A stretch of DNA of 64,000 bases, taken from positions 101,618,001 to 101,682,000 of the forward strand of contig NC_092346.1 of the NCBI RefSeq assembly GCF_963676685.1, read 5' to 3'. Of the stretch, positions 1 to 64,000 are shown piece by piece. Both the position numbers and the translations under genes were made by a program. Source of the stretch: Mytilus edulis (Eukaryota). The stretch's first letter is position 1, and every line of letters begins with the position of its first letter. Under the pieces are notes generated by a model, which saw nothing but the letters and a program-made list of their open reading frames with translations, was not told the origin of the DNA and made no database searches.

Positions 1-1415
1 AATGGTTTGACATCTGTATGTTGGTATTCATGTATTGTCAGGTGTTGATGCTAACTTACTTAAATGGTTTGACATCTGTATGTTGGTACTTATGTATTGT
101 CAGGTGTTGATGCTAACTTACTTAAATAGTTTGACATCTGTATGTTGGTATTCATGTATTGTCAGGTGTTGATGCTAACTTACTTAAATGGTTTGACATC
201 TGTATGTTGGTACTTATGTATTGTCAGGTGTTGATGCTAACTTACTTAAATAGTTTGACATCTGTATGTTGGTACTTATGTATTGTCAGGTGTTGATGCT
301 AACTTACTTAAATGGTTTGACATCTGTATGTTGGTATTTATGTATTGTCAGGTGTTGATGCTAACTTACTTAAATGGTTTGACATCTGTATGTTGGTACT
401 TATGTATTGTCAGGTGTTGATGCTAACTTACTTAAATGGTTTGACATCTGTATGTTGGTACTTATGTATTGTCAGGTGTTGATGCTAACTTACTTAAATG
501 GTTTGACATCTGTATGTTGGTATTCATGTATTGTCAGGTGTTGATGCTAACTTACTTAAATGGTTTGACATCTGTATGTTGGTACTTATGTATTGTCAGG
601 TGTTGATGCTAACTTACTTAAATAGTTTGACATCTGTATGTTGGTATTCATGTATTGTCAGGTGTTGATGCTAACTTACTTAAATGGTTTGACATCTGTA
701 TGTTGGTACTTATGTATTGTCAGGTGTTGATGCTAACTTACTTAAATGGTTTGACATCTGTATGTTGGTACTTATGTATTGTCAGGTGTTGATGCTAACT
801 TACTTAAATGGTTTGACATCTGTATGTTGGTACTTATGTATTGTCAGGTGTTGATGCTAACTTACTTAAATAGTTTGACATCTGTATGTTGGTATTCATG
901 TATTGTCAGGTGTTGATGCTAACTTACTTAAATGGTTTGACATCTGTATGTTGGTACTTATGTATTGTCAGGTGTTGATGCTAACTTACTTAAATGGTTT
1001 GACATCTGTATGTTGGTACTTATGTATTGTCAGGTGTTGATGCTAACTTACTTAAATGGTTTGACATCTGTATGTTGGTACTTATGTATTGTCAGGTGTT
1101 GATGCTAACTTACTTAAATGGTTTGACATCTGTATGTTGGTACTTATGTATTGTCAGGTGTTGATGCTAACTTACTTAAATGGTTTGACATCTGTATGTT
1201 GGTACTTAGGTATTGTCAGGTGTTGATGCTAACTTACTTAAATGGTTTGACATCTGTATGTTGGTACTTATGTATTGTCAGGTGTTGATGCTAACTTACT
1301 TAAATGGTTTGACATCTGTATGTTGGTACTTATGTATACTCAGGTGTTGATGCTAACTTACTTAAATGGTTTGACATCTGTATGTTCGTACTCGTGTATA
1401 CTCAGGTGTTGATGC
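1..1415 (-). repeat. 62-bp tandem array (~23 copies, truncated by window edge) made of the 3' end of zinc-finger exon 4 plus its GTAAGT donor
   Basis: Period 62 read directly. Minus-strand unit is CATCAACACCTG...AAACCATTTAA|GTAAGTTAG; the last unit is the real exon end at 1362-1415. Confidence 0.95.
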
Positions 1416-1450
1416 TTGTGGAAATATCTCGTACAGCCTTTAAATGTACA
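1362..1450 (-). CDS. GTF3A: TFIIIA-like exon 4 (finger 4)
   Basis: tttcag|TGT...TTTAA|gtaagt; CTFKGCTRYFHKHQHLSIHEYEHTDVKPF. Confidence 0.9.
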
Positions 1451-4400
1451 CTGAAATAAAAAAATAAAAAAAACAATTTAACAAAAAATAAATGTCTAGA
1501 AATGAATTTGAGATGTCATATCTAGTCTTATTTTATGCCACTTGTCTTAAACATGCATGAAATATTTGCCATTGGACATTAAGCAACCAACAATCAACAT
1601 TAAAGCCACATATCTCAATGTCTAGTTGGTTTTTATCTTGCTTTTTTAAACAAGAGATACTGCAAGCAAAGGTTCACAAAGCTGGATAAACAGATGGATT
1701 GATATCACAAACTGTACACTTCAGGAAGATCAGGTTTTAACAATTACTAAGATGTAAATCTTAAATCTGACATGGATTTGACTGGTGCCTGAAATCTAGC
1801 CATTATTTGTCTTACATGTAGTTTGCTTGGCCATAACTATTCAAATACAACTTGTATTTATAGGTTTATATTACCTCATACAGTTTCTTTTCATGCCTCC
1901 TTTTTATATGTTTATTCAGAGCTTGTTTTGATGAGAATGTCTGGTTACAGCCTTCTTCCTCACACCTATAAATAATACACAACTTTTTATATGTTTATTC
2001 AGAGCTTGTTTTGATGAGAATGTCTGGTTACAGCCTTCTTCCTCACACCTATAAATAATACACAACTTTTTATATGTTTATTCAGAGCTTGTTTTGTTGA
2101 GAATGTCTGGTTACAGCCTTCTTCCTCACACCTATAAATAATACACAACTTTTTATATGTTTATTCAGAGCTTGTTTTGATGAGAATGTCTGGTTACAGC
2201 CTTCTTCCTCACACCTATAAATAATACACAACTTTTTATATGTTTATTCAGAGCTTGTTTTGATGAGAATGTCTGGTTACAGCCTTCTTCCTCACACCTA
2301 TAAATAATACACAACTTTTTATATGTTTATTCAGAGCTTGTTTTGATGAGAATGTCTGGTTACAGCCTTCTTTCTCACACCTATAAATAATACACAACTT
2401 TTTATATGTTTATTCAGAGCTTGTTTTGATGAGAATGTCTGGTTACAGCCTTCTTCCTCACACCTATAAATAATACACAACTTTTTATATGTTTATTCAG
2501 AGCTTGTTTTAATGAGAATGTCTGGTTACAGCCTTCTTTTTCACACCTATAAATATTAAATACACAACTTTTTATATGTTTATTCAGAGCTTGTTTTGAT
2601 GAGAATGTCTGGTTACAGCCTTCTTCCTCACACCTATAAATGGATGATAATAGGCATCAGTTAGCATAACCAGGACTTGACCCAATGACACACAGGTTCA
2701 TGATAATATTGTGGGTTCAGACAGATAATCATGTGTCATGTGAACTGGCTTCAACTAGATCCCTGATAATAGTTATTTATATAATCAAATATTTACCGCT
2801 TGATTTTGTGATCTTGAATACTGTAAACCAACTAAATTTACGTAAACCAATTTTTGCAATTTTCGCGAGAAGAAAAAAAATAATGCGAATATATATAAAT
2901 CTTCGTGAACATTTAAAAATTGGCTCTCCCTTGTTTAATAAGATCAAGTAAATTTGCAAACTGTAACCAGGTGCTCCGCAGGGCGCAGCTTTATACGACC
3001 GCAGAGGTCGAACCCTGAACAGTTGGGGCAAGTATGGACAAAACATTCTAGCGTGATACAGCTCTGAATTTGGATTGTGATCAAATTTTTGACATTACAT
3101 GGTTTTTTTTTTACACAAAACAAATGTCAAGATTTTACAAATTTTACAATTAAAGATTTCTTCTTCAAACTTTCTAAATCTAAAATGAAATAGTTGACAC
3201 AGCATAGGTTTCTGACACAGAATGAATGTGGTCTAATGAACTTAAAAGTTTATTTTTGCCTTTTAGCAATTCACTATGCTGTTGAATATTAATCCTCTCA
3301 AAAAAATGTTTGAAGAAATTTTCTTTTTATTTATGAAATCTGAAATGAGAAAAATTTAACCCCCCCCCCTTTTTTCACATCCCTGTTTCCCTTTTTCCAA
3401 AACTGATATCAATTCAAATTTCTAATGGAGTTTGCAACAATAACTACTCTTTTAAATACATCATAAAATATTAAAATGTAATATAAAGTGCTTGTTATCA
3501 CTGAATGGTAAAGATTGGTTGGTAGTAAAAGTGAATATACATTGTTTATTGTATAAAACAATAAAAAAAACTTCATCAGCAACATTTTATATTATGCAAA
3601 TTTCCAATGAAGTTATTTACATAAAGTTATTGGCAAATAAAAATAGAAAATGACATCATAGTCATGTCTGGCAAATGTCCAACATACATTATCTAAAAAC
3701 ATTTTAGATAAGATAAGGAAATAAGATGTAAAAAAAACTGCTTGTTATCACTGAATGGTGAAGATTATTTTAATTTATCAGTTGGTAGTAAAAAGTGAAT
3801 ATACATTGTATATTGTATATAACAAAGATTTAAGTTGATTCTGGACAAAGAAAGATAACTCCAATTAAAAAAAATCTTGCTATTGCACAATATTTTGCAA
3901 TTAGATATTTCTTGCTTACTATTCTGGACAAAGAAAGATAACTCTAATTAAAAAAAAATTTGCTATTTCACAATATTGTGCAATTAGATATTTCTTGCCA
4001 TTGCGCAATACTGTGCAATTGAAAAGACTTGCTATTGCACAATACTTAATATGATAATTTTAGATCCTGATTTGGACCAACTTGAAAACTGGGCCAATAA
4101 TAAAAAATCTAAGTACATTTTTGGATTCAGCATATCAAAGAACCCCAAGATTTCAATTTTTGTTAAAATCAGACTAAGTTTAATTTTGGACCCTTTGGAC
4201 TTTAGTGTAGACCAATTTGAAAACAGGACCAAAAATGAAGAATCTTCATACACAGTTAGATTTGGTATATCAAAGAACACCATTTATTCAATTTTTGATG
4301 AAATCAAACAAAGTTTAATTTTGGACCCCGATTTGGACCAACTTGAAAACTGGGCCAATAATCAAGAATCTAAGTACATTTTTAGATTCAGCATATCAAA

Positions 4401-7400
4401 GAACCTAACTGATTCATTTTTTGTCAAAATCAAACTAAGTTTAATTTTGGACCCTTTGGACCTTATTAATGTAGACCAATTTGAAAACGGGACCAAAAGT
4501 TAAGAATCTACATACACAGTAATGACAATTAGATTCGGCATATCAAAGAACCCCAATTATTCAATTTTGATGAAATCAAACAAAGTTTAATTTTGGACCC
4601 TTTGGGCCCCTTATTCTGTTGGGACCAAAACTCCCAAAATCAATACCAACCTTCCTTTTATGGTCATAAACCTTGTGTTTAAATTTCATAGATTTCTATT
4701 TACTTATACTAACGTTATGGTGCGAAAACCAAGAAAAATGCTTATTTGGGTCCCTTTTTGGCCCCTAATTCCTAAACTGTTGGGACCTAAACTCCCAAAA
4801 TCAATACCAACCTTCCTTTTGTAGTCATTAACATTGTGTTTAAATTTCATTGATTTCTATTTACTTAAACTAAAGTTATTGTGCGAAAACCAAGAATAAT
4901 GCTTATTTGGGCCCTTTTTTGGCCCCTAATTCGTAAACTGTTGAAACCTAAACTCCCAAAATCAATCCCAACCGTTCTTTTGTGGTCATAAACCTTGTGT
5001 CAAAATTTCATAGATTTCTATTAACTTAAACTAAAGTTATAGTGCGAAAACCAAGAAAATGCTTATTTGGGCCCTTTTTGGCCCCTAATTCCTAAAATGT
5101 TGGGACCAAAACTCCCAAAATCAATACCAACCTTCCTTTTGTGGTCATAAACCTTGTGTTAAAATTTCATAGATTTCTATTCACTTTTACTAAAGTTAGA
5201 GTGCGAAAACTAAAAGTATTCGGACGCCGGACGACGACGACGACGACGACGACGACGCCGACGCCAACGTGATAGCAATATACGACGAAAAATTTTTCAA
5301 ATTTTGCGGTCGTATAAAAATTAATTCACCATGAATTGCATGAGTTAAAGCTAAATGCGAAATAAAGTATCTACGAAAATAAGTTGGTTTACAGTATCTG
5401 TTGTTGATACTACATAAAACCTACCTGTATATCTACCTAGGAGGGCAAAGCCCCATTTCACATACCTTCTTACCTAAACCTTGTTAAAAATACTATACCA
5501 TAAATAGATTGTATAAATAAAACTAAGTTCAACATTTTTTTGCATACACTTATTATTATTGCAATACTGAAATTATGGGATTATTTTGTGCAATTTCTGT
5601 AAATAATGCTTACAAATAATGTTATTAAATTTTTAAATGTAATTTTTTTTATTTTTGCAATGTCTGTTCTGTAACTTACTATATTTTTGCAATAAAAAAG
5701 ATAGCCAAAATTACTGTATTTAGAGTATATATAATTCATCTACATGCTTTTCCAGCCACTGATTAAAACCAGGACACACGAACCCTTTACATTCTAACTT
5801 AAGCTCCAGATTTGTGATCAGTGAGTTAAGAATAAGATGTACGCAATTGTATTGGTATAGACTTATCCCCTGCATTTCTGAACCTTCAAAAGTGTTTATA
5901 TCAATACTTGTCAATACTTACAACAAAGACTGAACCACTGTAGAACCATGGACGGTTTCCTTGTGCCTGGTCAGGTGAGTTGATCTGGCATAACTTTTAC
6001 CACATTCACAAAGGTAAGGTCTCTGGAAATAATAGAATAAGGTCAACAATTAATCACAATTCATGTAAATAAATTTAAAGCACTGGCTGCAATTATGTTG
6101 AAATGTAACAATAACAAAAAAAATATTGTTACATTCGACACCAATAGACAACTTTCGATTTCAATGCATTTCCGTCAAAAACTCTGGTTTTACTGAACGT
6201 CATTAGTGTGTTTAGGGGCGTCGTCACTTCCATTCCAATGTTGAGCGAGTGGTTGGAAAACTATAATTTTATATTGTACTAATAATTCGGCAAATTGAAT
6301 TCTCAAAATTGACAATCAGTATTGCTGTCATTAGGGAATTGTCATTAAGTACCTACAGAACAACCATTATTTCTAGTTTATCCTGCACAATGACGATCAC
6401 TAAGACGTTTGATGAACGTAAATAGTGCAGGGATACAGGCGACCCCCTCTATCTGGTAAATGATGTCATAAAGGCGTGTATAATTGACAATTTTTTTCCA
6501 GTGACGGATGAACTGGAAAGTGGTCTATTGCTGGAATGCTTGGTTGGGTAAGGAACAGATTAATCACAAAAGTAACAATAATATAGTTGTGTTCATTTCA
6601 GTCCATTACTAATGTTGTGTTGTACATGTACATTCAGAAATAAGTGAGAGGTTTTTTAATTAATGCAAATAATGTGACTCTTTAAACATATTGAGTATTG
6701 CATAGTCCAAATAGTTATGAAATCTTGAAAGGCTATTTTGTGATATCTTCCTACATTTTGTAGATTGTCATATTAACACTGAAGCCATTTTTTGCGTCTG
6801 GTATAGGAGAGAGAATTTTTGGCGGAACATACATATTTTTTCTATAGAAGACAAATCATTGTCTTTCAATGTTGTCATAATTTTATGCTTGACTAACTCA
6901 TAAATATGCTTGGGTCTTGAAGTTGATCAATTTTGGCAACTTTTCGACTTGTAGCCTGAAGGAGTCCATGCATATTTGCAACTTTTAAAAGCAGGTCAAA
7001 CATTCTTTGCTTCTGTATCTGTATCTGTATGTATAGGTTGAAGACACCAATTCTTGCTTTTACTCTATGGGAGAGAGAGACACCTATTGACGGTGTTGGA
7101 GGGCAGCCTTGAAGCTCTCAACTGTATCTGTGCATACTATACGGTCTTCCAGTTGGTTCCAGTGAAGTATGCTCTTGACAAAGAAAGAGTTCTTGTATGG
7201 ATCGGTGTTACTAGGAATAGTTTCTAGTGCCTTCATATTATTCTTCATTGAATTTGTCACTATAGTCTATATTTGCACTTAACACTTACTGAAATCATTA
7301 TTTTGTCTTAAATTAAAGGGAGACAAATTTGGAAACCTACAAATGTAGAATCAAAAGTAGATTAAGCATTATTTATACTTGTGACATGTCTGAGCTCTGA

Positions 7401-9625
7401 CTGTAAGTGTTAGTGTTACAGTTAGTGTTGCCAGTCAGTGGCGTAGCCAGGATTGAAATGATGTGGATGCCAAATTGTCGGCGAGCGTAGCGAGGCGAAC
7501 AAATTTTGGAGATCTTTTTATGCAGAAAATTATATATTTTTTTGGGACATTTCCTATTTGCATGTATACTCCCCCAGAATCCGACAATTGTTATATTTTT
7601 TATGTAATTTCAAAGTACCTACCCATTCATATATTTCCAACATAATTTTATTGTTTTCTCAAAACTACCATCATTCAATTCATAAACATGATAAACATTT
7701 GACGTAAAAGTTTCCACAAAATCTTATATTTGACATCTCAAAAACGGATCCATTACAGCGGCAATTCTGTATATGCCGGAATTTCGGAATATAGTGATTA
7801 TTCTTTCGCTTAACGCGTTGGAGGGGACATGGAAATGTCGGGCGTCCGTCCCTCCGTCTGTTCGGTCTTGTTGGCACTTGCATGTGTATAATTCTTGCCA
7901 GATTTTTATGAAACTTAAATCATCAACAATGTCTTTGACACTATCAAAAATAAGTCCTGATCAAATATTTTTAACCGGGTATGCCCCTTTGAAATAAAAA
8001 TTATAATGGAAATCCCATTGCATTTGCTCTGAAGCTTTTATTTCTCTTTAGATATCATTTTTAGTTATTGTCCTTGCTTCTTGGATAGATAAAAAAAATT
8101 GCAATATGGGGGGCATTGGCTCTTCTTTTATTGAAAAATTATTATTTGTATCTAGACGGAAACGGGTATATATAAGCCCATGAATGATCACACACTATTA
8201 CAAAATTCACGTTTTTATGACGTCGTCTTTCATGTCAGAGGAAACGATATCAGGATATAAATGGTGGTTTAGTTGTTAGTAACGTTGCTACGTCAGATGT
8301 AGAAGCCATATCTCCGCTTGGCACTATTTCAGATGAGACATCTCCACGGATCTGCCTGTCATCATCCTCTGTCTGGGCTTGCCGTAGCTGACGACATAGA
8401 CTTTTCACGAAAAAAGTCAGAAAGTCAGAACAGGTTTCTGCGATTGATACATCTTGTTTACATAAACAAATTGATCATACATAAAAGACCGCTCATACTG
8501 CTTTAGAGATGATTGGACGTTATCCTCATATCTCCATTCTTGTTACATTTGAATATATACGAGTTTAACTCCTACGAACACATTTTTTTTTAAATTTTTT
8601 TTCCCTCTTTTTTTTTTTTTTTATCAAAATGATGTAGATGCTTGAGCATCTGAGCATACATGCAAGCTACGTCACTGCCAGTGTTGCCTGAGGGAGGGTA
8701 GGAGGGGTCCTGATCCCGAAATCCCGGGCTTAAAAACACGGCATCCCGAAATCCCGGGCTTAAAAAACACGAAATCCCGAGGTCCCGAAATTCGAAGAAA
8801 GAATTCCCGGATCCCGAAAGGGTCAATCCCGAAATCCCGAGCTTTAAAACACCCGATCCCGGAGTCCTGATAAAGGTCCTATCCCCCCTCTTGCCTGTTG
8901 GTGTAAAATTATGTCATTCACATTTATTGTCAAATTATAATATATATACCAGGACAACTCTCCAGGATGTGTCACAAAGCTTCTGGACCAACTTGAATGG
9001 GAATCTCTGCAGCACAGACGATGGAAACAGAGTCTTGTGCTGTGTTACAAGACTCAACACCAGATGATTGCCATTGACCCAGCCAAGTACTATGCATCAG
9101 GGGACAGTAGAACCAGGGGCAATCACAAATTTAGACAGACAAGAGTGAAGAGAGACGTCTTCTATCACTCTTTCTTCCCGAGAACAACAAGAGAGTGGAA
9201 CAAACTCCCAGAATCAGTAGTGGAGTCCGGATCACTAGAGGACTTCAGGGCCAGAGTGAACATCATCCCCTGGACCCAACCACACCTCAAATAGACAGCA
9301 GGAGAACCAGTGTATATAGTTGTAATTAAGCATATTTTATTGTAAATACCATCCAGATTTTCCTGGACTTTTACTTTTGGCCAGAGAGGAGTGGCCTCCT
9401 GTCTGTTTGAGATGCGCCCGAGTCAATTACACTTTTATAGAGTTCGACTCGTAACCGGGAAGAAGAAGAAGAAGAAGATATAAGTGCTGGATTTTTTAAA
9501 ATTTAAATCCACGAGTCAAAGTATACCTCTCCTGTGTGTGTTCTCAAATGAATAATTAATCTATCTTTCCTTGAAAACGTCTTTTCGCAGCCTTCAAATG
9601 AGCACACATGTGCACAGGTTGACAT
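1362..9625 (-). CDS. GTF3A: C2H2 zinc-finger protein, transcription factor IIIA-like; exons 1-4 present, gene continues beyond the left edge
   Basis: Exons 9625-9527, 6022-5922, 1965-1875 and 1450-1362 join in frame with GT-AG introns: MSTCAHVCSFEGCEKTFSRKDRLIIHLRTHTGE|RPYLCECGKSYARSTHLTRHKETVHGSTVVQSLL|CEEEGCNQTFSSKQALNKHIKRRHEKKLYE|CTFKGCTRYFHKHQHLSIHEYEHTDVKPF. One finger per exon, a finger at the extreme N-terminus and the finger-3/4 pattern resemble TFIIIA. The p43 paralogue is not excluded. Confidence 0.7.
1875..1965 (-). CDS. GTF3A: TFIIIA-like exon 3 (finger 3)
   Basis: ttatag|G TGT...GAG|gtaata; CEEEGCNQTFSSKQALNKHIKRRHEKKLYE. Confidence 0.9.
1901..2640 (-). repeat. 83-bp tandem array (~9 copies) made of the acceptor plus the first 65 nt of zinc-finger exon 3
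   Basis: Period 83; every unit carries tttatag|GTGTGAGGAAGAAGGCTG...; only the leftmost copy continues to the donor. Confidence 0.95.
2821..5394. mobile_element. MITE with 13-bp terminal inverted repeats (TIRs) and TA TSD, split by a nested Helentron-type element
   Basis: ta|CTGTAAACCAACT (2821) ... AGTTGGTTTACAG|ta (5394). Confidence 0.75.
2965..5320 (-). mobile_element. Non-autonomous Helentron-associated (HINE/DINE-1/pearl-like) element
   Basis: Perfect 14-bp subterminal inverted repeats TTTATACGACCGCA (2990-3003) / TGCGGTCGTATAAA (5305-5318), (GAC)n microsatellite at ~5230-5262, internal ~180-bp tandem units at 4590-5220, GC-rich end at 2965-2990. Confidence 0.75.
5922..6022 (-). CDS. 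GTF3A: TFIIIA-like exon 2 (finger 2)
   Basis: ttccag|AGA...TTGTT|gtaagt; RPYLCECGKSYARSTHLTRHKETVH. Confidence 0.9.
6142..6530. mobile_element. MITE-like element with 15-bp TIRs, superfamily unassigned
   Basis: CAATAGACAACTTTC ... GAAAGTGGTCTATTG (one mismatch); no clear TSD. Confidence 0.6.
7011..7280 (-). mobile_element. 3' fragment of a CR1-group LINE with (TACAGA)n tail
   Basis: Minus frame reads ...NTDPYKNSFFVKSILHWNQLEDRIVCTDTVESFKAAL, the typical ORF2 C-terminus, followed by a hexamer tail at 7011-7030. Confidence 0.75.
7436..8677. mobile_element. Non-autonomous DNA transposon with hAT-like termini and 5-bp TSD
   Basis: ccagt|CAGTGGCGTAGC ... GCTACGTCACTG|ccagt; contains a pearl/HINE-like fragment at ~7820-8120. 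Confidence 0.75.
8690..8890. mobile_element. 201-bp GC-rich MITE with 6-bp TSD and internal ATCCCGA repeats
   Basis: ttgcct|GAGGGAGGGTAGGA ... TCCTATCCCCCCTC|ttgcct. Confidence 0.8.
8949..9478 (+). mobile_element. 5'-truncated CR1-group LINE (ORF2 C-terminus, 3'UTR, (GAA)n tail)
   Basis: ...LDQLEWESLQHRR...RTRGN...YHSFFPRTTREWNKLP...; GAA repeats at 9458-9478. Confidence 0.85.
9527..9625 (-). CDS. GTF3A: TFIIIA-like exon 1 (start and finger 1); alternative in-frame ATG at 9634
   Basis: MSTCAHVCSFEGCEKTFSRKDRLIIHLRTHTGE|gtatac. Confidence 0.88.
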
Positions 9626-10370
9626 TTGGTACATTTACAGAATAACTTCCCTTTATTGGGATATACTAAAAACCAGAGTTTGGACCTGCTAGGGTACGGA
9701 AAGTTTAATTATTTTTTTTAATTGCAAATCTTGTTCCTTTTAATATAATTTCAGTCGGTTGATTTTATTAGAATGAAATTATTTTCTTCTGAATTGTCTG
9801 TCCATAGATGGCGTTTTAGGTAAAGTGTTTTGTGTGATTTGACGCCAGACGGTTAAATCATTCGGCACGACAGGGTCTACTCGATAGGTCACGTTAATTT
9901 TTACATCCATGATGATGCTTTTTGATATTTTGTATCATGCATTAAGAGATTGATTGATTTACAAATGATTGTGTTTATTGTAATATATATACTCTATGAT
10001 GACATTTCGATTTGATTCGTAATTTGTATATGATAAATATTATTAAATGGTTGTTATTCAACCAGCCCTCGGCTCTGTCGTGTCACGGGTATTGCAATTT
10101 ACTCTTTTTTGTTATTTATTAGCATGATTATTATCAGTGGTTGTGATATATGGGTGTTAACGGAAGAAGGATATTAAAAATCTTCTGCAAATCAGATAAT
10201 GTATTCAAAATATAAAGAAAACAATTAAATGATGTAAATCGAATATCCGATATCGTTAAATAAAAGGATTTACAATTGTCACTAAAATATTTTTAATTGC
10301 CTAGAAAAAATATGAATGTTTCGAGGATCACTTCTTTGTTCAGGGATTGTCTTTTGATTTTGACAAAAAT

Positions 10371-10517
10371 CAAAGAACTAATGTACTGTTCACACAGATG
10401 AACTCAAGAACTGATGTACTGTTCACACAGATGAACTCAAGAACTGATGTACTGTTCACACAGATGAACTCAAGAACTGATGTACTGTTCACACAGATGA
10501 ACTCAAGAACTGATGTC
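10371..10517. repeat. 33-bp minisatellite, ~4.4 copies
   Basis: Unit TCAAGAACTGATGTACTGTTCACACAGATGAAC. Confidence 0.9.
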
Positions 10518-10762
10518 CACTTTGATGGCCAGCGAATAAATCATACAGATACCAATCTCCCTGTAGACTGATGCTTCCAGTTTTTATTCTCATGTCGACT
10601 TAAAGAAACTTCAAGTTGCTTTCTCAAGCTGAGTGTTAAACATTTCAGACACAATTATTGATGGTCCTATTGTTGTAAATTTCTGTGTCATTTGGTCGCT
10701 TGTGGAGAGTAATCGGTTGTTTCATTGGCAATCATACCACATAGATCTTCTTTTTGTTATAT

Positions 10763-11410
10763 AAGGTGAGATTTAAAAAAATCAAGAATTTAAAATTGAT
10801 CCTATAAATCGAAAGAGGATGAGGTAAGGAACAGAATAAGCTAAAAATATCTATAGGTTATGGACCTCTTTTTGACGATATTTGAGTTTTAAAAATTGCC
10901 GGAAAAGACTGGCTCGGACTTTTACCTTATATTTGCATTGGTATTATTTTTGGTCTCAAATCGAAGAAATTGAATCAATAATCTGCTTAAATTTTGGTAA
11001 ATGACCTTCAACGATCTATCAAAGTCTTCTATGAAAAGAAAATTGTGTGTTATGGGCAAAATATTTTATCGTAGGAAAAAAACGGATTAAAAAATCTGAC
11101 ACAAATTCCAAAACCTCACCTAAGTACATTCTTAAGGCGATAACATATACTTATGATTTTAATTTACATGCAATCAATTGGCAAGATTCCATCAAATATC
11201 ATTTACCAAACAATAAGCAGATTCTAGATTTTTTTCTTTCGATTTGAGACCCAAATAATATCAATGCGGCCTTTCCCCGCAAAGGAGCTCCCAATCACCT
11301 ATCTATATTTTTAGCTTATTTTGTTCCGCAATTAATTCTCTTCTGACTTAAAGTATCAATTTCAAACTTTAATAGATTTTTATTAAAACTTCACCAAAAT
11401 GCACCCTTAA
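10763..11410. mobile_element. Degenerate MITE with long imperfect inverted arms
   Basis: GGAACAGAATAAGCTAAAAATAT (~10828) mirrors ATATTTTTAGCTTATTTTGTTCC (~11305); GGTCTCAAATCGAAG mirrors TTTCGATTTGAGACC. Confidence 0.55.
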
Positions 11411-11858
11411 TTTTAAAACTGCAAGACCGTAAGTTCTGAATCATGCCAAGATCACACATATTTCAAATTAAACACATATACTATTAGCTATAACATCATG
11501 CAAACCGAAGCAGACTCTAGAATCAAGGCGTAAAACAAGTAGATTAACCATGTTTAACATAGCACCCAATGGTGAAGCAGCAGTAAACATACCATGTATA
11601 TATTTACTGATAGATCACCCATCTGAGCAAGAAACTGCCATCCATAGACATTTAACAAGACAAGTAACTTCTTGAACGTCTACAAGTATTGCTATACATC
11701 ACACACTATTATCGACTGGAATAGCATAGCTGCCTCCTTTTGAGCATCCCAAGATACGTTTATTGAGTGCTGCACGTAGCACATACAGATACTACATGTA
11801 AAAATATAAAAAAAACCCAGCTTTTATCACTTTTAGTTACATTTAATGAATAGCTATT

Positions 11859-11987
11859 ATTTATTTTGAATTTATTGAACCATAAAACTAATTTTTGACT
11901 CTTCACATTGAATAATCCGCGAAGCGGATTATGTAAAATGTGAAGAGTCAAAAATTAGTTTTATGGTTCAATAAAATCAAAATAAAT
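11859..11987. mobile_element. Long hairpin centred on GCGAAGC, end of a Crypton-like non-autonomous element
   Basis: ~60-bp near-perfect inverted arms around GCGAAGC (11919-11925). Confidence 0.6.
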
Positions 11988-13139
11988 TATTTGCCATTCA
12001 TTATAAATAAATTTCTATCAAAAATAAGACTCAAAGAACTTTTTATATTATATATTAACAATAACAACGTACACACTTGATGGCGTATGAATACACAACG
12101 CCAGAGTGGGCGTGTCGCCATCAAAATTGACAACATTGAAAATAAAACTAATAATTTTAACCAATCAGAAGACAGTAAATACACCAAATTTATTTATTTA
12201 CAAATATCGAGCACCACAGTATCTGCGTTATCGATTTCCACTAAAGCTAAAAAAGTTTCAACAAAAATACCGAACTTCAACTCTAGACTTTATCAGCCAA
12301 CAAAACTAAAGAAAAACAATTGTAATATTCATAACTTGGTACAGGCATTTTCGGGAGAAAATAAAGCCGAACATAAATTTTGGTGTAGAAGATAAAAGAT
12401 GCTGCTGAAATCGACAATACAAACATTACCAGTAAGATACGTATAAGATATAACAAAATAGACCAACATTTTCTAAAGCTTTTTACAGAGTGACGCACAG
12501 AATGTTGCCTATTCATAAGATTTGCCAAGACGGAGTCGGGAAAACAGGATAGAAAAAAATCTAGGTGCCAAAAGGAAGCTTTCTAAGGTAGGCACAGCTG
12601 CCGCACGCCCGAGAAGAAAAATCTGAAACAACAATCCTAATAGATTTCACTAAGTCTCCTTGAAAAGACATCCGAAATGGGCAATGTTTGTTTTTATTTT
12701 AGCAAACAGTTGAAGCTTGGACTGAGTCGGGTGTGTCTATTCTGTGTTGGTCTTTGCATTATGTATTCGTGTTTGTTTTCTGTAATGAGTTAATATACTT
12801 CAGTTTCATTATGTATATCTGTTATATTCATTTGATAAAATTTACTGTTTGCAATAGCATTAATTAATTGTTCTAAATAAAAAGGATGTTCTTATCCCAA
12901 ACATAAAAACATAGCCGTATTTGACACAGCCTTTTTCAACTTTTGATCTTCAGTGCTGTACAACTTTGTACTTTTTTTCGCTTTCGATCTTTTATATCTG
13001 GGCGTCACTGGTGAGTATTGTGTGGAAGAGGCGCGTTTTTGACGTATTGAATTTTAAACCTGATGCTTTTTGTTATTCATTAATCATGTGTTTCTTTGTC
13101 TAATACGTTCTCCTATTTATTTGTATTGTAGTCCTGTAA

Positions 13140-13603
13140 TATTATGTTGTCATTTCAATGTTATATTTAACATTGTCATTAAAGTGCGAGGTTTGGCATG
13201 CCACAAAACCAGGTTCTACCCACCATTTTTCCTTTAAAAATGTCCTGTACCAAGTCAGGAATATGGCCATTGTTATATTATTGTTCGTTTCTGTGTGTCA
13301 TTTTAACGTTGCGTCGTTTGTTTTCTCTTATTTTTGAGTGTAATTTCACATTGCGATAAGACGTGTCACGGTACTTGTCTATACCAAATTCATGTATTTG
13401 GTTTTGATGTTATATTTGTTATTCTCGTGGGATTTTTGTCTGATGCTTCGTTTCTGTGTGTGTTACATTTTAGTGTTGTGTCGTTGTTCTCCTCTTATAT
13501 ATTTTAATGCGTTTCCCTCGGTTTTAGTTTGTTACCCCGATTTTGTTTTTTGTCCATGGATTTATGAGTTTTGAACAGCGGTATACTACTGTTGCCTTTA
13601 TTT
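13140..13603. repeat. Dispersed repeat family ending ...GAACAGCGGTATACTACTGTTGCCTTTATTT
   Basis: Near-identical copy at 31537-32020; fragments at 20680-20985, 25780-25920, 38138-38230 and 41825-41910. Confidence 0.8.
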
Positions 13604-14134
13604 AGTAAACATGACAGGGGTGAGAAGCGGATGATACTGTCACACATTATTTTGTTTGACGTATTATTCAATTATTCGTAACTGGCAAAGGGTTATCGAA
13701 ACTGACAATTACATCCGGGTGGATTTTCGCTAATTAGCACGAGCACATATATTTGAGCTTTTTATTTATTTCTATTTCTATTCTAAAAGAGGGGCGAAAG
13801 ATACACCAGAGAGAGCGGAAGATACCAGAGTTACTCATAAATCGAAAAAAAAATTACAACGCCATGGCTAAAAGCATAAAATACTAAAGACTGAGCAACA
13901 CGAACCCCATCATAATTTGGGGGGGGGGGGGGTCTACAATGGACAATGTTCACTGTACTTAGTGGTTGCATAACACTTTGTCTGTTGCACAAGTTTCCTC
14001 GTGTATATCGGAAGTGCAGTGACAAAGCGTTCAAAGTTCTATCAAAATGTACTCTTATATCAATTGTACACTAAATCGATTTTTTTATTTTCGAATAGGG
14101 CATGCCTCACAAAGTATCATTTTATTTAACTAAC

Positions 14135-14141
14135 TATAAAA
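14135..14141 (+). promoter_or_regulatory. Candidate TATA box of the astacin gene
   Basis: TATAAAA ~150 nt upstream of the ATG; AT-rich background weakens the call. Confidence 0.35.
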
Positions 14142-14286
14142 GACTTGAACTTAACTACATCCGAGATACTTGTGACACTTATTAGCATTGTTTCCGGTAG
14201 AAAAGATGTCAGTCACTCCACCTACCATAATATATCCATAATAAAGTCCAGTCTGGATATTAAAGTGCTATAGTTCTACCAGTAAG

Positions 14287-14325
14287 ATGAAGGATTTTAT
14301 AGTTTTCATGTTTTCGCTATTGACA
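14287..14325 (+). CDS. Astacin-ShKT exon 1 (signal peptide)
   Basis: MKDFIVFMFSLLT|gtaagt; in phase with exon 2. Confidence 0.7.
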
Positions 14326-17300
14326 GTAAGTATAGATACATCGGTTAGGTACAGATAAATCAGCCATAATTGAACAATTAATTTCAGAACTTGAGAATGG
14401 CATATTCTTTTCTCCAAATTCAATAAACTCTAAATGATCTTAATAATATTCTTGGTTTACAACAGTATACACATGTATGTTTCGGATTTCTGATCTTATT
14501 CTTGGTTTACAACTACATATCCATGTATGATTCGGTTTCTGTCAGGTTCATGTTTGTATACTGAGGTCTGATTTAGTCCAGATATAATTAAGCCTTTCTT
14601 AACATAAAGGAGTCAAAAAGTAAACTTACATGACTTTATTTGTAGATAGTTATATATGCTATTTTTTCAAATAAATGCATATATTATGCATGCACGGGCC
14701 TTTCATTTAAGAATCATTTGATATATTTAGATATAAAAAGAACCAGATAAGTCTTTCCTAAACATATACATCATACGACAACATTTAATCAAATACTAGA
14801 TTTACAGCCCTTTTTTGTTGTTGTACCCACAGGTGGCACAGTAGTTCAGGTTTTTTTTTTTAAATAATAGAAATCTGCAAAAGAACATAAGAAGTATATA
14901 TAGAGAGAAATATGTACATATCATCCAATTAAAGTTATGATTGAAACACTTATTCTAAGTTACAAGTTGGTTATAGAGGTTCTAAGTGTTTTTGTTTCTA
15001 TGAATATTATTGTAAGCACATGTCTTGTTAATTTGTCTACGGTGCGAAAGTTTTTACTACATCAACATTTATATGCTTGTAAGATAACGGAGAAAATGGT
15101 GTTTCATTTTCGAATCTCCATTTTTTTTTAAATTCCAAGAATAATTAAAGTAAAGACAAATGCTGTTCCAAAGGCATACACATGGTTAATTCAAAGGAAA
15201 GTTTATGTAACTAATCGTCTAACACGAAAGGAAATGCATATTGATTGTTCTAAAATGTCCACAAAAATAGAGTGCTGAGCGACTGTCATACACGTGTGAG
15301 GTTTACAACAATGTAACTTGTTAACAAAAACAGAGTGCTGAGCGACTGTCATACACGTAGGAGGTTTAGCTACAATGTAGCTAGTTAAAAAAAATCAGGT
15401 TTAATCGTAAGGACCCGTACCAAGTCAGGAACATGACAATTTTTCGTTTGATGTGTTTGAGCTTTTGAGTTTGCCATTTGAGAAGGGCCTTTCTGTTTTG
15501 AATTTTCCTTGGAGTTGGACATTTTTGTAATTTCACTTTTTGCATTTCCTTCAATTGACATTTCATTTGAGCCAAACATTTATTTTTATTTACACCACAA
15601 AACGTATTTCATTGCGGCCTCAACTTTATATAAAGTCTTTCATATGCAACAACAATTCGAGAAAGTTATATATCCGAGTCATTAGTGGTGAATATACGAG
15701 AGATATCAAAATTGGGAAAGTAATTTATTTCTTTTAATAACTATTATTTATTTTTTGGAGGCTATTTCAAAATGGCCGCCCAGAGCAGCCATTTTGATTT
15801 TCTGAATTGGGTCCATAGCTATAGGTGTCAGACCACCAAAATTTCCTACTTTGACACAAAATAGTGCTTTTGATGTCATTGTTTACTTAAACTAACCAAC
15901 AAATTTGCAGAAATGAAACTTTTGGTGAAAGGGAAATATATTTAGACCATTTTGAGCCAAAATTCACTTGTCTATGAGTTTGCATTAAAAATTCATGATT
16001 AATGCGCTACATAGTACACTAATTTAAGATTTCCAGAAAACCGGGAGTTATTTTGGTAGTACCTGTCTTTTCAAAATCAGAAATTTGTTACAAGACTTTA
16101 AACATTGGTTGAAAATTGGCATGCAGGAAGGTGATACATGTACCATTCGGGATATACCTGGTTTCCTTGAAGTTAAACTTAACGTAAAATATTTAGAAAG
16201 CTGTGAAAATTGCAAAATTTGGTTGAACAGATAGGGATTTTTAATTGGTGGTCTGACACCTATAAATGTTACTAATGACCTCAACTAAGACTGCAAAAGT
16301 TGATGCTTTTACCACAATCCGAACAATTGTTTCAGAAATCGACTGGACTAATGGGATAAATGATAGTTATACAAATCCTTGGCTAAATTAATAATTAAAT
16401 ATATATATTTATTTATATTTTTACTTGTATCAATATCTTTCATTCGATAGAATTATATGTTCAGACGCTAAAAGAAGGGAAACATGTTTGTCCCTATATC
16501 TGTGTAGACAGTGTTTCTTCTTTGCATCTTATAATAAAATAAGTTATATTCTTCAATACACTGGATAATCAGCACGTTGTGTACTGTGGTGTTGCCGAAA
16601 AAACAACCGGTCGTATTTCCGTTTGTCTCGGGTAGAAATATGTCCATCTTGTTAACTCTTAATGTGGACATTGTACAATTTAATGCCCTAGTGACTTTCA
16701 ATTATGTATTGGAAATGAGAACAAGCTCGCTTACATATTCAAGGGTACTCATCATCAATTCATCATTGATACCAGGATTGAAATTTAGCTATTAACGCAA
16801 GACGCGCCTTTCGTCTATAAAAGACAACATTTCTTATACAAGGGTTTTCTACAAAATTTCTCATACGAATATTTGGAATAAAACTTTGGAAATTGAAGTC
16901 TTTTTTTTTTACCTGGAAAATGGCGCAAAATTAGTAATTATTTTTTGGGGCAATGAAATGTAACCTTGTGGTGCAAATGTCGGTAATGAAATACTGTATT
17001 TGTTTTTAAAATTGGCGCATATTCAATGCACCTAGTTGCAAGTAGTTGGTTAAAGAAATTCCAATTAGAAAAGAAATAGATATTCATTATGTGCACTAAC
17101 TCTTACTCTAGCAACGAGTTTAATTTTTTTTATCAGTCTTTCAATTTGAAGAGACAAGTTCAAACTGGAACATGTTATGTTTTGTCAATGCATCAAAACA
17201 ACGGTCAACGTTTTCTGTGTTGTCGAGTGCAGGAGCAGCATCGAGTCAAAACTAATAACACTCAGAACCCTGAATTTTGAAATGAATATTTTCCGACATA

Positions 17301-20300
17301 ATCTCGTCTTTGACTATCTACTGAAACTTTGTGTTCTTTAGTTGCATGCTTATTGACGTATATAGATATAAGAAGATGTGATATGAGTGCCAAAATGAGA
17401 GACATTTCCAATCAAGTCACAATTTTTAAAAGTGAACAATTATAGGTGAAAATACATTCTTTTATTCTTCTATTTATAATAGATTAGCAGCTAAGATAAT
17501 CTCCCACTTAGTATTCTGTATGGTGACGTCATTAAATCTATGCTTATACCTTTACATTTATATCTTTATTGGATTCTGACGTTTATGGTTACACTTACAA
17601 TTCTTTTAATAGTTCATGTCAGTCAATTCAAACAAAGGTATTAGGAAACTTTCATCAAGTGAAGTAAATAATTGAAAATATGACGTCTTGCTCAACGGAA
17701 ATAACCACAATGCTAATTGTATTGACACTTATATTCCTTGTATATACATGTAATATAATTTTCTAACATAATTGATTTATGCAATTTTTATGAACACTTG
17801 TAAGAATATTTCAATTCTTGGAGAAGTAGTCTTAAGACTATTTCCGGTATGTGAGTGTTGCATATATTTAGGAAATGTAGTCTATACTCTGACAGTCTCC
17901 ACTTCTATAAGAGAAACGTAAAGAAATTGCAAATCACATGGAAAGGTTACGTACTCTTATTATATACATCATAAAGGAATAAACACAATTTTGATTATTC
18001 AAAAATGTTAAAATACTTGATCTATAGGTTTCTGTCTTTTGGAATTCCTGTAATGGACAGTCAATGGCAGAATTAAGGAAAGCCAATATTACTGGTGTCA
18101 GACCTACAGATATAAACAGCCCAGAAGCTCACACAGGACTCAGCATAGACCAAATCATTCTTAGAGCAATGGGCGGCGGAATTGAAGGTAAAGTCCAAAT
18201 TCACAACATAATCTAATACATGTAACTCCACTTTCAAATATGTGTAAGAAATAAAAATATCATGATAAGGTATGAAAGTTGGTTTACTTTATGAACTGTT
18301 CATTGCTGTTGGTAATGCTTGGATGTCACCATGGAAGTATTATATTGACAATATTAAACTTCCATGGTGTAACTTCAACAGCAACAATTTCAACGGTCGT
18401 GTGAATATAGATAACACAGTCGGTAAATAAGTAGGAATAGTTTCGTTTTTAATGTTGATTACAAGAATAATAAAGATGCATAAAAGAACTTGTATAATGA
18501 AAGACAAAGGCATAAGTAAAAGCAAAGCAACAATAAACTTTAATACAGTATTACTGTTTGCTCGGGGTTACTGTAAACTAGACCAAAGTACTTAACCTGC
18601 TGAAATGAAACCTAAAATCAGCGGCTGCACATCATATTTCATTTATTGTTAATCATACAAATGTTTTGCATAATGGCTCACACAAATTTACAGAACAAAA
18701 TATTTGTGTAAGCTATATAAATTATAACAAGCATACCTAATTTCCTTAATTGCTCTGTATGTAGCTGAATTTTATTAAGTATATGGTGGTCTGGACTGGC
18801 ATGAACCAAAAGTGTATACATTACTCTAAGCTGAAATTGCACAAAACAAACAACTGGTGCAAGGTTTTTCAGTCAATACGTTCATATTTGAATCAATCTA
18901 CAAGCGAACAACTCTTTACAACATGGGTTTATTGTAAGTTTACCTTAAAATGAACAGAAAAGGAAACAAACCAAAGGGATCCTAAGTTCAACGAAAGGGA
19001 ACATAGCAAGGCGAAATATTTATAAAAGTTGTATAATCCGATCAAAAAGGGTATTTGCATACGCCCTCTATCATCTATGCATCTATGCACCAACATGAAT
19101 CCACCCCACCATTGCCTAACTCTGAATGACTCAACTTAACTTGATTTCTTCCAATAGTTGCAGCACAAAGTATGGTATCCCCTGATGGAATGATCTTAGC
19201 GGAACTAGACATGCTGTTGACAGAGGAACAATTTAGTACTTTATATGAGCCACCAGAATAGTAAGTTCACTTTTAACTGGTCATTATCCACTTAGAAATA
19301 TTTTACTTTATATGAGCCACCAGAACAATAAGTCAACTTTCAACTACTCATTAATTAGAGGTACACGACTTCATATGATCCTGTGGAAAAGTATGTTTAC
19401 ATTTAACTTGACACAGATATTTTGTGAGGAGAAATAAAGAACTGAAGAAGGCCAATGGCCGAAACGTCTCAAAAAATTGGTTTATTGATACAATTACAGA
19501 AAATTTGGACAAATGTCAATGCCACCGAGACTATGTCTCAACAACACATTCTTTCCATTACGACTGATTATGCAAATGGTAAGGTAAATATTTCTTCAAC
19601 TTTCTCAATGAGTTTTGACATAAAACTCAATTGTAACGGTAAACCATTCCTTTTTTTTTTTTAATTTTGCTTGAATCATGAAGTCGAAATACTAACCCTT
19701 TACGTGTTTTTAAAACGGTAATCAAAAAGTCATATCTGGAACCAAATCTTTTTTTTTATATTTTGTTATATAAAAGCATTAGTTTTATTTCCTAGTGGTG
19801 ACCTTCGTGAGATGCCTTTCTTTGAACACAGAAGAAAGAGAAGGAAAGCCGTAAGACAATTAGACCTGAGGTGGGCGGAAGGCGTTATGCCTTATTATTT
19901 TGCTGATGGTCATTTTTGTAAGTACTTAATAGATTCTAGTATCAGTGAATCTTTTGTCTACAGTAGAGGTTAAATATACATGTAATGAATTTAACATTTC
20001 AGTTTTAAAACATGTTACATTTGACATTATATAAAATGAGTATGACATTCCTTGATTATGATTAAATTCATTTCATAAAATTGAATTCACAGAAATATTA
20101 GAAATATGAATAAATATAAGTATGCATATAAACATAAATCTATTGTATTGTATTACTAATCCATATACTATTTCATTCCAGCGGACAAAGAGAAATACCT
20201 AATCAAAGTAGCAATGCGTGAGTGGGAAAAATACTCTTGTGTTAAGTTTAGGGAGAAAACCCGTAGCGACCGGAACTATGTTAGATTTCAGAATGGAATG

Positions 20301-23300
20301 GGGTAGGTATCTATCCGTTGTGGACCTAGCACTACATATTTTGCATTTATGTTAATTTTAAAAAAGCATGTTGCAGTCTACCATTGAAGCAGAAATTGCG
20401 TTTCATCTCGGTGAAAACATTGATCTTTAATTGTAAGCGAGGTTCGGGCAGATTACCCTCTGGTTTTCTGTGTAACGTTGTTCAGACATTTATTTGTATT
20501 TGCATTTGTCCTTTTGATATTGTTTTTTTTTGTTAACTTACGATGCTTCATTAACTTTATAATGTTCTAACCTTTTCATTGACCGGTACAATGCTATATT
20601 CAGAATATAAATGGGTAAGTATAGTATATCTTTACTGATAAACGCTTGGAAAATTTCAGACAAATATCCATACCATAAAGACATCAGTAGTTACCGCTGT
20701 TCAAAGGTAATAACCTGATTAAGAGAAAACAAATTCGGGTTTCAAACTAAGACCGAGGGAAACATATCAACTATAAGAGTAAAAAAACACAACAACAGAA
20801 AAAGTGCAGCACTCGCCAATGCAACATACATAGAAACGAACTTTAGATAACAACTGCCATATTCCTGACCTGTTAAGAAAAAATGGTGCGTTGAACCTGG
20901 TTTTATTGCTAGCCTAAACTCTCGCTTTCATGACAATGTTACAAATACCGCTACAATGACAACATTACGTGACAGGAAAAAATAACTTGGGCTTTATCAA
21001 ATACCAAAAATGGTAAGATATTTTCTAGCGATCTTAGCTTTGTTAGATATCAGAAGGGAATGTTAACATATTCACACAACTAGCGACCATAGTTTTGTTA
21101 AATATAAAAAGAGAATGGTCAGATATTCATACAATTAGCGACAAGAGCTTTGTAAGATATCAGAAGGGAACTGTCAGATTTTTATACAACTAGCGATCAG
21201 TGCTGAGTTAGATATAAGAAGGGAATGGTCAGATATTGATACAACTAGCGATCAGTGCTGAGTTAGATATAAGAAGGGAATGGTCAGATATTGATACAAC
21301 TAGCGATCAGTGCTTTGTTGGATATCAGAAAGGAATGGTCAGATATTGATACAACTAGCAACCAGTGCTTTGTTGGATATCAGAAAGGAATGGTCAGATA
21401 TTGATACAACTAGCGATCAGTGCTGAGTTGGATATAAGAAAGGAATAGTCAGATATAGATACAACTAGCGATCAGTGCTGAGTTGGATATAAGAAGGAGT
21501 TGGTCAGATATTCATACAACTAGCGACCAGTGCTTTATTGGATATAAGAAGGGAATGGTCAGATATTGATACAACTAGCGATCAGTGCTGAGTTGGATAT
21601 AAGAAGGGAATGGTCAGATATTGATACAACTAGCGATCAGAGCTGTGCGAGGTATCAGAAAGGAATGGTCAGATATTGATACAACTAGCGATCAATGCTG
21701 AGTTGGATATAAGAAGTGAATGGTCAGATATTGATACAACTAGCGATCAGTGCTGAGTTGGATATAAGAAGGGAATAGTCAGATATTGATACAACTAGCG
21801 ATCAGTGCTGAGTTGGATATAAGAAGGGAATGGTCAGATACTCATACAACTAGTAATCAGTGCTGAGTTGGATATAAGAAGGGAATGGTCAGATATTGAT
21901 CCAACTAGCGATCAGAGTTGTGTGAGGTATAAGAAGGGAATGGTCGGATATTGATACAACTAGCGATCAGTGCTGAGTTGGATATAAGAAGGGAATGGTC
22001 AGATATTGATACAACTAGCGATCAGAGCTGTGTGAGGTATCAGAAAGGAATGGTCAGATATTGATACAACTAGCGATCAGTGCTGAGTTGGATATAAGAA
22101 GGGAATGGTCAGATATTGATACAACTAGCGATCAGTGCTTTGTTGGATATAAGAAGGGAATGGTCAAATATTCATACAACTAGCGATCAGAACTGTGTGA
22201 GGTATCAGATGGGAATGGTCAGATATTCACAAAACTGGCAACTAGAGCTTTGTTAGATATCAGAAGGGACTGGTCAGATATTCATACAACGTGTGACTGT
22301 AGTACCAGGATCGAATTGATAGATAAGCATATACTTTATGACTGGAGCTATATGCAAATAAGATTTCAGATGCTCGTGGTGTGTATTTATTAAAGATGTG
22401 ATAGCAAGCCGTTTGGTTTATGCAGTTTACTTAGATTTGTACTCTAATTGCATAAAAATAACATAGTGGAGTTTTCTATTTTATAAATATATAATTAAAG
22501 AAGAAGAGAGGAAGAATGATAAGACACGGTCAGCTTATTTCATTTATATATTTGTACATAACTTGTCAAGTTAGAATAGTTTTATTTTAACTTCAGATGT
22601 AATTCTCAGCTTGGAATGGTTGGCGGAATGCAAGTTCTCAATCTTGACGTTAATGGGTGCAGATGGGTATTTATGAGAGAGAACAATTCTAATAAAAGTT
22701 AAATGTTTTGCTTGCCTTTCTGATTTTTACTGAGTTGTGTACATTAAAAAGAAAGGATAATAGAACATTTAATTTAAATTAGATTTTAAAAACAGCATGT
22801 TATCCGTTAAAATAGTTATTTTTGAGGATTATTGTGTATCCCATATTCTTTTAATATGTTTTTGGTGGTGTGCTTGGTTTATATGACATTTTGTGCTTCT
22901 TTGTTATTTATTTGTTTGTTTTTATAGTGATTCAGATTATAACACAATGTTGACTGCTGTATCCCTATTTTTGACATTTTTGCCTATTGTGTCTGTTGTT
23001 TGTTTGTTTTGTTCACAAATCGTTGTGAATACTATGGAACTTGATGCGACTGTCATACAAGTGAGAGGTTTAGCTAGCTTTCAAACCAGGTTAAATCCAC
23101 CAATATCTACATAAGCATGTACCAAGTCAGGAATATAACAATTGTTATCCATTCGTTTGATGTGTTTGAGCTTTAGATTTTGCCATTTGATTAGGGACTT
23201 TCCTTTTTAAATTTTCCTCCGAGTTCAGTGTTTTCGTGATTTTACTTTTTTCTTTTATTTATATGGTTATTTTATATCAAGTTCTTGTTCATGCCTTTAA

Positions 23301-26300
23301 AAAGCACTTAAAAAGATTAAAAATTGAGGAAGCAAAGTGAATTAATGGATCCAATTTTTTTCTATTCCCCAACATAAGACATTTTCTTATTGTCTATACA
23401 CATATGAATACGATTATGGTATAATTCGATATCTAATTAAAAAAGTACAAACATTTTGAACTTTTTTGTATGATACATTTTGAACTTCACCCATCACTAG
23501 TGAACCCATTTTGATCTTCAAAGACTGATCAATAATTTTTCAAATTATTTACAGTCTTTCAGTAAGTTGTGAGATTTAGTCACTGCGATTAATTTAGTCC
23601 TGTTCAGACAAATAACCTGAAGTCATTAAGATCTGTTCAATAGCTGTTATTACCTGTACACACCAACAGTACTGTATTGACCGAAAGCAAAAAACTGAAC
23701 ATGACTGAATAATTTAATGTTCAAGCTTTTCATGTGATGATAAGATGAAAATGCCCGTTTCAGACTCATTGCTATTGCATGCATACTTTTTAAGATTGTT
23801 CGAATCGGCGTGTCCATACTCAAGTGTGATTAAAAGTCGAACATCGTTTATCATCGGTCAAATTTTATAGTGATCCAATATATAAACCTGAGTAATTGAG
23901 GTATAGCAAACCAAGCTATAGTCCACATTAAAGACTATGTATTATATGACCTGAAATTATCAGACAATACATCTGGCTCTTTGAGAAAGATACCTGAAAT
24001 TTTCAGACAATATACCCGACTAATTTAGAAAAAAATATCAAAGTGAGGCAGCAGTCAACAAATAAGTTTCCTCCCTGATAATAAATCAGAAGTTAAATAG
24101 GGGGAATGAAAAATAATAATTCGAAGAAGGATATACTATATTCAAATTAAAAAGACAAAAAGACGATTAAAGGTCCATAAAAATTTCTCAGAAAAGTAAA
24201 ACAATCAGCAACACGAATCAAATAAAAACCGAAGAACAATACGTATGCTCTATATAAGTAGCTATTCCAGGTTCACCTCTGTCTGATCCGTTATTTAACT
24301 CATTTTGAAAACCCTTTAACTATATGTGGTGATCACGATACTAGACCAAAGAAACGTTTGCTGTATAACTGAATACATAAATAATTTTGAATAGAATCGG
24401 TAAATGTACTGAAAAAAATTTCCATCGAGAAAAATAAAATGTTCAGATTTCTAGACCATGGAAACTAAATGAAATATAGAACAGCATACATTGATCATTT
24501 TCGTCTGAACATAACAAACAAGCCTACATACTTACATTTGGGATATTTGAATGAAATTAAAGCACATCTGATACTGTTTATCTATTTACAGAAAGGATTA
24601 TATCTGCATGAAATTGGACATGCGTTAGGTCTGGTACACGAGCACCAGCTTCCAAACAGAGATGAATATATAGAAATTATGTACTCCAATGTCGAACCGA
24701 GTATGCGTATCTGGTTTAATAAATATTCGGGACAAGAAGTCAACCAATATGATGTCACTTATGAATATTCTTCAGTTATGCATTATGGGATTACGGTAAT
24801 AATCTTATTCTTATATCAGGCAAAGTCTGAATTTTATCACTACTTATAATTATATAACAAAATATTTTATAATAAAACGGTGGATTTCCGTATTTAAAGC
24901 ATCAAGGTAAATGGTAAATACACTAATCTGGCGTGCACATTCTGTATATGCCTGGCCAAAGTCAGGAGCCAGTAATTCACCGTTTATCGTTAGTTGCTGT
25001 ATGTCATATTTGTTTATCATTCATTGCTTTGTACATAAATATGGCCGTTAGTTTTCTCGTTTAAAATATTCCACATTTGTTATTTCGATCCCTTTATTAG
25101 CTGACTATGCGATATGGGTTGTGCTCAATGTCGTATGGTGATCTTTAAATGGTAACTTCTGTTATTTTGTCTCTGGTGGTGAGTTGTTTCCTTGGCAATC
25201 ATACCGCATCTTCTAATTTTTATACTCAAAGTACATCGAATTAAGATAGCACCGTCTTATAAACCATATATTGAAAAAAAAATCCAGTAAAAATAACGTT
25301 GACGTAAAGACATATCTTCGCAAATGTAATTAACATTGTAGCAGAGACATTCATCATTTCAAGCTAGTACAGTAGTCAATTTTAATCGCTATCTATGTCT
25401 AGATTATACATAAATTGATGCCATTGCTAGTATTATTATTTCCTATATTTTCATGTAATATTTTGTTATAAGAGATACAATTTATGTGATACTGCTGAAA
25501 ATTTGAGAAATCAGAAATCAGAAATCAGTCATCCTTGATTTTATAAATATTATAACCAACGAATATAACACAACCGTTAAAAAAAGAAAAAAAAGAATGT
25601 GCACATGATGTTGTTGGGCTGTGGTAACTTTTTATATTATTTTCTTTCATGTTTGCTTATGTGCTTTGTCTATATGTAATTTTGTTTTTTCTTTTTGATA
25701 CATTGTTTGTTTTTATGGTGATTAAGATTGTAACACAATGTTGACCGGTGTGTGTTGCATTGTCTTTTGTTTTTTTGTTGCACTTCAGTGTTTCTGTTGT
25801 TTCGTTGTTTTCCTCTTAAAGTTGATGTGTTTCCCTCGGTTTAAGTTTGTAACCCGTATTTGTTTTCTTTGAATTGATTTATGACTTTTGAACAGCGGTA
25901 TACTACTGTTGCCTTTATTTGTACCCCTATTTTTGATATTTTTACTTATTATCTCTGTTTGTTGTCAATTTAATAGAATTTTATGCGACTGTCATACATT
26001 TTCTACAAAAGGACATGTCTGTACCAAGTCACGAATATAACAGTTGTTTTCCATTCGTTTGGTGTATATCAGTTTTTGATTTTGCCATTTGATAAGGGAC
26101 TTTCCGATTTGGATTTTCCTTGGACTTTTGGTATTTTTGTTATTTTACGGTTTATGATAATAGTTATTAAAGGTACAACATGTACTAGGCTTATAATTTA
26201 ATACACCAGACGCGCATTTCGTATACATAAGACTCATCAGTGATGCTCAGATCAAATAGTTATAAAGTCAAACAAGTACAAAGTTGAAGAGCATTGAGGA

Positions 26301-38787: not shown

Positions 38788-39215
38788 AATAAAGACTAAG
38801 TGTATGTCCAGCAAACAAAATCAATGATATATATTAATAAAGACTAAGTGTATGTCCAGCAAACAAAATCAATGATATATATTAATAAAGACTAAGTGTA
38901 TGTCCAGCAAACTAAATCAATGATATATATTAATAAAGACTAAGTGTATGTCCAGCAAACAAAATCAATCATATATATTAATAAAGACTAAGTGTATGTC
39001 CAGCAAACAAAATCAATGATATATATTAATAAAGACTAAGTGTATGTCCAGCAAACTAAATCAATGATATATATTAATAAAGACTAAGTGTATGTCCAGC
39101 AAACAAAATCAATCATATATATTAATAAAGACTAAGTGTATGTCCAGCAAACAAAATCAATCATATATATTAATAAAGACTAAGTGTATGTCCAGCAAAC
39201 AAAATCAATCATATA
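38788..39215 (+). repeat. 48-bp tandem array (~9 copies), each unit beginning with AATAAA, ~360 nt after the astacin stop
   Basis: Unit AATAAAGACTAAGTGTATGTCCAGCAAACAAAATCAATGATATATATT. Confidence 0.93.
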
Positions 39216-42200
39216 AATTTATTTACAAATGTGATGCATTATTTTAAGTTTTACTGTCGGTCAATTTAGGTTTCTTTTGTTGAACAAAAAGAAGACATAT
39301 ACAGTTCTCATATTGCGATGACTTTTCTTTACCGTATATAAAAAATCCGGTTATATGTGATTTATTTATAAAGTTGTTTTGAAATGAATTGTGTGGGTAC
39401 TAATGTTTTTATCACGTTTGTCACATAGAAACGTATAATGAAATGACACCAATCAGTATTATATAATTATCAGTATAATTTACAGGTAATTATTATCATA
39501 ATGATAACTGAAGAGGTGGTAATTGTTTTCGATGATGTTGTTGTTTGGAATGTCAATAAACTTCTTTTGTACAGACGGTACAAACGTGATTTGATATGAT
39601 AATTATACAGACTCCAAAGTTCTGGATACCTGTCTAAGCAAATCGAAGTCCCATCAGTAGAACCTATAGTCCTATGACTACACTATAAAATCTAGTCCAT
39701 AGTACATAAAGTGTTTTTGTTTTAAAACAAAATCGATTGATATTTAGCAAATAATGTAACAAACAATAGCGAACTCGAAGATTAATCCAAGCAGAGAAAG
39801 TCTATAAAAATGGGGAAAAAAAACCGCTCATCTATATCTACTAACAAAACAATTCCACATTTGCACAGATCAAAATTTTAAAAAATAGTCACTAAGTAAA
39901 ATTACAATGGACCTTATTCCTTAATCATTCTTATATGATTTGCTGACTCATCAACTTCACATAAAAGTTCTGAAAGTTATCCAGTTTCATCTACAGCAGA
40001 TTCATCAATACCGCTCGAATAAACAAAATGTAAAAGTACGTAGTTTAAGAGCCAACAATTACGAATGATTCTGCCAAATACAGATAAGGTAGTTTTTTTT
40101 CTAAAAAAAAACCCTTAGTGGTTTGAACAATTGGAAGTTTTGTAATTAGTTGGTCTATAAATATGACAAATGATAATCCATGTCAACACAGGAGTGGTGA
40201 TAACTGGCTTGTGATATCGGAGAGGAAACCTCCACCAGCAGTGACACCGATCCAGCAGTTGTAAAATGAACCCATCAAAGATACCAGCCTTATAATGTTG
40301 ACCGTCATTTGTTTAAAAACAAATCAACATAAATACCAGTAACACACTTAAATCTTAATGCCTTTTGTAACAAAATTAAGTCTTTCTATTCACACAAAGA
40401 TACTATTTGAAAATAAATAATATTTAAAACAGGTGAGTTGGAAGTGTACAGGTGGACAACATGTAAATTTGGGAAACCATACAATACTAAGGACTATTTG
40501 GAACACTATAAATTTGTGCATCCGTTAAATCAACATTTTTTGTTTATCAATATGCAGTAAAGACTTCATGTTTTAAAATACAAGTGATGCAGGCGTGCTA
40601 TGCTTATGTCTCCAGAAAAAATGGAAACATGACTGTATGCATTTGCATGTATATTTCAAAAAACTTATTAAAAGATAATATGAAGATTATTTGGTCTATA
40701 GTTCCTGCTCCATGAGTTCACACATTGCTTTTAGGAAATACATTCTTGACCAGACCATTTAAAATTATGTGTAATCTATTCAGCTTACTATTAAACAATC
40801 TAAATTGTTTCTAATACACTTTTTTTTTTACACTTAAAAAAATAACCAGCTAACAATTTTTGCATACCGTTTTTTTCTTTCTTTTGAAATACCAGTTATC
40901 AATTTAAAATTTTGTACAATAAATTCACTTCGATTGCACATATCATACTGCATTTCCTTATTTCAGAACAAAGATTTTGAATACCTTATTATCTGGTAAA
41001 TTTCAATGAACTAGAGAAAACAATAGTTTACTGATGTTCAAATCTCCTCAATCGGTTAAGAAAAAGGAAAAATCACAAAAATACCAAACTCCGAGAAAAA
41101 ATTCAAAACAGAAAGTCCCTAATCAAAAGCTCAAAATCATCATGAGATTATCCCATAACAAGGTGTTAGATCAAAGGTCAAGGTCAACACACCAATTTTA
41201 CCTTGATAATTTGTTCATAGTCACATGAAATTATGAGGATTGGTGAAGATCCTAGGTGTCTACCACTTACGGTTTCTGAATTTTGGTGGCTAACCGACAC
41301 CGGTTAATTTTCATAGGGGCATAACCCTACCAAAGAGTCGTTGAATCTTTTCGATCCAAATATAACGAAGAACCAGGGTCTGGTCCTGAAAAAAATTCAC
41401 CCTTCGCTTTTTTTCTACCTCTACGGTTACGGTGTTTGAATGATAACACTGTTTTAAAGCTAGCTAAACCTCTCACTTGTATGACAGTCGCATCAAATAC
41501 CATTAGCCCCAAGGCTGACTTGGAATAGAAATATGGTCACTTAGTCTTCTTGTGACCGGCAGTAAAACGCTTATCAAAGTGGGGCGTCAGTATGGCTGTG
41601 CGGAATGTATCAAGTTTGCTGCCATGTATGGTCAGAATGGGGACGTTAAATTCAATGCCCCATGTTAATAGAGTGTGACGCTCTTTGCGCGTTAAGAACC
41701 CTTGCAATAACTCTTTATAGGTCCGTAGGTGGTCTGTTGAAAGACAACATTTATGTCCCTATCCAATATACCCTCATTTTCAAATTTCCCCGACTACCAT
41801 CCCGTATGGTCTCTATTACAATACGTTGTTCTCTTATATTTAATGCGTTTCGCTCATGGTTTTTGTCCATGGATTTATGAGTTTGAACAGCGGTATACTA
41901 CTGTTGCCTTTACAAGACCTACCTATTGTATTTATTGTTAACTCGTTCCCGTCCTAAACATGCATAGAATATTTGCTACTGGACGTTAAGCAACCAACAA
42001 TCATTCAATCAAATTCCATTATATTGACAACGTTTTTTGAACAAAATAAACTCAATACTTAACTGTCAAAATTAGGGGAACAACAGCAACACGAACCCCA
42101 ACAGGAGGAGAAATATACAAATAAAGATAAAACACAAAATCGAAGGGAATCGCATGAACTCTAGAGGGAGCAAAACAGTAGTAGTATGTTAACTTCTACA

Positions 42201-42489
42201 TCTATTTGTGTTATTGTGAAGCCTTGACTTATAACCAGCATCGTAGCAGGGTAAAATTTCAAATGATGAAACACTTAAATGATCCCGGTTACTGGATTAT
42301 TAGATAAATAGTTTACAGTATAATGATGACACCGATATAGGTTTGTGTAGTTGTTTGGATGCTGTTTATTTAAGATATAATCGACATCACCTTTTATTCT
42401 TCTATAAAAAAAAACCAAGAAGATACTGAGAAAAAGGGAATGTTAAGCTTTAAGATTGGGGACACTATGGCAAAATAAAGTGATGAAAT

Positions 42490-44140
42490 GTCTCGTTTAC
42501 TTTATTGAACCTTGATTGTATGTTGATAGTCCTAAGCATAAAGCTTTACTACTAGTATCAAACAAACTAAACGTAAACCACGAAAATGAGGTCAAGGTAA
42601 GATAGACCGAACCGGAAATATATGTTCACCCTACAATCATTCTATACACCAAATATAGTTGACACATTGCTTATAGTTTCTTAAAAACTATCTTAAACAA
42701 GAACACTAAACATTGACAAATGAAGCATGAAAATGAGGTCAAGGTCGGATGAACCATGCCAGACAGACATGTACACCTTACATTCTATCAATGCACTAAA
42801 TATAGTAGAAATATTGCTCATAGCATCTTACAAACAAACTTAACCATGAAACTTAACATTGACAATGAACCATGAAAATGAGGTCATGGTCAACTAATAC
42901 TTACCAAACAGACATATAAACTGAATACAGTTGACCTTTTGTGGACATTGTAAGAAAAACAGAACAAAACACTATAAACAGTTCACTGAGAAATGAACTG
43001 TGAAAATGAATTCAAGGTGAAATTAAACCTGCCAGACTGACATGTGTATCGTAAAATATTTCCATAGCGCTATAAAACCAGGTTCAACCCCTCATCTTCT
43101 ACATTTGAAAATACCTGTACAAAGTCAGTAATATGACAGTTGTTGTCCATTCGCTTGGTGTGTTTTATCATTTGATTTTGCCATTTGATTAGGGACTTTC
43201 CGTTTTGAAATTTTCCTCGGAGTTCACTATTTTTGTGATTTTACTTTTTTCCATACACCAAATATAGTTGACTTATTGCATATAGTATAAGAAAGAAGAC
43301 CAAAAAAAAAACCAACCTTAACTTTAAACATTGAATAATGAAAATGAAGCAAAGATAAGATGAAATCTGCCAGCTGGACATTTACATCATAGCTTGCTGT
43401 TCGGTGAGCCAAGGCTCCGTGTTGAAGACCGTACTTTGACCTATAATGGTTCACTTTTAAAAATTGTGACTTGGGTGGAGAGTGTTTCATTGACACTCAT
43501 ACCACATCTTATATCAATGTTCACCTGACAATTAGTTCCAGATATAGACTTATTGCGTATTGTATCTAAGATAAAGACTTGACCACAAAAATTAACCTTG
43601 TTCGCTGATCCATGAATTGAGGTCCAGGACAGATGAAACTGTCTGACAGGCATGCAGGCCTCACAAGGTACACACAGAGAGAAATTAACATTACATAAGT
43701 AGTCACTGAACCATGAAAATGAGGTCATGGACAAGGGACAAATGACAGACGGAAACTTCATAAAATAAAGCATCCATGTCTTTGGCCTTCTGAAATATAA
43801 CGCTAATAAGTAGTTAGTAAACGCTGCAGTTAGATCACTATCCCCATGATGAGCTGTCTGAACCAGAAGTTGCATCTCGATAAAAAAGCCCAAACAACCA
43901 CAATAAACATGTGGAGACTGCTTGACTGATTATGATTGAAGTTAATGTTGAGAGTGTTTAAAACTATAAAGTTTTACTACAGATATCACATAAGTTTCAC
44001 AAATTATCAAAATCCAAGTCCTATATAAACCCACATAGATAGCTTTACATACACAGAAATAGTAGACTTATTGTATATAAGTATCATAAGAAACTAGTGT
44101 AACTATAAAAATTTAACATTGACCAATAAACCAAGAAAAT
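42490..44140. repeat. Degenerate ~150-bp tandem units (CATGAAAATGAGGTCAAGG), Helentron-core type, interrupted by other repeats
   Basis: Motif recurs at ~42580, 42727, 42871, 43000, 43611 and 43712. Confidence 0.6.
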
Positions 44141-44984
44141 TATGGTTTTAGCATCTTGCAGCGAAGTTGCTATTCAGGATATAAATTATCCCAAGTCTTT
44201 TGAGTACTAAAAAAATTAATTCTTGATACAAAGTACTAACATAGCTACTGGTTTTTTTTCTGTCGCACAATTAAGAAAACAAATTAAAACTGAGTTTACA
44301 GCAAATGTATTTATGTCTGGTATGTGGAGTGAGTCTAAAAGATTGTGCAATGTGGTTTTTTAACTGGGATTTTAAATAGATTGTGTAACAATTGTTGTTA
44401 TTTAGTTTGGCAGTCAGTTTATTCTGCAGGATTCTGCCAAGCAGTTTCTTTTTGTGTTTCATATGTACTTTATAATTTAGCTTGGACTTTTGTAGTAGGG
44501 GAGATATTTTTTATTTAAAAATAAAATTTTGAGCTGGTAACTGCACCATTCAGTACAAACACATTGTGTTTGTGTGTTTTATTATATTCAGTAAGAAAAG
44601 TGTACATAATTGCATGTTCTCAAGGTTTCAAAGTAGGTGTAGCATTTTAGAACATACATATTCCAGAATAAGATTTGGATTTATATATTTTGTATGGCTT
44701 ATATTAAAATGTGCAATATATTCATAAATAATTTTTCTAAAGCTACCTTCTGCTTTAAGACCAACTTACTTTGAACAATTTCGAGCATGGCATACTGTAT
44801 GCAAATTTTTTATGTTTTAACTGTTTGTTGCTCTATAAATCTCTTTTTGATTTTTGTGTCCTTGAGATGACGTCTCTACATACTCCACATCTCTTTTTAA
44901 TTTATGTTTACATTGTCTTATTAAAATATAATTAAGGCATTCCAGAATTGCCCTATAAGTGATTCCTACATGTGTATAGTTCTT

Positions 44985-45415
44985 ACGAGAGTAGAGGGGC
45001 ATAATGTTTTCTGGTCTGTGCTTCCGTCCGTTCGTTCGTCCGACTTCAGGTGAAAGTTTTTGGTCAAGGTAGTTTTTGATGAAGTTGAAGTCCAATCCAC
45101 TTGAAACTTAGTACACATGTTCCCCATGATATGATCTTTCTAATTTTAATGCCAAATTATAGTTTTGACCCCAATTTCATGGTCAACTGAACATAGAAAA
45201 TGAAAGTGTGAAGTTCAGGTTAAAGTTTTTGGTCAAGGTAGTTTTGATGAAGTTAAAGTCACAACTACTTGAAACTTAGTACACATGTTCCCTGTGATAT
45301 GATCTTTCTAATTTTAATTCCAAATGAAAGTTTTGACCCCAATTTCACGGTCCACTGAACATGGAAAATTATAGTGCGAGTGGGGCATCCGTGTACTATG
45401 GACACATTCTTGTTT
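44985..45415 (+). mobile_element. Short pearl/HINE-type element
   Basis: GGGGCAT at both ends, (CCGT/TCGT)n microsatellite, two ~170-bp core repeats, 3' hairpin GTGTAC...GGACAC followed by TT. Confidence 0.7.
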
Positions 45416-46579
45416 CAGGTGGTATCAAAACGTTAATTTATTACCGAACTGTTTTAACATTATTACTAAATGATTCTTATTGAAAAAGTATCAGTATATA
45501 GTGCTTTCATCAAGATGACTGATTTTGGAGGAATTTGTTTTGTCATGCAATCAAAATCTGTGTTTTTGAAGTTAGTTTTATTATTAAAAGTCCCCTATTG
45601 AATAACACTATTTTAAGCTTCTGTACTATTTTTACAGTTAACCTGTATTTATCTGTATCATTGGCGCAAATACAGAGCACCTATTGCACTTACCTTTTAT
45701 ATAATCAGAACACAAATTGTCTTTATTGGATGGATGGATTGGTGTTTAATTTAAATCATTGATGGCTTTACAAATTGAGATATTAATGGGATTTTACTTT
45801 AATGATGACATAAACTATAACAAATATATCATTGAAATCAAGTCTTTTTTTCACAATAAATTATGCTGACAACACAATATATAATGTCAAAACAAGCACT
45901 AACAGTCTAGAATCTTGTGATATTTCTTCTTCTAAACTTGGCTTCCACAAATAATCTGAAATTTAAAAAATATTTTATTATTTGCATATCTAACTTAACA
46001 TATTTTTAATAATAAAAATAAGGAAAGTGCCATTTAAGATCTATTCTATATATCTTTGAAGATCACAAACTCAGATCAAATGGTGATTTAAATGAGTTTA
46101 CATACTTGTTAGAGAATGAACATATCCTGATTTGAGTTCTTCAATATCTATTTTAAATTCATTTTTTTCAGTGATAAAAAAGGGAAAATAATAAATAAGT
46201 ACCTGTAGACTGAGAAATATTTCAGATAAATGCCATGCAGACAACATTTGATATGATATGTTTTGTTGTGAGTTTTTTTTCAACATTTGTACTTACATCA
46301 ATGTTCTTTTATCCTTCATGTATTAGAAATCCTGCATGTGTTGAGAATGTAGCTGAACTGAGCAGATGATTTTATTGAAATGTAGGATTTTACTTCAAAT
46401 CCAATACCAAAATTTGTTCAGATTTCATTTGCTTTTGAGTCTTTATAAGAGACAAAAGAAGTGTATGGAACAAAATCTAAATCATATTATCCTCAAATAT
46501 AACATCAGTGGGTACAAAGACAGAGTTAGTTTAGTGTCTTAGTTATGTATTTAACCTTGACATGCATATCTTTACTATT

Positions 46580-46830
46580 TACCGGATTTGTTATCTCATA
46601 AGCAACACGAGGGGTGCCACATGTGGAGCAGGATCTGTTTACCCTTCTGGAGCACCTGAGATCACCCCTAGTTTTTGGTGGGGTTCGTGTTGTTTATTCT
46701 TTAGTTTTCTATGTTGTGTTATGTGTACTATTGTCTGTCTGTTTGTCCTTTTCATTTTTAGCCATGGCGTTGTCAGTTTATTGTTGATTTATGAGTTTGA
46801 CTGTCCTTCTGGTATCTTTCGTCCCACTTT
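46580..46830. repeat. Dispersed SINE-like repeat (GGTGCCACATGTGGAGCAGGATCTG...GGGGTTCGTGTTG...TTAGCCATGG)
   Basis: Related fragments at 13790-13915 (inverted) and 58590-58720. Confidence 0.65.
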
Positions 46831-47007
46831 TACTCCGTCAAACTGAACAATACCCAAAAATTTACCACAATCCTTAATAAAGCCCTCATTTGGCCCAAAT
46901 ATAAGTGCAAATAGAAAGTTTCCATACATATTTGTTACGAATTAGACAAATATATATAGTATGCAAAGATCTAAGACAGTAGAATCATGTGACTACTGAT
47001 TTATTAC

Positions 47008-47154
47008 CTAATCTTCAGTCCATTCGAATGGCTCTGGTGGTTCAGGTTCTTCCTCCTCTTCAGCTTTAGGTCCCCCAGTAGCCACAGGTTCTATTATCTC
47101 CTCCTTCTCATCTGGGTTACAATTCTTCAACAATATGATTCCACCACTGCTAAC
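47008..47154 (-). CDS. PSMD1: PSMD1 last coding exon
   Basis: [11 protein letters not shown]...[17 protein letters not shown]. Confidence 0.95.
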
Positions 47155-50100
47155 CTAAAAATACAAATATTCTTATATCATACCTCAAACTGTTTACAGA
47201 TTGAAATACAAATTTAGGCGAGTTTATAACTTTCTTCAGTCAAGTTCTTTTGTTTGCTATCTTTTAAATCATATGTGTTCTTTATAGAAAAAGAGATTAC
47301 TCAAAAAATGATTTACAGAAATCTGCTATTTTCTGGAAGTGAAAAAGAACATGACAACATATCCTGCTTGCACTACTATCATTTTGGTCTGTGAACACCA
47401 AAATCTACACTAAAAACACTAATTTGGCACCTATTTCTAAAATATAACATTATAATGAACATTTGTACTAATTGAAAGTTGATGTTACTACAACTTCATT
47501 GTAAATTTCCTAAAACCAAAAAAAGAGGAAAAAAACAGACATAAATCATAGTTCCTAATAATAAGATAAACTTACGTCCTTGATTGGTTTGTAGCGACTT
47601 CCTTCTGGCATGTTAACAACCTTCAACTAAAATAATAAGAAAAGTTATTAGCACATTTATACAAGTCATAAAATACAAAAAATAAACATGTTAAATTCTG
47701 TGTGAAAAGAATGTTAAGATAAATTGCAAGGAACAGGATAAGAACAGAACAAAATATATTTTTTTCTTGACATTCTGTAAGTAATTCTAATGTAATCTTC
47801 ATGTAAAAAAATTGGCTTAATTTAACTGTCAATTGACACTCCAGGTTGCCATTTTAGTTGGTATTCACAAATATTCAATTTATATAATATAATAAAAAAT
47901 AAATGTGTACATTAATATAGTATTAATGTATGGACTTTTTCATATTGGCCCTGTAACATGCCCGAGGTGTTAATAATGGCCAAGGATGGTTGTAATGGCC
48001 CTGAGGCAACGCCGAGGGCCATTACAACTGTCCGAGGCCATTATTAATATCAAGGGCATGTTACAGGGCCAATATGAAAAAGTCCATATATTGATACTTT
48101 TATTAACCAACTAAAAAGGCAACTTCATTCAAGAACAGTCTTCGAGTCGCGGATCCAAAATTATACAGCTATCCACAAACAGTTACTACAACAGGACCAA
48201 TACAGAAAAGCCCGTTGCATAACATTTTTATTAAATGGTTTTAATTCTTCGAGTAAACAAAGAGTAAGAAACTTACCGTGAAGAAGATACAGGAATTTCA
48301 TAGCTGAACTTCAACTTGTCTTTTCGCATTCGATTTCGCATGGAATTTTAGTCAACATTGTGACTGTCAGATGTAATTTCTGATTTCTCATTCAAGTACT
48401 TAATTTTATGCTATTAAAATTCATTTCATCTAGCAAATAAAAAGTAGCTGGGAAGAATAAATCAGACAGTTTAACTATTCTACCTAAAGTCTGCATTCTG
48501 AGGAATGAACAACGGAAATGAAGCAGTGATAATAATCGAAAGTCGTACTCGAAAAAGGCTGTGAAATATTTCCGTTTCAAGTCGTTACAAAACAATGTCA
48601 ATGAACATCATTTAAACTTGTTTTTACGATATTAAGTTTAAAAAAGAATAAAAAATGTCACACTTATTTAAAGAAATAAACGACATTTTGATTTAATCGA
48701 TGTCCCGTTTCATCTGTTCATAATGCATGACTGTGATTTCGTAATGCACGGGTGTGATTTCGTAATGCATGGCTGAGTTTTCGTAATGCATGACTGAGAT
48801 CTCGTAATGACTGGCTGTAGCAATTTCTCCGTTCATAATGACCAGATGTTGAAATTTTCCTTTTATAAAGCATGGGCATTTCTATACATATTGTAGTAAG
48901 TTGGTTAATAATAATTGGTAATCATTTGAGTGATTTAAAACATCATATGGTGACGTACTTTGTTTTGGACCTGAAAATGATATGTTGATGATTTTCTGGT
49001 ACTAACCTAGACTTACAAGGATGACTGAGGTATAGAAATATGGTCACTTTTGGTCTTTTGATGACCATCAATTAAACTATTTTCATATACTTCATTGGAT
49101 GTCTAATTAGGTGTTTCGTAGGAAGAGAGGATCATTCTCTCTGCACATTAATAACCCACGAAACAACCCTTTGAGGGTTACATAGGTGAGCATGAGTAGT
49201 ATAATGATCTGTACAAACCTGCTGTTTCATAACTCTAGCAGGATTTGTTAGTATTTGAAATGTTGGCTCTGGTTCCTTTTCCTTCTTTTCTATTGGTGTT
49301 TCTTCCATTTTTTCCTCCTTTCTTTCTTCTTCTTTTTTCTCCTTTTTATCATCTGCCTTTTCCTTCTCTTTTTCATCATCTTTCTTTTCGTCATCCTAAT
49401 GAATGAAAGATAAAATAAATCCTACTTTAAAATGAAATTGTATATGTTTTATTGAATATACTGTAAAGCATCTTATTTGCAATAGTCCGGCGGCTTTGTA
49501 AAAAATTGTGCACATGCTGTTACAAGCATGAAATTTGGCATAGACCTTCCTCAACTATTATTCTTTTATTTCAGATAGGGAGGCATTTGAAAAAAATGTC
49601 TCACTTCCGGTAAAATCCAAAATGGCGAACGTCATACTTAAATCAGCCCAATATCGAAGACTAGCGTGTAAAAATGTCCTATTATCATGCTACTATCATA
49701 ATATTTGGTACAGACCTTTGTGTTTTACTACTTTTGGATAAATAGATTAGATGTCTTCAGAAACCCCACTTCCGGTTAAAATCCAATATGGCGGACATTG
49801 TACTTAAATAAGCTTATTTTTTAGGGAGGGTAATTGAAATGTGTTTTAACGTATTGCTACTATAATTACATTGTGTATGAACCTTTCTTTGGTGCTTCTG
49901 ATGGAGACAATGTATAAGACATTTGTCTTAAAAACCTTTACTTTCGGAAGAATCCAAAATGGCGGACAGAGAAATATCAATTTTTTATTCAAATTTTCAA
50001 CTTTCTTCAAAATGTAAAAAAAATGATTTTATTTTGTGCTGATCATTAAACTTTTGGCTTTAAGTTATCCCCAAAACCACTTATTCTAGCATGTTGTAAA

Positions 50101-53100
50101 TGCTAAGATATAAAGTTGACACTTCCGGTAAAAATATGACGTAAATTTTAAAGATGAGTCCTCAATCTATTTCTTCGATGTAGAGTTTTGGATTGATTGA
50201 TTTAAACAAAATAAAATCACTTTGGTACTAAAAAATATTTAAAACTACTTCTATTTGGCCAAGAATACATGCTTATTCACAATCACCACCACATGCACAC
50301 AAGGCAGTGCACGGGAGACCCGATTTTACACATTAAAAATAACCGCGGCATCCTTTCTTACATCCATAATGTACAAGCTTCTGAAAAAATGATGAGGTCT
50401 CAGAAAGAGTTTTTTTAAAGGGACCCTCTTTGTCCCTTCGCAATCCATTAGTGACAAGACTAGGTAGCATAAGAGTCAATCCAAAGCTCGTCTGACTAAA
50501 CAGCTGCATTAGTATATTACACGTTTAACATGCTTGAAAAGACTAGAACAAGTCGTGGGAATAGCCTCACTTAAAAAATGAGATTTCCCTTTTGTGCAAA
50601 AATTGACTTTCTTGGTTCGTTAATCATGTTAGATCTGATAAGTTTGTACAGTACAACCCCGGTGATTTAGGCTGATCAATCATCATTCTTTATGTTAAAG
50701 TCACATCTTCAAATACCATTAATGTCTCCCACGCAGTCTTTTTTTTCCTTTTCAAGCAAAGAGAGAACTGTATCACAACCCGTCATAAGGTATTGGTCAG
50801 AAATAAAAGTGTGTGATCACTCATTGCCTAGTGCATTTGAAAGGCCATTGATAGATATTAATCCAAAGATTTTTGCCTCCCCAAATACAATCAATAGTTC
50901 GTCTGCCCCTTTGTTACGGAATAGCGAAATACTGGTAGTTTTAAAGCTGCTAAAAGAAGCAAGGGCAACATTTAGGGGAAAGGGAATACACAGACGAACC
51001 CAGGATTAAAAACATCCTCAAAGTTGGGAAAGTTTTCTGAGAGATGACGACAGTAAGAAAGAACTTTTAAGTTTTCATTCACAGGAGCTTGCTCAATACA
51101 ATTTTGAGTACAAGGTAGTTGAAGCAACAAATGCTCAGGATGTTTAGTGTTATCCACCACTTGATGATGTTTCAAGTTTAGCACCATGTTTACACGAAGA
51201 GACTGACACTAGAATCAAGATAGATGTGTCTGATGCAGTGAAACATAGACTTAACTGAGTCATGACTCAAACAGTCGATACTGATGTCATTGCTGTTTCG
51301 CTATTCCGTGACATAGGGCAGACAAACTTTGGTTTGCATTTAGAAGGGGAAAAGTATAAGATATATATCAATCAATGACCTTTGAAATGCACTAGGCATT
51401 AAAAGATAACACGTTCGCTGGAAAAGGAACTGCGTTGGTGACATTAATGGAGTTGAAGATGTGACTATAGCATTTAAAATGATGATTGACCAGCCAACAT
51501 CACCATATGGATTTGATGTTTAATGTCATTGAAAACGATACTGGTTTTGTTGGAAGATAAAAGAAAAGAAACAGATTAGGTTAACAAGGCAAGAAAATAT
51601 GTGTTTTTGCAGAATTTATTAACTTATTTATCCACCACGTAATGTATTTCAAGTTCAGCACCAAGTTCACATTTAGAGGCAGACACTAAAATCATGGTGC
51701 ATGTGTCTGGTGCAGTGAAACACGCACTTAAACGAGTCATGATTCGAACAGTCGTTAATGATGATGTTGTCAATACTGTTTCGCTATTCCGTGACATAGG
51801 GGTAGACGTTGTGTTTGGGAGGGCAAAAGACTTTGGATTAATATCTATCAATGGCCTTTCAAATGCACTAGGCAATGAGTGATCTGGATGATCTGAAACA
51901 CTTATTGTTATCCATGTCTTTACCTGTTGTGATATGGTTCTCTCTTTGCTTGAAAGGGGGGAAAAGACTATGTGGGAGACATTGATTGCATTTGAAGATG
52001 TGACTTTAACAAAAAGAATGATGATTAATCAGACTAAATCACCGGGGTTTTACTGTAATATCGCACAAACTTAGCAGATGGGTATAAAATGGTTAACGAA
52101 GCAAGAAAATAACTATTTGCGCAACAGGGACGGCTTTTCGAGGCTATTCCCTCAACTTGGTCTAGTCTTTTCCAGCATGTAAATAATGCAATATACTTAG
52201 GCAGGTGTTTAGGGAGACGAGCTTGGGATTGGCTCTTACGCTACCCACTCCAGGCGGGGACAAAGAGGATAACTTTTGAAAAACTCTTTTTGAGGCCTCA
52301 TCATTTTGTCAAAAGCTTATACATTGTGGATGTAAGAAAGGATTCCGCGGTCATTTTTAATGTGGAAAATCGGGTATCCCGTGCACTGCGATGTGTGCAT
52401 GTCATGGTGACTGTGAATAAACATGTATTCTTGGCCAAATAGTAATAATTTTAAATAATTTTTAGTACTATTATTATTGACTTTATTTCCTCTTATACAG
52501 AGATTATGTCATAACATATATACACATTAGAACAAAATACAAAAAAACAAACATATTTAGACAGTTCAAAGTATCAAAGGCACATATTTAAGCAATTTTG
52601 ATTGTCGCTAATGATCATCAGTTTATCGATAAAAGAGTTTGCATGTGCTGTTTACATGCTGGACACATAGTTTTGAGAATGCAATACTCTTGTCGTCATC
52701 AAGCTCGTATATAGTGTCACAGGATAGAATAGTGGCTGTGAATTCTAGAGACGATAGGCTGTCCATATACACACTAAACTGTATTGGGTTTATGTTTATA
52801 ATGTCTCTCCACATTTCATTTCTGTTATCGAGAACAAAATCACATGAGCATAGTATATGTTCTAAAACGTTTGTAAACAGTTTCCCGCATTTTTCACATA
52901 GGAGTTGTTCAGCTTCAATACGAACAATAGCACACAAGTCGATAATGTACTTTGATGCTACTCTTAGATCTGGATATCTCTTAGCAATTATCCATGCTTT
53001 ATGTAACTTAATGACTGGATGGATAAGTTTGAAAAAGTTAAAGTCAATGTCGTTTGAAATCCTTTCCAGCCACTTCAATTGTTCAGTCTTGTGAATGTTT

Positions 53101-56100
53101 TGCGACACTACATTGTTCCAGATAATTTTTGAAGGAAAAGATCCAAGTTCAATAAGATTTACAACATATTGCAAGAGATTGTACTTAATAAATAGTCTAT
53201 ACATATCAGGAATGAAACCAAGCTGATTGTCCACACACGTGTATTTAAATTCTAGCAGTCTGGTCATCATTATCTGCTTTGGTAGATGAGCTGAGTTCAG
53301 TCTACATAATCTGCCGAAAAATAAAAGTTTGCATTTGTCAATATAACACTCAATGCAGAGCCATCCAAGAAGGCTGGTACACTTGTCTGATCTGGACCTT
53401 TTAGGTAGTCCTTGTACTGCTTTACATACGAATCTGTGAGCTCGTTCGAGCAATAGTAATTCAGATTTGGTTAGATCGTTCCACAGTTCGCAACCATAAA
53501 GTGCCCTTGTATAAGCTAATTGGTTTACAATTTTCAAACATGTGGATGTATTCAAGATAGCTGGATGGACACCAGAGTTCATAATGGAAATAGTAGTTGC
53601 ACGTAACATATGACACGCATTTATCGTTTGTTCCATAGAATTAAAGCTACTCTCTAAGAGAATACCGACATGTTTAGTAGATTTGACGATTGGTATTTCT
53701 GAACCATATAGAAAGAGTCTATCAATAGTGTTGCTTTGGCACTTTCCATATAGTAATACATGACTCTTACTGGGTGAAAACTTGAAGGCCCATCGCTCAC
53801 TAAACAACTGGCAAATGTTTATTAGGGTTTGCATTCCTTTGTTTGTAGGAGACATCAGAGCTATATCGTCCGCTTGTACAGAACATGCGACTCTTATGTC
53901 ATAGAGAATTGTACCGTAACTCGTTTTGTTCAATTCAATAAGTAAGTCGTTGATAAAAGCTAAGTAAAGAACGGCTGATAACACACCTCCTTGACGCACT
54001 CCTCGTTGTAGTTGAAACCATCTCGACAGTTTATTATTGAATAAGATTGAACTTTTCATGCCACGATACATTTCATCAATCAGAAGCCAAAATTTTCCAC
54101 AAACACCATATTCTTTTAATTTTAGTAGGAGAGCGTCATGCCACAATGAATCAAATGCCTTCATACTGTCCATCAGAACAACAATGACTTTGCTGTTGCC
54201 TTCGATATAGTGTCTTATCATCTCCTGCATAGTAAACGATGCATGTGTACTGCATAACAATTTCTGATAAGCCATTTGTGTCGGATGCGGAAAGTTTTGT
54301 TGAAGAGGTTCTAAATGAGGTACGAGTATTTTCTCGAAAATCTTCGATATGCAGCTTGTTAGCGATATACCTCGGAAAGAATTTGGGTCAGTTTTGTCTT
54401 TATTCCCACCTTTGAACAGTGGAATTATAACACTTGATTTCCAATCAACGGGTATATAACAGTTTTGAATTATCAAATTGAATAAGGCGCACAAATGTTT
54501 TTGTAGTTGTTTTCCACCATACTTCACGTGTTCGTATGAAACCTTATCCAAACCAGTAGATTTATTATTCTTTAACTTTTTACAAACATTATAAACTTCG
54601 TCATATTCAAACTCCGTAATATTTTCACTGACTGCTTTAAAGCAGTTTCGAATATCAGCAATTGTTTGTTTCATATGTTGTTCTCTTTCAGGATTGAGCA
54701 AAGTTCTATCGGTTTTGAATATAGATTCAAAGTGGTCGGCCCAAGCCTCACATATATCATTATCATCTGTATATGTACGTCCATTCACACGAAGTTCACG
54801 GCAAATAACCTTTTGTTTTCTTCGACTTTTTAGAACTGACCATACGTATTTCTGATCTGAGTCTATAGATTCTTCGAGTTTTTGTGCACAGTCTTTCATA
54901 TAAGCATTATATGCGAGTTCTAATTCCTTCCTGAAATCTCTTTTAGCGTCCTTGTATGCTCTGAAGAAATAGTTGTTTCTATTGTGTATTTTGCCGTTTG
55001 CAATCCAATCAGCACGACGCTTTCTCATATGTGCATGATTAATTTTGACAGTGTTCGTCCAATACGGTTTAAGATGTTTGACGAAGCTCTTATGTGGTAA
55101 TGTATCATGATCGGCAGTCATTATTGCATCGACAATAGTCTTGTAGTATGACTCAATAGTTGCTGCGGTTGCAGGTGATGATGGTGCACAGACACTCCAA
55201 AGATTTTGAGAAACGGCAAAGGAATAGTCCGTGATTAAATTAAGTTCAATCGCCTTCGTCCAAGCAACTTTTTCACTTAACTGTGTTAAAAGTGGATTCT
55301 GATTTAAATTGTCTGATCTACGGTAACCGTTAAGTTCAATCGTGCATATTATTGGTTTATGGTCCGACACGTTGAATATATCTTCATCAGGAATAAAAAC
55401 TTCGGATATATAACAAATGTTCTCTCTTTGAGTTATTATGTGATCTATAGCAGTTTTTGGACCACCATCGTAAGACTGAAAGGTATGTATAGGACCAATG
55501 GCAAAACTTAGTGTGTGAAGTGAGACACTACTAGTCGCCTCTAATTGAGAATTCAGTAAGTTACTCCTTTTGTCATTCACAAATTTATATCGCGGTCCTT
55601 CTATCTTGCAATTGAAATCGCCCAATAAGAAGACAGTTCCAAGGTTTGTATAAGCGTTAAAATACATTTCAGTTACCCTCCCTAAAAAATAAGCTTATTT
55701 AAGTACAATGTCAGCCATATTGGATTTTAACCAAAAGTGGGGTTTCTGAAGGCATCTAATCTATTTAATTTATCCAAAAGTAGTAAAAAACAAAGGTCTG
55801 TACCAAATATTATGATAGTAGCATGATAATAACACATTTTTACACGCTAGCCTTCGATATTGGGCTGATATAAGTATGACGTCCGCCATTTTGGATTTTA
55901 CCGGAAGTGAGACATTTTTTTCAAATGCCTCCCTATCTGAAATAAAAGAGTAATAGTTGAGGAAGGTCTATGCCAAATTTCATGCTTGTAACAGGATGTG
56001 CACAATTCGTCTGAAATATGCTTGTAGCCGCCGGACTACAAGAGCAATTTATATTTGTGATTTTAATGGTAAAATAAATGTATATATAAATCTTAGCAAA

Positions 56101-59100
56101 TGTGTCAAACATGGATTTTATAAAATATAAATCCAAAGTAGAAAATAGAAACACAGAAAGGTATCCACAAAAACATGTTGGTTTACATTCCTCCTATAGA
56201 GAAATGTTCTATGTCATATGGATTGTAAAATGTGGAAGAGATTTTACTTTCAAAAATTGTAAAATTAAAACTCTGAACATGCATCAATTTCAAGTTACAA
56301 TAAATTTTATGTTGTCAGGCAAGGAATTTAATAAAATAACACCATTTAAACGACATTAAATTAGATAACTATAATTTCTTTTACTTATTACTCAAGCAAA
56401 AATAGTTATAACCTTGAAATATTCATTCAAAATCTATACTATATCATAAAAATGTGTATACCGGTATATAAATTCCTGTTTTCAAAACTGCCAAATGTCT
56501 TTTTTATAATATACAATTTCTAGCATATATGAGCTTGAAAGATGGTTACAGATTTATTTTTAAAGAAAATGTGATTAGTTCTGCCAACATTGAAAGTCAG
56601 GTAACAAATAACCTTATGTATTCACATGAGTAAAATTGAGAATGGAAATGGGGAATGTGTCAAAGAGACAACAACCCGACCAAAGAGCAGACAACAGCTG
56701 AATTTTCATGATCAAGTAGAACTTTCATTAAATCTGATTGATTTGATTTTTGGTGTCTTTTAATGCCACTTTTAAGCACCGCATTTTTGCTATTTCGTGG
56801 AGGCCAATTTTTTTAAAACCACAGCCCTTGATAGGAAAACTGACAATCTTAGTCAAGTCGAGTGCACAACCTCAGTTGACTGGCTAGTGATTACAGTAGT
56901 AACTACTTAGACCACTCAGGCACCGAGGCCCCTTCATTAAATTTGAAAATTTTCCTTATTCAGCATTTGGGATCATACTTACTTTTGCTTGAATTCGTAA
57001 AAGAGAATTCAATAAGTTTGTGAACAGACTTGGGTAGGGATAATTAAGATAATATTCTGTGTTTTTTTTTTTTACATATAAATGTATTCTGTGTTGTGTA
57101 AGTTACCTGGCAGAGTTGCCTTTCTTCAAATGTTTGTTTCTTTAAGAAATTACACCAAAATATCCCAAAAATCCTGTTATACATTTAAGGTAGTGCCTAA
57201 GTCACATTAACAAAATTGTTTTATTTTTATCAATACTTCTGATTATTTATTTAACTAGTCAATCAACAATTCACATCATGTATATGGGATGTAATTCTAA
57301 GCAAAATATATCAGTTTTTGGAACCTACCACATCCATTTTCTCTTCTTTTTCTTTCTTTTCTGCTTCTTTCTTCTTCTGTTTGGCTGTAATACTAAGAAC
57401 AGCTGTTTCTACTTTCTCTTTTGCCTTTTCTTTCTTGTCTTCCAATGGTGGAGGATAAGCATAATGCGATGGTTTAGCATTAGATTTGAACTCTAGAATC
57501 GGCATCTGTATAATACAACATATATCTTAATCAAAGTCAGTCATTTTCCAATAACAACTTCTGTAAATCTTAGAGGGATTGTCACTTTGAATGTTCTGCT
57601 GACAAAAAATGAAGTACATAATACAAGATTGGGAAAACCACGAAATCAAATAAACACTAAAATGCAGGTAATCCTCAATCCACGAAATTGATACCCACGA
57701 AAATAAACAGAATTGACAATTAAAACTGAAAATTGTAATTAAAATAAATCTTTGAAAATGTGTGATTTCTAAATCTACTACTGTTTTATCTTTGTAATCA
57801 CCCATACATATATCGGACGAAGCTGACGACGACGACAACGTGATACCAATATACAACAACATTTTTTTTAATTTTTGCAGTCGTATAAAAACTGTTTGTT
57901 TGACAAAGATACAACCTGACCAATGGACAAAATGATTGCAATACAGCCCCCAACTTTTAGAGGTTGGGGTATACAGTAATAAGAGGAAAACTTAAATGTA
58001 GGATTTTCTGTGGAATAAGGGTGCTATTTGATATTACTTACCTTGAGGTCTTCATTTAGACCAATCAGACATGTTGGTTTGAATGACAAACACAGGAAGT
58101 GGCTAAGTGGATACCAGAACCAGAACTGTGTGAATACCAACATACCAACAACAGCCTCTAGATTGGTGTGGCCCATCTTAGACTGAAGAGAGATTGTCAT
58201 GTTACGACCACCTACAAAACAGAATAAAGATTACTCTAGATCGGTGTGGCCCATCTTAGACTGAAGAGAGATTGTCATGTTACGACCACCTACAAAACAG
58301 AATAAAGATTAAAGATTAATCTAGATCGGTGAGGCCCATCTTAGACTGAAGAGAGATTGTCATGTTACGACCACCAACAAAACAGAATAAAGATTAAAGA
58401 TTAATCTAGATTGGTGTGGCCCATCTTAGACTGAAGAGAGATTGTCATGTTGTGACCACCTACAAAACAGAATAAAGATTAAAGATTGATCTAGATTGGT
58501 GTGGCCCATCTTAGACTGAAGAGAGATTGTCATGTTGCGACCACCTACAAAACAGAATAGTCATGCAGGCATTTCAAACTTAACTACGTATTTAGTCTTA
58601 GGTTTTCTATGTTGTGTCATGTGTACTATTATTTGTGTGTTTGTCTTTTTATTTTTAGCCATGGTGCAGTTTATTTTCAATCCATGAGTTTGAATGTCAT
58701 TTTAGTAACTTTGCCCCTCTTTTATTGTGTTTTTGGTAACTTTGCCCCTCTTTTATTGTGTTTTTGGTAACATTGTCCCTCTTTTATTGTGTTTTTTGGG
58801 CAAGATGAATACATGCCATGTTACTAGACTTTGCTAAAACTGCTGTTTAAAGAACTCAGTCCTTTAATTTAAGTGTTATTATAATCATTATTCAGCTTCT
58901 AATTGAACATGTACAATCTTTGTCATTTGTTAGATAGTTGTCTCCATACAACATATGTGTTAACTGTACCTACCATCTTCTCTTTGAACCAAACATTATA
59001 TAAAAAATCTTGCTGACACACATCATTCTAAATGATCTGTGACACCATAGTGTATAAACATAATTAATCTGATGTCATTCTCTAATATTATTGGGAGTAG

Positions 59101-59663
59101 CCTTAACATTAAATGTTTCTGATAATATCACCTAAAAGTCTCAGGCATTTAGTGACAGGTATATATATACACATTGTAAGCTTAATGTGTCATTTAGGTG
59201 GATAGTTTGGCCCAAAGTGCATACTCAAGGTATTAAATGAGAACAGTATGTCCTTTTATCTATAATTGTTTAAAACAAAACAAAACACCATAACATGATA
59301 CCTAACAAATATATCACTGATTCTCTTAGGCCAATTAGATAGCTCCAGTATTTGCCTTCATTACTGTATTACTGTATCATATCTTTAGGCAACAGTATTT
59401 TAAAACTTGCATGTTGAAGACCTTACTTTGACCTCTAATGGTTCACTTTTTACAATTTATGACTTGGATAGAGAGTTGTTTCATTGACACTCATACCACA
59501 ATTTCTTATATCTACATAACCAATCTCAAGGATTTATTTTGTACAATATGCCTAACATACCTGCATCTATAATGCCTTGGGCAACAATAGCTCCAAACTT
59601 AGCCATTACATCTTCATGTTTGTCACTGATCACCTTGGCATACATTGTACGGAAATGGGCAAC
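47008..59663 (-). CDS. PSMD1: 26S proteasome non-ATPase regulatory subunit 1 (Rpn2), last six coding exons; 5' part lies beyond the right edge
   Basis: Exons 59663-59561, 58211-58042, 57505-57329, 49395-49219, 47626-47576 and 47154-47008 join in frame: ...[36 protein letters not shown]...[14 protein letters not shown]...[14 protein letters not shown]...[10 protein letters not shown]...[13 protein letters not shown]. Confidence 0.97.
47576..47626 (-). CDS. PSMD1: PSMD1 exon
   Basis: [17 protein letters not shown]. Confidence 0.93.
47911..48910. mobile_element. Crypton-like non-autonomous element with a 160-bp hairpin
   Basis: Palindrome at 47929-48088; 12-bp inverted pair TATTAACCAACT (48101) / AGTTGGTTAATA (48899); TTAATA at both ends; 21-bp internal repeats at 48720-48810. 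Confidence 0.65.
49219..49395 (-). CDS. PSMD1: PSMD1 exon (KEKE region)
   Basis: [12 protein letters not shown]...[19 protein letters not shown]. Confidence 0.95.
52469..55654 (-). mobile_element. 5'-truncated non-LTR retrotransposon (CR1/L2 group) with AATAAA and (AAT)n tail
   Basis: Boundaries set by where Academ arm homology stops; tail ggAAATAAAgtcAATAATAA at ~52469-52490. Confidence 0.88.
52623..55667 (-). CDS. LINE ORF2: partial APE endonuclease, reverse transcriptase and C-terminal CCHC motif, 1014 aa uninterrupted
   Basis: GDFN, IDHI and SDH (endonuclease); FRGISL, KAFD, GVRQGG and QADD (RT); CEKC-x9-H-x4-C. Confidence 0.9.
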   Translation of the reverse strand: MYFNAYTNLGTVFLLGDFNCKIEGPRYKFVNDKRSNLLNSQLEATSSVSLHTLSFAIGPIHTFQSYDGGPKTAIDHIITQRENICYISEVFIPDEDIFNVSDHKPIICTIELNGYRRSDNLNQNPLLTQLSEKVAWTKAIELNLITDYSFAVSQNLWSVCAPSSPATAATIESYYKTIVDAIMTADHDTLPHKSFVKHLKPYWTNTVKINHAHMRKRRADWIANGKIHNRNNYFFRAYKDAKRDFRKELELAYNAYMKDCAQKLEESIDSDQKYVWSVLKSRRKQKVICRELRVNGRTYTDDNDICEAWADHFESIFKTDRTLLNPEREQHMKQTIADIRNCFKAVSENITEFEYDEVYNVCKKLKNNKSTGLDKVSYEHVKYGGKQLQKHLCALFNLIIQNCYIPVDWKSSVIIPLFKGGNKDKTDPNSFRGISLTSCISKIFEKILVPHLEPLQQNFPHPTQMAYQKLLCSTHASFTMQEMIRHYIEGNSKVIVVLMDSMKAFDSLWHDALLLKLKEYGVCGKFWLLIDEMYRGMKSSILFNNKLSRWFQLQRGVRQGGVLSAVLYLAFINDLLIELNKTSYGTILYDIRVACSVQADDIALMSPTNKGMQTLINICQLFSERWAFKFSPSKSHVLLYGKCQSNTIDRLFLYGSEIPIVKSTKHVGILLESSFNSMEQTINACHMLRATTISIMNSGVHPAILNTSTCLKIVNQLAYTRALYGCELWNDLTKSELLLLERAHRFVCKAVQGLPKRSRSDKCTSLLGWLCIECYIDKCKLLFFGRLCRLNSAHLPKQIMMTRLLEFKYTCVDNQLGFIPDMYRLFIKYNLLQYVVNLIELGSFPSKIIWNNVVSQNIHKTEQLKWLERISNDIDFNFFKLIHPVIKLHKAWIIAKRYPDLRVASKYIIDLCAIVRIEAEQLLCEKCGKLFTNVLEHILCSCDFVLDNRNEMWRDIININPIQFSVYMDSLSSLEFTATILSCDTIYELDDDKSIAFSKLCVQHVNSTCKLFYR
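56740..56932 (-). mobile_element. Degenerate tRNA-derived SINE
   Basis: Minus-strand head GGGGCCTCGGTGCCTGAGTGGTCTAAG (tRNA A-box-like); short repeat tail near 56735. Confidence 0.5.
57329..57505 (-). CDS. PSMD1: PSMD1 exon
   Basis: [22 protein letters not shown]...[13 protein letters not shown]...KMDV. Confidence 0.96.
58042..58211 (-). CDS. PSMD1: PSMD1 exon
   Basis: [57 protein letters not shown]. Confidence 0.96.
58157..58559 (-). repeat. 78/85-bp tandem array (5 copies) made of a PSMD1 acceptor plus the first ~55 nt of the exon
   Basis: Each unit is ttctgttttgtag|GTGGTCGTAACATGACAATC...; one copy has AG mutated to TG. Confidence 0.95.
59561..59663 (-). CDS. PSMD1: PSMD1 exon
   Basis: [34 protein letters not shown]. 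Confidence 0.96.
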
Positions 59664-59818
59664 CTAAAATTAGAGAAAAGATGCATCATGGGTTAACATT
59701 TGATGTAAAGAAATGGGCCATCAGAGAAGATGATATACATGTACAGTATAGCCTATAAAGTCCTTATGTAATCATGAATAAACTATTCTTTCCAAGTAAC
59801 AGAGAACTTTTCTGTACC

Positions 59819-59958
59819 AGAAACATACCTATAATCTAGTGGCGGTTTAGATTAAATGAGTAATATATCAGTAACATTATTTCATTTCAGAAACATACCT
59901 ATAATCTAGTGGCGGTTTAGATTAAATGAGTAATATATCAGTAACATTATTTCATTTA
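59819..59958. repeat. Perfect 70-bp tandem duplication
   Basis: GAAACATACCTATAATCTAGTGGCGG... occurs at 59820 and 59890. Confidence 0.9.
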
Positions 59959-60626
59959 CTCTCCAAAGGTTAATCTGTATGGTGTATAAAATAACATCTC
60001 AGTCATAAACTAGTCAATAATGGAGGAATATTCATCAAGGAGTACCTGTTACATTCATTAAATATTTACAATATCACTAGGTCAGACACAGATTCACAGA
60101 GAATTGTTTTTGGTATAATTGAGGATCATGGGAATTGAAAAGGTCATAGGCTCACTAATGAAGATTCTAACATGACGTCCTTCAAACCCTTTGAGTACAC
60201 ACCCGTGGTAAAATATGAATATATTGCCAGGGCTGTTCTGATTGTACTCCAACGTCATATGCTTTTTTATGAATGAGGTACCCGACGTCATAGAAAGATG
60301 ACGTAAGAATATAAGCAATTTACGGGAAAATACACGCTTGTGAAACCAAAAATCATCACAACAAAGAAACGTAAACAAACGATGCTAAAATCTGGTACAA
60401 GCCAATTATTTTTATACATATAATACATTTAAGTAAATTATCATTTAAATTCATTCAAAACTATTCAAATACATTATTGAAAATAGATTAAGCATGTCAA
60501 AACTTCAGTTTGCTCCATTCTTTTACGTCAATTTAACTGTGCGTTTATTTATGGGAACGGCAAATATTGTCATCCACCAAGAGCGCTTCGATCCAAAAGA
60601 TTTGCCGTATTTGTCCTACTAGAATC

Positions 60627-60784
60627 GAAATAATTCAAGGGGGCTTGAATATATCGTGATTTTACCACGGTTGTCCCTTTATGCCGATATTTTACCCCTC
60701 GCTAACGCTCAGGGTAAAATATTTGTCATAAAGGGCCAACCCGTGGTAAAATCATGATATGTTCAAGCCCCCATGAATTATTTC
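60627..60784. mobile_element. Long hairpin, end of a Crypton-like element
   Basis: ~70-bp inverted arms around CTCGCTAACGCTCAG. Confidence 0.6.
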
Positions 60785-61074
60785 TTAATTAGAAATTTAA
60801 AAAAAACAGGTCAAATGTGTGAATGGAATGTAAAAAGATAATATTACGTGGTCACAAAGACCAGCTCAATATCTTTAGACATTTTATAAGTTGCTTATTA
60901 AAAAAAATGATCTACATGAATAAAATAATTCCCATATTGATTGGGCTTGGAGCAAGTTTTAGAAAAAATAAATGGAAAATGTGTCACACCATGGGACACA
61001 GATGATGTCCCCACTTGCATATAACTTTATAGAATAAGAACAGAAAAGGAGATTGAATCCCATTAGAAACTATA

Positions 61075-61704
61075 ACGTAAGGGTACCCAAATTGCACCGA
61101 GTACCCAAATTGCACCTATTTAGAAAAAATAGCAACGGAAATCTTACAAGATTTCCTAGAGACAAAACAATTTGTATTTTTATGATTTGATACTATGCAC
61201 GTCTTTTAACATAGGTAAACATATTTGGATATACACAAAACGTTCACAGTATTTATCAACAGATGGCCTGTTTACTGAAAAAGCAAAATGTACGAAAACG
61301 TCACCATGCGACGTCATCAAAACGTCATCTTTTTAAAATTAGCAAATACAATATATTATAAGTATCCATTTCGTAAAATATGAAGAGTAAGCATAGACTA
61401 ATATCCAATTGTTCAAAATATTTGAAGAAATTAAACAAAAGCTCGGTTATTAGACTTTTGACGATGTGAATTTAAGCATGGGTGCAATTTGGGTACTCCT
61501 CATTACAGAATCATGGATAGTTTGAAGGTTGATTCAAACCCATTTTTTATGACTCAATATGGATTAAAAATAAAATTGGTGTATCTATACAATGAAGAAG
61601 GATAGGGCTACAAAATAAACACAGTATGGACATCTTTTTCTTGGTCATAAAAAAATGTAGATGAAAAAACTGTCAAAATAGGTGCAATTTGGGTACCGTC
61701 ACGT
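61075..61704. mobile_element. Tc1/mariner-type MITE with TA TSD
   Basis: ta|ACGTAAGGGTACCCAAATTGCACC ... GGTGCAATTTGGGTACCGTCACGT|ta; the TIR motif is also repeated internally. Confidence 0.8.
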
Positions 61705-61767
61705 TACAGCCAAACCAAATGAAAGGGACAATAAGGGTTAAACTGTACACAGAGACTAATCATAGAT

Positions 61768-63430
61768 GAAATAGACAATAGTCTGACATAAACATTTTGT
61801 TCAGATAAAAGTTTAGACCTGTGAGTGTCTTATTCATCTTTATAGTTTTAGAAATAGACAATAGTCTGACATAAACATTTTGTTCAGAGAAAAGTTTAGA
61901 CCTGTGAGTGTCTTATTCATCTTTATAGTTTTAGAAATAGACAATAGTCTGACATAAACATTTTGCTCAGAGAAAAGTTTAGACCTGTGAGTGTCTTATT
62001 CATCTTTATAGTTTTAGAAATAGACAATAGTCTGACATAAACATTTTGTTCAGAGAAAAGTTTAGACCTGTGAGTGTCTTATTCATCTTTATAGTTTTAG
62101 AAATAGACAATAGTCTGACATAAACATTGTGTTCAGAGAAAAGTTTAGACCTGTGAGTGTCTTATTCATCTTTATAGTTTTAGAACTAGACAATAGTCTG
62201 ACATAAACATTTTGCTCAGAGAAAAGTTTAGACCTGTGAGTGTCTTATTCATCTTTATAGTTTTAGAAATAGACAATAGTCTGACATAAACATTTTGTTC
62301 AGAGAAAAGTTTAGACCTGTGAGTGTCTTATTCATCTTTATAGTTTTAGAAATAGACAATAGTCTGACATAAACATTTTCTTCAGAGAAAAGTTTAGACC
62401 TGTGAGTGTCTTATTCATCTTTATAGTTTTAGAAATAGACAATAGTCTGACATAAACATTTTGTTCAGAGAAAAGTTTAGACCTGTGAGTGTCTTATTCA
62501 TCTTTATAGTTTTAGAAATAGACAATAGTCTGACATTAACATTTTGTTCAGAGAAAAGTTTAGACCTGTGAGTGTCTTATTCATCTTTATAGTTTTAGTA
62601 ATAGACAATAGTCTGACATAAACATTTTGTTCAGAGAAAAGTTACGACCTGTGAGTGTCTTATTCATCTTTATAGTTTTAGAAATAGACAATAGTCTGAC
62701 ATAAACATTTTGTTCAGAGAAAAGTTTAGACCTGTGAGTGTCTTATTCATCTTTATAGTTTTAGAAATAGACAATAGTCTGACATTAACATTTTGTTCAG
62801 AGAAAAGTTTAGACCTGTGAGTGTCTTATTCATCTTTATAGTTTTAGTAATAGACAATAGTCTGACATAAACATTTTGTTCAGAGAAAAGTTACGACCTG
62901 TGAGTGTCTTATTCATCTTTATAGTTTTAGAAATAGACAATAGTCTGACATAAACATTGTGTTCAGAGAAAAGTTTAGACCTGTGAGTTCCTTGTTCATC
63001 TTTATAGTTTTAGAAATAGACAATAGTCTGACATAAACATTTTGTTCAGATAAAAGTTTAGACCTGTGAGTGTCTTATTCATCTGTATAGTTTTAGAAAT
63101 AGACAATAGTCTGACATAAACATTGTGTTCAGAGAAAAGTTTAGACCTGTGAGTGTCTTATTCATCTTTATAGTTTTAGAAATAGACAATAGTCTGACAT
63201 AAACATTTTGTTCAGAGAAAAGTTTAGACCTGTGAGTGTCTTATTCATCTTTATAGTTTTAGAAATAGACAATAGTCTGACATAAACATTTTGTTCAGAG
63301 AAAAGTTACGACCTGTGAGTGTCTTATTCATCTTTATAGTTTTAGAAATAGACAATAGTCTGACATAAACATTTTGTTCAGAGAAAAGTTTAGACCTGTG
63401 AGATGTCTTATTCATCTTTATAGTTTTAGT
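61768..63430. repeat. 83-bp tandem array, ~20 near-identical copies, in a PSMD1 intron
   Basis: Unit GAAATAGACAATAGTCTGACATAAACATTTTGTTCAGAGAAAAGTTTAGACCTGTGAGTGTCTTATTCATCTTTATAGTTTTA. Confidence 0.95.
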
Positions 63431-64000
63431 TTCGATTTTCTATCACTGTAACAATAATTTTTCACTTCACTGTTGTTCATAATTTGGATGTTTTTTCAAT
63501 AACTATGGCCTATCAATGTCATTTTAGCATCCTTTTTCTAGCCAACATTTTTTAATATTTGAAATAATAGTTATTGATTTAGAAAGTAAGAGATCAGATC
63601 GCTGGAATCATTCAAATGTAACCTAGAAGAAAAATCATTAGACAATAACAATAATATGGAGAGATATTGTCTACACAATAGAAATCATCTGTCATCTTCA
63701 TTCTGTTGGATAAAAAAACTATTTATATACATCATTACTCTTTCTTATTATTATTAAGACAAAACTTGTAGATAATGCAATAATGAATTAAAGTCTACTT
63801 TTAAGATTTGTCAAAACCGCCCCTTTAAAAATAAGAAAATTGTCCTGCTTAATTTCATTATCTCAAGTAGTTATTGTGTTTCGATCTTCGATTATCTCTT
63901 TCATCTTTTCTCTGTTTGTTTTTTATATTTCAATAAAATTAAAAACTGTTTTTATACCAGCAAATGAGGACAGTTTATTTGTTATGATAAATTGTTATCA

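Follow-up and report, generated by a model that had tools for sequence, protein, structure and literature searches.

A 55-bp minisatellite in an intron of a Mytilus astacin gene probably derives from the end of the gene's own exon 5

The window analysed here, a 64-kb stretch of Mytilus edulis DNA on contig C3, raises the question of whether an ordinary-looking intronic minisatellite can be a disguised copy of an exon end. The original prediction held that the 55-bp array in intron 5 of a gene in the window is a detached copy of the exon-5 donor junction. The gene encodes an astacin protease with EGF-like and ShK domains and lies at 14287-34400, where its ten exons join into one open frame. The label "exon 5" is correct, as judged by the ten-exon gene model and by RNA contigs, which confirm the joints for exons 3-6 (among them the joint 19917>20182 into exon 5). 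A protein attributed by its source to Mytilus galloprovincialis matches exon 5 with 100% identity, and the Pfam domains are Astacin and ShK. The features of the locus and of the other junction arrays in the window are listed in Table 1.

Table 1. Features of the locus and junction arrays in the window, in order of position; the three arrays on the minus strand were called from sequence only.
Feature	Position	Strand	Remarks
62-bp array, ~31 copies, C2H2 zinc-finger exon end with GTAAGT	1-1416, on into L064:9494-10000	-	Attached donor mirage
83-bp array, acceptor and most of zinc-finger exon	1900-2641	-	True exon apparently the last unit
Attached single copy of exon-3 end and donor, same gene	19295-19353	+	Score 75; 0/1000 shuffles
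Exon 5	20182-20302	+	121 nt; ten-exon open frame, RNA joints, Pfam Astacin
Source segment, 38 exon bases copied in unit	20264-20301	+	Ends one base before exon end
True donor GTAGGT	20303-20308	+	Sequence and RNA contigs
Single-copy spacer, 266 bp	20311-20576		Flat DNA depth; alignments not above shuffles
Decayed exon-5 junction copy with ATGGGTAAGT, GTAAGT at 20615	20581-20623	+	33/43
Decayed copy of abundant dispersed mussel repeat	20662-20980 (ends approximate)		Window copies and DNA depth
Truncated outer unit ("unit 0") with ATGGTAAGA, GTAAGA at 21013	20989-21022	+	16/5000; nhmmer E 2.1 over 64 kb
23 units of 55 bp	21026-22290	+	Array in intron 5
5' edge units 1-3	21026-21190	+	Divergent, more exon bases kept; arrangement differs in 2/4 DNA runs
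Homogenised interior, 18 units, ATGGTCAGA type	21191-22180	+	Mean pairwise identity 90%
3' edge units 22-23	22181-22290	+	Divergent, more exon bases kept
Exon 6	22597-22666	+	Gene model and RNA joints
85-bp acceptor-junction array before exon	58157-58559	-	

TRF places the array at 21025-22290, within intron 5, with 23 copies of a 55-bp unit. Unit 1 (at 21026) matches exon positions 20264-20301 at 30 of 38 bases without a gap, which reproduces the match originally claimed; each of the 23 units agrees with this segment at 25-30 of 38 bases, and their majority consensus at 29/38. When the consensus is searched without gaps against both strands of the masked 64-kb window, the exon end is its top match (score 20); none of 100 shuffled units reached a score of 19 there (maximum 18). 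An nhmmer profile of the array finds the exon end with an E value of 2.4e-5 (64 kb). Within 19500-21000 the best 38-base match of unit 1 has 30 identities; the shuffled controls gave 21-25, and none of 300 reached 26. Alignment of the array consensus and edge units to exon 5 with shuffle statistics had been proposed as a check; by both the shuffles and nhmmer the match is beyond chance, and it is confirmed that the unit derives from the gene's own exon edge.

The units are not all alike. Identity among units is 78% at the edges of the array and 90% in its interior, and the edge consensus matches the exon at 33/38 bases, as against 28/38 for the interior. In the exon frame the edge consensus reads SDQSFVRYQKGM where the exon reads SDRNYVRFQNGM, so the predicted likeness of the edge units to the exon in its own frame is borne out. 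The edge set (units 1-3, 22 and 23) was picked after inspection of the data, and 409 of 33,649 five-unit sets reach 33/38, while symmetric edge sets give 30-32/38. We take the contrast between edges and interior as supportive of an exonic origin, not decisive.

The array is specific to this locus. A 220-base search of the 1.37-Gb genome gave eight matches, all inside the array, and two 28-base patterns, allowed up to three mismatches, matched there and nowhere else in the genome (17/17 and 5/5 matches). The genome-wide search that the prediction had called for thus returned the array alone, and not a dispersed family of repeats. As regards the direction of copying, homologues from Mytilus and from oyster retain the peptide NYVRFQNG, and each of the five substitutions that separate the edge consensus from the exon changes an amino acid, which argues that the changes arose in the array and that the direction was from exon to array. 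The sequences indicate that the array is the copy and has drifted since.

In four DNA runs, which bear three organism labels, the flank differs from that of the window by less than 1%; the comparison spans these runs and reaches no distant species with an earlier state. The succession of first units differs from that of the window in two of the four runs; the array is therefore polymorphic. All four runs carry one extra A relative to the window at 21005, which may be an allele or an assembly error.

The array is not contiguous with the exon: the distance from the donor to unit 1 is 723 bp. In shuffle-tested alignments the spacer nearest the exon shows no likeness above chance to the exon, the junction or the array unit. 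It is followed by a copy of the junction whose score of 43 was reached in none of 3000 shuffles of 20330-20985, and to which nhmmer gives less support (E 0.63 in 64 kb). The prediction saw in this copy an intermediate between exon and array. A junction copy with GTAAGT does exist at this position, but it is not intermediate: at each of the five sites that are derived in the edge units it agrees with the exon (one of them depending on gap placement), and it shares with the units only 15-19 of 34 bases, as against 25/34 with the exon. We therefore regard it as a sister relic and not as an ancestor of the array. A TTCAG lies 11 bases before its GTAAGT, and 20604-20614 is a possible cryptic micro-exon of 11 nt, absent from four RNA contig sets.

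A dispersed repeat does lie between the array and its source, as had been noted, but it fills only about 320 of the 723 bp, under half. It has other copies within the window, and contig depth over it rises to approximately 10,000 times that of the flank in all four DNA runs; both of its junctions are present in every run, and no haplotype lacking it was found among the four. Immediately before the array, the copy claimed near 21010 was recovered as a partial unit with its GT at 21013, and 16 of 5000 random 86-mers score equally. Neither the spacer nor the sequence after the array yielded further units, and no contribution of exon 6 was found (70, 183 and 752 of 1000 shuffles).

In all four RNA runs, one of which (X15) was taken as RNA by guess, a contig leaves exon 5 at 20302 and reads on into exon 6, showing that the true donor is used. 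No contig in the four RNA contig sets ends at 20614 or uses the GTAAGT at 20615, and one unspliced contig (depth 2.4) spans 20588-20680. RNA rows with a low share were left aside for any statement on habitat or expression. Splicing in the assembled RNA is thus normal and at the true site; rare forms drop out of assembled contigs, so that rare use of internal sites could escape them, and the splicing check stops short of the array.

We consider it likely that the array goes back to a local duplication of a short stretch at the end of exon 5, probably donor included, which drifted off and was later re-amplified as a neutral minisatellite. Slippage or repair would have made short tandem copies of the exon end, comparable to the attached copy at exon 3. 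The most upstream donor would have stayed in use, as it does in the assembled RNA and by the mechanism known from human F7, and the copies would have cost little. The copies have decayed, and at least one dispersed repeat now stands between them and the exon. Finally, one distal mutated copy, in which GTAAG had probably become GTCAG, would have multiplied through unequal exchange, with homogenisation of the central units; this would explain why the interior is uniform and the edges have stayed more exon-like, as the divergence of the units suggests. The array is likely to be harmless, and we propose no function for it.

The inclusion of the donor depends on the end of the unit. The profile match to the exon stops at unit position 38; of the 17 bases beyond it, 8 agree with the first part of intron 5 when the shift is optimal (P 0.45). 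When the tails are instead aligned at their GT, that of the edge units compares with the true donor at P 0.45 and with the 20615 copy at P 0.35; for the partial unit the corresponding values are 0.10-0.16 and 0.04-0.07. Of the description of the array as a detached copy of the exon-5 donor junction, exonic origin and detachment stand, and inclusion of the donor is likely. The same values favour a rival explanation, by which intron 5 received a copy of 38 bases of exon 5 that lacked the donor, and this piece, joined to 17 unrelated bases, was amplified; the array would then never have been of the junction (mirage) type and the 20581 copy would be independent of it, in keeping with the absence from that copy of any of the five edge-derived changes. 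On the other hand, the likeness to the exon breaks off no more than two bases from the donor, the tail of the unit begins GTCAG or GTAAG, the partial unit carries ATGGTAAGATAT, and junction copies are common in this genome; moreover introns drift on both sides, so that loss of signal over 17 bases is to be expected. We judge capture of the exon piece alone to be unlikely, and the partial unit together with the 20581 copy suggests that the amplified unit probably once held the donor.

The array might be retained because it serves the astacin gene, by modulating splicing, say, or as a pool from which alternative exon ends are drawn. This would suit the identical flanks in all four DNA runs under their three labels, and the two strong motifs of donor type, GTAAGT (20615) and GTAAGA (21013). 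Against this, the site at 20615 is used by no RNA contig and covered by the single unspliced one, the frames of the array are closed, the donor motif is decayed in the register of 22 of the 23 units, and unit content differs among individuals, and we hold a function to be very improbable. A coincidental match, or a dispersed family of satellites with an accidental resemblance to the exon, gains something from the size of the genome: such a score is expected about once per 1.37 Gb (scaled from E 2.4e-5 per 64 kb), and very many arrays are scanned. It is scarcely credible for an array that lies 0.7 kb from the exon, on the same strand, and matches the exon end, with edge units that lean towards the exon and no other genomic locus.

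Several other origins were considered and rejected. A dispersed satellite or element-borne repeat was discarded, the unit being without any unlinked locus in 1.37 Gb. With regard to a paralogue as source, five other astacin-like exons were compared over the whole of their 3.1-kb loci and nowhere exceed 21/38; the closest paralogue of exon 5, at G000:C3:88246647 (L020), with 62% protein identity, the same intron position and donor GTAAGA, has no match to the array. A tandem alternative exon cassette is made improbable by the 55-bp period, which is no multiple of 3, by the 25-30 stops in each frame of the array, and by the decayed donor. A large tandem duplication of the exon end with about 300 bp of intron was dismissed, as the flanks are unlike (449, 823 and 134 of 1000 shuffles were as good).

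Arrays of exon ends have been described in other animals. In amphioxus, "mirage" minisatellites occur in Adh3 and in the globins BflGb6 and BflGb9, with degenerate repeats in intron E8.1 of BflGb13 (PMC3087553), and also in PGBD5 and troponin C (PMC3902484). Ebner et al. reported that mirages show concerted evolution with excluded edges, that splicing is unaffected, and that mirage-derived intronic repeats degenerate (PMC3087553); degeneration of junction repeats inside introns has thus already been proposed. Like a mirage, the mussel array consists of tandemly repeated exon-end copies within the neighbouring intron, and it shares with mirages concerted evolution, divergent edges, haplotype variation and normal splicing (PMC3087553). 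It differs in lying 723 bp off the exon, behind unique DNA, the sister copy and the dispersed repeat, whereas the terminal unit of a mirage is the true junction; and its donor is unrecognisable in the amplified unit, amplification apparently having followed decay. In human F7, the 37-bp VNTR of intron 7 is a minisatellite that, like the mussel array, was built from the end of an exon and lies in the intron after it, with the most upstream donor used (PMC1557585); however, its first element spans the boundary and its pseudo-sites are identical to the true donor, neither of which applies to the mussel array. Because the terminal unit is not the true junction and a unit that spans the boundary is no more than likely, we regard the 55-bp array as likely a worn and displaced variant of the mirage/F7 type and not a member of it. 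Our literature search, which covered openly accessible articles, found no listing of any detached exon-derived intronic minisatellite and no mussel mirages.

Within the astacin gene itself, a single tandem copy, now decayed, adjoins the end of exon 3 and its donor (19226-19353, period approximately 69 bp); in this copy the donor is now ATAAGT, and we read it as an early stage of the process that gave rise to the intron-5 array. The zinc-finger gene of the 1-1416 array seems to have a 141-bp donor array too (L064:6048-7334), and we take the exon behind the 58157-58559 array to be RPN2/PSMD1-like, of the proteasome. At 61768-63429 there is an 83-bp array of 20 copies whose unit, composed of TTCAG, 16 bases and GTGAGT, resembles repeated micro-exon frames; no source exon was found for it. 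The arrays at L047:4952-6068, L099:3979-4747 and L089:8419-9729 each begin with a unit in which GTRAGT follows an open frame, making these candidate attached donor mirages. The attached junction arrays of this genome (1-1416, 1900-2641 and 58157-58559; L047, L064 and L099) have unit sizes similar to that of the 55-bp array and likely arose by the same process, but are 89-97% homogeneous and have the exon copy as terminal unit. A 66-bp tandem array about 21 kb long (L028:8569 to L030:9428), 40 kb downstream of the window, is 96-97% homogeneous. A solo unit at L101:3351-3408 lies 727 bp from a 70-bp array (L101:4135-5180, contig C12) to which it is near-identical; an inverted-repeat element of about 290 bp stands between them, and we note it as a young case of a cut-off unit, without an evident exon.

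A survey of 1.064 Mb, consisting of the window and 100 stretches of 10 kb, identified 95 arrays with a period of 20-200 and at least four copies, 84 of them without a match elsewhere in the sample. A match at 100-2500 bp with a score of at least 18 was present on the same strand for 25/84 and on the opposite strand for 4/84. Ten arrays with detached matches were inspected; the matches proved to be solo units, sister arrays or continuations of the array, and an exon was evident in none of them. Pfam searches of 46 frames over detached matches gave weak hits in repetitive frames only, with a frame picker that missed the focal exon's own frame. No second exon-derived detached case was found in the 1.064 Mb, by a survey that is insensitive and detects short exons poorly. 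The survey accordingly speaks neither for nor against the predicted hidden exonic origin of many such satellites. GTRAGT is present in 13 of the 84 locus-specific array rows (one array being counted twice at a stretch border) against 4.7 expected, a result given by 1/500 shuffles, and several of the arrays that bear it follow exon-like frames; the looser GTRAG[TAC] is not enriched in the units (15 against 11.6 expected; 89/500 shuffles). Copying of junctions appears to be common in this genome.

A broader reading would place these arrays in a life cycle of bivalve junction arrays, running from attached copy to array, decay, detachment by insertions and re-amplification. A sizeable share of locus-specific intronic minisatellites would then be disguised exon ends, with loss of the donor permitting expansion far from the exon, and three stages might stand side by side in the astacin gene: the exon-3 doublet, the 20581 relic and the 55-bp array. 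We regard this generalisation as doubtful.

This is a single locus with no sign of function, and the decay of such repeats has already been proposed in print, so that its value is modest. It nevertheless provides a clean case of minisatellite origin, with the source fixed by protein conservation, and indicates that a repeat of junction type can go on amplifying after it has parted from its exon and lost its splice signal. If such cases are common, counts based on arrays that touch an exon would underestimate the number of exon-derived repeats, and loci of this kind may serve as a clock for minisatellite turnover.
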